Source: Escherichia phage a48
Sequence record: OQ067375.1
DNA length: 64,000 nucleotides
Strand: one strand, 5' to 3'
Every line of letters begins with the position of its first letter. Position 1 is the stretch's first letter. Positions 1-64,000 of the stretch are shown here, one piece after another. The translations under genes were made by a program, and so were the position numbers. Under the pieces are notes generated by a model. That model saw only the letters and a list, made by a program, of their open reading frames with translations, was not told where the DNA came from and ran no database searches.

Positions 1-777
1 CAAATACTCTATGCCACCGGGTTTAATATAGTTCCATGTCTGAAACGGATGCGTCTGATATGGATGATATGGATTATAAGGATTAAATCCAGGAGTTCTC
101 CAGGTAGTGTTCCAAGGAAAAGAATCGTTTTTAATCATCTTTTTTATAGCTTTTTTACTATCAAAACTTTCTTTATTTTCCTTCGGTGAAAAAAGCTTAT
201 TTTCTACATCATTCCATGTATAAACTCGCTGAGCAGTTTTTGGAATATTGTCACGCTCTCCTCGAGCCATCCAATAAACAGGAACATTTAATATTTCACT
301 CGCATGATCGCAATGGTGAGCGAGATCGTCAATATAACAAATCACGTTATATTTCTCTTTTGCCTTTTTAAACAACTCTTCTTTTGAAGAATCATGACCA
401 CACATCAGTACTTCTGAGAAGGCACCAGGAAAAAGAGCGTTCAAATTAAATTGACGATTCAGCAGAGCGTCAATAGAATCACCCAATGCTGTAACAGCTA
501 CAAAATTATAATCTTCTTTTAATTTGTTAATTACACACAGAGCATCTTTATATGGAGACAAGTAACGAATAAAATCTGAACGATTGTATTTTTCAATTAG
601 CTTGACGCCAAGTTCTTCGTCACAATTAAAGAGTTTACCTGGAGAAATAAATTTCTCATCCTGGATCATTTTTAAAATATGTTCTAACGGAAGATTATAT
701 TTCTGAGCAAAATAAGGAAGACCTGATTGCCAGCTTAAACATACTCCATCAATATCAGTTAAAATAGTAGGCTTCAT
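1..777 (-). CDS. HAD-like hydrolase family protein (T4 gene 30.2 position); 3' end cut by window edge
   Basis: Unlisted minus ORF; ATG at 777..775 overlaps stop of next ORF (ATGA); N-terminus MKPTILTDIDGVCLSW carries DxDG motif; stays open to coordinate 1. Confidence 0.55.
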   Translation of the reverse strand, partial: MKPTILTDIDGVCLSWQSGLPYFAQKYNLPLEHILKMIQDEKFISPGKLFNCDEELGVKLIEKYNRSDFIRYLSPYKDALCVINKLKEDYNFVAVTALGDSIDALLNRQFNLNALFPGAFSEVLMCGHDSSKEELFKKAKEKYNVICYIDDLAHHCDHASEILNVPVYWMARGERDNIPKTAQRVYTWNDVENKLFSPKENKESFDSKKAIKKMIKNDSFPWNTTWRTPGFNPYNPYHPYQTHPFQTWNYIKPGGIEYL

Positions 778-1238
778 AGAGAGTCTCTTAATAGGTTTAA
801 CACATCAATAAATTCAGCTTCGGTTAGTATTGTATCATCTTTTGTTAGACCACTAGCCATGCTGTGCTTCAAAACTTTTCCTTTCGAGGCTTGTAATGCA
901 TCACGAAAGCCCTTGTTTTGAATCGCTGCTTCAAAATATGCATTTGTGTATAATTCTTTCCACGCCGGGGAGTATCTTGAAAATGGAACTCCAAGCCAGA
1001 AGAGGGTCCCACGGTCCTGAGCTCTAGCATAAGACCTTCCAGCTTGTTGAGCGGCAAGCCCGGATAACCCAAATATACGACGTTGTTGTTCAACGTTTTT
1101 CACCTTGCATCCTTGGAGGAATCCTTCAAGACCTCCAAATTGAATACCATCCATAACGAAAGGCCAATGGGCGAAATTACTTAATGCACATGATGGCCAC
1201 CTAAAATTACTTCTAATCTCTAACTCAGACATTTTCAA
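774..1238 (-). CDS. hypothetical protein (T4 30.3 position)
   Basis: 154-aa ORF in track; translationally coupled to flanking minus-strand ORFs. Confidence 0.5.
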   Translation of the reverse strand: MKMSELEIRSNFRWPSCALSNFAHWPFVMDGIQFGGLEGFLQGCKVKNVEQQRRIFGLSGLAAQQAGRSYARAQDRGTLFWLGVPFSRYSPAWKELYTNAYFEAAIQNKGFRDALQASKGKVLKHSMASGLTKDDTILTEAEFIDVLNLLRDSL

Positions 1239-1431
1239 TGCTTATAATTTCAACATCAGCCCAATGACCATAGTTTGGTAGACGAAATTCAACTGGCCAG
1301 TCACTGCCTTTTTCTAATATAATAGACTCAATTTGTGGTTCTTCATGTTCATCGGTATATGGATTTTTATCTGTTACTTTATATGTGACCTTAATGTACT
1401 GAATTCCAAAAATCTTATTAATTATATTCAT
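1225..1431 (-). CDS. hypothetical small protein
   Basis: 68-aa ORF, overlapping start/stop with neighbours in same strand. Confidence 0.45.
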   Translation of the reverse strand: MNIINKIFGIQYIKVTYKVTDKNPYTDEHEEPQIESIILEKGSDWPVEFRLPNYGHWADVEIISIENV

Positions 1432-1625
1432 ACTAATTCCTTTAATCCGTAGATAGGAGATAATTCATCACCCATACGAAGGTCTTCATTTCCATCTACC
1501 CAAGAAACAATATAAGCCTCTTTTACTTGAACATCTCCCAATTTAAATGCAGGTAAAACCTTAGAAATTAATCCAGGTATACCAACTCCCTTTAATTCAA
1601 CGGTTTGATCTAAAAAGAATTTCAT
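1428..1625 (-). CDS. hypothetical small protein
   Basis: 65-aa ORF, ATGA-type coupling with neighbours. Confidence 0.45.
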   Translation of the reverse strand: MKFFLDQTVELKGVGIPGLISKVLPAFKLGDVQVKEAYIVSWVDGNEDLRMGDELSPIYGLKELV

Positions 1626-1912
1626 TAGAACCTCATCTGAAAACCATGCGATTTAACATTACCTCCACCAATACCAGAAATATTAATTTCGCGCGCAATT
1701 GAAGGGTCAATGTCAATTTCACGATTGAGTTTAGTGATAGCTAAAGTATCGCGCCCATTTACAGTACGAAACTCTAAAGGACAAACCACATCAACGTAGT
1801 TTTTAATCGATTCGCTAGTAGGCTGCAAATGTGCAGGAAGGTCTTTAGGTGCCTTTGAGAAAACCACTTCACAGAAATTTTTGCGGGTGTCAAAATAAGT
1901 AGTCATAAACAT
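1625..1912 (-). CDS. hypothetical protein
   Basis: 95-aa ORF, same-strand operon context. Confidence 0.45.
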   Translation of the reverse strand: MFMTTYFDTRKNFCEVVFSKAPKDLPAHLQPTSESIKNYVDVVCPLEFRTVNGRDTLAITKLNREIDIDPSIAREINISGIGGGNVKSHGFQMRF

Positions 1913-1926
1913 AATATTTTCCTCAG

Positions 1927-1944
1927 TAAGGGGCCGAAGCCCCT
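1927..1944 (-). promoter_or_regulatory. GC-rich tetraloop hairpin (GGGGC-cgaa-GCCCC) in intercistronic spacer
   Basis: Perfect 5-bp GC stem with 4-nt loop between two minus ORFs; no U-run on minus strand, so likely RNA-stability or processing element rather than terminator. Confidence 0.3.
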
Positions 1945-1953
1945 CATTTTATT

Positions 1954-2331
1954 TTAAATATCAAATTCGTTAAGAACTACATCAAAGATTGCTTCAAGAT
2001 GCTCAGGTTTAGCTCTGTTACTCAGAATATGACGAATCCAAGTTTTAACTAAGAGCTTACGATTAACTCCATTCCAGCAAGGATGAGTCCCTAAATCGCG
2101 TTGACGGAAATCATCATCCAGAGCGATTTTAAAGTTGGAACCTTCCATTGTGATTGAAACTGTGATGCCATTTTCAAATCGCATATAAACGTAGTTAGGA
2201 GTCATATACTGTTCAATTTCGCATACTGATCCATTTTGATGTTTCCAAAGGCAGATGGTATCAATAGAACCTGTAATACCATTAGAAACATATTTACGTT
2301 CAAAGTTAATGTAGTTCATTTTATTCTCCAA
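1954..2331 (-). CDS. hypothetical protein
   Basis: 125-aa ORF in track, same-strand context. Confidence 0.45.
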   Translation of the reverse strand: MENKMNYINFERKYVSNGITGSIDTICLWKHQNGSVCEIEQYMTPNYVYMRFENGITVSITMEGSNFKIALDDDFRQRDLGTHPCWNGVNRKLLVKTWIRHILSNRAKPEHLEAIFDVVLNEFDI

Positions 2332-2386
2332 GATGTTTAATTGCGGTACAAGTATATAATATCATGTCCTGTACCAAAGTAAACAA

Positions 2387-2719
2387 TTATTTTACTACTT
2401 TCCAATGCTGCATGTCAAGTTTACCAACTTTTTTCATCTTCTCAATTAAGCGTTCGGCACGTTGGCGAGCTGTAACATAATGCCATTCGCCTAATTCATT
2501 TTGTTCAATTTTTCCAACGATTACTGTATTCAATTCATAAATCCAACCAGTAAAGAAATTATGAACTTGAATTGTAAAGGTGAAATCTGTTCCCATACCT
2601 TCTGTTGTTTCTACTTCAATAATATCACCTTCAACTGCCATTAAGAACCACATAGTTTCATTATATTTACCGTTGAAGCATTTAGTTTTAACTGCAGCGT
2701 TCAGATTAATCGTTTTCAT
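2387..2719 (-). CDS. hypothetical protein
   Basis: 110-aa ORF; early-type promoter 28 bp upstream. Confidence 0.45.
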   Translation of the reverse strand: MKTINLNAAVKTKCFNGKYNETMWFLMAVEGDIIEVETTEGMGTDFTFTIQVHNFFTGWIYELNTVIVGKIEQNELGEWHYVTARQRAERLIEKMKKVGKLDMQHWKVVK

Positions 2720-2746
2720 TTTATTCTCCTTTGTTTGTGTAAGATA

Positions 2747-2777
2747 ATACTATCACAAAGGAACCGTACTGTAAACA
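2747..2777 (-). promoter_or_regulatory. T-even early-type promoter (GTTTACA, 18-bp spacer, TAGTAT)
   Basis: Minus-strand -35 GTTTAC at 2776..2771 and -10 at 2752..2747; same architecture repeated 14 times in window. Confidence 0.5.
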
Positions 2778-2795
2778 ACTTTGTGCAATCTTTGG

Positions 2796-2823
2796 AAAAT
2801 AAAAAGGACTCCCGAAGGAGTCC
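2796..2823 (-). terminator. rho-independent terminator (GGACTCC-ttcg-GGAGTCC + U-run)
   Basis: 7-bp GC stem with tetraloop followed on minus strand by TTTTTATTTT; immediately after stop of 2829..3005 ORF; identical hairpin after soc. Confidence 0.6.
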
Positions 2824-2828
2824 TCAAC

Positions 2829-3005
2829 TTATGCTTTCTGCTTACCAAAACGAGAAGCATCATCTCGAAGAACCGCACGTGCTCGGCGCATGATCTTCTC
2901 AACAGTTTGATTGATACGAGAGTTCGACCCACGCTTGTAGCCAGCGCGTTTAGAATCACCAACTTTCTTTTCAACTGCTTTCTTTGCTTTAGCTTGTTTT
3001 GCCAT
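2829..3005 (-). CDS. small highly basic protein (58 aa)
   Basis: Track ORF trimmed to internal ATG at 3005..3003 (MAKQAKAKKAVEKK...); own terminator directly downstream. Confidence 0.5.
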   Translation of the reverse strand: MAKQAKAKKAVEKKVGDSKRAGYKRGSNSRINQTVEKIMRRARAVLRDDASRFGKQKA

Positions 3006-3322
3006 TATAAATTCTCTTTTAAACGAAAATGCAGGACTTATTGGCATTGCCTGCGCAAGCCCTCAAGGGGAACATAGGTTTTTGGATATTTAACGACCAG
3101 GATAACCATAAACCCGTCATCATACCTTATAGCTCTTATCTGTTGCACACCGTTAGCTTAAAGGTTCCGGGTTCGATTTCTCGAGGATAAGATATATACT
3201 GATGGATATATAGGCCTTGAGGCGTACTCCCGATTGGCCATCACCCCGGGGTAGCATGCACTTGCCGCTATAAGAATAACATTCAAGAGGTACACCGTAA
3301 AACTGCCGGGGTCTTAAAACTA

Positions 3323-3342
3323 TAATGATTCGCAAATCATTA
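3323..3342. repeat. 20-bp inverted repeat TAATGATT-cgca-AATCATTA
   Basis: Perfect 8-bp arms read directly; lies in GC-rich noncoding island downstream of rIII; could be weak rIII terminator hairpin or protein-binding palindrome. Confidence 0.4.
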
Positions 3343-3403
3343 ATCAGACAGTTCGACGGCTCCTCGATTTTAGCTCACACTAAGGCAGTGAATCTCCAAT
3401 AAA

Positions 3404-3652
3404 TTACTTCAGTGTTACCACAAAGTGACGAACTGCTTTTCGTGCAGCAGAAGCCAGAGGCTTAGCATATTTAAGTTCATCTTTTTCCTGAAGCTCAGCA
3501 GCTAATGCAGTTTGAGCAGGATTCAGATGTTTGAAATAACGCAGGATTTCAAGAGCTTCGGCTTCAACATCAATAGATGCGCCATAGTTTTCGTGACCAT
3601 TATTCCATGCGTTTCGTTGCAGTTCAAGAGCGTGTTGTAATTGTTTAATCAT
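3404..3652 (-). CDS. rIII: rIII lysis-inhibition accessory protein
   Basis: 82-aa ORF MIKQLQHALELQRNAWNNGHENYG... matching recalled T4 RIII size and position next to gene 31. Confidence 0.8.
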   Translation of the reverse strand: MIKQLQHALELQRNAWNNGHENYGASIDVEAEALEILRYFKHLNPAQTALAAELQEKDELKYAKPLASAARKAVRHFVVTLK

Positions 3653-3791
3653 TTAAAAATTCTCGTTAGAGATTAAAACTCGGTAGTCACGTTCTTCTGA
3701 ATTTCATCTTCTTTCGACAGATCTCTCAGTTGTAGACTACCACATAGAATTGTTCGGTTAACTTATTATTCCGACACCCAATTCATATTAT

Positions 3792-3799
3792 TATTTATA
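3792..3799 (-). promoter_or_regulatory. late-promoter-like TATAAATA box
   Basis: Exact TATAAATA on minus strand between gene 31 stop and rIII. Confidence 0.3.
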
Positions 3800-4135
3800 T
3801 CACTTATAAAGACACGGAATAGCTTTATAGTGACAGGTAACGAATTTTTGTTTAATTTCTTTTGGCTGCTTAAGACCCAGAGCTACAAAAGGATGCGGAA
3901 CATTTCGAATTTGACCAACTGGAAGAGAAGTCAAATCGCCAACTTCGCAGAAACCTTCAGGAACATCAGGACCGACAGAGTGAACTACACACAGTTCAGG
4001 AACTTCACCTTGAACACGTTTACCGATAATAAGTCCTGATTCTGTAACTTCTTCATCACCGGCTTGTGCAGGTTCAGAAACTAAAATAACATATTCACCG
4101 ACAGCACGAATTGGTAGCTGTTGTACTTCAGACAT
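3800..4135 (-). CDS. 31: gp31 co-chaperonin (GroES analogue)
   Basis: 111-aa [33 protein letters not shown]... matches recalled T4 gp31. Confidence 0.9.
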
Positions 4136-4191
4136 CGTTTTTCCTTTTTGTTAACAGATGAATTAATAATAACAAATAATTCTTAAAGCAT

Positions 4192-4500
4192 TTATTTACC
4201 AATAAATTGGAGCAAATGCTCAACTTTCATACCATTAACGGAAATCAATTTGTCAATAGAAAAACCTCGCCATGCACCAAGCTCAACATCAAATACCGGA
4301 ATCATGTCAGTAGATTCTTTCCGAGTAGATTCAGTCAATTTGCCAGTTTGCATGGTTGGCATAAAGTCCGCGTCGCGAGTACCTTTCATAACACGAATAG
4401 TACCGTCAGACTTTTCAAAAACTACGTTTGAAACACCCATGGACAATTTAGTTTTCAAAATTTCACGAATTGCTACTTTTTGTTCAGTCGTCAGTTTCAT
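4192..4500 (-). CDS. hypothetical protein (31.1 position)
   Basis: 102-aa ORF in track downstream of cd. Confidence 0.45.
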   Translation of the reverse strand: MKLTTEQKVAIREILKTKLSMGVSNVVFEKSDGTIRVMKGTRDADFMPTMQTGKLTESTRKESTDMIPVFDVELGAWRGFSIDKLISVNGMKVEHLLQFIGK

Positions 4501-4737
4501 TTATTTACCTATTACAGTTTTAATATGAGTTGTTCCACGTTCTTTAAGAGTGGAAAGTAATTTTTGGCATTTTTCTAAATCAGATTTCCAACTATATGGT
4601 CTATCAATACAAACCCATTCTGACTTATAATACTGCTTCCATTTAGAGAAAAAATATTTCTTATACTCTACAGCAAATGAAATATTCTCATTAGAATAAG
4701 AACTAATTGCTGTGAGCTGTACCAAACGAAATTTCAT
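4501..4737 (-). CDS. hypothetical protein (31.2 position)
   Basis: 78-aa ORF; start overlaps cd stop. Confidence 0.4.
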   Translation of the reverse strand: MKFRLVQLTAISSYSNENISFAVEYKKYFFSKWKQYYKSEWVCIDRPYSWKSDLEKCQKLLSTLKERGTTHIKTVIGK

Positions 4738-5318
4738 TATTCACCACAGAATTCGTTGATATTTTTCCAGTTTAACTTATTCAAGTTTTTCTTAGGAACA
4801 TTAAACACTTCAATACCTGCATTTCGCAGAATATCATCCCAGCCAGGTTTATTTTTATCGTATGTTTCGCAATAAACCAGTTTTTTAATTCCAGACTGAG
4901 CTATCGCTTTTGCGCAATCCGGACAAGGAGAAAGTGTTACATACATAGTAGCACCTTCAATTGAAGAACCATTTCGTGCAGCAAACAAAATCGCATTTAG
5001 TTCAGCATGAATTTCATTTTTAGATGACCATTCCGAGTGAGCACTACGATGTTCTTTCGCCAAGACAAAGCGATCAGTTGAACCAAATGATACACATTCA
5101 GGCTTATGACCTTGAATGATAGTATGTTTAGGTTTATTCAGCAACCAACCTTGCTCAGCAGCATAATCACAACAGTTCACACCCCCTGCAGGTGAACCAT
5201 TATACCCAGTAGAAATAATACGTCCATTCTTTTCAATTACTGCTCCTACCTTCCAGGAGCAACATTTTGATTCTTGTGATACTAAATATGCAATTTGAAG
5301 TACTGTACTCGCTTTCAT
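4737..5318 (-). CDS. cd: dCMP deaminase
   Basis: 193-aa ORF with cytidine/deoxycytidylate deaminase zinc motifs (HAE...PCxxC: HAELNAILFAA, SPCPDCAKAI). Confidence 0.9.
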   Translation of the reverse strand: MKASTVLQIAYLVSQESKCCSWKVGAVIEKNGRIISTGYNGSPAGGVNCCDYAAEQGWLLNKPKHTIIQGHKPECVSFGSTDRFVLAKEHRSAHSEWSSKNEIHAELNAILFAARNGSSIEGATMYVTLSPCPDCAKAIAQSGIKKLVYCETYDKNKPGWDDILRNAGIEVFNVPKKNLNKLNWKNINEFCGE

Positions 5319-5653
5319 TTCATAATCACCAGATAAGCAGATTTAGCAGTTTCAACACGATAAATTTCGTGACGAAGTTTAGTTATACTTTTAATAACAG
5401 AACTAATTATATTCTGCCCATCTTTAAAGCGGTTTTTCTTATCAATAAAAATTGCACCAACCATCTTTTTGTGAAGCTCAACTGGATACTTCGTCACAAT
5501 AATAGCATCATACACAGAAGGATGAATACTATTCACCAAAGTATCATTCATTAAAGTTATTCTAATGAACTGTGCTGTTTCAGAATCAAGCGCTCTATGA
5601 TCGCCAGTATCATTTTCAAGACAATTATCAATTATATCAGTTAAATTCATCAT
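5315..5653 (-). CDS. hypothetical protein
   Basis: 112-aa ORF, overlap-coupled in pseT-cd early cluster. Confidence 0.45.
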   Translation of the reverse strand: MMNLTDIIDNCLENDTGDHRALDSETAQFIRITLMNDTLVNSIHPSVYDAIIVTKYPVELHKKMVGAIFIDKKNRFKDGQNIISSVIKSITKLRHEIYRVETAKSAYLVIMK

Positions 5654-5886
5654 AGTACGCCATACACCCTTTGTGCTTCAACTAATCCATCAAAATCCAG
5701 TTTAAGATGCGATATTTGATCGCCATCACCTGGATTCACAATTACTAATACTGAACGAGGAGTTTCGGTAATAACACGAACCGATGTTTCGGGAAATCGT
5801 TCAGAAACCTTATTTACTAATTCCTGCGCAAATAGTTTAACTTTTTCTTGGAATTCTTTAACAGTAATTGGTTTTTCACTTAGCAT
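5650..5886 (-). CDS. hypothetical protein
   Basis: 78-aa ORF, overlap-coupled. Confidence 0.45.
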   Translation of the reverse strand: MLSEKPITVKEFQEKVKLFAQELVNKVSERFPETSVRVITETPRSVLVIVNPGDGDQISHLKLDFDGLVEAQRVYGVL

Positions 5887-6407
5887 GTTGATCCCAGCTC
5901 CTTACTTTCAACGTTTTTAACTAATTTGACAGAAACTAATTCAGCATCTTGGGTAATCATTACCGGGCCTTCTTCATACTCTTCAAGATATTCTAGAGCT
6001 TTCTTTTTAGCTTCTTCCTTTGTATCAGTTTGAGCATAGATATAAAACATGCAACCAGTAATACCTACTACTTTCCACTTAATTTCTTTATCAGTTTTAA
6101 TTTCAAATTTACTGACAGAATCATCTTTTTGAACTTCTTCGAAAAAAGAATATTCTAACATATAAGCAATTGAAAATAACGGGCTAACTTTATAGGATTC
6201 ACCCATTATATCAACAGCTTTATACCAACAATCATCAATTTCGCGTTTAATGCTAATAACATTCTTTGCAGGGTCAATTTTTACTTTAAATGAATTTTCC
6301 CCAATAAACTGGGCGATTCGTTTATTAGCCCCGCAAGTTTCATTAAAAATATCTTTATACCCAGTTTTAAAGCGATAAACCTTATCTTCTTCAAACCATT
6401 CGCTCAT
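5880..6407 (-). CDS. hypothetical protein
   Basis: 175-aa ORF; early promoter 30 bp upstream. Confidence 0.45.
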   Translation of the reverse strand: MSEWFEEDKVYRFKTGYKDIFNETCGANKRIAQFIGENSFKVKIDPAKNVISIKREIDDCWYKAVDIMGESYKVSPLFSIAYMLEYSFFEEVQKDDSVSKFEIKTDKEIKWKVVGITGCMFYIYAQTDTKEEAKKKALEYLEEYEEGPVMITQDAELVSVKLVKNVESKELGSTC

Positions 6408-6437
6408 TTCAATTTCCTCATTTGTTTTGGTAGAGCT

Positions 6438-6467
6438 ATAATATCACAACTCTACCGTAAAGTAAAC
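6438..6467 (-). promoter_or_regulatory. T-even early-type promoter
   Basis: -35 GTTTAC (6467..6462), 18-bp spacer, -10 TATTAT (6443..6438) on minus strand. Confidence 0.5.
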
Positions 6468-6469
6468 CA

Positions 6470-6775
6470 TTAAATCGCTTTGAATTCCGCAGTTTGAGAT
6501 TCAAAGCGAATGTCGCCTTTGATAACTAGCTCAGCATCAAGACCGAATACAACAATGATATGCGCGGAACCTGGATACAACGTAATGGCAATAGAATCCA
6601 CCTGGTCTGGAAGCAAAGTGTTCAATACATGAGTCACTTGAGCGTGGATTCGAAGCTCAGCTGCGTTATCAAGTTTTTCAAACATATTATTAGCGATAAT
6701 TTGGCTAAACACTACTTCTACGATTTTAGAGTAAGTCGGAAACATATTTACCTCACATAATTTTCTTCGAGCCAA
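6470..6775 (-). CDS. hypothetical protein
   Basis: 101-aa ORF in track. Confidence 0.45.
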   Translation of the reverse strand: MARRKLCEVNMFPTYSKIVEVVFSQIIANNMFEKLDNAAELRIHAQVTHVLNTLLPDQVDSIAITLYPGSAHIIVVFGLDAELVIKGDIRFESQTAEFKAI

Positions 6776-6940
6776 TCAATAACATCCAAAGCGTTATCAA
6801 AAGTTGCGCCATCTACTTTGTCTTCTGTTTCATAATCAAGAACATCTAGGCCTACTCTTCCGTCAACAATAGGCCATAGACAAAATAGATATTTCTTTTC
6901 TTTTTCAATTTTATCACAAAGACGATAAATCTTTTCTAGG

Positions 6941-6948
<8 letters not shown>
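6748..6948 (-). CDS. hypothetical protein
   Basis: 66-aa ORF in track. Confidence 0.45.
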
Positions 6949-8356
<1,408 letters not shown>

Positions 8357-8360
<4 letters not shown>

Positions 8361-8587
8361 TTATTTTTCTCAACCAATGATTGAATATAATCATGCAGGT
8401 CTTTAGATGCTTTGCCCCACTTATTTTGGTATTCATTTTTAAGATTAGCACGTGATTGAGCTAATAAAACATCATTAGTTGGAGGTAAAGATTCTAATCG
8501 CTGAATCTGGCGTCCATAAATCATTGCAGCCATCTCGGATTCATAAATCAATCCTTTGAGATGTTCAAATTGATGCCATGAAATCAT
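8357..8587 (-). CDS. hypothetical protein
   Basis: 76-aa ORF, overlap-coupled. Confidence 0.45.
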
Positions 8588-8883
8588 TTACATTTATCCT
8601 CTTTTAACTCTTGACGATAATAACATATCATAGTTTTCTGGTCGTGTACATATCGTTTTACATCATTAAGCCAAATACGAAATTCCTGAGAATCTTCAAA
8701 TGGCATACCGACCCAAGCTTTACCATCAATAACTTTAACTTGCCAAGATAATTTAGCTTCGTCATATGACTTTATTTGTACAGGCCAATTAGGATGAACT
8801 GTTTCTTTCTTTACTTCTAGAGGCTTTGTCGAACAACCAACTAGAAGACCAATAGATAATATTACTGCTGATAGTTTAATCAT
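8584..8883 (-). CDS. putative lipoprotein
   Basis: N-terminal signal peptide MIKLSAVILSIGLLVGC with lipobox LVGC. Confidence 0.5.
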   Translation of the reverse strand: MIKLSAVILSIGLLVGCSTKPLEVKKETVHPNWPVQIKSYDEAKLSWQVKVIDGKAWVGMPFEDSQEFRIWLNDVKRYVHDQKTMICYYRQELKEDKCK

Positions 8884-9233
8884 TTAGAAAGGTCCTGGAT
8901 GTCTTCTGCGAACTTGTTGAAGGAGTTGTTGATTTGTTTTTCAACCAATCCTGGCTTATGAGCCACCACATCCGCCTTCTTTGCGTCTTTGCGCAGTTTT
9001 TCATTTTCACGCTCAATAGCAGCAATTGCCTCACGATTTTTATTATTCATCGCATCAATATAATTATACTGAATTCGCAAATTATTTAATGCTAAGGCGT
9101 TTTCATTGGCCGTTTTTGTAATTTCAGTAACTGATGTTTCTAATCTTTCTACCTTATTTTTTAAAATAATAGATGTTCCGCCAAATGCTATTACAAGTAA
9201 TAGCAATCCAGCTGTTGTATTACTTAATTGCAT
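8880..9233 (-). CDS. membrane-anchored coiled-coil protein
   Basis: N-terminal hydrophobic helix TAGLLLLVIAFGGTSIIL followed by charged heptad-like sequence. Confidence 0.45.
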   Translation of the reverse strand: MQLSNTTAGLLLLVIAFGGTSIILKNKVERLETSVTEITKTANENALALNNLRIQYNYIDAMNNKNREAIAAIERENEKLRKDAKKADVVAHKPGLVEKQINNSFNKFAEDIQDLSK

Positions 9234-9730
9234 AAAGTTTTAATAACCTCTATAATATCGTCTTGAGAAAGACCGTTAATTAAAATATGATGTTCAGCTG
9301 GAGATTTAGAAATTTTAAAGCATGCCTCAACATCTTCTGCCATATCCGATGCACTACGATTTGGATTACTAATTCCAAGACGATGCTTTCCAGTCAAAGG
9401 ATTAACGATGATATAGCATTTACAACTATTGATATGAACATTAGGTTGAGTCTGATTAATGAACACTTCACAATCATACTTAGCGAGTTGATTTTCTAAA
9501 AAGACTTTCATCTCCTCAACCGCATCAGGAAGCATATCACGGGCTTGCTCAAGACGACGATTTCGATATTCTTTAATGGTCGTTTTCCGCTTGACTTGCT
9601 TAGCTAAATCTTTCTTAAGATCGGTGATATATCCAACTCGACGATTTCCTTTGAATACAGAAATCCCATCTGTAGTATCACCGTATGCTTCAACGACCAT
9701 TTCAGTAGTAATAAGCTGCAAATCCATCAT
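9224..9730 (-). CDS. alc: Alc-like host transcription shutoff protein
   Basis: 168-aa ORF at T4 alc position between pseT cluster and rnlA; size matches recalled Alc (167 aa). Confidence 0.7.
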   Translation of the reverse strand: MMDLQLITTEMVVEAYGDTTDGISVFKGNRRVGYITDLKKDLAKQVKRKTTIKEYRNRRLEQARDMLPDAVEEMKVFLENQLAKYDCEVFINQTQPNVHINSCKCYIIVNPLTGKHRLGISNPNRSASDMAEDVEACFKISKSPAEHHILINGLSQDDIIEVIKTLCN

Positions 9731-9758
9731 AAAGTCCTCATGTTATGTCAGTAAGACT

Positions 9759-9788
9759 ACTATAACACAACACGAGGGACTTGTAAAC
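9759..9788 (-). promoter_or_regulatory. T-even early-type promoter
   Basis: -35 GTTTAC (9788..9783), 18-bp spacer, -10 TATAGT (9764..9759). Confidence 0.5.
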
Positions 9789-9791
9789 AGC

Positions 9792-11379
<1,588 letters not shown>

Positions 11380-11406
11380 AATAAAATGGGCCTTGCGGCC
11401 CACTCC

Positions 11407-12585
11407 TTAAAAATATTTTTTAAAACTCATCATAACTTTATCATCAACATCATTATCAATCTGTGCTACAAGATAAGATGACAGTTCTACTTCTTGTGGC
11501 GCGGATTGAACATTATCAGAATTAAGATATTCACGAATCCAAGGATATGGATGTTTAACCGGAGCATCGGTAATTGGGCATGGAAGACCACACTGTTTCA
11601 TACGAGATACAGTTAAGTAATCAATAAAGCTCCACATGCTATTTGTATTTAATCCAGGAACATCACCATCTTTAAATAAATGAACTGCCCAATCTTTTTC
11701 TTGACGGTTAACTTCCATGAAAATATCAACTGCTTCTTGTTCACACTCTTGAGCAATTTTAACCCATTCATCGCCATCAGTACCGGATTGAAGCTGACGA
11801 ATAATATATTGGGTGCCTTTAAGGTGAAGCTGCTCATCACGTGCAATGAACTTCATAATCTTAGCATTACCTTCCATGATTTCCATATTCTTATGGAAGT
11901 TAAAGGTACATGCAAAAGATACATAAAAACGAATAGCTTCCAAGGCATTAATAACGTGCAAACAGAGGTAAAGAGATTTCATTAAAGCACGTTTAGCTTC
12001 GGCTTCTTGTTTAATAGCTCGGTTTAAACGAAAGTCGGCATCAGGAGATTCTTTAGCTAGTTCTACAAATTCTTTAGCATTTTCCCATTCACGGGTTTTA
12101 ATCAGAACATCATCATAATAGCGACCGATAGATTCAGCGCGTTTCATAATAGCTTCATCTAATACAATCTCATCAAATACCTTCGATGGATCAGTATAAA
12201 GATTTCGCATGATATGTGTATATGAACGACTGTGAATAGTTTCACTAAAAGTCCATGTAGCAACCCATGTATCAAGGCTCGGGTCTGAAATTAATGACAT
12301 AAGTACAGCAGAAGGCGCACGACCCTGAATGCTATCCAAAAGTGATTGATACTTCAGGTTATTAGTAAAAATATTTTGCTGATACTGAGGAAGCTTATTA
12401 AACTGTGCAGCATCCATCATTAAGTTTACTTCTTCAGGACGCCAAAAAAATGATAAAGATTTCTCAATAAGTTCTTCAAATACTCTATGTCGTTGAATAT
12501 CATATCGAGCTAAACCCAATCCAGAACCAAAAAACATCGGCTCAGTCAAAATATTAACAGGGGATGTATTAAAAACTGTACTCAT
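11407..12585 (-). CDS. nrdB: ribonucleotide reductase small subunit
   Basis: 392-aa uninterrupted ORF with diiron/tyrosyl-radical R2 features; adjacent to nrdA. Confidence 0.95.
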   Translation of the reverse strand: MSTVFNTSPVNILTEPMFFGSGLGLARYDIQRHRVFEELIEKSLSFFWRPEEVNLMMDAAQFNKLPQYQQNIFTNNLKYQSLLDSIQGRAPSAVLMSLISDPSLDTWVATWTFSETIHSRSYTHIMRNLYTDPSKVFDEIVLDEAIMKRAESIGRYYDDVLIKTREWENAKEFVELAKESPDADFRLNRAIKQEAEAKRALMKSLYLCLHVINALEAIRFYVSFACTFNFHKNMEIMEGNAKIMKFIARDEQLHLKGTQYIIRQLQSGTDGDEWVKIAQECEQEAVDIFMEVNRQEKDWAVHLFKDGDVPGLNTNSMWSFIDYLTVSRMKQCGLPCPITDAPVKHPYPWIREYLNSDNVQSAPQEVELSSYLVAQIDNDVDDKVMMSFKKYF

Positions 12586-13223
12586 TTAGAATCCTTAAAT
12601 TTACATTTATCATAATGCCATCTTAAAGCATTGCCTTTATTAACTTTCTTGCCACAATGCGGACAAGGCGGATACTCTGTACCTTGCTTAGTTCTCAAAG
12701 AAATCAAATCACGGGTTTCTTTAGTATGAGGAACATCTCTTGTCGGAGAGATTGTACCATACATCGGATTAAGCACGCCGACTTTAGCAGCAGCTATATT
12801 CTTTTTAGCTTCTTCGGTTTTAGGTTTTCTCATGCGAGCTAAATGCTCTTTGGTAAATTTCCTTCCTTTAAGGGCTCTACTTATCTTTTCTCTGGTTTCC
12901 ATAGAAACTTCACGTCCTATAGCAGCTTCAGATAAACGTCGTCTACCTAATTCATACAGTTGAGAAGAAATTTTATATGAGCGATTTTTACCAGTCAAGC
13001 ACATTAAACCAAAAGCTTTCTTTAATCCTGGGGTGTCATATATTTTACATAAAAGCCAATGAGCTATAAAATGCTCTCTACCTGTTAATTCAACTAAATT
13101 TTCTTTATCATCAGAACCTCCCATGCATTTAGGGACTATATGATGTGTCTCTTTATATTCGGATAAAGGTTCCCGAGCCTGAGCTCGGGAAATTAGGTCA
13201 TTATAGATTTTTTGATAATTCAT
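12582..13223 (-). CDS. mobE: HNH homing endonuclease (MobE-like), free-standing between nrdA and nrdB
   Basis: 213-aa ORF with HNH motif HHIVPKCMGG...ENLVELTGREHFIAHW and C-terminal CxxC zinc finger; same intergenic location as T4 mobE. Confidence 0.75.
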   Translation of the reverse strand: MNYQKIYNDLISRAQAREPLSEYKETHHIVPKCMGGSDDKENLVELTGREHFIAHWLLCKIYDTPGLKKAFGLMCLTGKNRSYKISSQLYELGRRRLSEAAIGREVSMETREKISRALKGRKFTKEHLARMRKPKTEEAKKNIAAAKVGVLNPMYGTISPTRDVPHTKETRDLISLRTKQGTEYPPCPHCGKKVNKGNALRWHYDKCKFKDSK

Positions 13224-15487
13224 TACAATTTACACGCTGCGCAATCATCGGCTTTTGGAGTTTCTATTTCATAATCATCAGTACCAGAACCATCGCGGGT
13301 ATTATGATAATAGAAATTTTTAATGCCATAATACCATCCGTATAGCATGTCATCAATCATTATTGACATTGGAACCTTACCTTTAGGGAAGATTTGGGGG
13401 TCATAATATGTATTCGCTGAAGCTGATTGACATACCCATTTCAACATAATAGCTACCTGTGTAAGATAAGGTTTATTACCTTTCTTAGCTAATTTCCATG
13501 TATAATCATAGAGGTCTATGTTATGTTCAATATTGGGCACGACTTGATTAAAGGAACCCTCTTTTGATTCTTTAACAGAGACTGGTCCACGTGGAGGCTC
13601 GATACCGTTTGTACTGTTAGAAACTTGGGAAGATGACTCACATGGCATAAGTGCTGATAGTGTGCTATTACGGATGCCAAAGAGCTTAAGGTCTTCCCGC
13701 AGCGACGACCAGTCACAAACGTATTTTGGAGCTGCGATTTGGTCAATCTTTTTATTGTACCAGTCGATAGGTAATTCGCCTCGAGACCAACGAGTGTCTG
13801 AATAATATTCGCAAGGTCCTTTTTCTTTGGCGAGCTTAATGGATGCTTTAATGAGTCCATACTGTAATCTCTCAAATAGTTCATGTGTTAAATCGTTAGC
13901 ATCTTCATAAGAAGCAAAGTTACTTGCCAACCAAGCTGCATAGTTAGTAACACCTACACCGAGGTTACGACGCTTTTTAGCTTTTTCTGCTTCAGGAACT
14001 GGATATCCTTGGTAATCCAAAAGATTATCAAGAGCACGAACCTGGACTTCTGCCAATTCATTAATTTTATCTTGGTCTTGCCAGTCAAAATTATCTAGTA
14101 CGAATGCAGAGAGAGTACACAATCCAATTTCAGCATCAGGACTATTCACATCATTTGTTGGAATAGCAATTTCACAGCACAAGTTACTCTGACGAATAGG
14201 TGCCTTTTCACGAATAAACGGAGTATAGTTATTCGTATTATCAATGAACTGTACATAAATTCTTGCTGTTCCTGAGCGTTCAGTCATGAGCAATTCAAAT
14301 AGTTCACGGGCTTTAATACGCTTTTTACGAATATTAGGGTCTTTTTCTGCTGCTTCGTATAATTCACGGAAACGGTCTTGGTCTTTAAAATAAGAATAAT
14401 AAAGCTCTCCACCCATTTCATGGGGACTGAACAAAGTAATGTAATCGTTCTTTCCAAAACGTTCCATCATCAAATCATTCAGTTGAACGCCATAATCCAT
14501 ATGACGAATGCGGTTTTCTTCTACGCCTTTGTTATTTTTCAAAACGAGAAGATTTTCAACTTCCAAATGCCAAATAGGATAATAAGCAGTAGCAGCGCCG
14601 CCACGAATTCCACCCTGTGAACATGATTTAACTGCAGTCTGAAAATGTTTCCAAAAAGGAATAACACCAGTATGACGTACTTCACCCATGCCAATCTTAG
14701 AACCTTCGGCACGAATCATGCCAACATTAATACCAATTCCAGCGCGTTTAGAGATATATTCAACAATTGAAGCGGAAGCCTTATTGATAGACTTCAGCGA
14801 ATCACCTGCCTCAATAACAACGCATGAACTGAACTGTCGAGTCGGAGTACGACAACCAGCCATAATAGGAGTTGGCAATGAAATCTGTCGAGTAGATACT
14901 GCTTCATAAAAACGAATAACATGTTTTAATCTATCAACAGGTTCATCTTGATGCAATGCCATTCCAATAGTCATAAATGCAAACTGTGGAGTTTCATAAA
15001 TTTGACCAGTGGTTTTATCTTTAACTAAATATTTTTCTTTTAATTGCATCGCCCCGGAATAAGTAAATTCCATATCCCGTTCGTGCTTAATTTTTGATTC
15101 TAAAAATGTAATTTCTTCTGCTGAATATTTTGACAACAATTCAGGGTCATATTTACCTTCATTTACACAGTAAGAAATATGGTCAATAAATGAACGTGGT
15201 TCATACTGCCCATAAACATGCTTACGAAGAGCGAACATTAAACAGCGTGCAGCTACATATTGATAATCAGGCTCTTCAACCGAAATAGAATTCGCAGCAG
15301 CCTTAATGACAATAGTCTGAATGTCATCAGTTGTCATTCCATCACGGAGATATGATTTAATATTTTCATATAATTCATAAGGATCTACTGATGTTCCCTC
15401 AGATGCCCAAGATAAAACTTTAATAATTTTTTGCGGGTCAAAGCTCTGAGAAACACCACTACTTTTGATAACATTAATTAATTGCAT
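13223..15487 (-). CDS. nrdA: ribonucleotide reductase large subunit
   Basis: 754-aa ORF, class I RNR alpha with C-terminal redox cysteines (CAACKL). Confidence 0.95.
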   Translation of the reverse strand: MQLINVIKSSGVSQSFDPQKIIKVLSWASEGTSVDPYELYENIKSYLRDGMTTDDIQTIVIKAAANSISVEEPDYQYVAARCLMFALRKHVYGQYEPRSFIDHISYCVNEGKYDPELLSKYSAEEITFLESKIKHERDMEFTYSGAMQLKEKYLVKDKTTGQIYETPQFAFMTIGMALHQDEPVDRLKHVIRFYEAVSTRQISLPTPIMAGCRTPTRQFSSCVVIEAGDSLKSINKASASIVEYISKRAGIGINVGMIRAEGSKIGMGEVRHTGVIPFWKHFQTAVKSCSQGGIRGGAATAYYPIWHLEVENLLVLKNNKGVEENRIRHMDYGVQLNDLMMERFGKNDYITLFSPHEMGGELYYSYFKDQDRFRELYEAAEKDPNIRKKRIKARELFELLMTERSGTARIYVQFIDNTNNYTPFIREKAPIRQSNLCCEIAIPTNDVNSPDAEIGLCTLSAFVLDNFDWQDQDKINELAEVQVRALDNLLDYQGYPVPEAEKAKKRRNLGVGVTNYAAWLASNFASYEDANDLTHELFERLQYGLIKASIKLAKEKGPCEYYSDTRWSRGELPIDWYNKKIDQIAAPKYVCDWSSLREDLKLFGIRNSTLSALMPCESSSQVSNSTNGIEPPRGPVSVKESKEGSFNQVVPNIEHNIDLYDYTWKLAKKGNKPYLTQVAIMLKWVCQSASANTYYDPQIFPKGKVPMSIMIDDMLYGWYYGIKNFYYHNTRDGSGTDDYEIETPKADDCAACKL

Positions 15488-15804
15488 AAGTCCTCAACTT
15501 GAAAATCGTCTTTAAACAGTCGGTTAACTATATGAGCTATTATATCACCATGACACGGCTTTGGTTTACATGTGCATCCTAGCCTCATTCCACGTAAAGG
15601 CTCTAAATGTGCTTTAGTTATTTCTCCGGATTTAATTCGACGTATAAAATCTTTTTTGAATAATTCAATGGCAGCCTCCCGGCTGCCAGCATCTTTACCG
15701 ACGTAATTTCCCCAAAATGTACCACGGTGAATATTAACATCAAAGTCGGATTTATATTTATTCACTACCTGGCATAGACGGCCCGCGCGGTGATAATTCG
15801 TCAT
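15478..15804 (-). CDS. hypothetical Cys-containing protein (nrdA.1 position)
   Basis: 108-aa ORF between td and nrdA. Confidence 0.45.
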
Positions 15805-16021
15805 ATTGTTTTTCCGTTAAAACAGTAATATCATAGTAACAATCAGAAGAAGTTTTAACTGTAGAAATTTTATTATCAAAATACTCACGAGTCATTTTAT
15901 GAGTATAATATTTTTTGCCATAAATGATAATAGGCTGATTTGGTCCTGGAACTTCTAACTCACTTGGGTTAGGAAGTGTAAAAAGAACTACACCAGAAGT
16001 ATCTTTAAATCGTAAAATCAT
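15758..16021 (-). CDS. hypothetical protein (nrdA.2 position)
   Basis: 87-aa ORF. Confidence 0.45.
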
Positions 16022-16044
16022 AAATCCTCACAATTAAATTAAAA

Positions 16045-16356
16045 TTACACCGCCATTTTTCCTTTCAAGACGCCGTGGGACTGATAATCTTTGAGAACGA
16101 AATCTTTAGGCCTGAGTTTAAGAATGTATTCCAATTGTTCTTTAGTAGAAAGATAGCGGAATTTATAAGGCAATCCGCCTATTACCAGTTCACAAAGCTC
16201 TTTAGGTTCACGACGCAAAATTTCTTTACATTGTTCTACGTGATTCATATAGATATGAGTATTACCACCGGAAAATATCAAATCTCCCGGAATAAGATTA
16301 CACATCTTAGCTACAATATGAACTAACGTAGCATATGATGCAATATTAAATGGAAG
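16045..16356 (-). CDS. td: thymidylate synthase, exon 2
   Basis: Encodes LPFNIASYATLVHIVAKMC...; joins in frame to exon 1 giving VFLG|LPFN; total 286 aa. Confidence 0.9.
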   Translation of the reverse strand, partial: LPFNIASYATLVHIVAKMCNLIPGDLIFSGGNTHIYMNHVEQCKEILRREPKELCELVIGGLPYKFRYLSTKEQLEYILKLRPKDFVLKDYQSHGVLKGKMAV

Positions 16357-17372
16357 CACTATGTTCAGATAAGGTCGTTAATCTTACCCCGGAATTATAT
16401 CCAGCTGCATGTCATCATGCAGATCAGACTATATCTCCAACTTGTTAAAGCAAGTTGTCTATCGTTTCGAGTCACTTGACCCTACTCCCCAAAGGGATAG
16501 TCGTTAGGCATTTATGTAGAACCAATTCCATTTATCAGATTTTACACGATAAGTAACTAATCCAGACGAAATTTTAAAATGTCTAGCTGCATCTGCTGCA
16601 CAATCAAAAATAACCCCATCACATGAAATCTTTTTAATATTACTAGGCTTTTTACCTTTCATCTTTTCTGATATTTTAGATTTAGTTATGTCTGAATGCT
16701 TATGATTAAAGAATGAATTATTTTCACCTGAACGATTTCTGCATTTACTACAAGTATAAGCAGAAGTTTGTATGCGAACACCGCACTTACAAAACTTATG
16801 GGTTTCTGGATTCCAACGCCCGTTTTTACTTCCGGGTTTACTGTAAAGAGCTTTCCGACCATCAGGTCCAAGTTTAAGCATCTTAGCTTTAACAGTTTCA
16901 GAACGTTTCTTAATAATTTCTTCTTTTAATGGATGCGTAGAACATGTATCACCAAACGTTGCATCAGCAATATTGTATCCATTAATTTTAGAATTAAGCT
17001 CTTTAATCCAAAAATTTTCTCGTTCAATAATCAAATCTTTCTCATATGGAATTTCTTCCAAAATAGAACATTCAAACACATTACCATGTTTGTTAAAAGA
17101 CCTCTGAAGCTTTATAGAAGAATGGCATCCTTTTTCTAAATCTTTAAAATGCCTCTTCCATCTCTTTTCAAAATCTTTAGCACTTCCTACATATACTTTA
17201 TTGTTTAAAGTATTTTTAATCTGATAAATTCCGCTTTTCATAAATACCTCTTTAAATATAGAAGTATTTATTAAAGGGCAGTCCTACAATTTAGCACGGG
17301 ATTGTCTACTAGAGAGGTTCCCCGTTTAGATAGATTACAAGTATAAGTCACCTTATACTCAGGCCTCAATTA
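16357..17372 (-). mobile_element. group I self-splicing intron (td intron) carrying I-TevI
   Basis: 1016 nt; 5' end on minus strand reads TAATTGAGGCCTGAGTATAAGGTGACTTATACTTGTAATC..., matching the recalled T4 td intron; exon 1 ends in U and intron ends in G. Confidence 0.9.
16504..17241 (-). CDS. I-TevI: I-TevI GIY-YIG homing endonuclease
   Basis: 245-aa ORF MKSGIYQIKNTLNNKVYVGSAKDFEKRWKRH... with GIY-YIG motif, inside td intron. Confidence 0.9.
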   Translation of the reverse strand: MKSGIYQIKNTLNNKVYVGSAKDFEKRWKRHFKDLEKGCHSSIKLQRSFNKHGNVFECSILEEIPYEKDLIIERENFWIKELNSKINGYNIADATFGDTCSTHPLKEEIIKKRSETVKAKMLKLGPDGRKALYSKPGSKNGRWNPETHKFCKCGVRIQTSAYTCSKCRNRSGENNSFFNHKHSDITKSKISEKMKGKKPSNIKKISCDGVIFDCAADAARHFKISSGLVTYRVKSDKWNWFYINA

Positions 17373-17921
17373 ACCCAAGAAAACATCTACTGATCGTTGA
17401 TACCACTGCAAATCCAAATAGCCATTACGCACATTAAACTGATAGAACATATGACAAGGCGGTAATGCCATCTGCTTGAGTTCAGCTGGATTCCATGCTG
17501 AAACAATTTGACGCCTATCATTTGGCAATTTTTTAATACGATCAATAACTTCTATAATTTGGTCTACACCACCAAAATCACGCCACTGTTTTCCATAAAT
17601 TGGACCAAGTTCACCGCTATGGTATCCTAAATCTTTTGCTTGATTTTCGTAATTTTCATCCCAAACTGTTTTGCCTTGGATTAACGAATCATGTTGAATT
17701 AATCGCAAATCATTGACATTTGTGCTTCCCGATAAAAACCAAAGCAGCTCAGCAATGCAAGCTTTCCAGGCGAGCTTCTTAGTTGTTACTGCAGGAAAAC
17801 CTTTAGTTAAATCCCAGCGTAATTTAGTACCGAACAAAGCAATTGTTCCTGTGCCTGTTCGGTCATCGGTTTCGTAGCCATTTTCCAGGATATCTTTAAT
17901 TAAAAATTGGTATTGTTTCAT
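17373..17921 (-). CDS. td: thymidylate synthase, exon 1
   Basis: 183 codons MKQYQFLIKDILENGYETDDRTGTGT... ending ...QRSVDVFLG; track ORF reads 3 nt into intron to a TAA. Confidence 0.9.
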
Positions 17922-17966
17922 TTAGTACCTTATATAAATTATAATACATTTTATGAAGCTAAATAA

Positions 17967-18314
17967 TCAATACGGTTTAGCATCAAATTTTCTCTCAATT
18001 TCAGGCGTGAAATATAATTCTTTACCGCGTTTGGAAAAGCGACCAATAATATGATAATTATTCTCATCAAACGTGATATTACCAATATCCATAGCTTTCA
18101 ACCAAATATCGATATTTCTATCCAGCTTTATGTCAAAATTCCAATACGGTGAACTATTACCGAAAATACTGCAAGCGGATTCAGTGAAACAACTGCTATA
18201 AATCTTGTCTTTAGGAACTACTAATTGATAGACACCTTTAATAAACTGAGGACCCTGCCACTTTGGCTGTTTCGTGTCTTTTTCTAATAGAATAGGGTAA
18301 TAATTAAAATTCAT
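17967..18314 (-). CDS. hypothetical protein inserted between frd and td
   Basis: 115-aa ORF filling a 412-bp gap between frd stop and td start. Confidence 0.5.
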   Translation of the reverse strand: MNFNYYPILLEKDTKQPKWQGPQFIKGVYQLVVPKDKIYSSCFTESACSIFGNSSPYWNFDIKLDRNIDIWLKAMDIGNITFDENNYHIIGRFSKRGKELYFTPEIERKFDAKPY

Positions 18315-18333
18315 ATTTCCGCCACGTGTTATT

Positions 18334-19160
<827 letters not shown>

Positions 19161-19171
19161 ATTGCCTCCTA

Positions 19172-19504
19172 TTAAAAAGGATCAGTAACATATCCGCTAG
19201 CTTTAATCATTTTAATTAACGTTAACATTCCTTTGTTAACTGCTCGTGAGATTTCATCAAAAACTTCATCACTAAAAAGTTCTAACACGCCCTTCTGAAC
19301 TTTTAATTTACAGCCAACAATTTCTTCATCGCCTACAGTAAATTCATTACCACCAATTCCACCGAAAAACTTAATTACACCAGTTAACTGTCTTCCACGA
19401 GAATATGGGTCGTGTGATAAAGTAATATGAGTCACCCCGGGTACAGTTTTAAATTGGCAGCGAATATTTACTTGTGAAATTCCAATTACATGAATGTCAG
19501 ACAT
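19172..19504 (-). CDS. hypothetical protein
   Basis: 110-aa ORF. Confidence 0.45.
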   Translation of the reverse strand: MSDIHVIGISQVNIRCQFKTVPGVTHITLSHDPYSRGRQLTGVIKFFGGIGGNEFTVGDEEIVGCKLKVQKGVLELFSDEVFDEISRAVNKGMLTLIKMIKASGYVTDPF

Positions 19505-19514
19505 AATATTTTCC

Positions 19515-19757
19515 TCAAATAGACTTTTTCACAATTTTCCAATCAGCTTTAAACTGATCGACGTCAGAGTGATAAATCCAAAATCCTGCGCTTTCACCGT
19601 CTTCATAAAGCGGACACCCATCACATTCATCTTCCCATCCCATGCCACGTAAAAGGTGTTCAGCTTTTTCAACAAGTTCAGAATCTTTACCGATGATATT
19701 AAAATACCATTTACCTCTAACTTCTGAATCTTTGATGCTCTGGCGTTGTAATCTCAT
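19515..19757 (-). CDS. hypothetical protein
   Basis: 80-aa ORF. Confidence 0.45.
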   Translation of the reverse strand: MRLQRQSIKDSEVRGKWYFNIIGKDSELVEKAEHLLRGMGWEDECDGCPLYEDGESAGFWIYHSDVDQFKADWKIVKKSI

Positions 19758-19866
19758 TTTATTCTCCTTAGCAAGCTTTAATCAAAAGATATAAACAGAC
19801 CAACATAACTGCTGCCATAATATAAGGTGCGAACATTTTCTTTTCTCCATTAGTTTTGATAGGGTA

Positions 19867-19896
19867 ATAGTATCACACTACTACCCTTCTGTAAAC
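19867..19896 (-). promoter_or_regulatory. T-even early-type promoter
   Basis: -35 GTTTAC (19896..19891), 18-bp spacer, -10 TACTAT (19872..19867). Confidence 0.5.
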
Positions 19897-20261
19897 TACT
19901 TTTTGAAAGTTTTTCGCAAAAGTTCAATGATTTCATCTACATTGTTTTCGTCAACAATGCAGTGAATTTTTGTTACGCCAGAAACTTTGTCTTTGACTTC
20001 ATCTTCTTCAGAAGTCGGTTCTTTATACTCACGAAAACAATGAAATTCGTCTTCACAAACGTTAAAGTAAAAATGCTTTCCATTTGCGCATTCAATGTGT
20101 TTTATTACTCTAAATCCATCAACAAAGAAAGCTTCTTTAACTTCAAACCATCCGCCATTTTCTTGAATAATTTTAACTATTGCTGAATTAGAACGTGGGC
20201 GATAATTAATAAATGTATCAATAAGTCTTGGAACAAGTTCATACTTTTTACCGATATACAT
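19896..20261 (-). CDS. hypothetical protein
   Basis: 121-aa ORF. Confidence 0.45.
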   Translation of the reverse strand: MYIGKKYELVPRLIDTFINYRPRSNSAIVKIIQENGGWFEVKEAFFVDGFRVIKHIECANGKHFYFNVCEDEFHCFREYKEPTSEEDEVKDKVSGVTKIHCIVDENNVDEIIELLRKTFKK

Positions 20262-20305
20262 TATGTTTTCCTCATTTTAACGGGGCTGTAATAGCCCCTT
20301 GATAA

Positions 20306-20536
20306 TTATTGTTCAATCAATCCCATGTAAAATTCTGCGTCTTCAGAATCCATACCATCACAATATTCATTAGCCATAAAGCGGGTGAGGTCTTCAAGAG
20401 GACCTTCAATGACAATAGAAAAATTGCAATAATTGGGATCATCGTGAATACTTGTGATACTAAGTTCAGGATAACGATTACGAATAATTTCTTCGATATA
20501 TTCAAAATCAACGATGTCAATATCAACTTTAGCCAT
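20306..20536 (-). CDS. hypothetical small acidic protein
   Basis: Track ORF trimmed to internal ATG 20536..20534 ([13 protein letters not shown]...); upstream part of track ORF is translated promoter/terminator sequence. Confidence 0.45.
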
Positions 20537-20579
20537 ATTATTTTCCTCTTTAATTATCAGCAGTATTGCCGATAGTTGT

Positions 20580-20609
20580 ATAGTACCATGGAAGGACAAG
20601 GATGTAAAC
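20580..20609 (-). promoter_or_regulatory. T-even early-type promoter
   Basis: -35 GTTTAC (20609..20604), 18-bp spacer, -10 TACTAT (20585..20580). Confidence 0.5.
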
Positions 20610-20630
20610 AGTTTTGTGAAAAAATTTTTG

Positions 20631-20660
20631 AAATAAAAAAAGGGGACCTCTAGGGTCCCC
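20631..20660 (-). terminator. rho-independent terminator downstream of gene 32
   Basis: GGGGACC-ctaga-GGTCCCC stem followed on minus strand by TTTTTTTATTT. Confidence 0.65.
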
Positions 20661-20682
20661 AATTAATTAGTAATATAATCTG

Positions 20683-21591
20683 TTAAAGGTCATTCAAAAG
20701 GTCATCTAGGTCCGTGTCATCAGCACTAGATGAACTGCCAGAGCTTGAGCTCATAAAATCATCTTCAGTTTTTGTTTTGAAGTCATCAACATTGAATGCA
20801 TCCAAATCATCAGCAACTTTATCAGCTTTCTTAGCGGCAGTTGCAGCGGCACCACCCATTGCAGCAGTTCCCATAACTTGACTGAACTTAGTGCTCAGTT
20901 CTTCAAATGATTTGAATTTATCTTTAGAAGTCATTTCAGAAAGGTCAACCATTTGTTCGAACAGTTCTTTCTGGAAAGATTCATCGTCAATGTTTGGAAT
21001 CGCAGATTGATTCAGGAATTTAGATTCGTCGTAGTTACTAAAACCAGAAACTTGTTTAACTTTCAGTACAAAGTTAGCACCTTCCCACGGGCAAGTTACA
21101 TCAACCGGAGTTTCACCCATTTCAACATCAACTGCAATCATTGCATTGATTTTATCCCAGATTTTCTTACCGAAACGATATTTAAATACTTTACCTTCGT
21201 TTTCTGGAGCAGCTGGGTCTTTTACAACAAGAATGTTAGCCCAGTAAGAAGTTTTACGTTTAACAAGACTGTACTCTTTATTGTCAGTGTTGTACAGATC
21301 ATTTTTACTGATGTACTGACATACTGGGCAAGAATCGTAATCACCGTGGGTAGATGAGCAATTTTCGATATACCATTTACCGTTTTTCTTGAAACCGTGA
21401 TTTACAAGAATTGCGAATGGTGCTTGTTCATCATTTTTAGACGGAAGAAAACGAATTACTGCTTGACCGTTACCCGCATTATCGAGTTTCAGTTTCCACT
21501 CGCCTTTATCTTCAGAAGAAAAACCACCTTTATTTCCAGCCAGTTTAGCCATTTGTGCAGCGAGTTCAGCAGTAGATTTACGTTTAAACAT
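20683..21591 (-). CDS. 32: gp32 single-stranded DNA-binding protein
   Basis: 301-aa [25 protein letters not shown]... with acidic Ser-rich C-tail [22 protein letters not shown]. Confidence 0.95.
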
Positions 21592-21690
21592 TTTTATTTC
21601 CTTTTTAATTTAATTAACAGTTGGTGCTATGACGATGTATGACCTCATAGCTGGTCAGTGAGATAATTATAATCTATTTATAATAAGCAA

Positions 21691-22344
21691 TTAATACTTG
21701 CAAGATTTCACAGTTTCAATGAAAACATTTTTAGCTTTCTGTGAATCAATATTTAAAATTTTTCTATAAGCTTTTAACTTTATAGAATAATTGTTCCAAA
21801 CTAAATTATCAGTCTGTTCATCATGTTTATCAATTATATTTAAAAACGAATCAAGCAAGATAAACGTTTCAAACGAAATTATATTCGATTGAAGTAGTTT
21901 AAAAATATAACTTGATTGAACTTTTGGATTATACTCAAAGATTTCTTTAAAAGCAGAAACTTCAACTTTTTTACTAAAATAATAGATATTCCTAATATCT
22001 TCTTCAAATTTAAATTTAACTTGCTTTAAGCGACCGATATATTCACGATAAAATACTAATGCATCAGCGTCAGAGATATCACCAATCCAAGCATCTTGAT
22101 TAGCTACAAGATTGCTAATAAAAATTAAAGTTAATTCTTTTAATTTATACTTTTCTGATAGCTTTTGGAAAAAATACTTATCCCTTCGCTTTTGATAAGC
22201 GGCATCAGACACCCGCATGCACCAATTATACTTAATAACATCATACTTTCCATTCATATGTTGTTTTATCATTAAGTATAATTTATAAACTGATTTACCA
22301 TCAATGTATCTTTCACCACCAGCAGGCATGCGGAGTTTAATCAT
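21691..22344 (-). CDS. 59: gp59 helicase-loading protein
   Basis: 217-aa ORF at position between 32 and 33; size matches recalled T4 gp59. Confidence 0.8.
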   Translation of the reverse strand: MIKLRMPAGGERYIDGKSVYKLYLMIKQHMNGKYDVIKYNWCMRVSDAAYQKRRDKYFFQKLSEKYKLKELTLIFISNLVANQDAWIGDISDADALVFYREYIGRLKQVKFKFEEDIRNIYYFSKKVEVSAFKEIFEYNPKVQSSYIFKLLQSNIISFETFILLDSFLNIIDKHDEQTDNLVWNNYSIKLKAYRKILNIDSQKAKNVFIETVKSCKY

Positions 22345-22679
22345 AGTAGAAAATCTAATGTATTAGTTTTTTCACAACGAACAACAGAAGGACGTAAAAG
22401 ATTTTCGTCAATGGCTTCTGACTGAATTTTTTCAATTATACCCGAAGGAATAAATTTAGCAAATTGAGTTTCAGGAATAGAGTTTTCTTCCAAGAATGCT
22501 GTCGTAGCTTCAAGATAACTCATTCCAAACTCTTCTACCATTTTTTCAATGATAAATCCATTTTCTTGACGATCGAGAAGCTTTGCTATTTCATCCTTTT
22601 CTTTCTTGATTGAAAGTTCTTTTTCTGAAAGACCGGTCTCATCGACCGGACGAATATCATTTAGAGAAAACTGTGTCAT
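22341..22679 (-). CDS. 33: gp33 late transcription co-activator
   Basis: Trimmed to MTQFSLNDIRPVDETG... (112 aa); position 59-33-dsbA. Confidence 0.75.
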   Translation of the reverse strand: MTQFSLNDIRPVDETGLSEKELSIKKEKDEIAKLLDRQENGFIIEKMVEEFGMSYLEATTAFLEENSIPETQFAKFIPSGIIEKIQSEAIDENLLRPSVVRCEKTNTLDFLL

Positions 22680-22926
22680 AAAGTTCAACTACCTCTTCAG
22701 TTTCAGCTTCAAACACATCACGGTTATCTTTATGATACAAAGCTAATAGACGATTAAACATCTTACCATCAACGCCAAGTTCATCTTTAGCACGAATTCG
22801 AATATCTTTAATCAGTTCATTATAACCGGAAATTTTCAGTTTATGATCAGATGCTTCTTTAATAAATTTAGCCAAGTCTTCGCCATGGATAGCTTCATCA
22901 AATTCAACCATTTCTTTTTTAGCCAT
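22657..22926 (-). CDS. dsbA: DsbA-like dsDNA-binding protein
   Basis: 89-aa ORF MAKKEMVEFDEAIHGEDLAKFIKEASDHKLKISGYNELIKDIRIRAKDELG... at T4 dsbA position. Confidence 0.7.
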   Translation of the reverse strand: MAKKEMVEFDEAIHGEDLAKFIKEASDHKLKISGYNELIKDIRIRAKDELGVDGKMFNRLLALYHKDNRDVFEAETEEVVELYDTVFSK

Positions 22927-22934
22927 TATTCACC

Positions 22935-23852
22935 TCAAAATTCATTAATGCTATTAGTTAATTTAGAAAGACCCGCTTTTACAAAATATGAATAAATTTT
23001 GCCACGCGGTGGTAATTTATATGAATTATAGTAATTCACAATGTTTGAAGCAATATTATCAGGAATATAATCAAAATCAATTAGAACTAAATTTTCTTTA
23101 TAACGATTATATTCAGATTCTGTGAGAAGCACCTTAGCTTGCTCACGGTCATTAGCAATAGCTTCAACGATTGAAGTTTTCATTGAAGGAGTTCGTTCAC
23201 CTTCAACTCTGGTAAACCAAAAGTCAGATCGTACTTTAACTGAAGCAACGTTATCCTTTTTGTCGCCCTTAAGGATTTTAGTCATACAGTCAATTTCAGC
23301 AGAACCGCTTTTAATTTTAACCCATTTCTTATGCATTGGTGACCATTGCTTAACATTTGGGTATTTATGAAGCTGTGTAAAGTCACCATCCGATGAAATG
23401 ATTAAAATCTTGTGTCCTTCTAAAGAGAACTTTTTAACAAGAACAGCAATGTGGTCATCTGCTTCATACTTATCAATATCCATAACAATGTATGGCATAT
23501 AAGCTTTCAATTCATCTATAACTTTATGGCTGGATTCAAAATAACCTTCCCAGTCCCAAGTAGATTCTTCTCGTGCTTTTCCACGGTTTTTCTTGTAATA
23601 GTAAGCGAAATCACGACGCCAGTATCCAGATTTCGCGTTATCAATACACAGCACAATTTTAGTGTATCCAAGCGTTTTTGCTTTTTTGACATTAAACTTA
23701 ATTGAGTTCAATATCAAATGACGAACCATCGATAAATTAATTTTTTCTTTATCTGGGAAGTTTACCAGAGCAGTTGAAAGAGCAATTTGACTAAAGTCAA
23801 TAAAGCAAATTCCTTCTTTGTAATCTTCATCCAGCATCATTTCTAAATCCAT
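22935..23852 (-). CDS. rnh: RNase H (5'-3' exonuclease, FEN-like)
   Basis: Trimmed to MDLEMMLDEDYKEGIC... (305 aa) as recalled for T4 RNase H. Confidence 0.9.
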   Translation of the reverse strand: MDLEMMLDEDYKEGICFIDFSQIALSTALVNFPDKEKINLSMVRHLILNSIKFNVKKAKTLGYTKIVLCIDNAKSGYWRRDFAYYYKKNRGKAREESTWDWEGYFESSHKVIDELKAYMPYIVMDIDKYEADDHIAVLVKKFSLEGHKILIISSDGDFTQLHKYPNVKQWSPMHKKWVKIKSGSAEIDCMTKILKGDKKDNVASVKVRSDFWFTRVEGERTPSMKTSIVEAIANDREQAKVLLTESEYNRYKENLVLIDFDYIPDNIASNIVNYYNSYKLPPRGKIYSYFVKAGLSKLTNSINEF

Positions 23853-23914
23853 ATGAACCTCGTTCAATTAGTGAGATTTCTATTATATACTATCTAAATC
23901 TTAAAGTAAACAGG

Positions 23915-23922
23915 TATAAATA
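23915..23922 (+). promoter_or_regulatory. late promoter TATAAATA for tail-fibre gene 34
   Basis: Exact TATAAATA 35 nt upstream of gene 34 ATG, with SD GGAGCC between. Confidence 0.5.
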
Positions 23923-23956
23923 CTTATTATTGAAAACACAATAGGAGCCCGGGAGA

Positions 23957-26900
23957 ATGGCCGAGATTAAAAGAAAGTTCAGAGCAGAAGATGGTCTGGA
24001 CGCAGGTGGCGATAAAATAATCAACGTAGCTTTAGCTGACCGTACCGTAGGAACTGACGGTGTTAACGTTGATTACTTAATTCAAGAAAACACAGTTCAG
24101 CAATATGATCCAACTCGTGGATATTTAAAAGATTTTGTAATCATTTATAATAATCGTTTTTGGGCAGCAACGGATAATATTCCAAAACCTGCTGGAAATT
24201 TTAATAGAATTCGTTGGAAAGCATTACGTACTGATGCCGTATATACAACCGTATCATCTGGACCATATCAATTAAAATCCGGAGAAGCAATTTCAGTAGA
24301 TACATCAGTTGGCAATGACATTGAGTTTACTTTACCACCTTCTCCGCTTGATGGAGAAACCGTAATAATTCAAGATATCGGTGGAAAACCTGGCATAAAT
24401 CAGGTTAAAATAAATTCTTCAAATCAGAGTATTGTCAATTTTAGAGGTGAACAGGTACGTTCAGTTTTAATGACTCATCCAAAGTCACAGATGATATTCA
24501 TTTTTAATAATCGTTTGTGGCAAATGTATGTTGCTGATTATAGCAGAGAAGCTGCGATTGTTACTCCATCGACTGCGTATCAAGCACAATCTAATGATTT
24601 TATCGTACGTAGATTTACTTCTGCTGCACCAATTAATGTTAAACTTCCGAGATTTGCTAATCATGGCGATATTATTAATTTCGTTGATTTAGATAAACTG
24701 AATCCACTTTATCATACAATTGTTACTACATACGATGAAACGACTTCAGTACAAGAAGTTGGAACTCATTCCATTGAAGGCCGTACATCGATTGACGGTT
24801 TCTTGATGTTTGACGATAATGAGAAATTGTGGAGATTGTTTGACGGGGATAGTAAAGCACGTTTACGCATTATAACAACTAATTCAAATATTCGTCCAAA
24901 TGAAGAAGTCATGGTATTTGGTGCGAATAATGGAACAACCCAAACAATTGAGCTTCAGCTTCCGACTGATATTTCTGTTGGTGATACTGTTAAAATTTCC
25001 ATGAATTACATGAGAAAAGGACAAACAGTTAAAATCAAAGCTGCTGGTGAAGATAAAATTGCTTCTTCAGTTCAATTGCTGCAATTCCCAAAACGTTCAG
25101 AATATCCGCCTGAAGCTGAATGGGTAACAGTTCAAGAATTAGTTTTTAATGGTGAAACTAATTATGTACCAGTTTTGCAACTTGCTTATATAGAAGATTC
25201 TGATGGAAAATACTGGGTTGTACAGCAAAACGTTCCAACTGTAGAAAGAGTAGACTCTTTAAATGCTTCTACTAGAGCAAGATTAGGCGTAATTGCTTTA
25301 GCTACACAAGCTCAAGCAAATGCTGATTTAGAAAATTCTCCGCAAAAAGAATTGGCAATTACTCCAGAAACGTTAGCTAATCGTACTGCTACTGAAACTC
25401 GCAGAGGTATTGCAAGAATAGCAACTACTGCTCAAGTAAATCAGAACACCACATTCTCTTTTGCAGATGACCTTATCATCACTCCTAAAAAGCTGAATGA
25501 AAGAACTGCTACAGAAACTCGTAGAGGTGTCGCTGAAATTGCTACGCAGCAGGAAACTAATACAGGTACTGATGATACTACAATCATCACTCCTAAAAAG
25601 CTTCAAGCTCGTCAAGGTTCTGAATCATTATCTGGTATTGTAACTTTTGTATCTACCGCAGGAGCTACTCCAGCTTCTAGTCGTGAATTAAATGGTACGA
25701 ATGTTTATAATAAAAACACTAATAATTTAGTTGTTTCACCTAAAGCTTTGGATCAGTATAAAGCTACTCCAACGCAACAAGGCGCAGTAATTTTAGCAGT
25801 TGAAAGTGAAGTAATTGCTGGACAAAGCCAAGAAGGATGGGCAAATGCGGTTGTAACGCCAGAAACGTTACATAAAAAGACATCAACTGATGCAAGAATT
25901 GGTTTAATTGAAATTGCTACACAAAGTGAAGTTAATACAGGAACTGATTATACTCGTGCAGTCACTCCTAAAACTTTAAATGACCGTAGAGCAACTGAAA
26001 GTTTAAGTGGTATAGCTGAAATTGCTACACAGGTTGAATTCGACGCAGGCGTCGACGATACTCGTATCTCTACACCATTAAAAATTAAAACCAGATTTAA
26101 TAGTACTGATCGTACTTCTGTTGTTGCTCTATCTGGATTAGTTGAATCAGGAACTCTCTGGGACCATTATACCCTTAATATTCTTGAAGCAAATGAGACA
26201 CAGCGTGGTACACTTCGTGTAGCTACACAAGTTGAAGCTGCTGCAGGAACATTAGATAATGTTTTAATAACTCCTAAAAAGCTTTTAGGTACTAAATCTA
26301 CTGAAGCACAGGAAGGTGTCATTAAAGTTGCAACTCAGTCTGAAACTGTGGCTGGAACGTCAGCAAATACTGCTGTATCTCCAAAAAATTTAAAATGGAT
26401 TGTGCAGAGTGAACCTACTTGGGCAGCTACTACTGCAATAAGAGGTTTTGTTAAAACTTCATCTGGTTCAATTACATTCGTTGGTAATGATACGGTAGGT
26501 TCAACACAGCCATTAGAATCATATGAGAAAAATGGTTATGCAGTATCACCATATGAATTAAATCGCGTATTAGCAAATTATTTGCCATTAAAAGCAAAAG
26601 CTGTAGATAGTAATTTATTAGATGGTCTAGATTCGCTCCAGTTCATTCGTAGGGACATTGCACAAACAGTTAATGGTTCACTAACCTTAACCCAACAAAC
26701 GAATCTGAGTGCCCCTCTTGTATCATCTAGTACTGCTACATTCGGTGGATCAGTTTCAGCAAATAGTACATTAACTATTTCTAATACTGGAACGGCAACT
26801 CGTCTGATTTTTGAGAAAGGACCTCAAACTGGAACAAACCCAGCTCAAACGATGACAGTCAGAGTGTGGGGAAATCAATTTAGTGGGGAATCAGACACAA

Positions 26901-27826
26901 CACGTTCTACCGTATTTGAAGTTAGTGATGAAACGTCTAGTCATTTTTATTCTCAGCGTAATAAAGCTGGAAATATAACATTTAATATCAACGGTACAGT
27001 AACACCGATAAATGTTAATGCTTCAGGAACATTGAATGCAAATGGTGTAGCAACATTTGGTAATTCAGTCACTGCAACTGGTGAAATTATTTCTCGAAGC
27101 GCAAATGCTTTCCGTGCTATTAACGGAAATTATGGTTTCATTGTTCGCAATGATGGATCAGTAACGAATTTTATGCTTACTGCATCGGGTGATCAGACTG
27201 GTGGATTTAATGGATTGCGTCCTTTAGCTATTAATAATGCATCTGGCCAAGTAACGATTGGTGAAAGCTTAATCATTGCAAAAGGTGCTACTATAAGTTC
27301 AGGCGGTTTAACTGTTAACTCGAGAATTCGTTCTCAAGGTACTAAAACTTCTGATTTATACACTCGCGCGCCAACATCTGATACAGTAGGATTCTGGTCA
27401 ATTGATATTAACGATTCAGCCACTTATAATCAATTCCCTGGTTATTTTAAAATGGTTGAAAAAACTAATGAAGTGACTGGACTTCCATATTTAGAACGCG
27501 GTGAAGAAGTTAAATCTCCTGGTACATTGACTCAGTTTGGTAACACGCTTGATTCTCTTTACCAAGATTGGATTACTTATCCAACAACTCCAGAAGCGCG
27601 TACCACTCGTTGGACGCGTACATGGCAGAAAACCAAAAACTCTTGGTCAAGTTTTGTTCAGGTATTTGACGGAGGTAACCCTCCTCAACCTTCAGATATA
27701 GGAGCAATCCCATCTGATAATGGAATAATAGGTAATCTTACTATTCGCGATTTCTTGCGAATTGGTAATGTTCGCATTATTCCTGACCCAGTGAATAAAA
27801 CTGTTAAATTTGAATGGATTGAATAA
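23957..27826 (+). CDS. 34: gp34 long tail fibre proximal subunit
   Basis: 1289-aa ORF, first of plus-strand fibre operon; internal ~40-aa repeats. Confidence 0.95.
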   Translation: MAEIKRKFRAEDGLDAGGDKIINVALADRTVGTDGVNVDYLIQENTVQQYDPTRGYLKDFVIIYNNRFWAATDNIPKPAGNFNRIRWKALRTDAVYTTVSSGPYQLKSGEAISVDTSVGNDIEFTLPPSPLDGETVIIQDIGGKPGINQVKINSSNQSIVNFRGEQVRSVLMTHPKSQMIFIFNNRLWQMYVADYSREAAIVTPSTAYQAQSNDFIVRRFTSAAPINVKLPRFANHGDIINFVDLDKLNPLYHTIVTTYDETTSVQEVGTHSIEGRTSIDGFLMFDDNEKLWRLFDGDSKARLRIITTNSNIRPNEEVMVFGANNGTTQTIELQLPTDISVGDTVKISMNYMRKGQTVKIKAAGEDKIASSVQLLQFPKRSEYPPEAEWVTVQELVFNGETNYVPVLQLAYIEDSDGKYWVVQQNVPTVERVDSLNASTRARLGVIALATQAQANADLENSPQKELAITPETLANRTATETRRGIARIATTAQVNQNTTFSFADDLIITPKKLNERTATETRRGVAEIATQQETNTGTDDTTIITPKKLQARQGSESLSGIVTFVSTAGATPASSRELNGTNVYNKNTNNLVVSPKALDQYKATPTQQGAVILAVESEVIAGQSQEGWANAVVTPETLHKKTSTDARIGLIEIATQSEVNTGTDYTRAVTPKTLNDRRATESLSGIAEIATQVEFDAGVDDTRISTPLKIKTRFNSTDRTSVVALSGLVESGTLWDHYTLNILEANETQRGTLRVATQVEAAAGTLDNVLITPKKLLGTKSTEAQEGVIKVATQSETVAGTSANTAVSPKNLKWIVQSEPTWAATTAIRGFVKTSSGSITFVGNDTVGSTQPLESYEKNGYAVSPYELNRVLANYLPLKAKAVDSNLLDGLDSLQFIRRDIAQTVNGSLTLTQQTNLSAPLVSSSTATFGGSVSANSTLTISNTGTATRLIFEKGPQTGTNPAQTMTVRVWGNQFSGESDTTRSTVFEVSDETSSHFYSQRNKAGNITFNINGTVTPINVNASGTLNANGVATFGNSVTATGEIISRSANAFRAINGNYGFIVRNDGSVTNFMLTASGDQTGGFNGLRPLAINNASGQVTIGESLIIAKGATISSGGLTVNSRIRSQGTKTSDLYTRAPTSDTVGFWSIDINDSATYNQFPGYFKMVEKTNEVTGLPYLERGEEVKSPGTLTQFGNTLDSLYQDWITYPTTPEARTTRWTRTWQKTKNSWSSFVQVFDGGNPPQPSDIGAIPSDNGIIGNLTIRDFLRIGNVRIIPDPVNKTVKFEWIE

Positions 27827-27834
27827 GAGGTATT

Positions 27835-28950
27835 ATGGAAAAATTTATGGCAGAGTTTGGACAAGGATATGTCCAAACGCCATTTTTATCGGAAAGCAAT
27901 TCAGTAAGATATAAAATAAGTATAGCGGGTTCTTGCCCGCTTTCTACAGCAGGACCATATGTTAAATTTCAAGATAATCCTGTAGGAAATCAAACATTTA
28001 GTGCAGGTCTTCATTTAAGAGTTTTTGACCCTTCTACGGGAGCATTAGTTGATAGTAAGTCATATGCTTTTTCTGCTTCAAACAATACAACATCTGCCGC
28101 TTTTGTCAGTTTCATGAATTCTTTGTCAAACAATAAACTTGTTGCTATATTAACTAGCGGAAAGGTTAATTTTCCTCCTGAAGTGGTATCTTGGTTAAGG
28201 GGAGCAGGAACTTCAGTTTTTCCATCAGATTCAGTATTGTCAAGATTTGACGTGTCATATGCTGCTTTTTACACTTCTTCTAAAAGAGCTATCGCATTAG
28301 AGCATGTTAAACTAAGTAATAGAAAAAGCACAGATGACTATCAAACTATTTTAGATGTTGTATTTGATAGTTTAGAAGACGTCGGAGCGACAGGATTTCC
28401 AAAAAGAACTTATGAAAGTGTAGAGCAATTCATGTCAGCAGTTGGTGGAACTAATAACGAAATTGCGCGATTGCCAACTTCAGCTGCTATAAGTAAACTT
28501 TCTGACTATAATTTAATTCCTGGTGATGTTCTTTATCTTAAAGCACAGTTATATGCTGATGCTGATTTACTTGATCTTGGAACTACAAACATATCCATTC
28601 GTTTTTATGATGCATCAAATGGATATATTTCCTCTACCCAAGCTGAGTTTACTGGGCAAGCTGGGTCTTGGGAATTAAAAGAAGATTATGTAGTTGTTCC
28701 TGAAAATGCAGTAGGATTTACGATATACACACAGAGAACTGCACAAGCGGGTCAAGGCGGTATGAGAAATTTAAGCTTTTCTGAAGTATCAAGAAATGGC
28801 GGCATTTCAAAACCTGCCGAATTTGGCGTCAATGGTATTCGCGTTAATTATGTCTGTGAATCGGCTTCACCTCCAGATATAATGGTACTTCCTACACAAG
28901 CCTCTTCTAAAACTGGCAAAGTGTTTGGGCAAGAATTTAGAGAAGTTTAA
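27835..28950 (+). CDS. 35: gp35 long tail fibre hinge connector
   Basis: 371-aa ORF immediately downstream of 34. Confidence 0.9.
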   Translation: MEKFMAEFGQGYVQTPFLSESNSVRYKISIAGSCPLSTAGPYVKFQDNPVGNQTFSAGLHLRVFDPSTGALVDSKSYAFSASNNTTSAAFVSFMNSLSNNKLVAILTSGKVNFPPEVVSWLRGAGTSVFPSDSVLSRFDVSYAAFYTSSKRAIALEHVKLSNRKSTDDYQTILDVVFDSLEDVGATGFPKRTYESVEQFMSAVGGTNNEIARLPTSAAISKLSDYNLIPGDVLYLKAQLYADADLLDLGTTNISIRFYDASNGYISSTQAEFTGQAGSWELKEDYVVVPENAVGFTIYTQRTAQAGQGGMRNLSFSEVSRNGGISKPAEFGVNGIRVNYVCESASPPDIMVLPTQASSKTGKVFGQEFREV

Positions 28951-28953
28951 ACT

Positions 28954-28980
28954 AAGGGAGCCTTTGGGTTCCCTTTTTCT
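28954..28980 (+). terminator. rho-independent terminator after gene 35
   Basis: AAGGGA-gcctttgggt-TCCCTT hairpin followed by TTTTTCTTT on plus strand. Confidence 0.5.
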
Positions 28981-28981
28981 T

Positions 28982-28989
28982 TATAAATA
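28982..28989 (+). promoter_or_regulatory. late promoter TATAAATA for genes 36-37-38
   Basis: Exact TATAAATA 24 nt upstream of gene 36 ATG. Confidence 0.5.
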
Positions 28990-29012
28990 ATATTAAAATA
29001 AAGGGGCATATA

Positions 29013-29663
29013 ATGGCTGATTTAAAAGTAGGTTCAACTGTTGGTGGATCTGTCATTTGGCATCAAGGAAATTTTCCATTGAATTCAGCCGGTGACGATG
29101 TACTCTACAAATCATTTAAAATATATTCAGAATATAATAAACCACAGGCAGCTGATAACGATTTCGTTTCTAAAGCTAATGGTGGTACTTACGCCGGTCC
29201 AATTACTATTAATTACGGGGTGAATAGTTATCTTCAATTAAGTAATAATGAAACCCCTATCCGAATTCGTTCTGGTGGCGGCACTGGTAATACTCTTGTA
29301 GTTGGCGGCTCTTCCGGTGGTATTAGTTTTAGACCTGCAGGTAGTGAAATCACTACTGGACAAATTACTATTACGCCAGAAGGTTTGACAACATTTACCA
29401 GGGCTGTAACGGCTCCATCGGTAACTGTTACATCTACTCCTTCCGCAGCATCTGATGTTACTCGCAAAGATTATGTTGATGGAGCAATAAATACTGTTAC
29501 AGCAAATGCAAACTCTAGGGTATTACGCTCTGGAGACACTATGACAGGAAATTTAACTGCGCCAAACCTTTTTTCACAGAATCCTGCATCTCAACCTTCA
29601 CACGTTCCACGATTTGACCAAATCGTAATTAAGGATTCTGTTCAAGATTTCGGCTATTATTAA
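29013..29663 (+). CDS. 36: gp36 long tail fibre distal connector
   Basis: 216-aa [26 protein letters not shown]... Confidence 0.9.
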
Positions 29664-29671
29664 GAGGACTT

Positions 29672-32617
29672 ATGGCTACTTTAAAACAAATACAATTTAA
29701 AAGAAGCAAAACTGCAGGTCAACGTCCTGCTGCTTCAGTATTAGCCGAAGGTGAATTGGCTATAAACTTAAAAGATAAAACAATTTTCACAAAAGATGAC
29801 TCAGGTAGTGTTATAGAATTAGGTTTAAAATATGGAGGAACTATAAATGGGTCTTTAGAGGTTACAGAAAATATAACTGGAACTTTAATTGGAAATTCTA
29901 GCACAGCTACTAAATTGCAAACACCTAGGAAAATTAATGGTATATCTTTTGATGGGTCAAAGGACATTACCTTAACTCCATCTGACATAAATGTCAATAG
30001 CAAAACATTTATAAAAAATAATGGCGAATTACCTACTGATGCTAATTTAGATACGTATGGGCCCATTGAAGAATATCTTGGTGTTTGGTCGAAATCTACT
30101 TCAACAAATGCGCAACCAGCAAATAAATTCCCAGAAGAAAATGCCGTAGGTGTACTAGAAGTGTTTGTGGCCGGCCAATTTGCTGGCACTCAGCGTTATA
30201 CTGTAAGATCTGGTAACGTCTATATTCGTTCCTTATCTGCTAAATGGAATGGCGTCGATGGTCCATGGGGTGTGTGGCGTAATGTTCAAGCGTCAACTCG
30301 TCCACTTTCACGAACGATTGACCTTGATAGCTTGGGAGAATTAGAACATTGTGGCTTATGGCGAAACAGTTCAAGCGCAATCGCATCATTTGATCGCCAT
30401 TATCCAGAAGAAGGATCAGCCGCACAAGGATTTTTAGAAATATTTGAAGGTGGTTTATACACGAGAACTCAGCGTTATACTACCCGCATGGGTATGGTTT
30501 ATACTCGTTGTCTCGCTGCTGCATGGGATGCTAGTGCACCTAAGTGGGAGGAATGGAAGCAGGTTGGTCATGGCACACCAGCGACTTTCTATGATGGAGA
30601 TCTGAATGATTTTAAAACTCCCGGGTTATATAATATTTTAGGCACTGATGCCGTTATTAACTGTCCTACAGGTGAAGGTTTGCCGACTGTTATTGTTGGT
30701 TTGCTGGAAGTTAAACAGCGTGCTTCTGGCGGTGCTATTTTCCAACGTTTCACTACCGCAGGAACGGGTGCAACTACTCGCGATCGTATTTTTGAGCGTG
30801 CATATACTGGTGGTGCGTGGGGTGCATGGAACGAAGTATATACATCTTATTCTCTGCCAATTACTTTGGGTATGGGTGGTATTAAAGCTCAATTAGCGGA
30901 GTTAGATTGGCAAACCTTTGATTTTGTCCCTGGTAGTATGTTTAGTGTTCCTTTGAACAAAATAAAGAATATGCCAGCAAATATGGATTGGGGCACGATT
31001 GATGGAAACCTGGTTATGTTTTCCGTTGGTCCTAGCGAACACACTGGCACAGGACGTACTGTTCAGGTTTGGCGCGGTACTGTATCCCAGACAAACTACC
31101 GTTATTTCGTTGTTCGTATCGCTGGTAATCCAGGAAGTAGGACTAATACTTGTCGCCGTGTTGTTCTTGAAGACGGATCACATACTTGGACTGCTCAACA
31201 AAACTTTAGGGGATTGCTGAATATCACTGCTGCTGTTAATCTTGGTGCTAATCAGAAAATTTCACTTGCTCCAGGAGCATATATTCAAGCCCCTGCTAGC
31301 GGTTCTGGTTCTAATACTTACGCAAATCAGAATATTACCATTGCGCCATTATATCAGGCTATTGACGATTCAAATAAAAACCAGTTTGCGCCAATTGTTA
31401 AACAGAAAAATACTGTAAGTAATATCACCTTTGCCACTGGTATGGCTATAGGTACATCCGAATATAAGATCATTGCTCAGGGTGATTTATCCGCTGATGG
31501 AACAGCAGATGGGTTAAAACAGTGGACTTTCATGCCGTCAGGTTATTTTAAATCTCCAGGGCGTGTATATGTCGGTGATGCGTTCCTTAATACAGATGGT
31601 AATATTGCCGGTTCAATCTGGAATAAATATAACAATGCGACAAATTTAGATGCTGCCTTGAATACTCGCGTAGGTAAAGGCGGTGATACGATGACAGGTC
31701 GGTTAACAATCAATGCACCTAATGATTCTATTGTATTATCAACGACTGCTAGTAATTCTTTGCATATTCGTGGTGACATAGACGGGACTGGTAACTGGTA
31801 TATTGGTAAGGGTGGTGCTGATAATTCGCTAGCATTTTATAGCTATGCTTCTCAGGCGGCAGTACATATCACAAACAATGGTGAGATTGCGTTAAACCCG
31901 CAAAATACCGCAATGGTTAACGTTAACCGTGACCGTGTACACATTAACGGTTCTGGATGGATTGCTAGACAACCGGGTGATTGGGTCAACCAATGGCGAG
32001 TAGAAGCTCCATTATTCGTTGATCATGGTTATGTTTCACAGGATTGTTATTATCCTATTCTTAAAGCAAGAAGCGTTATAACCAATCAAGGATATAGCAC
32101 CGCTGTTGACTTTGGTATGCGTCGTATTCCATCACAGTGGGGGCAAGCAATCATTCGTGTCGGATCCACGGAGGCTTCTCCTGATGCTGGACACCCACAA
32201 GCTGTGTTTGAATTCCATCATGATGGATTCTTTTATACACCAGGAAATGGTAGCTTTAGCGATGTGTATATTCGTTCTGACTCCCGTCTCAAGATTAATA
32301 AAGAAGAATTAGAATATGGAGCGGTCGAAAAAGTTTGCCGACTGAAAGTTTATATTTACGATAAAGTTAAGTCTATTAAAGACCGTAGTGTTATTAAACG
32401 TGAAGTTGGTATTATTGCTCAGGACCTTGAAAAGGAATTACCGGAAGCTGTATCTAAAGTTGAAGTTGATGGATCTGATGTTCTGACAATTTCTAACTCT
32501 GCTGTGAATGCTCTTTTAATTAAGGCTATTCAGGAAATGAGTGAAGAAATTAAAGAATTGAAAACGCCTCTCTTTACTAAAATTGCTCGCAAAATTAGTA
32601 AATATTTTAAATTCTAA
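29672..32617 (+). CDS. 37: gp37 long tail fibre distal subunit with C-terminal intramolecular-chaperone-like domain
   Basis: 981-aa ORF; N-terminus conserved with gp34/gp36 type fibres; C-terminal ~110 aa contains SDSRLK motif and coiled-coil tail. Confidence 0.9.
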
Positions 32618-32653
32618 CAACAAGGGGGAAATGCCCCCTTTGGAGTATAAATT

Positions 32654-33436
32654 ATGGCAGTAGTTGGTGTTCCTGGTTGGATTGGAAGTTCAGCCGCAAA
32701 TGAAACAGGACAGCGCTGGATGAGTCAAGCGGCTAGTCAATTAAGATTGGGTGTTCCTTGCTGGATGAGTCAATTTGCAGGTCGCTCACGAGAAATTATT
32801 CACACGCTTGGAGCAGACCATAACTTCAATGGTCAATGGTTCCGAGATAGATGTTTTGAGGCAGGTAGTGCACCTATAGTGTTTAATATTACAGGTGATT
32901 TAGTATCATATTCTAAAGATGTTCCTTTATTCTTCATGTACGGAGATACACCAAATGAATATGTTCAGTTAAATATACATGGCGTAACGATGTATGGACG
33001 TGGCGGTAATGGTGGTAGCAATAGTCCTGGCTCAGCTGGAGGTCATTGTATTCAAAACGATATTGGTGGGAGACTAAGAATTAATAATGGTGGAGCTATT
33101 GCTGGCGGCGGTGGCGGCGGTGGCGGCGGATATTATTCTCCTTTTTCACAAATGAGATTAACCTTTGGCGGTGGTGGTGGGCGTCCGTTTGGTGCACCTG
33201 GCGGATCTATTGATATGCAATCAGGCGCAACTGCTGGTACTATTTCTGCACCTGGCTCAGGATCCGTGAATGGTATCTATAATGGTGGAAACGGTGGTGA
33301 AGTAGGTTCCGCGGGAGGTAGATGCAATATTCGCGGTCAAGGATCTGAATATAATGGCGGCGCTGCTGGTTATGCTGTCATAGGGTCTGCTCCAACGTGG
33401 CAAAATGTTGGAGCAATATATGGTCCAAGAGTATAA
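32654..33436 (+). CDS. 38: gp38 receptor-recognising adhesin (T2-type, glycine-rich motifs)
   Basis: 260-aa ORF with poly-Gly blocks ([38 protein letters not shown]) separating variable segments. Confidence 0.85.
33104..33130 (+). repeat. (GGC/GGT)9 simple-sequence tract encoding Gly9 in gp38
   Basis: ggcggcggtggcggcggtggcggcgga read directly. Confidence 0.8.
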
Positions 33437-33466
33437 TGTGAATAAATACCCTTAAAAGGAGGGTCT

Positions 33467-34123
33467 ATGGCAGCACCTAGAATATCATTTTCGCCCTCTG
33501 ATATTCTGTTTGGTGTTCTAGATCGCTTGTTCAAAGATAACGCTACCGGGAAGGTTCTTGCTTCCCGAGTAGCTGTCGTAATTCTTTTATTTATGATGGC
33601 GATTGTTTGGTATAGGGGAGATAGTTTCTTTGAGTACTATAAGCAATCAAAGTATGAAACATACAGTGAAATTATTGAAAAGGAAAGAAATGCACGCTTT
33701 GAATCTGTCGCCCTGGAACAACTCCAGATAGTTCATATATCATCTGAGGCAGACTTTAGTGCGGTGTATTCTTTCCGCCCTAAAAACTTAAACTATTTTG
33801 TTGATATTATAGCATATGAAGGAAAATTACCTTCAACAATAAGTGAAAAATCACTTGGAGGATATCCTGTTGATAAAACTATGGATGAATATACAGTTCA
33901 TTTAAATGGACGTCATTATTATTCCGACTCAAAATTTGCTTTTTTACCAACTAAAAAGCCTACTCCCGAAATAAACTACATGTACAGTTGTCCATATTTT
34001 AATTTGGATAATATCTATGCTGGAACGATAACCATGTACTGGTATAGAAATGATCATATAAGTAATGACCGCCTTGAATCAATATGTGCTCAGGCGGCCA
34101 GAATATTAGGAAGGGCTAAATAA
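33467..34123 (+). CDS. t: holin T
   Basis: 218-aa ORF with single N-terminal TMD (VAVVILLFMMAIVW) and large periplasmic domain; position after 38. Confidence 0.9.
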   Translation: MAAPRISFSPSDILFGVLDRLFKDNATGKVLASRVAVVILLFMMAIVWYRGDSFFEYYKQSKYETYSEIIEKERNARFESVALEQLQIVHISSEADFSAVYSFRPKNLNYFVDIIAYEGKLPSTISEKSLGGYPVDKTMDEYTVHLNGRHYYSDSKFAFLPTKKPTPEINYMYSCPYFNLDNIYAGTITMYWYRNDHISNDRLESICAQAARILGRAK

Positions 34124-34396
34124 TTATTTGTTCGTATACATTTCTAGATATCGATATACACCCTCAAAACCCTCGTTGAATTCATCGATGAGGGTTTTCT
34201 TATCTTCTTGGGTTAATTCAGAAACAATTTTACGGAATAAATTCTGATTTAATTTTCTACCTTCATGCGTTACTCCAATCTCATTCAGAAATGCAATAAA
34301 ATTAGCACGATTTTCAACAATATCTTCTCTGGAAAATTTAATCAAAATAGATGCAACAGTAATAATTTCACGAACTGTATCAATGTTTTTATTCAT
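34124..34396 (-). CDS. asiA: anti-sigma70 factor AsiA
   Basis: 90-aa ORF MNKNIDTVREIITVASILIKFSREDIVENRANFIAFLNEIG... convergent with t. Confidence 0.9.
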   Translation of the reverse strand: MNKNIDTVREIITVASILIKFSREDIVENRANFIAFLNEIGVTHEGRKLNQNLFRKIVSELTQEDKKTLIDEFNEGFEGVYRYLEMYTNK

Positions 34397-34427
34397 TAAC
34401 TATACCACTCAATTAGTTGACTTTGTT

Positions 34428-34457
34428 ATAATATCATCAGACACTTGATTTGTAAAC
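34428..34457 (-). promoter_or_regulatory. T-even early-type promoter upstream of asiA
   Basis: -35 GTTTAC (34457..34452), 18-bp spacer, -10 TATTAT (34433..34428). Confidence 0.5.
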
Positions 34458-34557
34458 TGGTCTGTGTTATTTTCTTCAAAAATTTTTTCTACGAATTCCT
34501 TGAACGACTCACGTTCCTGAGCTGCATTATGCTCGATTACCATTTCAAGATTATGAC

Positions 34558-34836
34558 TCATTCGAAATAATCTTCAATTTCGTAATCATGGACATAAATC
34601 ATTATAGTTTTTAATATATCATCAATACTTTTTCCTGGAGCTGGAATTACGTAAAAATATCCTGCTTTTGAGAGGTCTTTATAAGTTCCAATCAAGAAAT
34701 CGTTATTCTCAAGATGTAGTTCTTCAACTAATTCATTGACAATTGAATGGTATAAATTTGGTAGAAACTTATATAGCTTTTCTAGAATATCAATTTTGAT
34801 TGTATATTGAACCACAGATTGAGAATCAATAATCAT
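34558..34836 (-). CDS. arn: Arn anti-restriction (McrBC inhibitor) protein
   Basis: 92-aa acidic ORF MIIDSQSVVQYTIKIDILEKLYKFL... at T4 arn position. Confidence 0.8.
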   Translation of the reverse strand: MIIDSQSVVQYTIKIDILEKLYKFLPNLYHSIVNELVEELHLENNDFLIGTYKDLSKAGYFYVIPAPGKSIDDILKTIMIYVHDYEIEDYFE

Positions 34837-34919
34837 AGACCTTCCCCTTATGTTTCTGTTTGCGATTAGATTCTTTAAACACTTTCTTCTTATCCTTATG
34901 AACAGAAGCTTTATTAAAA

Positions 34920-35138
34920 TTATGCTTTGCGACTAAATTGTTCATAGTGCTGAATTACCTCTCTTAAACATTTGCATGTGAATGAAAACTTTTTAGCTAC
35001 ACCACATTCAAATATATGTTCTCTTAAATCACGTGTATCAGTATATCCCATCTCAACAATAAAATGCCTTATTAGATTTTTATCTTTATCATTGAGAGAA
35101 TTAAAATAATCAGATTTTGAATTAATTTCCCTGGCCAA
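34920..35138 (-). CDS. hypothetical protein
   Basis: 72-aa ORF with CxxC...C...C pattern. Confidence 0.45.
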   Translation of the reverse strand: MAREINSKSDYFNSLNDKDKNLIRHFIVEMGYTDTRDLREHIFECGVAKKFSFTCKCLREVIQHYEQFSRKA

Positions 35139-35418
35139 ATTGAATCACCTTCAGTTGACGTTTTAGCTCTTTTATCATCTCTTCGTTCATCGCAATATAA
35201 AGATCGCGTAAAGCAGGTTTTATCATTCCATTTATTGGGGAACTAAATGGGCATACATAATCTTTTCCTACGAGCTTTTTAGTGAATTCCATATCACAAA
35301 ACTGAAATGCAGGTTCATTTGTATAAATTCCCCAATTAGTTGACATCATTTTATTGGCATATTCCAACGCCTGGATTTGATTCTTAATTCCATCAATTTG
35401 AAACTTTTTAATATTCAT
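35122..35418 (-). CDS. hypothetical protein
   Basis: 98-aa ORF. Confidence 0.45.
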   Translation of the reverse strand: MNIKKFQIDGIKNQIQALEYANKMMSTNWGIYTNEPAFQFCDMEFTKKLVGKDYVCPFSSPINGMIKPALRDLYIAMNEEMIKELKRQLKVIQFGQGN

Positions 35419-35885
35419 TAGTAAAGGTCCTCAGAGTAAAGTTCTTTTTCACTACCACCACGTTCAATACGCACTTGTCCAGCGTAAGTTGCAATAATCA
35501 TTGCTTCTTCACGTGTCCAGTAATTGCTATACTGGTCAATAAATCCTTGGTCTTCACCACAAACATGGTCTGATACAAGTTTATCACTTACCTGGTCAAG
35601 AACTTCAGCCATATCTTTAGAATAATGACGAGCACCAGGAATAACCAGAGTCCCACCATCTTTTAACTTAAAGCGGTTGGCTGCACACACAATTCGACGT
35701 TGATATTTTTCATTATTGTTCCAATGAGCTACTTGCCAACAGATTTCAGGAACCTCTTCTAAAACATCCTCTTCCGTATATTCGGTGTAGTCGCCATAGG
35801 CCTGTAATTTAGCTGCTAGACTTTCTGGAGTTTCACGTAATAAAGCCAGGTCTAATAATTCAAGACGCTCTTTGAAGGTTTTCAT
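35418..35885 (-). CDS. hypothetical protein
   Basis: 155-aa ORF, ATGA-coupled. Confidence 0.45.
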
Positions 35886-36037
35886 TTGGTTTCCTCAACA
35901 CTTTTAATTTTTATAGCTTGTTTAGAACTTTCAAAGCATTGACAATATACTCTTACCGCATCAAACTGGTTGGCCGCTTTAAGATGGACTACACCTTCGC
36001 CGTTATAAAATTCTACGACAATTTTAAATGTTTTCAT
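35882..36037 (-). CDS. hypothetical small protein (50 aa)
   Basis: Unlisted [54 protein letters not shown]; ATGA overlaps at both ends. Confidence 0.35.
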
Positions 36038-36363
36038 TTAAACCATCCTTTAATACGTTGCCATAAAGTTTTCTGTTGAGCTTTGTTAACACCAATTGAA
36101 CGAATAACTGGTTGAGATTCCTGAAATTCTTTATAATCAGCAAGGTAAATTTCGTAAGCTGCATCCGTAAATGAACTTATCGCTGCCATAAAATTATTGC
36201 GAATACCTACTGGAGCATCTTTACTTTCACGAATAATCATGTATTTACCAGTCTTAATCTTTACGATAGTTCCAAGATAAGCTCCATGGTACCAGATGTC
36301 CCAACCCTCTTGAGTAGGTTCTACACAACGACGAAGTTCATTGACAATTTCTAACTTGTTCAT
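36034..36363 (-). CDS. hypothetical protein (motA.1 position)
   Basis: 109-aa ORF directly downstream of motA. Confidence 0.45.
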   Translation of the reverse strand: MNKLEIVNELRRCVEPTQEGWDIWYHGAYLGTIVKIKTGKYMIIRESKDAPVGIRNNFMAAISSFTDAAYEIYLADYKEFQESQPVIRSIGVNKAQQKTLWQRIKGWFK

Positions 36364-36373
36364 TATTTATTCC

Positions 36374-37009
36374 TCACAGTTCAGATGCTACAGTGATTAC
36401 AGCTTCAATGTTTTCTGCCGAGCGTTTAATGTCAAGATACACATTACCGTTTTTAGCGATTTTACATGACATTCCGATATCAGTAAATTTCTGAATATGA
36501 TGTTCCATCATTTTGTATCCAAAAATTCGCATATTTCCATTATTGTTAATTTCAAAATTACGAATTCCGTGAGTGCGTTTTTCTAAAATGGCAAGATAAT
36601 TACTACGATAAGTTTCAACCTTTTTAAGAACAAATCCATTTTCATCTAAAAGTTTTAACATGAGGTCTTTATCTTCTTCCATATCAGAAGTAATTTCGCG
36701 AGCTTTACGAGTTGCTCGTTTTTTTAGCAGTTCCGGAGCGTTTTCCTGTGCGTATAAAGTTGCTGCATTTGAAATAATATCCTGAGCTTCACCAGTAATG
36801 ATTAATCCATCACCAGATTTCTCCACCAGGCCTTTTTTAATCAATACCCCAATATTACTATTAACTACTGCATTACCTAAATCTGGATGCACCTCACGAA
36901 CTTCTGCGGCTGTAATGAAATCTTTCTTAGCAATGGTAATTAAAATCGCAGCAGTTTTTTCATTCAGAACATCGTTAGAAGCTTTGATGATGTAAGTTAC
37001 TTTAGACAT
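36374..37009 (-). CDS. motA: MotA middle-transcription activator
   Basis: 211-aa ORF MSKVTYIIKASNDVLNEKTAAILITIAKKDFITAAEVREVHPDLGNAVVNSN... Confidence 0.9.
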   Translation of the reverse strand: MSKVTYIIKASNDVLNEKTAAILITIAKKDFITAAEVREVHPDLGNAVVNSNIGVLIKKGLVEKSGDGLIITGEAQDIISNAATLYAQENAPELLKKRATRKAREITSDMEEDKDLMLKLLDENGFVLKKVETYRSNYLAILEKRTHGIRNFEINNNGNMRIFGYKMMEHHIQKFTDIGMSCKIAKNGNVYLDIKRSAENIEAVITVASEL

Positions 37010-37046
37010 TTTAATCTCCGTTTCAGTTCATTTATTTGATAGTTGT

Positions 37047-37076
37047 ATAGTACCATAAAGCTTTATGCTTGTAAAC
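37047..37076 (-). promoter_or_regulatory. T-even early-type promoter for motA
   Basis: -35 GTTTAC (37076..37071), 18-bp spacer, -10 TACTAT (37052..37047). Confidence 0.55.
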
Positions 37077-37096
37077 CGTTTTGTGAAAAAAATTTT

Positions 37097-37127
37097 AAAA
37101 TAAAAAAGGGAGAGCCGAGGCTCTCCC
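37097..37127 (-). terminator. rho-independent terminator downstream of gene 52 cluster
   Basis: GGGAGAGCC/GGCTCTCCC stem followed on minus strand by TTTTTTATTTT. Confidence 0.6.
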
Positions 37128-37132
37128 TAAAA

Positions 37133-37282
37133 TTACTGCATGACTGTGATAACTGTCATGATAACACGTTGAATTCCGAACGCAAGAAGACCTCCTGCTA
37201 CGGCTGGAACAACGCCTAAACCCGTCAGTAAAATGCTACCAGATACTAATGCAGCGCTTGTAATACCAATGAATGGACTCAT
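37133..37282 (-). CDS. small hydrophobic membrane peptide (49 aa)
   Basis: Unlisted ORF MSPFIGITSAALVSGSILLTGLGVVPAVAGGLLAFGIQRVIMTVITVMQ; ATGA overlap with gene 52 stop. Confidence 0.4.
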   Translation of the reverse strand: MSPFIGITSAALVSGSILLTGLGVVPAVAGGLLAFGIQRVIMTVITVMQ

Positions 37283-38607
37283 TTGATTTCCTCTAAATCT
37301 TTGGTGTATTCGGTAACTACATCAGTAGTTTTCCAATATTCGTTTTCTTCTTTTTTAGCTTTAGCTTCTTCAGCAAGTTTCTTTGCTTCGTCGGAAGTCA
37401 TATGAAAAATATTCATTCCGACTAGTTTATCAACATAAGAAGAATACATATCAATTTTAGAAAGTTCTTCGGTCAGTTCTTTGCGAGTTTTACCCTGCAC
37501 AACAATTTCACCTGAAATTACTTTCTTAATGAAATGTGCCTTGGCAAAGGCTAAACGAAATGCTGATTCAGTTTCTTTGATTTTGTTATCAATTCGTTTT
37601 TGGACATAAGTTTTACGAACTTCAACAAAGTCTTTAATTAAATCAACTACGTTATCGTAAACTTGCAGCTTTCCTTTCTCATTAATGACTGTAATATTCT
37701 GAGAACGACGCTCAATCAGTCCGAAGTCTTTCATAATTTTTGCATGGCGTTCTTCTTCATTATCGCTCAAAGAGTATTCTTTTCGGAATTTAACTTTGAA
37801 TCCAAAACCATGCTCACCACAAGCATCATCCCATGTAATGAAGCCTTTATCTTCAAGTGGGTCTAAGATTTTACTCACATAAGTTTCACGATCATACTTA
37901 TACGGAATCTCAGTGATATGCATTTGAGTTCGTGAAGTAAACTTATATGTTCCACGAATTTCATATTGCCCATCAATTTCAACGACTTCACCACGAAATT
38001 CTGGGAATTCTACCTTCGGTTTAGTTACTTTCTTTCCTTGAAGAGCTTGCAGTACAGCTTTCTTAACAGAAGAAACACTATGAGGAAGAATGTAAGTTGC
38101 ATAACCAGTTGCAATACCGGAAACGCCATTAAGAAGAACAGTAGGAATAACAGGCAAATAGAAAGCAGGCGGAATGTGTTCTTTATCTTGATGTACCGGA
38201 GCATATTCAGTATCTTTATATACGTTATAGAAATTTTTACTTACACGAGCAAAAATATAACGACTTGCTGCTGCCTTTTGGACAGTACGAGAACCAAAGT
38301 TTCCTTGACCGTCTAACAGAGGAAAGTTATTATTCCAAGTGTTAGCCATCAAAGCACCTGCGTCTTGCGCAGAGTTTTCACCATGATGATATCCAAGGTC
38401 CGCTACACCACCTGCGATAGAAGCGAGCTTATGAAACTTATCTTTATTTCCTCGTGCCAAATCAAGAGCTCGAGCAATAACAAATCGTTGAACTGGCTTA
38501 AATCCGTCAATCATATTTGGAATGGCACGATTTTCAACCGTGTACATAGCATAAGCCAATGCTTCATTATCAATGATACTTTTTAAATCACGATTATTCA
38601 GTTGCAT
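37279..38607 (-). CDS. 52: gp52 DNA topoisomerase II medium subunit
   Basis: 442-aa ORF MQLNNRDLKSIIDNEALAYAMYTVENRAIPNMIDGFKPVQRFV... GyrA-like breakage-reunion domain. Confidence 0.9.
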   Translation of the reverse strand: MQLNNRDLKSIIDNEALAYAMYTVENRAIPNMIDGFKPVQRFVIARALDLARGNKDKFHKLASIAGGVADLGYHHGENSAQDAGALMANTWNNNFPLLDGQGNFGSRTVQKAAASRYIFARVSKNFYNVYKDTEYAPVHQDKEHIPPAFYLPVIPTVLLNGVSGIATGYATYILPHSVSSVKKAVLQALQGKKVTKPKVEFPEFRGEVVEIDGQYEIRGTYKFTSRTQMHITEIPYKYDRETYVSKILDPLEDKGFITWDDACGEHGFGFKVKFRKEYSLSDNEEERHAKIMKDFGLIERRSQNITVINEKGKLQVYDNVVDLIKDFVEVRKTYVQKRIDNKIKETESAFRLAFAKAHFIKKVISGEIVVQGKTRKELTEELSKIDMYSSYVDKLVGMNIFHMTSDEAKKLAEEAKAKKEENEYWKTTDVVTEYTKDLEEIK

Positions 38608-38611
38608 AAAT

Positions 38612-38752
38612 TTACCATACTAGTGAATGTAGTGCCATAATAACATCAGAAATGAAAAGCACGACTTGAATTAATCCGAACATTATTCCGTAATATAATG
38701 CTATCAATAAAATAGCAAGGGCTAATGAATAGCCCAAGATTTTCTTAATCAT
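38612..38752 (-). CDS. small hydrophobic membrane peptide (46 aa)
   Basis: Unlisted ORF MIKKILGYSLALAILLIALYYGIMFGLIQVVLFISDVIMALHSLVW; stop 5 nt before gene 52 ATG. Confidence 0.4.
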   Translation of the reverse strand: MIKKILGYSLALAILLIALYYGIMFGLIQVVLFISDVIMALHSLVW

Positions 38753-38903
38753 TAGTAGATAACAACACAAATGTTAAATATGCACACATACCCTGAGCTA
38801 AAGCTTGCGAAAACACACTGCTGGCATCAATCAGGATAGTTAAAACACATGCTACTATCCAACAAATAAATGAAATAACTCCTAATAATTTTGCGATATT
38901 CAT
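38745..38903 (-). CDS. small hydrophobic membrane peptide (52 aa), Ac-like
   Basis: Unlisted ORF MNIAKLLGVISFICWIVACVLTILIDASSVFSQALAQGMCAYLTFVLLSTND; size and position (between stp and 52) fit recalled T4 ac. Confidence 0.45.
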   Translation of the reverse strand: MNIAKLLGVISFICWIVACVLTILIDASSVFSQALAQGMCAYLTFVLLSTND

Positions 38904-38910
38904 ATTTTCC

Positions 38911-38991
38911 TCACTGGCGTCCGAAGACGCCTTTAGTTTTAAGATTATTACGATAGAACTGCATCACATGTTCGTTATGGAAATTACTCAT
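38911..38991 (-). CDS. stp: Stp 26-residue peptide
   Basis: Unlisted [29 protein letters not shown]; ATG overlaps ndd stop (TAATG); length and position as recalled for T4 Stp. Confidence 0.7.
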
Positions 38992-39449
38992 TAATATGCC
39001 TGCAAAACAAATTTAAAGTTATCAGCCAACATACGGTTCATTTCTTCAAGTGTTTGATACTCAGAATGATGATTACGAGTAAACGCTAAAGCTAACTGTC
39101 CTTTTCCAAATCCCGTCGTCAGAGGTTTCATCTTAGAAGCAGGCAGATAAAATACTGTGTATACCATATTGTTATTTGCAATAGTACGTGCAAGCTGAGA
39201 CCGACGTTGACGAATATGACTTAGAACTGCACTGAATCCTTGCTTAGAACGCTGATTACCTACATAAAATCGTGCAGACACACATGGATTACTAAATGGA
39301 CGACCATCTAATTTACTTACTAAAAAATAAAATCCAGGTTTAGATAAAATATCTTTATGCGGAGTTCCCAAAAACCACTCACCACCCTTGATTGTACCAA
39401 TAACAGTAGCGCCTGCATTATTCAGATCAGTAACAGTCATGTATTTCAT
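38991..39449 (-). CDS. ndd: Ndd nucleoid-disruption protein
   Basis: Trimmed to [33 protein letters not shown]... (152 aa) with SD AGAGGAAA. Confidence 0.8.
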
Positions 39450-39507
39450 ATTAATTTCCTCTAAATTATTTTCTACTCCAAGGCCACATGAATACGCGGC
39501 CATTAAA

Positions 39508-39723
39508 TTAATCGTCGCAGTCGACGCTCAATTCCCAAAACTCTTCTACTGTATAAGTTTCAGTATCATTTTCAATACAGAAACGTTCATTACTATTATT
39601 TGCTAAAGTAGCATTAACTGTCGGTTTCTCGCTAGTGCTCTTAAGAGGTGAAATACGAATTAACTGATCACCGTTATCTAAACAGAAAATTTCACCAACT
39701 TTTACATCTTTAAAACTTTTCAT
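39508..39723 (-). CDS. hypothetical protein
   Basis: 71-aa ORF. Confidence 0.45.
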
Positions 39724-39731
39724 AATTCACC

Positions 39732-39839
39732 TCAAGGAGTATAAAATCCAAATGCAGTTGTTGACCATCCCATCCAATATGGGAAATTTGCACCAATGTA
39801 AAACATGAGAATATAAAACCAACCACTCAGCAAATTCAT
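39732..39839 (-). CDS. small aromatic/hydrophobic peptide (35 aa)
   Basis: Unlisted ORF MNLLSGWFYILMFYIGANFPYWMGWSTTAFGFYTP; ATGA overlap upstream. Confidence 0.3.
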   Translation of the reverse strand: MNLLSGWFYILMFYIGANFPYWMGWSTTAFGFYTP

Positions 39840-40057
39840 CATTTTACACCATTCCAAATTGTTTCAACCACAGATTTTAAACCATTTTGATGAATATCCA
39901 TTCCGACTACCGCCATCAAATAGATTCCAACTACAACTGAACCTAAGGCAAAAATCAGCATGAAAATGAATAAAGCCGGAAAAATATTATCGAAAAACCA
40001 TTCAATAAATGTAAAAGCACTGCGTTTACGCTTCATATTTTCCTCACATAAATCCAA
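39839..40057 (-). CDS. small membrane protein
   Basis: 72-aa ORF with hydrophobic core FPALFIFMLIFALGSVVVGIYLMAVVG. Confidence 0.4.
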   Translation of the reverse strand: MDLCEENMKRKRSAFTFIEWFFDNIFPALFIFMLIFALGSVVVGIYLMAVVGMDIHQNGLKSVVETIWNGVK

Positions 40058-40157
40058 AGTAAACGTTTAATACATCAATCATTAAAACGATTGGGAATAT
40101 GCTCAAAACTATTAGTATTATAACTACATTCCATATAGCTTTAATAATCTTTTTCAT
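40044..40157 (-). CDS. small membrane peptide (37 aa)
   Basis: Track ORF trimmed to ATG 40157..40155 (MKKIIKAIWNVVIILIVLSIFPIVLMIDVLNVYFGFM); upstream part is translated promoter. Confidence 0.35.
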   Translation of the reverse strand: MKKIIKAIWNVVIILIVLSIFPIVLMIDVLNVYFGFM

Positions 40158-40185
40158 TTTCTGTTCCTCCGTAGTTGATAGGGTA

Positions 40186-40215
40186 ATAGTACCACGGAAG
40201 AACAGTCTTGTAAAC
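40186..40215 (-). promoter_or_regulatory. T-even early-type promoter
   Basis: -35 GTTTAC (40215..40210), 18-bp spacer, -10 TACTAT (40191..40186). Confidence 0.5.
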
Positions 40216-40222
40216 AACTTTT

Positions 40223-40321
40223 TTAAAAATATTCGTAATAAATGTGAATACCAACTACTACCGCTGAAACCTGTGCAACCCACCACGCACAAGCAATAAG
40301 TACAGAATTTAAAATTTTCAT
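40223..40321 (-). CDS. small hydrophobic peptide (32 aa)
   Basis: Unlisted ORF MKILNSVLIACAWWVAQVSAVVVGIHIYYEYF. Confidence 0.3.
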   Translation of the reverse strand: MKILNSVLIACAWWVAQVSAVVVGIHIYYEYF

Positions 40322-40404
40322 AATAACCTCATTACAAAAGTAAATGTTAAACAAATTACTGGAATACTAATTAACCAAACAAAACACCACCACAGTGAAC
40401 TCAT
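40318..40404 (-). CDS. small hydrophobic peptide (28 aa)
   Basis: Unlisted ORF MSSLWWCFVWLISIPVICLTFTFVMRLL; ATGA overlaps at both ends. Confidence 0.3.
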   Translation of the reverse strand: MSSLWWCFVWLISIPVICLTFTFVMRLL

Positions 40405-40664
40405 AGTTCAATCTCAGCGATTTTCATTTCATTACTATTAATAGCCTCTTTAAGACTATCTGAAAGAATTACATTCCAGTGGTCATTCATATGACCATTA
40501 ACTAAGCGTGTAATTTCTTCAGGAGTTGAAAAATAAGGCTGATCAGACTCCCAATGCGATAATCCTAAGCGAGTATAAATCATGCCTTCATCATCGCTAG
40601 AATATTCAACTGACACAAACTCATCAGTTATTTTATGCTTAGCATAATAAAATTTAAATTTCAT
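40401..40664 (-). CDS. hypothetical protein
   Basis: Track ORF trimmed to ATG 40664..40662 (MKFKFYYAKHKITDEF...); upstream part is translated promoter. Confidence 0.45.
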   Translation of the reverse strand: MKFKFYYAKHKITDEFVSVEYSSDDEGMIYTRLGLSHWESDQPYFSTPEEITRLVNGHMNDHWNVILSDSLKEAINSNEMKIAEIEL

Positions 40665-40698
40665 TTTACTCTCCAAATCCGTATTAGTTGATAGTTGT

Positions 40699-40728
40699 AT
40701 AGTACCACGGTCCTTGTGGTATGTAAAC
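40699..40728 (-). promoter_or_regulatory. T-even early-type promoter
   Basis: -35 GTTTAC (40728..40723), 18-bp spacer, -10 TACTAT (40704..40699). Confidence 0.5.
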
Positions 40729-40744
40729 CGTTTTGTGAAAATTT

Positions 40745-41302
40745 TTAAATGGAAAGATACCATCCGTTGTAGTTGCTTTTTCTTACAACCTTACGAAGGT
40801 CTTCTCTATCACCGATGAACTTCGGAGTGTACTGGATGACACCTGGGTGAATTTCTTTAGTGTTGAATATAATTATACAGTCAGCGACCTGATGATTCAG
40901 AATGGGCCCTAGATTTATTCCAGAACCGTATGGATACTCTCCGCTGCATCCTGTTGTTACAGAAATCCAACGCGAGTCAGTTTGATGTGTCTTAACTTCT
41001 ACACGAAGCCCGCAGTATCTTGGATGCGCCAATACATCCCATGCGTATGTATACGGGTCATTAACATCCTCTTGGCCTTTGTTAACATACCCGTTTAGCC
41101 AATCTGCTACAAAAAACTCTGCGTACACCGCGATACGACATCTTTCAATAACTTCTGCTTTATCCTGGTTCGGGTTTTGTTTTAAAGAGTATCTTGCTGT
41201 ATCAGCAATTTTGACCTTCATTTCACTAGTCAAGTCACTGTTCGATAGGGTAAATGTCGGAATCTGAAATAGTCTCTGTAACCCCGGATTCGTTTTCTGC
41301 AT
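40745..41302 (-). CDS. denB: endonuclease IV
   Basis: 185-aa ORF at T4 denB position downstream of rIIB; size matches recalled DenB; true start may be internal (see findings). Confidence 0.75.
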   Translation of the reverse strand: MQKTNPGLQRLFQIPTFTLSNSDLTSEMKVKIADTARYSLKQNPNQDKAEVIERCRIAVYAEFFVADWLNGYVNKGQEDVNDPYTYAWDVLAHPRYCGLRVEVKTHQTDSRWISVTTGCSGEYPYGSGINLGPILNHQVADCIIIFNTKEIHPGVIQYTPKFIGDREDLRKVVRKSNYNGWYLSI

Positions 41303-41564
41303 TTAAACTTTCCTTTTTACCACTAAGATAAGCGTTATACACTTTAAGAGTACCATAGTAAATTCGATCATTTTCATCTAAAGAATTACGATCAAGTTCA
41401 TCGAGATTCTTTTTGCCCATGACTATAACATCATTGCAGTAAAGAACTCCAAGTTTTTCATGCCCAAACTCGAATTTATTGCAGTACACAATATTAGCGT
41501 AATGATTACCATGTAGAGAAATTTCTTTTATGTCGGTGTCACCGATATTCATACAATAAATCAT
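41235..41564 (-). CDS. hypothetical protein
   Basis: 109-aa ORF; 3' end overlaps the 5' end of the denB ORF by 68 nt. Confidence 0.4.
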   Translation of the reverse strand: MIYCMNIGDTDIKEISLHGNHYANIVYCNKFEFGHEKLGVLYCNDVIVMGKKNLDELDRNSLDENDRIYYGTLKVYNAYLSGKKESLNAENESGVTETISDSDIYPIEQ

Positions 41565-41573
41565 AATTTACCT

Positions 41574-41595
41574 TAAAACAAAAGGGCCGAAGCCC
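41574..41595 (-). terminator. GC tetraloop hairpin with U-run (putative terminator)
   Basis: GGGCTTCGGCCC hairpin followed on minus strand by TTTTGTTTT. Confidence 0.45.
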
Positions 41596-41599
41596 TTAT

Positions 41600-41794
41600 T
41601 TATTTGAATTGTTCAATTCTTTTCTCTAGACATTCAGCATAAGATTTCATTGAGATGAACTGTGAAAGTAGCAATTCTTGCTCAACTGCACTAACTGTTA
41701 GAAACTTTGCGCTTTCTAAAAATTTGCTCAGTGCATTAATTTTGAGCATTAATTGATCGTATTCTTCTTTTACTCGTGCTTGATAACCTAACAT
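41600..41794 (-). CDS. hypothetical protein
   Basis: 64-aa ORF directly downstream of rIIB. Confidence 0.45.
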   Translation of the reverse strand: MLGYQARVKEEYDQLMLKINALSKFLESAKFLTVSAVEQELLLSQFISMKSYAECLEKRIEQFK

Positions 41795-41822
41795 AATTTT
41801 CCTTAGTTAAGGGCCGAAGCCC

Positions 41823-42761
41823 TTATTTAAATTGTTCAGTAACGTCTTCAACTACTTCGTATTGGCAGGTACGCATTTTAGCATCGTTGTAATCAATCGG
41901 AATTGATACTACATCACGCGGATGTACTTTAACTTTTACAACTCGGCTGGTTGAACTGCCAAAGTGACGAATATAAGATTTAGAACATACATGCAGACCA
42001 CGAGAACAAGTTTGTGTATCATCGTCATTCACACGAGTACGTGGCATTTTAACTACTTTACCCGGACTGTTATCAAAGGTGTTTGAGTGACAGTCAAAGT
42101 AGTTGTCACGAACTACTTTCCAAGCATAGAAGTAACCATCTTCGGTGATTTCAATATCGTTTGCTACCAAGAAATCAAAGAGTCGAGATACTGCTTTTTG
42201 GCTTGGGTTTTCCAGCAGATTTTCCAAGAACGGAAAATAAAATTCAAAGTTTTCGCCTTTTTCCATCGAGTCAAGAATACGATCAACCAAACCAGACCGC
42301 AATTCAATATTTTGATAGAACAAGCTTCCACCTTCAATTCGAACATCGCCGGAAATATATTTTTCAACAGCACGGCGAACATTAATTTTTTGTGCAGCTT
42401 CTTCCAGCTTATCCGCTACAAGCAGATTAAGAATTTCCTGGAAGTTTGAATGAGTATTAGGAGTTGCGTTATAAGTTACACCATCGACAGTAATCGAAAT
42501 GAATTTTTTAGATGCATTCCAAATAATGTCAGATTTAGCAACTGGAGCAATAACTGCATCGCTATTAACTTTAACTGTAATATCACCACTAATAGTAACT
42601 TTAGGGCGTTTAGCTTCTTCAGCATTTTTCAAAACACGACGGATTGTGTCAACCGATACACCTTGCCAATCAGCCAATTCCTGTTGAGTGTAATTACCAC
42701 TTGAATACAGTTTAACAATTTCAGCTTGTTCGTTTTTGGTCAGGCATTTAATATTGTACAT
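41823..42761 (-). CDS. rIIB: rIIB rapid-lysis/Rex-exclusion protein
   Basis: 312-aa ORF MYNIKCLTKNEQAEIVKLYSSGNYTQQELADWQGVSVDTIRRVLKN... Confidence 0.95.
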   Translation of the reverse strand: MYNIKCLTKNEQAEIVKLYSSGNYTQQELADWQGVSVDTIRRVLKNAEEAKRPKVTISGDITVKVNSDAVIAPVAKSDIIWNASKKFISITVDGVTYNATPNTHSNFQEILNLLVADKLEEAAQKINVRRAVEKYISGDVRIEGGSLFYQNIELRSGLVDRILDSMEKGENFEFYFPFLENLLENPSQKAVSRLFDFLVANDIEITEDGYFYAWKVVRDNYFDCHSNTFDNSPGKVVKMPRTRVNDDDTQTCSRGLHVCSKSYIRHFGSSTSRVVKVKVHPRDVVSIPIDYNDAKMRTCQYEVVEDVTEQFK

Positions 42762-42772
42762 AATTTTCCTTA

Positions 42773-44950
42773 TTAGGCCGCAAGGGCCTTCATAGTTTTA
42801 GCGATTTGGGAAACTTCATCATCACTTAAAGAGTTGCGATAACCGATGAAGTCGGAAACAATACGGAATTTCTTGGTAAACTCAGCAACCATTTTATCAC
42901 TGTTTTTTGAAGCATTATTTGATAATACATCAAAAAGATTAGTTACTGTCCAGATGTCATGACCGATGGTATCTTTTCCACCATTAAAATATACACCGCG
43001 CAATGAACTAACTATATTAGCGAGTCGTGTATATTCTTCAGAAACTTCATCTGTACTGAAGTACTTCATCATAAAATCTAGTTCAGGATGCTTGATAATT
43101 TTATCAATATATCGTTGAGCTGAACTTGAATAACCTACGTACTTATCATAATCTACATCATCAAAAGCATCTACATATAAATCACGCAAAGCTTCAAAAA
43201 TACATTGGCACTGACCAAGCTCTTTTACCTTTTTCTGCAAAAGCGGACGAATAACATAAAATTCATTAATGCCAATAAGATTAGCCATACGAATCAAAAT
43301 ATTCATAGATGGATGACAAAGAGATGTAGTACCATCCATAGAGAAAATATAAGAACGATGCATATACGCTACATAACCAGTAATTTCATCTGCTTCTGAT
43401 GTGAGCGTAAACAGTTCCTCTTTTTCCCATCGCCCATCTTTAATTTCAAACTTAAATGCTGTAGCAGCTTTAGGACGAGGAGCTTTACTTTTAACTACCT
43501 TTGGAATATAGCTTTTAACTAAAGCTTCAATTTCTGACAAATAATGAATGTTAACTTCATCACTTTCAAACATCGCCATAATATCAGGAAGTAAATCAAT
43601 CTGCGATTCTACTTCTGGATTAATAAACAGAAGACGCTCATTGTGATGAATATTCAAAGTGTTATTAAATTCACTATCATCTAACGCATGTGCTAATCCA
43701 CGGACAATATTAACACGATTTTTAATATTATCAATAACGATATTAATTTTTGTTGCATTAATACCAAACAGACGATAACTTGATGCAACGGCTGAAGTTT
43801 CATGACTTTGCTTAATGCGCTTCAGTCGAGGGTCAAGATTTACTTCATACACAACTCCTGCATTACATAACTTACTGTCAGGTTCAAACATGCTCTGCAT
43901 CTTCTTATATGACAGATTTTTAGTCGTGAATTTGACTGAATTACTAATCATATAATCTCGAGCAGAATACCCCATCTTCATCAATTCACGATATGTGTGA
44001 CGAGGAGATGTAGATTCTTTAAATCGTTTTACATCTTCATTAAATGCTTTCTCACTGAGTTCTTTAACACGCTCAATAATATTTTTACGAGTACGATCGT
44101 CTAATGAAAGAGCTTCGCGTGATGGAGCAATATCAAGTGAACCCATTGGAAACTTAATGTAATTCACTTCATTGCGAATGCTTAGCCAGTTACGGTCTCT
44201 AATAACACCATCGATAGGATAAACAATACCGCCATAGATAGCATATAATCCACCACGATCTGGCCAGTATCTTTCTGGATTTACGCCATAATAATCATCA
44301 AAATCCGGAAAATAATCAATTTCGCGGTCAAGACCATTAATGATAGCCAAATCTTTGAATGGTCGCATGATATAAGAAACTTCATAAGCAAAGTTTCTAA
44401 AGTCTTTTTCTTCAACTGGAACTACGATTTCAATACCAGTTTTATCATCTGGACCCATTTCTTTTACGAATGTAGGTTTAATCTGTGGACCATCACCATC
44501 CATGTAAGCTACATAACCACGAATTTCACCTTTATGATACGAAGTAATACTAAACGTATCAGTATAACTAAACGGAGATTTAGAACCTAAACCAAATCCG
44601 CCAATAAAGTCATTAGATTCAGCTTTAGATGAACTGAAGTATGAATTATACAGACCAGGAGAATTATCATCACCCTGAATATCAAAATCACTCATACCCG
44701 GACCAAAATCTCGGCAAACAAATCGCGGGTCTAATCGTCCTGGAACTTGAATGATAAATTTTTCAGGATTTCCATTGAGAGCATGGGCATCAATCATGTT
44801 AGTAATCAATTCACGAACTACTGCGCGAATCTTGTTTGTATACAAATCAGATGACAGAATTTTAAATACTTTAGGAGATGCTGTGATGCTAAATGCTTTT
44901 GATTTAGAACCATTACCAAGAATTGTTTCTTTTTCAGTAGTGATAATCAT
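42773..44950 (-). CDS. rIIA: rIIA rapid-lysis/Rex-exclusion protein
   Basis: 725-aa [40 protein letters not shown]... Confidence 0.95.
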
Positions 44951-44960
44951 AATTTCCTCA

Positions 44961-45164
44961 TTAATTCATATTACGCTTAATAACTTCAGCAACTTCTAGT
45001 AGTTCATCTTTAGTTGCAGTGTCGGATTGAATTTTATCTCTAATATCTTTAAAGCGGTTTTTAAATTCTTCGGCTTCTCCCATATCAAAAAAGCGTTGAA
45101 TGATTCTATATTCTCGATGAACTGCTTTATCAAAAAGTTCTAAATTTACTTTATATGATTTCAT
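44961..45164 (-). CDS. hypothetical protein (rIIA.1 position)
   Basis: 67-aa ORF; early promoter 26 bp upstream. Confidence 0.5.
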
Positions 45165-45189
45165 TTCAATATCCTCATTTACTCAATTA

Positions 45190-45219
45190 ATTATACCACA
45201 TCCTTGTGGTAAAGTAAAC
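45190..45219 (-). promoter_or_regulatory. T-even early-type promoter
   Basis: -35 GTTTAC (45219..45214), 18-bp spacer, -10 TATAAT (45195..45190). Confidence 0.5.
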
Positions 45220-47039
45220 TACTGGCTCATCCATTCTTTACGAAGGTCAGCATTATCTCCCATGAGCATTTCAAAAAGCTCTTTCCAGTTCTCAGGAAGT
45301 TTAACAACATCATATACTGGGTTTTGAATCATCTCACGATATTCAGATTTTTCCAAAGAGCCAAGTCCTTTAATATAACGGATGCTATGTTTAGGTAGAG
45401 CATCTTTGGCACTCTCATATTCAGCGACTGTATAAAACCATTCTTGTTTTTTACCGACCTGAGCGATGATTACAGGAGTTTTGACAAAGCGAATTCTTCC
45501 TTGCTCAAACAATTCTGGCCAATTACTAAAAAATCCGAGCAGAGAAGGATAAATGCTTCCTAGACCATCATGGTCAGCATCAGTCATAATAGCGATATTA
45601 TGATAATTCAAGTTTTCGGCTTTTTCACCAAGAACTAATCCAGTGATTGCGCAAATATCAAACAGTTCTTTGTTTTTAAGCATATCAGCATATGACATAC
45701 CCCAGCTGTTAAGAACTTTACCGCGTAATGGATAACCACCATGAAGTTCTTTATCACGAACATCAATAAGATATCCGATAGCCGAATCACCCTCAGTTAA
45801 GAATAATGTAGTATCAGCATCTTTACCGCAAAGATTCGCTTTGATATGTTTATGAACCTTAGCTTTAGAAGCCTTTTTAGCTGCTTTAGTTTCTGCTGCT
45901 TTTTCTGCCGCCAATTTACGAGCCAAAGCAGCTTCAATAATCGGCATTAGAATTGCTTCATTATTTAGAATAGCACGTGAAATCTTTTTAGCATCAAGCT
46001 GAATATGACTACGGATTTCACCAAATGGAGAAGTCAAACGCTCTTTAGTTTGAGAATCAAATCGCATGTTTTTCATATCACGGACAAACATAACGATAGT
46101 CAAACATTCTTTAACGCGTGCTTTAGTCACATCAATTTTGAACTTACGTTTGATTTGTGGAATAAGGTCTTCACAAATATCATCCATAACACAGTCAATG
46201 TGATGGCCACCATTCTTAGTGTGAATGTTATTAACATAAGTTAATTGACGAAAACCATCCGGTGAACGACCAACCGCAATAGAACAATTTTCTTGTTCTT
46301 GAACAATAGCATGTTCATCATACTGTCGTGCATATTTCTTAAAATTGCCCTGAACCTTTTTACCATTAAAGGTAAATTGAATATCAGGATAAACTACCGC
46401 AAGTGTCTGGAGACGATCTAGTGTAATGTCAAGATAAACTTGGGACAGCTCATTAGTTTCAAATGACATAAAATCAGGAATGAAAGTAACACGAGTTCCT
46501 TTCCATTTTCCAGGAATATCTTCCCATGATTTATTTTCCATGCCGTTTGAACAACGAACTACAATATTATTTTGACCATCGCCAGTTTCACCGACAAACA
46601 TCACAGAAAAAATGTTAGTTAAACTAGAACCAACACCATTCATACCGCCAGTGACGCGCTCTTTGTCATCACCAAAGTTACCACCTGCTTTTGGAATAGT
46701 CCACGCAGCAACAGGACCAGGAATTTCTTCACCGGTAGGTGTCTTAACCATCGCTTGTGGAATACCACGACCGTTATCTTCAACTGTTACTTGATTGTTT
46801 TTAATAGTAACATTAATTTTATTTGCGAATTTAAACTTAGTACGAATACCTTCATCTACTGAGTTATCGATAATTTCATCAATAAGCTTAACAAGACCAG
46901 GTACATACTGAACACTTTCCCATTTACCAAACAGAAAGCGCTCATGCATTTCATTAGCTGAAGAGCCAATGTACATGCCGCTACGCTTTTTGATATGTTC
47001 AATATCGCTCAGAATTTTAATTTCATTCTTAATCATCAC
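45219..47039 (-). CDS. 39: DNA topoisomerase II large (ATPase) subunit, unsplit
   Basis: 606-aa continuous GyrB-like ORF (GHKL ATPase and TOPRIM regions) covering what T4 encodes as genes 39 and 60. Confidence 0.9.
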   Translation of the reverse strand: MMIKNEIKILSDIEHIKKRSGMYIGSSANEMHERFLFGKWESVQYVPGLVKLIDEIIDNSVDEGIRTKFKFANKINVTIKNNQVTVEDNGRGIPQAMVKTPTGEEIPGPVAAWTIPKAGGNFGDDKERVTGGMNGVGSSLTNIFSVMFVGETGDGQNNIVVRCSNGMENKSWEDIPGKWKGTRVTFIPDFMSFETNELSQVYLDITLDRLQTLAVVYPDIQFTFNGKKVQGNFKKYARQYDEHAIVQEQENCSIAVGRSPDGFRQLTYVNNIHTKNGGHHIDCVMDDICEDLIPQIKRKFKIDVTKARVKECLTIVMFVRDMKNMRFDSQTKERLTSPFGEIRSHIQLDAKKISRAILNNEAILMPIIEAALARKLAAEKAAETKAAKKASKAKVHKHIKANLCGKDADTTLFLTEGDSAIGYLIDVRDKELHGGYPLRGKVLNSWGMSYADMLKNKELFDICAITGLVLGEKAENLNYHNIAIMTDADHDGLGSIYPSLLGFFSNWPELFEQGRIRFVKTPVIIAQVGKKQEWFYTVAEYESAKDALPKHSIRYIKGLGSLEKSEYREMIQNPVYDVVKLPENWKELFEMLMGDNADLRKEWMSQ

Positions 47040-47105
47040 TTATCCTCGTTTGGTTTCGGGAATATTATACTCCGGTAATCATAAAGCTAAAGGCCCGAAG
47101 GCCTT

Positions 47106-47366
47106 TTATTTAAAACGGATAGTCGAATCCTTAAAGAACAGCCCAGAACACACGGTTCCTTCTACTTTCTGCCCGGTAGGTCCAATAGCACGAAATCCAG
47201 TATGTTGGAAATCATTTTCAGAGCAACCGAACCAGTTATATCCAGTGATTTCAATATTAGTAAAACCACTTGAAGACAAAACTTTGGTTGCATTATCAGC
47301 ATCAGTACATCCTACTAAAGACACTACTAATACTAATGCTGCGATAGAACGATTAATATATTTCAT
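47106..47366 (-). CDS. putative lipoprotein
   Basis: Signal peptide MKYINRSIAALVLVVSLVGC with lipobox LVGC. Confidence 0.5.
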   Translation of the reverse strand: MKYINRSIAALVLVVSLVGCTDADNATKVLSSSGFTNIEITGYNWFGCSENDFQHTGFRAIGPTGQKVEGTVCSGLFFKDSTIRFK

Positions 47367-47370
47367 AATT

Positions 47371-47742
47371 TCACTTAAATTTAATGGCTTGAAGGAGACT
47401 AATAATTCTCAAGCGACTTCCTTCATCTTTAACTGTAAAAGAAAGAGGGTCACCAGATTTCATAGTGATAGTGCATTCAAAAGCAAAACCTTCGGGAACT
47501 TCTTCGAAGAAGTCAAATTCTTCATCATAAATTAGAACATTACTCTGAAAACTGTGAAGAATTTTTCCGTCATTTCCAGATGCTGTACTAATCATTGTAA
47601 CATTATTACCTTTCATATCTTCAACGATAAATTCGCTTGTAGATATTACAGCATTAATAGAACCATTCCTATAAATAGCAGAAAATAGATATTTCTTTTC
47701 TTCACCTTCGCGAATGCGATATTTCTTACCGATTTTAAACAT
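47371..47742 (-). CDS. hypothetical protein
   Basis: 123-aa ORF. Confidence 0.45.
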   Translation of the reverse strand: MFKIGKKYRIREGEEKKYLFSAIYRNGSINAVISTSEFIVEDMKGNNVTMISTASGNDGKILHSFQSNVLIYDEEFDFFEEVPEGFAFECTITMKSGDPLSFTVKDEGSRLRIISLLQAIKFK

Positions 47743-47744
47743 AA

Positions 47745-47921
47745 TTACCCTTTAAGTAAGTCGTAAAATCCGCCATTCACATGCTTAGGGGCAGAGACTA
47801 ACCGAATAGCAATCCGATGACAATCAGGACATACATCAGTATCTCTTTCAGAAATTTTCTTGATTTTTTCGTATTCTTTTGCGCAGTCTTTTGATTGACA
47901 TTTATAATCATAAAGCGGCAT
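47745..47921 (-). CDS. small zinc-ribbon-like protein (58 aa)
   Basis: Unlisted ORF MPLYDYKCQSKDCAKEYEKIKKISERDTDVCPDCHRIAIRLVSAPKHVNGGFYDLLKG with two Cys pairs. Confidence 0.4.
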   Translation of the reverse strand: MPLYDYKCQSKDCAKEYEKIKKISERDTDVCPDCHRIAIRLVSAPKHVNGGFYDLLKG

Positions 47922-47923
47922 AA

Positions 47924-48337
47924 TTATTCCTTAAAGTGAGCTTTCAACATCTGATACAAGGACCATGCCTGTTCATCATTTTCAATAGTAACTTTCATTA
48001 CAGGGAATTTAGATTGATCAGTTATCGGTGCAGATTCTTCCTGCTCTTCAGCTGCCTGGTATGGATTTTCAACTTCATTAAAGAATTCAGCTTCATTCGA
48101 TGAAAGCCAAATAAAATCTTCATCCAAAATATCTTTACCAGAAGATAGTACTAAATTTCCAGCAAATGACATAATTTTAATAGGACGCCCAAGAGCATCC
48201 ACATCTAAAATTTTAAAAGGGTGCATACCTAAACGGCGTGCATAGATTCCGTTATCAGTATGGTCTTTAATAAAATTTTCTTGAGCTTGTTTATTTTTAA
48301 ATTGATACCATTTATTAACTTCAAATTTAATAGCCAT
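47924..48337 (-). CDS. hypothetical acidic protein
   Basis: 137-aa ORF. Confidence 0.45.
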
Positions 48338-48555
48338 TAATAAATTTCCTTCCAGTAAGTTGTGCCATCTTCAGTGATTTCACGAAATACACCGTAAATT
48401 GGTTGTTTATCCCCAACCTTTTCATACACATAAACCGAAGTCAAGTGAGTAAACTTAGCAGTGTGTTCCTTTTGAACTACTACCAAATCTGGATCGAATA
48501 ATACATCTTCAAATTCATCATTAGTGCAATTCTGAACAATTTTACGTTTCATCAT
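48337..48555 (-). CDS. hypothetical protein
   Basis: 72-aa ORF. Confidence 0.45.
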
Positions 48556-48726
48556 AATTTCCTCATTAATTGAACATTGGAGCGATGCGTTTCAGAAGAG
48601 TATCAGCGCACCTTTAACGAATTATCCATTTTATTCTTCAAGTTGTTTTCTGTATCAGTAGTTGATATTGATATAGTACCATAATCAACTACTGATGTAT
48701 ATAGTTTTATGAAAAAATTTTAAACT

Positions 48727-49218
48727 TTATGCATAGCGAGCTTTGCTGTAGTGTTTAATCCAACTTTCAGGAATGACTTTGTATGTTCCTAAAAATACCG
48801 CGTTGTATAACTTAACGCCATCTTCTACCCATTGATCAGTAATGTATGCACACATAGCGCGAGTACGCTGAGGAAGTGGTTGTCCACCTTCGGTAAATTC
48901 AAACTCATAAGGAGCAATGAACTTGATAGCTTGACCAAGTTTCCACTTAAAGTCTACACCTACATGCGAAGTATCAATCGTTTCAATTCCTTTAGCAGGA
49001 ACAGCTTTCAAAAACGCAGGCTCAAGAAATTTCCATCGAACATAACCAAACTGGGGCTTAGACATTCCATCTTTAGCAATGATACGTACTTTTACTTCAG
49101 AATCTTCATCTTTAACACCGTGTTTAAGCTGAATGCTTACAACTTCGACCAATTTTCCTGCTGCTTTAGAACGGGATTTATCAGATACACGAGCAATTTC
49201 ACCGATATTAATATTCAT
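48727..49218 (-). CDS. MotB-like protein
   Basis: 163-aa ORF; size and location fit recalled T4 MotB; C-terminal segment shared with next ORF. Confidence 0.5.
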   Translation of the reverse strand: MNINIGEIARVSDKSRSKAAGKLVEVVSIQLKHGVKDEDSEVKVRIIAKDGMSKPQFGYVRWKFLEPAFLKAVPAKGIETIDTSHVGVDFKWKLGQAIKFIAPYEFEFTEGGQPLPQRTRAMCAYITDQWVEDGVKLYNAVFLGTYKVIPESWIKHYSKARYA

Positions 49219-49291
49219 AATTATCTCTCACTTGTTAAAAAGATTTTATACTCCACAGGACCATTATACTCTGGTCCCAAGAGTTTGTAAA

Positions 49292-49840
49292 CTAGCTTAC
49301 ACGAACATTAATCACTGCGCTACGAGGAACTACAGAGTATTCTCCAGCATGAACTACGTTCAGAAGTTCAACACCATCTTCAATCCACTGGTCTGTTACC
49401 CAACCACAGATAGGATTATCAAAAGGACGACGGATAGACACAGCAGCACACAACAGGTCTGTAGGGTCTTGTTCTTCAACTTCTTGGAACAGGATGAACT
49501 CATCTTCATAAACCAGGTTTTTCTTTATTTTGTTATTATCTAACCGGCGACCGTGGATGACGTAAGATTTGTCAAACCACTCACTTTTGGCAAATTCTTC
49601 AACAATAAATTCGCCTTCGCCAAAAACATCAGTCAGAGTTTTATGACCAGAAATCAAGGCATTAGTTTTAATTTTAGGTTCAACCAGTTTGTAGGTTTTG
49701 CCGATTTCAATAGCGGTAGTCATAGTAGGTTCCTTAATTTCCAGTGGTTTAACAGGGCATACATAAGTGCTTACAACATCAAAATCAATCAGTTTAGCTA
49801 CCGGATTTGGTATGTATTCAGGATTATAATTAAATTTCAT
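49292..49840 (-). CDS. paralogue of preceding MotB-like protein
   Basis: 182-aa ORF; C-terminal ICGWVTDQWIEDGVELLNVVHAGEYSVVPRS aligns with MCAYITDQWVEDGVKLYNAVFLGTYKVIPES of 48727..49218. Confidence 0.5.
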   Translation of the reverse strand: MKFNYNPEYIPNPVAKLIDFDVVSTYVCPVKPLEIKEPTMTTAIEIGKTYKLVEPKIKTNALISGHKTLTDVFGEGEFIVEEFAKSEWFDKSYVIHGRRLDNNKIKKNLVYEDEFILFQEVEEQDPTDLLCAAVSIRRPFDNPICGWVTDQWIEDGVELLNVVHAGEYSVVPRSAVINVRVS

Positions 49841-49842
49841 AA

Positions 49843-50343
49843 TTATCTCATTTCAATAAAATCTACGAGTTCAGCATGCGATTTGCGGAACATTACTTGG
49901 TGCCCACCAATGATAACTTCATCTTCAGGAACTTCGTATACAGCGAGATAAAATCCTTTAGAAGATAATTCTTCCCGCTCTTCTCGTGTGAACCATCTCA
50001 TCATATCATATTCACTAGCGAAAGCAAAATGATAAAGACCTATAAACCATCCTGGAATATGATATTCTACTCCAACATAATCTTTCTTGAACTTAGTATT
50101 AATTACTATATTAGCGTTTTTAACTAATAGTTTATCTTCGTGTGGTAAAGGAATTCTTTTATTATTATCGCTGTGATGCATAAAATTAGGTCTGTCATAA
50201 CCTACGTGTAATAGCCACTCTTCGCTCCATGAATCTATTATACTCCTGTACGGCGTTATTTGAACACAAAGATTTCGACGTATTGTTATAGCATCTTCAT
50301 AATCAAGAATACTAAACGATGATTCAACACGATAAATTTTCAT
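49843..50343 (-). CDS. hypothetical protein
   Basis: Track ORF trimmed to ATG 50343..50341 (MKIYRVESSF...); early promoter upstream. Confidence 0.45.
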   Translation of the reverse strand: MKIYRVESSFSILDYEDAITIRRNLCVQITPYRSIIDSWSEEWLLHVGYDRPNFMHHSDNNKRIPLPHEDKLLVKNANIVINTKFKKDYVGVEYHIPGWFIGLYHFAFASEYDMMRWFTREEREELSSKGFYLAVYEVPEDEVIIGGHQVMFRKSHAELVDFIEMR

Positions 50344-50370
50344 TTTATTATCCTCAGTAGCTATGGTGTT

Positions 50371-50400
50371 ATAATACCACAACTAACCGAGGAAGTAAAC
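50371..50400 (-). promoter_or_regulatory. T-even early-type promoter
   Basis: -35 GTTTAC (50400..50395), 18-bp spacer, -10 TATTAT (50376..50371). Confidence 0.5.
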
Positions 50401-50406
50401 AACTTT

Positions 50407-51090
50407 TTATCGTTTTGTTGGAAGAGATAGAGGATCGCAATCTTCCTCTGACGGAGCATCTTCAAGACCCATAGCATATCGCAAAGCATACTTCATCATC
50501 AGAATATCTTTCGCACAGTCATGAATAGAATCATGCGCAACGAATCCATCTAAAGTTCCTTTTGGAAGAGGACACGTGGTCATATCACGAACAAGCAGAA
50601 GTGCTTCAATTCTGGTACGAATATCACGCTGATTCCAGAATTTACATGGTTCTAACTTAAATGTGTCAAGCTCATTCTCAGAAACACCATTAAGACGTTG
50701 AATATCACGAATGAGATCGACTAAAATTGGAAAATCAAACGACATTCCACGGCACCAGCCTTGAGATTTCCAAGGATCGATATTATGTGCATTGATGTAA
50801 TCATTAAATTTTGCAATACCATCGATGGTGCTTACATCTTCATCTGATGGTGCAATATTTTTTCGAGCTTCAGGAGACTGATTTTTCCACCATTCGATAG
50901 TGCTTTTAGTAAAAAGACGATGTCCTTTTTGGCTTTTTAAATCAAATTTGATTTTAATGCCGCGTGAAACTAATTCATCAAATGTTTCAACTACTTCTGG
51001 GTTAGGGTCAAAAGCAATTACAGCTAAATCAATAACAGCTGCTTTTTCACCACTTCCCATTGTTTCAAAATCTATAATAAAATCAAACAT
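50407..51090 (-). CDS. dexA: exonuclease A (DEDD 3'-5' exonuclease)
   Basis: 227-aa ORF MFDFIIDFETMGSGEKAAVIDLAVIAF... with DxE exonuclease motif. Confidence 0.9.
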   Translation of the reverse strand: MFDFIIDFETMGSGEKAAVIDLAVIAFDPNPEVVETFDELVSRGIKIKFDLKSQKGHRLFTKSTIEWWKNQSPEARKNIAPSDEDVSTIDGIAKFNDYINAHNIDPWKSQGWCRGMSFDFPILVDLIRDIQRLNGVSENELDTFKLEPCKFWNQRDIRTRIEALLLVRDMTTCPLPKGTLDGFVAHDSIHDCAKDILMMKYALRYAMGLEDAPSEEDCDPLSLPTKR

Positions 51091-51347
51091 TAAATTTTCC
51101 TTGCTAAATCGCGAATTTGACCTACAGTATAGTCTTGAATATAAACTTTATTAATAGGTTCATCAATAAATTTTGCCATAGATTCAATATCTTTTTGCAT
51201 CTCTTCAAGACTGTATATTATCTTTAAAGCTTTTTCGCGAATAGTAATATTTTCAGGACCTGGATTTTCTTTAATGACAGCTTTAACATTTGTCATAAGA
51301 GATTTAAACTGGTACCAACTCAACTCAATCATTAATAATCGCCTCAT
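51090..51347 (-). CDS. hypothetical protein
   Basis: 85-aa ORF; similar pattern to next ORF. Confidence 0.45.
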   Translation of the reverse strand: MRRLLMIELSWYQFKSLMTNVKAVIKENPGPENITIREKALKIIYSLEEMQKDIESMAKFIDEPINKVYIQDYTVGQIRDLARKI

Positions 51348-51585
51348 AAAGATATCTAATTTCGCCTAAAACGTAATCATTGAATGTAACAGTTTTCACT
51401 TCACCACAAAAGAATTCTAACGCAATTAAATCTCGTTCAATTTCTTCTAATTGAAGCATCAACTTACTAGATTCAATTTTTACAGTTTCACGATTTTTAC
51501 CATGAGCAATTTCATAAATTTCGCTAACTTTATCCTGAAGAAGATAAAACTGATCTTTAGTTATTTCCACGAATAGCTTCCTCAA
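51325..51585 (-). CDS. hypothetical protein
   Basis: 86-aa ORF. Confidence 0.45.
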   Translation of the reverse strand: MRKLFVEITKDQFYLLQDKVSEIYEIAHGKNRETVKIESSKLMLQLEEIERDLIALEFFCGEVKTVTFNDYVLGEIRYLYEAIIND

Positions 51586-51817
51586 ATTTAATTAGTAATT
51601 TACAGACACTTTCATCTAGTGTAATTACCGTATCTGTATTACTGTGATATGATTGTTTTTCAATTCGTTTAATTGCTAATATAGTATCACTTATAAGATA
51701 AAGCTTATGAAGGAGCTCAGCTCCTGTTATCATAACATTAAGATTATCTTGCTTATTAGTATGCTTCCTTATACCATCTATTAGACGATTTAAATATTTT
51801 GAATTGATGTTAATCAT
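51557..51817 (-). CDS. hypothetical protein
   Basis: 86-aa ORF downstream of dda. Confidence 0.45.
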   Translation of the reverse strand: MININSKYLNRLIDGIRKHTNKQDNLNVMITGAELLHKLYLISDTILAIKRIEKQSYHSNTDTVITLDESVCKLLIKFEEAIRGNN

Positions 51818-51823
51818 ATATCC

Positions 51824-53143
51824 TCACACATAAAATACGTCATAACGACCACGGGTAACACCAACATAAAGAAGTTGTTGAGCCAATTCAGCATCTGCAT
51901 AATGAATACAAGGCGTATAAATGAAAGCACGGTCTACAGACATACCCTGAGCTTTATGGAATGTTGATGCAGGAAGTGCTTTCACTTTACTAAACTGTGA
52001 TTTAGCATCCCAAAAATCACTCCACGGAGCTTTTCCGCCTTTGTTCCAATTTTTATAAGTTTCTGCCGTTTTACCTAAAAATAAGTTAAACTTATACAGC
52101 TCTTCATCAGATGAAATTATTTTAATCTTTTCACGATAATATTCGTCATCGCCGTAAGTTTCTACTGTTAAATCCCAATGACGAATTAGATATTCTCCAG
52201 AAACACCACGAGCTTTAACAAATGTTGATGTATACTCTGCTTCTATAATACGAACTAATTGTCCGTTATTAAAAATAATTTCTGACACAGGCTTTCCATC
52301 AATTTTATATGTTTTAATTAATGGTTCCTGCATTACAATAATTTCACCAACGATAAAATCTTTATCAGTTTCAAAAATCTTTTTGCGAATAATGCTATTT
52401 AACTTATCAACAGATTTATTCGTAAATGCCATTACGCGATTTTCAAACAAATCGTCTAGTGATTTTACGATTGAAAAATAATTTACCATAAAATCGCGTA
52501 AAGCGGTATCACCAGTAAATCCACGTACTCCATGCCCGTCAACAACTTTATCATAAATCCACTTACCGTTGCGAACATCAGTAGCTACATCAATAATAGG
52601 AGCATTACTGCGTTTAACTTCAGTGAGTTCACACTGATAAAAATCTTTATGTGTAAAGAATGGACTGATATAAGCAGTGTTTTCTCCTGGGTCAACAGGT
52701 CTAATTTGCTTATTATCGCCTATTCCAATTATAGTACACCAAGGTGGAATAGTTGAAAGCAGAATTTTAAATAGCTTTCTATCATACATTGACACTTCGT
52801 CGCAGATTAATACCCTGCATTTAGCTAAATCTGGTACTTCCTTCTGTTCAAAAAGAACGTTTTCTTCATACGTAACTGGGTTAATTTTAAGAATACTGTG
52901 AATAGTACTCGCTTCTTTCCCCGACAGTTTTGAAAGAATCTTTTTAGCTGCATGTGTAGGAGCTGCTAAAATAATACCAGTTTCACCCGTAGATATTAAA
53001 GCTTCAATGATGAACTTAGTAAGAGTAGTCTTACCAGTACCAGCAGGTCCATTAATAGTTACATGATGTTTCTTTTCTTTAATAGCCCTCATAACGATGT
53101 TAAAGGCATTTTTCTGGCCTTCTGTCAAATCATCAAATGTCAT
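51824..53143 (-). CDS. dda: Dda DNA helicase (SF1)
   Basis: 439-aa ORF with Walker A GPAGTGKTT. Confidence 0.95.
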   Translation of the reverse strand: MTFDDLTEGQKNAFNIVMRAIKEKKHHVTINGPAGTGKTTLTKFIIEALISTGETGIILAAPTHAAKKILSKLSGKEASTIHSILKINPVTYEENVLFEQKEVPDLAKCRVLICDEVSMYDRKLFKILLSTIPPWCTIIGIGDNKQIRPVDPGENTAYISPFFTHKDFYQCELTEVKRSNAPIIDVATDVRNGKWIYDKVVDGHGVRGFTGDTALRDFMVNYFSIVKSLDDLFENRVMAFTNKSVDKLNSIIRKKIFETDKDFIVGEIIVMQEPLIKTYKIDGKPVSEIIFNNGQLVRIIEAEYTSTFVKARGVSGEYLIRHWDLTVETYGDDEYYREKIKIISSDEELYKFNLFLGKTAETYKNWNKGGKAPWSDFWDAKSQFSKVKALPASTFHKAQGMSVDRAFIYTPCIHYADAELAQQLLYVGVTRGRYDVFYV

Positions 53144-53451
53144 CGGAAAGTCCCTGCAATTGGAATACTAACAATACGCCCAGTATCTAGAATTCGTTGA
53201 TATAATCTTTGTGTATCTACATCAGGCTTAACATGTTTAACTTCTATTTTATTAAACCAAAACTTGCGTGGAGTCTCAACTAGTCTTGGAATTCCCATAC
53301 CTAAAGCTAGTTTATATTGGTCTTTGAGAGTAGTAAAAACTCTATCAGCAATCTCTCTTTCAAAAAACACAGCAGGACGATGTTCATCAAGTGGAACTGG
53401 CGCCGTAAATCCGTCTTTGTCTCGGTAAACTATCGCATACACATAAACCAT
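53140..53451 (-). CDS. hypothetical protein
   Basis: 103-aa ORF, ATGA-coupled to dda. Confidence 0.45.
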   Translation of the reverse strand: MVYVYAIVYRDKDGFTAPVPLDEHRPAVFFEREIADRVFTTLKDQYKLALGMGIPRLVETPRKFWFNKIEVKHVKPDVDTQRLYQRILDTGRIVSIPIAGTFR

Positions 53452-53452
53452 A

Positions 53453-54199
53453 TTATCCTCGGATAAGTTTAAAAATTGAACAATTTAGCGGGTATCCTCT
53501 TTTCAGTTTAAGTTTATCAATAAAAGACAAGTTTTGATACCGCTCTACACCTTGAATAATTTTATCACACATATCATATTGCATTTCTGCTTCTGACAAC
53601 TTTTTCACAATTTTCCAATCCGAGCCTTTAAGAAGAACGTTCAGTTTAACAACTTCAGCGCCTTCTGCTATGCGAGAACCATCAATACGAGCTTTAAGTG
53701 CTATAATTCTTAGCTTAATGTCAGAGGTCTGTTTTGATTTAGAAAGCTGAGAAATGTGTTCAATTCGATTTTCACGCTTTTTCTGTATAGCTTTAATTTG
53801 ATTATAAGTCTTTTTGATTTTAGCCCATTTCTTTTCATCTAAATTTAGTTTATGAACTTTTTTCGCAGATGAACGACCAATTCGCAAAGCAAATAAATCC
53901 CGTTTTTCAATCAACTCTTCTAAAGTATAATCAGAACGAAATGTATTATACTTTTTCTTTACTGCAATAACATTCCCTTTAATGTATCCAATGTTATTAT
54001 CAAAACGTTCTAATGATAATTTCTCTCCTTCAATACGATTATCAAAAGGTTCTCCTGAATAGGCACAAACTTTTTGATCTAAAATATTCTTAATGTAATT
54101 GAAGTCTAAGTTAAAATCTTTAGAACGTCTTTTTGCAGATGCCTGAGTGTGCTCTAAACGACGTTTAATTTTACGAATTTGATTATTAGACAGTTTCAT
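53453..54199 (-). CDS. Srd-like protein
   Basis: 248-aa basic ORF at T4 srd position between dda and modA; size close to recalled Srd. Confidence 0.5.
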   Translation of the reverse strand: MKLSNNQIRKIKRRLEHTQASAKRRSKDFNLDFNYIKNILDQKVCAYSGEPFDNRIEGEKLSLERFDNNIGYIKGNVIAVKKKYNTFRSDYTLEELIEKRDLFALRIGRSSAKKVHKLNLDEKKWAKIKKTYNQIKAIQKKRENRIEHISQLSKSKQTSDIKLRIIALKARIDGSRIAEGAEVVKLNVLLKGSDWKIVKKLSEAEMQYDMCDKIIQGVERYQNLSFIDKLKLKRGYPLNCSIFKLIRG

Positions 54200-54234
54200 A
54201 TTTTTCTCACATCTTACGGACGATTGACTACTAT

Positions 54235-54264
54235 ACTATAACATTTTTACCTTGGCTTGTAAAC
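54235..54264 (-). promoter_or_regulatory. T-even early-type promoter
   Basis: -35 GTTTAC (54264..54259), 18-bp spacer, -10 TATAGT (54240..54235). Confidence 0.5.
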
Positions 54265-54320
54265 AATTTTATGAAAAATGCTTCAAAAATTTCATGGTAT
54301 AATGAATCTAAGTCCTTCCA

Positions 54321-54923
54321 TTATAGATTAAATCCTTCAAAATCAAGAGTATAGATAGTGTATGTTGAATACTTTTTATACTCATATCTATCTGCAATTC
54401 TAAATACACTTCCAGCTGGTATCATTACTTCTTGTTCATCTGAAACTAATTCCATATTACGATAACGATGGCTATCCGGAAACTTAAAGTTTGGATTGTA
54501 TTCTTTACAGCGCAGAGCTTTTATAGCATACTCCTGGAAATTGAATACCATAGGAGCTTTGAATTCAAAAATAACTTGTGTGTTATACTCTAAACCGGAA
54601 GCAAAATGTAGAGCTATATTTTTATCATATGAAGCTGATACGACTTTATCAAATGTAATAATATCAATTCCTTGATTTAATACTTGTTTAGTCTCAGCTG
54701 GAACACCTCTCCAAAGAGGTTTATCGTTTGGTTCCAAACGAGATTTGATTATTTCATTTAACCAAGTATGGTCATCTGGTTTATTAGTAATACAATGAAT
54801 TAAAAGTTCAATTTCAGATAAATTAAACCCTTCAGAAAGTAATTCTTCACGAATAGAAGCACGCACCGATGCATCCATTGATTTTATTTTAAAATCTTTT
54901 AGTTGCATTACTGAGTATTTCAT
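54321..54923 (-). CDS. modA: ModA ADP-ribosyltransferase
   Basis: 200-aa ORF with ART-like R (LWRG), S-x-S (SAS) and ExE (EQEVMIP) motifs. Confidence 0.75.
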   Translation of the reverse strand: MKYSVMQLKDFKIKSMDASVRASIREELLSEGFNLSEIELLIHCITNKPDDHTWLNEIIKSRLEPNDKPLWRGVPAETKQVLNQGIDIITFDKVVSASYDKNIALHFASGLEYNTQVIFEFKAPMVFNFQEYAIKALRCKEYNPNFKFPDSHRYRNMELVSDEQEVMIPAGSVFRIADRYEYKKYSTYTIYTLDFEGFNL

Positions 54924-55543
54924 TCAACTACCTCAATATCATATACTTTAAATGTTCCAAATGAATCGTGTAATTTTTCTTTTGAAATAGAAGTTATTCT
55001 ATACTTTCCAATTGGAATCATCCATTCTTGTTCACGCACAATCATCATTAAGTTATCAGTACGCTCTGAATCTAATCCATCAGTATCTTCATACGTGTAC
55101 TTAAACTCAGTATTAGGAGAAGAAAGTATAATATCGCTGATATGGTCAGAATAATTAAAAGCTTTATTAGTTTTTAAGCGAAGTATTATTTTAGTAAAAT
55201 ATTCAGCGTAAGAAAAAGAACATGCTGTGAACAAACTAGTAGTAAATGAATCTACTCTATTCGTTGAAAACACTTCTCCAACTTGTAAATCTTTAATAAG
55301 TTCTTCTGTTGATTTTGATATACCACGATATAACTGATAAGGAGATTTAGTTAAATGCTTTTTAATGATTTTATTCAACTGCCTATGAAGAGCTTCATTC
55401 TTTTTGGCTTCCATACATTGCCAAAGAACTGACTGCTCAAAGTCAGTAAATTTTTCACAGACCTTTTTATACATATCATATTGAAAATCAACGCTTTCAG
55501 CTTTTATAGATAACTGTTCAACATCTGCAAGATTAATAATCAT
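54920..55543 (-). CDS. modB: ModB ADP-ribosyltransferase
   Basis: 207-aa paralogue of ModA with LYRG and EQEWMIP motifs. Confidence 0.75.
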   Translation of the reverse strand: MIINLADVEQLSIKAESVDFQYDMYKKVCEKFTDFEQSVLWQCMEAKKNEALHRQLNKIIKKHLTKSPYQLYRGISKSTEELIKDLQVGEVFSTNRVDSFTTSLFTACSFSYAEYFTKIILRLKTNKAFNYSDHISDIILSSPNTEFKYTYEDTDGLDSERTDNLMMIVREQEWMIPIGKYRITSISKEKLHDSFGTFKVYDIEVVE

Positions 55544-55569
55544 GATAGCCTCCGTATACTTCAGAAGCT

Positions 55570-55599
55570 ATCATATCATCGTTAGAAAGGAAAGTAAAC
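55570..55599 (-). promoter_or_regulatory. T-even early-type promoter
   Basis: -35 GTTTAC (55599..55594), 18-bp spacer, -10 TATGAT (55575..55570). Confidence 0.5.
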
Positions 55600-55610
55600 A
55601 ACTTTTTGAA

Positions 55611-55793
55611 TTATTTTGCCCAAGGAGCCCAAGGCGGAGGGTCAAGATGGTATGAAGCTAGTTCTTCTAGAAGAGCATCTGGGGCTTCAATTCCATAATT
55701 CTGTAATACTATACGGTACTCTTTCTTATAATCACTAGAATCATTCTGGATATTCGTAGAATGATTATCTTCTAACATCTCAAATAAATCCAT
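55611..55793 (-). CDS. hypothetical acidic protein
   Basis: 60-aa ORF. Confidence 0.4.
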   Translation of the reverse strand: MDLFEMLEDNHSTNIQNDSSDYKKEYRIVLQNYGIEAPDALLEELASYHLDPPPWAPWAK

Positions 55794-55801
55794 ACTAATT
55801 C

Positions 55802-56272
55802 CTAGCGATAAAAACCAAATTGACGATTAGCTTCAATAATCTTTCTTTCTTCTTCGGACATTCTCCAGCGTAGTCCAACATCAAAATGAGCCCAGACCAT
55901 CTTAACAAATGCATTTATATCTTTAATATCTTCAATAATGAATGTTTTACTTTTCGAAGGTTGACTCGCTAATTTAACTTTATCATCTTCAAACAGGTCA
56001 AAAAGACCATATTCATGAGCTCTTTTATAGCCTTTAATAGTTAAAGCTTCAGAAGAAGAAAACGGTGAATCAGTATTCTGCAAAATATCTTCAGTATGCT
56101 TTATAATTAGAATAACATTTTCTGGATATTTTCTTTCTTTTATATCTTCAATTAAAAAATCCGGATTTTCTGCTAAAGGAATAATTAATGAGCATTTTTT
56201 ACCAAGAGTATTTACTGATTTACCTTCTTTAGACATAAATTCTATTGAATAATGTTTTGCTACTTCAATCAT
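55802..56272 (-). CDS. hypothetical protein
   Basis: 156-aa ORF. Confidence 0.45.
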
Positions 56273-56425
56273 GCGATTTCCTTTTGCCTACTAATGGACC
56301 GTCAGGAATTTTGTTTTCCTGGATATATTTCTCATTTTCTTCCATCATTTTACTACCGATTTTAAGAAGCAAATCCATTGCTTCATTTGCTTTAGCTTTA
56401 GCCTCTTCTAATATCATATCTCTGT

Positions 56426-56629
56426 TCACGATTTATCCCCATAGATGTCTCTCATTAATTTAAGCGCTGAGCGTTCTAATTTCTTTTCTTTCTCAGCACT
56501 AATCATTGATTTCATCCATTCTTCCGATTCGTTCTGCATTTCTTTATTTGCTTGTTCAACCCAACCATCATCAATATACATCGAGTTTGGTCTATTGAAC
56601 CATTCAAGCATCTTCTTCAGAGCTTTCAT
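56426..56629 (-). CDS. hypothetical protein
   Basis: 67-aa ORF. Confidence 0.4.
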
Positions 56630-57101
56630 TTGTTTTACCTAAAACAACAGTAGGAGCATCATCAAATTCATGAATTTTGAGCAAATTTGGATGTAAACTA
56701 TTCCATACAGAAGAAATAAAGTATGATAAAGCATCTTCACTCGCAATTATAAATTTATTTCCTTTATCTATTTTCCAACTATATACTGAATCGTACGAAT
56801 AAAAAGATAAAGGTTTATTATTATATTGTTCTGCGCTAACATTAATGTATTCTGATTTAGTAAATGCTTCAATTGCTCTAAACGGAATATTTGGTACAGT
56901 TTCAATAATACCAATCTTTTTAAGTTTTATTTCAGCATCTTCTGGAACTGGCATTGAAACGAAATTTTCTACGAGATACATTGGGTCACAATAACCCTTA
57001 TCAATCATTACTGCTACGGTAATTGGAACGTCTTTAGCAAACGACAAACTATTACTGCTAATATACATTTCAAACAAAATCGCTTCCATAATTTTCCTCA
57101 A
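56604..57101 (-). CDS. hypothetical protein
   Basis: 165-aa ORF. Confidence 0.45.
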
Positions 57102-57439
57102 TCACAAGATGTAGATGAACAACTAGAATCACAAGAACTTCCACATGAATCGCCCGTCCATACATGAACAGGAACATTAGTATCATATGAATCAGAACTA
57201 GACTGTGTATTCTGTGTGTTAGATGATGCAGTAGGTGTTGACCAGCGCCAAGGATTTTTATAATATTCTTGGGCTTCTTCATAAGTCATAGTAACTGCTT
57301 CTACTGTTCCATCTCCCATATAAACATATTCAACTACAGTTAAAGGAAGGTAGTCATTTGAAATAGGAACTACACCTTCTCCAGGAGTCGTAGAGAAAAA
57401 ATCCGTAAAGAAACTTTTAAACCAATTAAAGATAAACAT
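57098..57439 (-). CDS. hypothetical protein with Cys/Ser-rich C-terminus
   Basis: 113-aa ORF ending [18 protein letters not shown]. Confidence 0.45.
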
Positions 57440-57645
57440 TACAAAAAGCCTCTCTTGAATTCGACTTGCTTCTCACCATAATCATATCGAATTTCTGCAT
57501 TAAATTCGACAGAACCATCTGCGTACATCATAAATGAATGCACAACAACTTCTGTAGACCATGGTTGCAGTTCATATTTCTTCATTACATGCCGTGAAAT
57601 GATAATATCTAAATCTTCATTTGGTTTAATCCAACGATTTAACAT
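57439..57645 (-). CDS. hypothetical protein
   Basis: 68-aa ORF; early promoter upstream. Confidence 0.45.
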   Translation of the reverse strand: MLNRWIKPNEDLDIIISRHVMKKYELQPWSTEVVVHSFMMYADGSVEFNAEIRYDYGEKQVEFKRGFL

Positions 57646-57671
57646 AGTGCTCTCCTCTATAAGATAATTCT

Positions 57672-57701
57672 ATTATACCATACTCGTTTTGGAAAGTAAA
57701 C
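57672..57701 (-). promoter_or_regulatory. T-even early-type promoter
   Basis: -35 GTTTAC (57701..57696), 18-bp spacer, -10 TATAAT (57677..57672). Confidence 0.5.
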
Positions 57702-57710
57702 CATTTAAAT

Positions 57711-57735
57711 GAAAAAAGGACTCCCGAAGGAGTCC
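57711..57735 (-). terminator. rho-independent terminator downstream of soc
   Basis: GGACTCC-ttcg-GGAGTCC hairpin followed on minus strand by TTTTTTCATTT; same stem-loop sequence as at 2806..2823. Confidence 0.6.
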
Positions 57736-57741
57736 TTGAAT

Positions 57742-57987
57742 TTATTCACCAGTTACTTTCCACAAATCTTCATTTGCAGCAATCCATTCAGTACGTTGAT
57801 TTTCTTCATATACTGTAGAATAGGCTGCTTTTTCTGAAGGGAATGTCTGATAATGAGCACCAGAAATTTTGTGAACGTCAGAATAAAGAGGGAAAGCTAC
57901 AGAAATTTCCTTTCCTTCAATTTTCTTATTTCCATCTAATTTTTGCTCAAATGTTTTAATATTAACATAACCGCGAGTACTAGCCAT
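57742..57987 (-). CDS. soc: Soc small outer capsid protein
   Basis: 81-aa ORF MASTRGYVNIKTFEQKLDGNKKIEGKEISVAFPLYSDVHKISGAHYQTF... Confidence 0.9.
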   Translation of the reverse strand: MASTRGYVNIKTFEQKLDGNKKIEGKEISVAFPLYSDVHKISGAHYQTFPSEKAAYSTVYEENQRTEWIAANEDLWKVTGE

Positions 57988-58003
57988 GTAATTCTCCTTT
58001 TAT

Positions 58004-58213
58004 TTAAATTACATGATTATTTATAATAAATTCTCGCGGAACGTTAAAATACCCGATTTTAGTTAATATAACAACATCGCCGTTAATAATTACCGGAGAA
58101 TAATCTTCTGGAGCATTAAATTTCCAATGGGCTCTAATATTATATCCATCAGAACCAAATGCTCGAGTAGCTGGTCTCCCAGCTTTTTGCCATGCGTAGA
58201 AATCAAATTTCAT
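58004..58213 (-). CDS. hypothetical protein
   Basis: 69-aa ORF between soc and 56. Confidence 0.45.
   Translation of the reverse strand: MKFDFYAWQKAGRPATRAFGSDGYNIRAHWKFNAPEDYSPVIINGDVVILTKIGYFNVPREFIINNHVI
58018..58025 (-). promoter_or_regulatory. late promoter TATAAATA for soc
   Basis: Exact TATAAATA on minus strand 31 nt upstream of soc ATG with SD AGGAG between. Confidence 0.45.
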
Positions 58214-58404
58214 TTTGAATGCTCTATAATTAATTTTAAAGCTTCTTCACTGACAAAAATTTCGTCAGGACCTTCTATAACTTCAACCATACGAAGTTGA
58301 TTAGTTAAGAGCTCACATACGAGCTCCTTGTTATAATCTTTAAATAGCTGGTCAATACGTTTCTTATGGGCTTTCTTAAGCTGACGCTTATTTAAACGAG
58401 CCAT
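58210..58404 (-). CDS. hypothetical protein
   Basis: 64-aa basic ORF, ATGA-coupled. Confidence 0.45.
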   Translation of the reverse strand: MARLNKRQLKKAHKKRIDQLFKDYNKELVCELLTNQLRMVEVIEGPDEIFVSEEALKLIIEHSK

Positions 58405-58922
58405 TAATAACCTCGGTCTTGACGAGCGAAGTTTTCAGCATTTTTCAGGTAATAAAGTTTAAAGATTTCTTCAGCTGACATTCCAAGAGCAATAAATTTA
58501 TTCATGAAAAAGTGAAATTGGTCAATCAGTTCAAATTTAATTTCAAGCTGATCTTCAGGAGATAAATCTTGAATTTTCTTGGATTGCATTTCAGAATAAC
58601 GTTTCTTCCAAGGTTTCCATACAGCAGAAGCTTCTTTTTCACCATTACTCATACCACCAAGAGAAGTATATAGTTCGCGAGTTTCATCTGCGATATAATC
58701 GTCTTGGTTTCGCAACCAAGCAAGAACTTCTCCTGCGGTTTCAAGTGAATCAGGATGACGATTTGTTTCTGGTTTATCATTAGCCAAACGAATCTGTAAA
58801 TGCCGCTGCATATCAAGCATAACCTGCAGTGGGTCAATATTGTGCATAATATTCTCAGCATATGCACGATTTGCTTTATCAACACCTTCGATCAAATGAG
58901 CACATTCATTAAAGTAAGCCAT
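58404..58922 (-). CDS. 56: dCTP pyrophosphatase (dCTPase)
   Basis: Trimmed to ATG 58922..58920 (MAYFNECAHLIEGVDKANRAYAENIMH...) with SD AAAGGAAA; 172 aa, MazG-like; position next to soc. Confidence 0.8.
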   Translation of the reverse strand: MAYFNECAHLIEGVDKANRAYAENIMHNIDPLQVMLDMQRHLQIRLANDKPETNRHPDSLETAGEVLAWLRNQDDYIADETRELYTSLGGMSNGEKEASAVWKPWKKRYSEMQSKKIQDLSPEDQLEIKFELIDQFHFFMNKFIALGMSAEEIFKLYYLKNAENFARQDRGY

Positions 58923-58993
58923 TATTTTTCCTTTCAATTCATGGGTTAGTAGATTAATTATACAATAAATATATAAAGCAATAAGGAGGACAT

Positions 58994-59050
58994 ATGGTAC
59001 AAAAATTAATGGCACTTGTTAATGCCATAAAAGGTAATAAAAACGTATAG
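58994..59050 (+). CDS. plus-strand mini-ORF (18 aa) with strong Shine-Dalgarno
   Basis: AAGGAGG at 58983..58989 then ATG 58994; MVQKLMALVNAIKGNKNV; may be regulatory or not expressed. Confidence 0.25.
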   Translation: MVQKLMALVNAIKGNKNV

Positions 59051-59067
59051 CTTTTACTATTTCTGCT

Positions 59068-59193
59068 ATGGTAGGAATTTTACTCTGGAACTTTATTCTA
59101 TCACCTGTTGCAATTGCGCATGGTATTAATATTCCAGTAGTTACTCTTGATACATTTGTAGATTTAGCATTTGCTTTAGTTGGGTTGATTTAA
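59068..59193 (+). CDS. plus-strand hydrophobic mini-ORF (41 aa)
   Basis: MVGILLWNFILSPVAIAHGINIPVVTLDTFVDLAFALVGLI; no clear SD; stop overlaps gene 61 stop on opposite strand. Confidence 0.25.
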   Translation: MVGILLWNFILSPVAIAHGINIPVVTLDTFVDLAFALVGLI

Positions 59194-60218
59194 ATCTTAG
59201 CATATTTAGATAGCCGCATTTTAGCCATCAACCCCTGGGCAATATTATTTTTCATATATTCCATAATTTGTTCAGGGGTTGCACCTTCCTTTCTAATCAT
59301 ATCATTGACATCTTTTGATTTCCAGGGAGATTTATCCCAAAACATAACCCTTTCTCCTGCATCAACTAATTTAGTCATTCGTTTGATAGTGTCAGGGTGA
59401 CGAGGTTCATTATCTAAAACCCACACTCGTCTATCTTTAAATGGAACAACTTCTAGGTCTAATTGACCACCTGTAATAGCTATACCATTTTCAATAAAAA
59501 GTGAATCTATAGGTCCTTCTAGAACATATACATCACCATCTTTAACTCGTTCAACACCGTAAATTTTTGTTGCCTCAGGATAAGCTTTAATGGTGATATA
59601 TTTTTGAGGAGCATCTTTCTTTAATGCACGTCCTTGAAAAGACTCAGCTTTTCCATTAGCATTATAAATTGGAATAACAAGACGAGGCTCAGAAATTTCC
59701 TTTTTGTATGTTCCCGGTGCTATACTATTAACTAATTTAGGCCATTCGGTTGTAAACCAAAGATATTTCCATTTATCCTTTGGAATACAACGAGCTTTTA
59801 CATATTTTATAATTGGATGGTCTTCCGCCAGTTTATCTAATCTAATGCATGACGGAAGAGATTTAATTATTTTCTTCTCAGGTTGTTTAGGAAGTTCTTT
59901 AGGTTTTTCTACTGGACGACTTTTACCTTTTTCTTTTCTTATTTCAAAGATATACTCACGATATAAATCAGGTTCAAACTCCTTTAAATATATTCCGATT
60001 GGTGCATGATAGTTACAGTTATAACAATGAATATTTCCTTCATTATTATCACCATAATACCATCCACGGGCTTTATTTTGGTCGGTTTTTGAATCTCCAC
60101 AAACAGGGCATCTAAACCGTAATTTAAAAGTTGAACTATTATTTACTTGTGTGAATTTAGGTAAATGAGCTAGCGCCCGGTATGCAAACTCATTATCAAT
60201 CCAAGGTATTGATGACAT
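59190..60218 (-). CDS. 61: gp61 DNA primase
   Basis: 342-aa ORF with N-terminal zinc ribbon (CPVCGDS...CYNC) and TOPRIM core. Confidence 0.95.
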   Translation of the reverse strand: MSSIPWIDNEFAYRALAHLPKFTQVNNSSTFKLRFRCPVCGDSKTDQNKARGWYYGDNNEGNIHCYNCNYHAPIGIYLKEFEPDLYREYIFEIRKEKGKSRPVEKPKELPKQPEKKIIKSLPSCIRLDKLAEDHPIIKYVKARCIPKDKWKYLWFTTEWPKLVNSIAPGTYKKEISEPRLVIPIYNANGKAESFQGRALKKDAPQKYITIKAYPEATKIYGVERVKDGDVYVLEGPIDSLFIENGIAITGGQLDLEVVPFKDRRVWVLDNEPRHPDTIKRMTKLVDAGERVMFWDKSPWKSKDVNDMIRKEGATPEQIMEYMKNNIAQGLMAKMRLSKYAKI

Positions 60219-60220
60219 TT

Positions 60221-60385
60221 TTACTCTTCTTTTTCTTTAGATTCCTCTTTTTTCTTTTTAGGAATCTGTTCAGGACCTTTATTTACTACAGCGCCTGACG
60301 TTGTTCCAGTAGAGATATTTTCAGGATTACCACCTGAATCTCCAGCGACCATATCTTCTTTGATAAATTCTTTAAACGTTTTCAT
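60221..60385 (-). CDS. hypothetical small protein (54 aa; 61.1 position)
   Basis: Unlisted ORF MKTFKEFIKEDMVAGDSGGNPENISTGTTSGAVVNKGPEQIPKKKKEESKEKEE; ends 3 nt upstream of gene 61 ATG. Confidence 0.4.
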   Translation of the reverse strand: MKTFKEFIKEDMVAGDSGGNPENISTGTTSGAVVNKGPEQIPKKKKEESKEKEE

Positions 60386-60386
60386 A

Positions 60387-61013
60387 TTAACCTCTATTCA
60401 TAAAAGCATTAAAAATTTGGTCATCAATAGAAACATTCACTTTAGACTGTTTTTCTGATGGTAATTCATATCCACATATTACAATTTTATGATCAATATC
60501 AAAATACACAGAAGCAATATGATTAATGATGTTTTCAGTAAAGTCTAAATCAACATCAATATCTTTTTGACCACAGCCCAAAGGATAAATAATGCGAGTA
60601 ATTCGATTATCTTTAACAAAGATTCCACCGATATACTCTGTGCTGCGTTCAAAGTCTACACGCCGACGAAATGAAAAATATTCAGGCTCTTTATGAGCTC
60701 GGCTCATAGGACACAACGAGTAACTAGAATAAGAGATGTCAAATCCTACGCCTTCAATATGAGCCAAATTATCATGATTAAACCAATTATAATCGTACGC
60801 CAAGTCCATTAGATTATAATATGTGAAAGGCACCGGATTAACATCACTAGTCGCAAGCATGTAATTAGCAACTGCTATAATTTCGTTGTTTTTAACGAAT
60901 ACAAACCGCGATTGATGCGAATGACCTGGACCTGCGCTTTCACGATTAATGATATAACACTGGGCACCTTTATATTTGTACGTGTCTTTGCACTTGTGCA
61001 TTTGATAAAGCAT
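60387..61013 (-). CDS. hypothetical protein (61.2 position)
   Basis: 208-aa ORF between 61.1-like ORF and sp. Confidence 0.5.
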   Translation of the reverse strand: MLYQMHKCKDTYKYKGAQCYIINRESAGPGHSHQSRFVFVKNNEIIAVANYMLATSDVNPVPFTYYNLMDLAYDYNWFNHDNLAHIEGVGFDISYSSYSLCPMSRAHKEPEYFSFRRRVDFERSTEYIGGIFVKDNRITRIIYPLGCGQKDIDVDLDFTENIINHIASVYFDIDHKIVICGYELPSEKQSKVNVSIDDQIFNAFMNRG

Positions 61014-61306
61014 TATTCACCTACCACTTCAGCGATGATATTTTTATTATTGAAGTTTTTATCGCAATACAAAACATAATTATACTGCATTACACCACCA
61101 GACTTAAGCTGTTTTTGTACTTCAGCTTTCATTTCAGGACGATCACGCTCAACGATATTCATAATATCCGCTTCAATTTGAGTTTCAACCTCAGTCTGAT
61201 CTGCAGTCATAGACCACTCACACAAATCTTTATCATAACCTGCCATAGCAGGCTGAGCAGTACAAGAAGCCAAAGCAAAAATTGCAGCAAAAACAAATTT
61301 TTTCAT
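61013..61306 (-). CDS. sp: Spackle periplasmic protein
   Basis: 97-aa ORF with cleavable signal peptide MKKFVFAAIFALASCTAQPAMA. Confidence 0.75.
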   Translation of the reverse strand: MKKFVFAAIFALASCTAQPAMAGYDKDLCEWSMTADQTEVETQIEADIMNIVERDRPEMKAEVQKQLKSGGVMQYNYVLYCDKNFNNKNIIAEVVGE

Positions 61307-61364
61307 GATAATCTCCTCAGTAGTTTATGTTTATAATAGTATCTCAATTTCCAACAAAAGTAAA

Positions 61365-61619
61365 CTATTTTATTTCCTCAAGTTCGTTAATCAATAAAAG
61401 TTCTCTGACGCTAAAAACAAAGAAAAATGTGTTCCCATCAACCAGAGCATGACCGCTAATAGAACACCCTCTGCGGAATTTAGAAACTTCACAATCTAGA
61501 ACTGTAAAGGGTTTTAATCCTATGACTTTAGCTGTGCGTCTATTCAGTTCACAACCACTTGCGAATTTTTCCAAATCTTCTTCTGATTTAAACTGATATT
61601 CTCTATTAACTAGCATCAT
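61365..61619 (-). CDS. hypothetical protein
   Basis: 84-aa ORF; early promoter upstream. Confidence 0.45.
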   Translation of the reverse strand: MMLVNREYQFKSEEDLEKFASGCELNRRTAKVIGLKPFTVLDCEVSKFRRGCSISGHALVDGNTFFFVFSVRELLLINELEEIK

Positions 61620-61650
61620 TTTCTTTTCTCCGCGATTAGCTGATAGAATT

Positions 61651-61680
61651 ACTATAACACAACTCTATCAGCTTGTAAAC
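61651..61680 (-). promoter_or_regulatory. T-even early-type promoter
   Basis: -35 GTTTAC (61680..61675), 18-bp spacer, -10 TATAGT (61656..61651). Confidence 0.5.
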
Positions 61681-61682
61681 TA

Positions 61683-61925
61683 CTATTTTACTAGCATCAA
61701 TAACTGTTTCTCTAGCTTAACGATCTTACGAAAGTATCTTTTGCATTGACGAATCTGCCGTTTCGTAGGACGTACAACAAACTTAATAAATTCCACTCGA
61801 CCAAATGGAGGGCTTTCTTCTGCTGGAATATCTAACACCAATTCCCATGTATCCGCAATAAGTGCTTTGAATTGAGTATTTTTCCTGACGTTATACGGAG
61901 TAGGTTTAAATAAAACAATATGCAT
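61683..61925 (-). CDS. hypothetical basic protein
   Basis: 80-aa ORF. Confidence 0.45.
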   Translation of the reverse strand: MHIVLFKPTPYNVRKNTQFKALIADTWELVLDIPAEESPPFGRVEFIKFVVRPTKRQIRQCKRYFRKIVKLEKQLLMLVK

Positions 61926-61926
61926 A

Positions 61927-62109
61927 TTATCCTCGGCAATCTACTTCACATACTTTCTTGTCATCAATGAAAGCTTTAACTAATGCTTTATTAACTTCAG
62001 CATATTGAGTAGTAGCCCATTGAACGTCATCTTTCATCATTGTGATTTCTTTAGTAAACATGCTTTCATTCTTAAACCACCCCATAAAAACTACCTTTAC
62101 TAATTCCAT
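61927..62109 (-). CDS. dmd: Dmd-like antitoxin (61.5 position)
   Basis: 60-aa ORF immediately downstream of gene 41 and early promoter; size and position as recalled for T4 Dmd. Confidence 0.55.
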   Translation of the reverse strand: MELVKVVFMGWFKNESMFTKEITMMKDDVQWATTQYAEVNKALVKAFIDDKKVCEVDCRG

Positions 62110-62138
62110 AACAATCTCCTCATTTAACCAACAAGACT

Positions 62139-62168
62139 ACTATACCATAGTCTTGTCAGCTTGTAAAC
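62139..62168 (-). promoter_or_regulatory. T-even early-type promoter
   Basis: -35 GTTTAC (62168..62163), 18-bp spacer, -10 TATAGT (62144..62139). Confidence 0.5.
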
Positions 62169-63595
62169 TAAAATTTTAATTCATTTGCCAAAGCATCTAA
62201 CTGAGCTCGAGTGGATTCATTTCTTTGATAGCGATTCTGCTCAGCCTGAATCTGTTGTGAACCTGCTACTTCACTCACTTCAGTTGGAGTAGAATCTTGT
62301 TCAATTTCTACCCATTTTTGATTTCCTTTTTGAACACCCATCAAAAACTTATTCCACTTATTCTTATCACCATATCGTGATTTGATTTGCTTAATAAGTT
62401 GTTGTTCAGCAGCTGCTAGCTCCTCGGTTTCAATGACCGCAAGCATAAAATCAGCTGTTGCTGGAAGACCAGCAGATTCTGCAATATCGCTCATGTTAAC
62501 ATCGGAAGAATCCCAAGCCTGTTTACCAACCTGAGCTGCAGTCCAAAGAACAGTTTCGGTTTCAACAGCCAGAGCACGCAATTCCTCTGCGATAGCTTTA
62601 ACAGTTGTGTAACTATTTTCTGAATAAACTCTAATGCGGCAAGATTTACAAATACCTAGATAGTCGACAATAATGATTGTTGGAACAAAATTCTTCTTGA
62701 GCTTTAATTCATTTAAAAGTGATCGAAATGTATTAGCGTCTGCTCCACCAGTAGGATATTGCTTAACGATTAAACGACCAAGGGTAGATTTCTCACGCCA
62801 TTTTTCCATTTTTCCTTTATACTCAGCGTAAGAAATATGTCCATCATCAATATCGTCAAGAGAAACATCGAGCATGTTAGCATCAATACGTTTAGCACAG
62901 ACTTCTTCTGCCATTTCCATGGAGATATAAAGAACGTTATGACCAAGCTGCAAATAATCTGCTGCTAATGAACAAAGTCCTAATGATTTACCAACGTTAA
63001 CGCCAGCCATTAAAACGTTCAGTGTTCCAGTCTCAGCTCCGCCTTTAGTAATTTTGTTTAGAATTCTGAGTTTAAATGGAACCTTACGAGCTTTATTCAT
63101 ATAAGATAGCCAACGCGCTTCATAGTCATCCATCCAATCATGACCAACGTAGCTATCAAATGAAATTGATAATGCTTGGCGCATGATGTCAGGAATAGCA
63201 CCTACATCTGGCATTTTCTTATTTCGTTTTTCCGGAGGAAGCTCAGCATTAGTTTGAATTTCGATTATTTTAGACGTAGCATTAAACATCGCCCTTTGTT
63301 GAACATATTTTTCTGTTTCTTTTACTAACCAGCTGTGGTCTTCTGGAGAATCAGCCAGTTTTGAAATAAGTGTTTTTACACCAGAATATTCTGTTTCAGT
63401 AAATGAACTATTTTCTAATGCAACATTTAACGCATTAATAGATGGAACGCTATGATACTCATTAACATGAGATTTAATTAATTTGAATGTATTTTTAGCT
63501 GGACCACTTTCAAAATATTCTGAATCCATATATGGCCAAACTTTTGAAAAATAAGCTTGATCAAATATAAGATGAGAAAGAATAATTTCTACCAC
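62168..63595 (-). CDS. 41: gp41 replicative DNA helicase (DnaB-like)
   Basis: 475-aa ORF MVEIILSHLIFDQAYFSKVWPYMDSEYFESGPAKNTF... with Walker A GVNVGKS. Confidence 0.95.
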   Translation of the reverse strand: MVEIILSHLIFDQAYFSKVWPYMDSEYFESGPAKNTFKLIKSHVNEYHSVPSINALNVALENSSFTETEYSGVKTLISKLADSPEDHSWLVKETEKYVQQRAMFNATSKIIEIQTNAELPPEKRNKKMPDVGAIPDIMRQALSISFDSYVGHDWMDDYEARWLSYMNKARKVPFKLRILNKITKGGAETGTLNVLMAGVNVGKSLGLCSLAADYLQLGHNVLYISMEMAEEVCAKRIDANMLDVSLDDIDDGHISYAEYKGKMEKWREKSTLGRLIVKQYPTGGADANTFRSLLNELKLKKNFVPTIIIVDYLGICKSCRIRVYSENSYTTVKAIAEELRALAVETETVLWTAAQVGKQAWDSSDVNMSDIAESAGLPATADFMLAVIETEELAAAEQQLIKQIKSRYGDKNKWNKFLMGVQKGNQKWVEIEQDSTPTEVSEVAGSQQIQAEQNRYQRNESTRAQLDALANELKF

Positions 63596-63604
63596 ACTTA
63601 CTCC

Positions 63605-63943
63605 TTAAAAGAATTTAAACTTTTTCTTTGACCTTTTATTAAATGCATCTTGTAGTTGCATTGTAATACATTTTTCTACATGAGGAGCTAACTCAGCTTT
63701 TCTTTCTTGGTCAAGAACAGCAAAGTCCATTACGACTTTTCCATCAACCCAATCTAATTTTGTCACATACACAATGTGTGTAGAACCATCTTCTAGTTTA
63801 ATGACAATCTCCTGGATAACATTTTCCATAGCGGATTTAATTATCTTAAGAGACTCATTAAAAAGACGTTCTTTTCTTTCTTCTTCCCCCTCCGAAGAGG
63901 GGGATTCATCGATAATTTCTAAATCTAAATCATCTTTACTCAT
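63605..63943 (-). CDS. 40: gp40-like protein
   Basis: Track ORF trimmed to ATG 63943..63941 (MSKDDLDLEIIDES...), which sits inside the last codons of uvsX; position between uvsX and 41. Confidence 0.6.
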   Translation of the reverse strand: MSKDDLDLEIIDESPSSEGEEERKERLFNESLKIIKSAMENVIQEIVIKLEDGSTHIVYVTKLDWVDGKVVMDFAVLDQERKAELAPHVEKCITMQLQDAFNKRSKKKFKFF

Positions 63944-64000
63944 TAAATTCTTCCATATCACTTAACTGCTCGAGGTCAGTTTCTAAATCAGCTGCTGATT
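63936..64000 (-). CDS. uvsX: UvsX recombinase, 3' end only (5' end beyond window)
   Basis: Minus frame open from window end, encoding ...ISADLETDLEQLSDMEEFNE then TAA at 63938..63936. Confidence 0.7.
   Translation of the reverse strand, partial: SAADLETDLEQLSDMEEFNE

Follow-up and report, generated by a model that had tools for sequence, protein, structure and literature searches.

A probable T-even anti-TA island with an extra GoF-like gene on a small promoter cassette in Escherichia phage a48

Genes at the locus

The DNA analysed here, called the window, is the whole 64,000-nucleotide stretch of Escherichia phage a48 (OQ067375.1). Its closest DNA match is Tequatrovirus vB_EcoM_G4498, which is 98% identical. 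Between primase 61 and helicase 41 lie six open reading frames, all on the minus strand. A first reading, made from the letters only and called the sequence-only reading below, had put six ORFs at these positions, and an ORF listing confirms them. Each of the six is preceded by a Shine-Dalgarno-like sequence, and several pairs are coupled via overlapping stop and start codons. The block also holds three early-type promoters. In order of position, the features are:

59190-60218, primase 61, 342 aa, flank of the block
60221..60385, minus strand, gene 61.1 orthologue, 54 aa, 98% identical to T4 gp61.1
60387..61013, minus strand, adfA (gene 61.2), anti-DarT factor A, 208 aa (Pfam, T4 identity)
61013..61306, minus strand, sp (Spackle), 97 aa, periplasmic, with a Sec signal peptide (Pfam, T4 identity, PDB)
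61336..61364, minus strand, putative early promoter of sp-adfA-61.1, TTTACT-N17-TACTAT (read from the sequence)
61365..61619, minus strand, 84-aa ORF, homologue of the GoF N-terminal domain, not in T4
61366..61701, minus strand, cassette of roughly 330 bp (about 329) in place of 26 bp of T4 (blastn, MAFFT against T4)
61638..61679, minus strand, cassette promoter upstream of the 84-aa ORF, TTTACA at 61679-61674 and TATAGT at 61656-61651
61683..61925, minus strand, tifA (gene 61.4), 80 aa, ToxN inhibitor, RNA-binding (T4 identity, Pfam)
61927..62109, minus strand, dmd (gene 61.5), 60 aa, antitoxin mimic (T4 identity, Pfam, PDB)
62167-62139 (element 62127..62170), minus strand, dmd-tifA early promoter, TTTACA-N17-TATAGT with a TG extension
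62168-63595, helicase 41, 475 aa, flank of the block

Five of the six ORFs have full-length Pfam and/or PHROG matches, and a blastp search against the T4 proteins finds orthologues for five, at 95-100% identity. An NCBIfam search with all six block proteins gave no match, and neither did an Rfam search of 59000-63700 with E up to 1.

The published name for this region of T4 is the "anti-TA island" (PMC9391042). The block is very probably (roughly 0.88) the T-even anti-TA island, a set of early small accessory genes between 41 and 61, with a cassette added to it. This figure is for what the locus is and how it is built; it does not extend to what the 84-aa protein does. The sole feature of the block that T4 does not have is the 84-aa GoF-like gene, on a small mobile promoter cassette.

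The sequence-only reading took the cluster to hold anti-defence factors. This is correct, but a toxin-antitoxin-countering cluster of Dmd, TifA and AdfA, alongside Spackle, is already described for T4-like phages. Spackle itself is a superinfection-exclusion protein, not an anti-defence factor.

Genes shared with T4

The 60-aa ORF is 100% identical to T4 Dmd. It matches Pfam PF17587 (Dmd) over residues 1-60 of 60 (E 1.6e-46) and the PDB entry 5HY3_B, 'Antitoxin Dmd' (E 1.8e-37). The sequence-only reading had expected Dmd at this position, and had named a lack of Dmd homology as the finding that would speak against it; the homology is present. An early promoter precedes the gene, which follows gene 41 and is itself followed directly by tifA. 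Dmd binds the RNase toxins RnlA and LsoA, replacing their unstable antitoxins. From its complete identity to this characterised protein, we infer that the Dmd of the window would inhibit both.

The 80-aa ORF is 96% identical to T4 gp61.4 over 76 aa, and matches Pfam PF23945 (DUF7279; E 1.3e-20). T4 gp61.4 is TifA, a demonstrated inhibitor of ToxN, which binds both ToxN and RNA and traps ToxN in an inactive ribonucleoprotein (PMC9391042, PMC10853763). A Pro-Thr helix cap and the basic residues K55, R56 and R59 are needed for RNA binding and for ToxN inhibition (PMC10853763). In the window R52, P53, T54, K55, R56 and R59 are all retained. By orthology, this TifA should inhibit ToxN as well.

The C-terminal tail of TifA is different. 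It reads QLLMLVK in the window and QFVTCDYAEILK in T4, for a total of 80 aa versus 85 aa. The T4-type extension FVTCDYAEILK is missing, with LLMLVK as the tail instead. RB69 TifA is also without the extension, yet it is the more potent inhibitor (PMC9391042), and the TifA of phage P8 stops at KLEK. The extension is therefore non-essential to the family.

The 208-aa ORF matches Pfam PF23813 (AdfA) over residues 1-208 (E 2.5e-134), and is 95% identical to T4 gp61.2. This agrees with the sequence-only reading, in which the 61.2 product was implicated in countering DarTG. AdfA binds the ADP-ribosyltransferase DarT1, and to bind and neutralise it needs a His in the alignment column of RB69 residue 164 (PMC11257639). 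In that column RB69 has Arg164 (R164), and both the window and T4 have His165. By this residue, the AdfA of the window reads as the DarT1-neutralising His allele. T4 without its adfA shows no phenotype towards DarTG1; the main work is done by AdfN (gp30.3), encoded elsewhere in the genome (PMC11257639). It is therefore uncertain how much AdfA matters to this phage. The cognate DarT of AdfA may be a different homologue. A PDB sequence search returned no solved structure related to AdfA, and none related to TifA.

The 97-aa ORF is 96% identical to T4 Sp and matches Pfam PF25676 (T4_Spackle; E 9.4e-45). Its N-terminus is a typical Sec signal peptide, MKKFVFAAIFALASCTAQPAMA followed by GYDK. Of the PDB entries named 'Protein spackle', 6X6O spans residues 1-97, and the crystallised mature chain in 7CN6 begins at residue 23. 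The sequence-only reading had likewise called this ORF spackle, a signal-peptide protein. Once exported, Spackle blocks the tail lysozyme that superinfecting phages bring, which amounts to superinfection exclusion. The island is mixed in role: sp and, in RB69, imm and imm.1 serve this purpose.

The gp61.1 orthologue is a small, low-complexity protein with a tail rich in Lys and Glu. The family phrog_1823, whose function is unannotated, matches it over its full length; Pfam and NCBIfam searches with this 54-aa ORF gave no match.

Promoters and the cassette

Two early promoters had been proposed for the block. Three are seen, the third being the one at sp. This promoter matches the T4/PST-type consensus TTTACW-N17-TAYWAT (PMC4122927). 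It has no embedded hairpin (folding z-score +0.9) and marks the right-hand edge of the cassette. Earlier work mentions a promoter downstream of tifA, and describes the dmd promoter as an early T4 promoter (PMC9391042).

The dmd promoter differs from that of T4 by one base. It contains a hairpin of 14 bp at 62160-62127, with a folding energy of -19.8 kcal/mol and a z-score of -4.2. The cassette promoter has the same two hexamers and a TG extension. Its hairpin, also of 14 bp, lies at 61673-61638 and encloses the -10 box (-18 kcal/mol, z -3.9). The 15-mer TAGTTTACAAGCTGA has exactly two copies in the 64 kb, one at each of these promoters; at least two matches were found in 0 of 100 shuffles. A generic promoter scan is not enriched in the window, with 23 found versus 18.9 ± 5.1 in shuffles.

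The hairpin stem appears to be kept by compensatory changes across 11 island promoters. In the alignment, 74% of cells are paired, versus 28-57% if the stem is slid. On both sides, changes are seen in 8 of the 14 pairs, and the covariation score is reached in 4 out of 500 shuffles, with the tested structure itself taken from members of the same alignment. RNAalifold gave no consensus structure for the 11 promoter modules, and an explicit structure with controls was used instead. A scan for intrinsic terminators detected none; the hairpins are without a U-tract.

As soon as infection has begun, three units would be transcribed by host sigma-70 RNA polymerase: dmd-tifA, the 84-aa gene, and sp-adfA-61.1. 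This division draws on the promoter consensus and on published T4 data.

In gene orientation, the cassette consists of a new 3' end for tifA, the early promoter with its hairpin, an RBS and the 84-aa gene. AAAATAG(TA)GTTTAC is found at both ends. Of the 74 phage records that match the cassette, 73 have it at 99% identity or more, against 95-98% for the flanks; 70 of the 74 contain at least 80% of it. RB3, RB5, PP01 and Shfl2 are among the carriers. The same promoter-hairpin module precedes an unrelated 60-aa ORF in ECP2301 and IsaacDaniel. In RB69, the slot between tifA and sp is occupied by imm and imm.1. Phage P8 has a point mutation that shortens the 84-aa protein to 80 aa.

The promoter-plus-hairpin cassette probably recombined in at stop-codon/-35 junctions between tifA and sp. 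Such an entry would have replaced the last residues of TifA.

Adaptive tandem amplification of tifA has been seen experimentally in T4, at microhomologies of 6-10 bp. The 15-bp exact direct repeat around dmd-tifA could make this amplification commoner in phages that carry the cassette.

The 84-aa protein

The 84-aa protein resembles GoF. In blastp the match is 37% over 41 aa, and hhalign aligns residues 3-81 with GoF 6-90 at 97% probability (E 1e-10). A MAFFT alignment has the same register. The protein ends near GoF residue 90 and lacks both the acidic linker and the C-terminal domain. By these alignments it is a stand-alone homologue of the N-terminal LSm/SH3-like beta-barrel domain of GoF. 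Cys23, Cys43, Cys52 and His57 are conserved in the 84-aa family and absent from GoF. At the position of GoF Asp25, the family has Gly (or Glu or Ile).

In RefSeq, the label 'goF mRNA metabolism modulator' is attached to this protein. Orthology on that basis was considered and rejected: only the N-terminal domain is common to both, and the true, full-length goF is present in the window at 47927-48337.

A fold model built from an alignment combined with GoF has a moderate pLDDT of 72 and shows five predicted beta-strands; four other models reached 37-60. An earlier prediction from a shallow alignment of 5 sequences (pLDDT 53) was discarded. Structural neighbours of the model are generic SH3-like barrels with Z at most 6, among them FeoA, IdeR and T4 MotB.1. 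FeoA and IdeR have also been reported as neighbours of the GoF N-terminal domain (Kim et al. 2025, PMC12152347). The sequence contains no signal peptide and no hydrophobic segment.

Across 1.8 billion representatives, a deep profile search added one true extra cluster to the family. Matches to eukaryotic C2H2 zinc fingers were spurious, coming in via the pattern 'KPF.C..C', and a repeat-protein match was weak and per repeat only; both were set aside. A PDB sequence search with the family likewise gave chance zinc-finger matches only.

Against a 55%-identical homologue, pN is 0.30 and pS is 0.80. The ORF is under purifying selection, which supports it as a real gene. Among variants at 77-81% identity, 55 positions are invariant.

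The gene is found in about 12% of matching Tequatrovirus records (70/565). Homologues are restricted to T-even-type phages. They always lie within the 41-61 island, in three different slots, and in every lineage examined the gene is just downstream of gene 41. In uncultured T4-like phages (L010-L012) the tifA operon begins with the homologue, which in L010 abuts tifA. No dmd was detectable in the complete island of L011. The placements across lineages are possibly not independent events.

Possible roles of the 84-aa protein

The sequence-only reading called the 84-aa ORF a candidate inhibitor. It still is one, now with the added detail that it is not a T4 gene and that it is a cassette-borne homologue of the GoF N-terminal domain. 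The reading offered here, tentatively and at less than even odds, is that the protein is a counter-defence factor directed at RNA or at an RNase toxin. Made early and staying in the cytoplasm, it would shield phage mRNA by binding either the RNA or a host RNase-type toxin. In doing so it would complement Dmd and TifA. A narrower form is a little less likely: a new counter-defence factor that would neutralise a host RNase-type toxin or shield phage mRNA from it, interchangeable with Dmd in function and spreading between T-even phages on a cassette that expresses itself. Interchangeability is proposed because a homologue heads the tifA operon where dmd is apparently missing. Guilt by association is weak for this gene, because the island is not purely anti-defence.

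GoF(D25Y) is reported to stabilise mRNA, either by binding it directly or by interfering with nucleases. In a published RNA reporter assay, wild-type GoF and MotB.1 had little effect, and an RNA effect was seen only with GoF(D25Y). The 84-aa protein might be a GoF-like housekeeping modulator of phage mRNA, for example that of gene 41 or dmd-tifA, with no part in counter-defence. This is possible but on the unlikely side. Full-length homology to the GoF N-terminal domain fits such a role. So do the greater stability that mutant GoF gives to gene 41 mRNA and the place of the 84-aa gene, close downstream of gene 41 in each lineage examined. However, the window already has a full-length goF, and the protein lacks the linker and C-terminal domain of GoF and has a Cys/His set that GoF does not. 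A presence of about 12% also suits an accessory, host-specific role better. It is improbable that the ORF merely rides along, largely neutral, on a promoter cassette that is selfish or prone to recombine, and that it owes its spread to efficient recombination of the cassette and not to any use of the protein. In favour of this, the cassette is near-identical in 73 of 74 records with variable flanks, PeSL cassettes have been called vehicles for ORFans (PMC2839356), a different ORF follows the same promoter module elsewhere, and the P8 mutation shortens the protein. Across genera, on the other hand, pS is saturated at 0.80 with pN at 0.30, and the length, the Cys/His residues and the 55 positions are conserved. 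That the gene has stayed within this one island in three or more lineages speaks for a selected function.

Phage-phage competition or host takeover, such as superinfection exclusion, has a slim chance of being what the protein does. The RB69 slot with imm and imm.1, the adjoining sp and the early promoter would all suit this, but Sp and Imm act at the envelope, and the 84-aa protein has neither a signal peptide nor a hydrophobic segment. The one family to which it shows detectable homology, GoF/MotB.1, is cytoplasmic. Finally, the sequence-only reading saw the 84-aa and 80-aa ORFs, which sit between known inhibitors in the island, as two uncharacterised candidates. That both are new is very improbable. 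The 80-aa ORF is indeed an additional inhibitor, but neither functionless nor new: it is TifA by its 96% identity to T4 gp61.4, published in 2022 and characterised in 2022-2023. Only the 84-aa ORF is uncharacterised.

The island confirms the standard T4 anti-toxin set in this phage, with what reads as the His allele of AdfA and with the core of TifA intact. The 84-aa gene is a well-defined candidate at a place where three neighbours proved to be toxin inhibitors. It would also give the enigmatic GoF/MotB.1/Frd.2 domain family its first natural functional context. The four-state tifA-sp slot, with one promoter-hairpin module and varied cargo, is a clear example of accessory-gene swapping in T-even phages.

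Comparison with known systems

The T4 anti-TA island has the same site, gene order and strand as the block in the window, with 95-100% protein identity over five genes. What sets the window apart is the 84-aa gene, inserted between tifA and sp behind a promoter of its own. In some uncultured T4-like phages, a homologue of this gene takes the place that Dmd has in T4, at the head of the tifA operon.

The GoF/MotB.1/Frd.2 family is an LSm-like family of the Tevenvirinae (PMC12152347). Like the 84-aa gene, it is early and restricted to T4-like phages. The 84-aa protein is the domain alone, with its own Cys/His set; it is a domain-only relative of GoF and not an orthologue. The locations differ as well, since the 84-aa gene sits in the 41-61 island and goF is next to gene 39.

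The cassette is best compared to the PeSL cassettes (Arbiol et al. 2010, PMC2839356; Comeau et al. 2014, PMC4122927), and judged by its sequence it would be a PeSL-type module. PeSLs likewise combine a strong early sigma-70-type promoter with a stable stem-loop, and are intergenic. The cassette of the window also borders an indel between close relatives, and its module is reused for alternative ORFs. Its promoter agrees with the PeSL consensus TTTACW-N17-TAYWAT at 11 of 12 positions, where the -10 box TATAGT is off at one. Its hairpin differs in that it shows no U-tract or terminator signature in the scan. The RB49-type PeSL stem has G-tracts and C-tracts, whereas the stem of the cassette is AT-rich and encloses the -10 box.

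The block and its T4 counterparts

All six ORFs listed by the sequence-only reading are present on the minus strand, with a primase (342 aa) and a helicase (475 aa) on either side. Each is preceded by a Shine-Dalgarno-like sequence, and several are joined by overlapping stop and start codons. The phage belongs to Tequatrovirus. Over the 4.6 kb around the block, it shares 98% identity with Escherichia phage vB_EcoM_G4498 and 95-97% with many other phages of the T4 type.

ORFs of the block (60221-62109, minus strand), compared by blastp with the T4 reference NC_000866
54 aa: gp61.1, 98%
208 aa: gp61.2, 95%; Pfam AdfA PF23813 full length, E 2.5e-134
97 aa: Sp, 96%; Pfam T4_Spackle PF25676 full length; structures 6X6O, 7CN6
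84 aa: the sole non-T4 element of the block
80 aa: gp61.4, 96% over 76 aa; Pfam DUF7279 full length
60 aa: Dmd, 100%; Pfam PF17587 full length; structure 5HY3_B

The 60-aa ORF had been proposed as Dmd and the 208-aa ORF as the 61.2 product that counters DarTG, and these identities hold. The 80-aa ORF had been left without a function; it is in fact a characterised inhibitor. Its gene, 61.4, is now called tifA, and the product inhibits ToxN, as Dmd inhibits RnlA (PMC9391042). Gene 61.2 is adfA in the literature. The anti-defence reading of the block is supported, but since the functions of Dmd, TifA and AdfA are all in the literature, this main claim is correct yet already published.

TifA binds ToxN and RNA, for which the P53-T54 helix cap and K55, R56 and R59 are required (PMC10853763); the TifA of the window keeps all five residues. 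DarT1 binding by AdfA requires a His at RB69 position 164 (PMC11257639), and the window AdfA has His in that alignment column. Loss of adfA from T4 gives no DarTG1 phenotype, since AdfN (gp30.3) carries out the task, and T2 is reported to be without adfA (PMC11257639). AdfA is variable: RB14 has a 118-aa gp61.2-like ORF (845-1201 of its locus), and in Hafnia phage IsaacDaniel the interval from 61.1 to sp is empty (605-616).

Judging by near-identity to characterised proteins, host-type promoters would drive early transcription leading to Dmd, TifA, AdfA and Spackle. Dmd would block the RNases RnlA and LsoA, TifA would trap ToxN on RNA, and AdfA would bind DarT1. Spackle would be exported and then block the lysozyme of a superinfecting phage.

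The cassette between tifA and sp

Comparison with T4 gave no counterpart of the 84-aa ORF in this island. Around 329 bp (61373-61701 by blastn) stand in place of 26 bp of T4, from the end of 61.4 to the sp promoter. The swap alters the TifA tail, from QFVTCDYAEILK in T4 to QLLMLVK in the window.

The cassette brings an early promoter of its own (TTTACA-N17-TATAGT, extended by TG), and one 15-mer of it recurs exactly in the dmd promoter. A 14-bp hairpin (-18 kcal/mol, z -3.9) surrounds the -10 box of the cassette promoter. The dmd promoter is built alike (z -4.2); folding gave no hairpin at the sp promoter. A terminator scan found no U-tract or intrinsic-terminator signature at the hairpins, and Rfam gave no match. 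Both cassette ends read AAAATAG(TA)GTTTAC, a stop codon and then a -35 box.

In 11 island promoters drawn from five lineages, the sequence changes but the stem around the -10 box persists. Pairing holds in 74% of cells, versus 28-57% with partner columns slid, and 8 of the 14 stem pairs changed on both sides. The covariation score was reached by 4 of 500 shuffles, the tested structure having come from members of the same alignment.

Of the 74 records that match the cassette (70 carry at least 80% of it), 73 do so at 99% identity or more, while its flanks are only 95-98% identical. Carriers include RB3, RB5, RB7, RB9, RB10, PP01, Shfl2 and ime09; in three carriers the junctions are identical. 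Which of the two TifA tails a phage has does not depend on the cassette cargo.

States of the tifA-sp slot among T-even-type phages (at least four)
T4: empty
Window, 61366-61701: 84-aa GoF-domain gene
ECP2301 and IsaacDaniel, 900-1290: unrelated 60-aa ORF (phrog_37915) preceded by the identical promoter-hairpin-RBS module
RB69, 3449-4250: imm and imm.1

The replaced tifA 3' end (61683-61708), TTGATGCTAGTAAAATAG, is similar to the start of the 84-aa gene (61606-61627), ATGATGCTAGTTAAT, joined to the 3' end of that gene (AAAATAG). It looks like what is left of a second cassette copy after almost complete deletion, though no more than 10 nt match exactly, which may be coincidence.

In phage vB_EcoM_P8 (2770-3357 of its locus), both proteins are cut short by point mutations, CAG to TAG in tifA and GAG to TAG in the 84-aa gene, so neither C-terminal tail seems to be needed. 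In that record TifA is named 'DNA polymerase' and gp61.1 is named 'major capsid domain-containing protein'; both names are probably mistakes of annotation.

The 15-mer TAGTTTACAAGCTGA occurs in the 64 kb only at 61668-61682 and 62156-62170. It flanks dmd-tifA on both sides as an exact direct repeat, inside a 64-nt repeat of 70% identity. Tandem amplification of dmd-tifA is how T4 escapes plasmid-borne toxIN (PMC9391042). Published tifA amplifications have junctions at 6-10 bp microhomologies, and the exact repeat around dmd-tifA in T4 is at most 10 bp. One may therefore speculate that carrier phages amplify dmd-tifA more readily, each repeat unit keeping a promoter.

The 84-aa protein

The protein falls in phrog_2980, 'goF mRNA metabolism modulator' (PHROGs, E 3e-20), a name copied in several RefSeq records. 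A direct test gave 37% identity to T4 GoF residues 7-47. Profile-profile comparison extends the homology to its full length (residues 3-81 aligned with GoF 6-90, 97% probability, E 1e-10), and a MAFFT alignment gives the same register. GoF residues 1-91 are an N-terminal LSm-like/SH3-like barrel, common to MotB.1 and Frd.2 (PMC12152347), so the 84-aa protein corresponds to the GoF N-terminal domain alone. AF2 on the combined alignment gave one five-stranded model at pLDDT 72; the other four models were poor.

The window also has a separate full-length goF (47927-48337). At 137 aa and 77% identity to T4 GoF, against more than 99% for the nearby replication genes 61 and 41, it appears to be a fast-diverging or exchanged gene.

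The 84-aa family is narrow: 83 phage records, five clusters in a set of 5.8 billion proteins, and, in 1.8 billion representatives, a single additional 50% cluster. Homologues always lie within the 41-61 island, in differing slots.

Slots of the 84-aa homologues
Window: between tifA and sp
SP18: right after gene 41
Uncultured T4-like phages in three Logan assemblies, immediately upstream of tifA with own promoter-hairpin, heading the tifA operon: 3501-3983 (SRR30535871), 3501-4140 (SRR21291449), 1908-2547 (SRR21291447)

In SRR30535871 the homologue's stop codon overlaps the tifA start (TAAATG). Three Dmd queries detected no dmd in the complete 41-61 island of SRR21291449, and the homologue upstream of tifA therefore holds dmd's T4 place. 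At these three loci the homologue is preceded by a 253-aa ORF that is not annotated and matches no PHROG.

We consider it possible, at a probability of about 0.35, that the 84-aa protein works in the cytoplasm early in infection and targets either RNA or an RNase-type toxin. Three points favour this: other work ties its domain family to the stability of mRNA ('directly binding' RNA 'or interfering with nucleases'), genes against RNase toxins are always its neighbours, and in the tifA operon its homologue can stand where dmd would be. A housekeeping modulator resembling GoF is rather unlikely, if still a serious candidate.

Comparison with the SP18 copy (55% identical) gives pN 0.30 and pS 0.80 (saturated), so purifying selection acts on the protein. 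That it is a neutral passenger of the cassette is improbable, and a superinfection or host-takeover factor would be just as surprising.

Comparison with known systems

One item goes beyond the literature: a cassette-borne, domain-only relative of GoF. GoF has an acidic linker and a C-terminal domain, and the 84-aa protein has neither. Conversely, Cys23, Cys43, Cys52 and His57 are invariant in the 84-aa family and absent from GoF. At position 22 of the family, the counterpart of GoF Asp25 (which is changed in the RNA-stabilising mutant D25Y), there is never an acidic Asp.

The cassette itself matches the published promoter-early stem-loop (PeSL) cassettes, which mediate modular shuffling in T4-type phages (PMC2839356, PMC4122927). 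This reading is supported by a near-identical cassette between more variable flanks, by its identical junctions in three carriers, by the same module with other cargo, and by imm and imm.1 in the slot of RB69.
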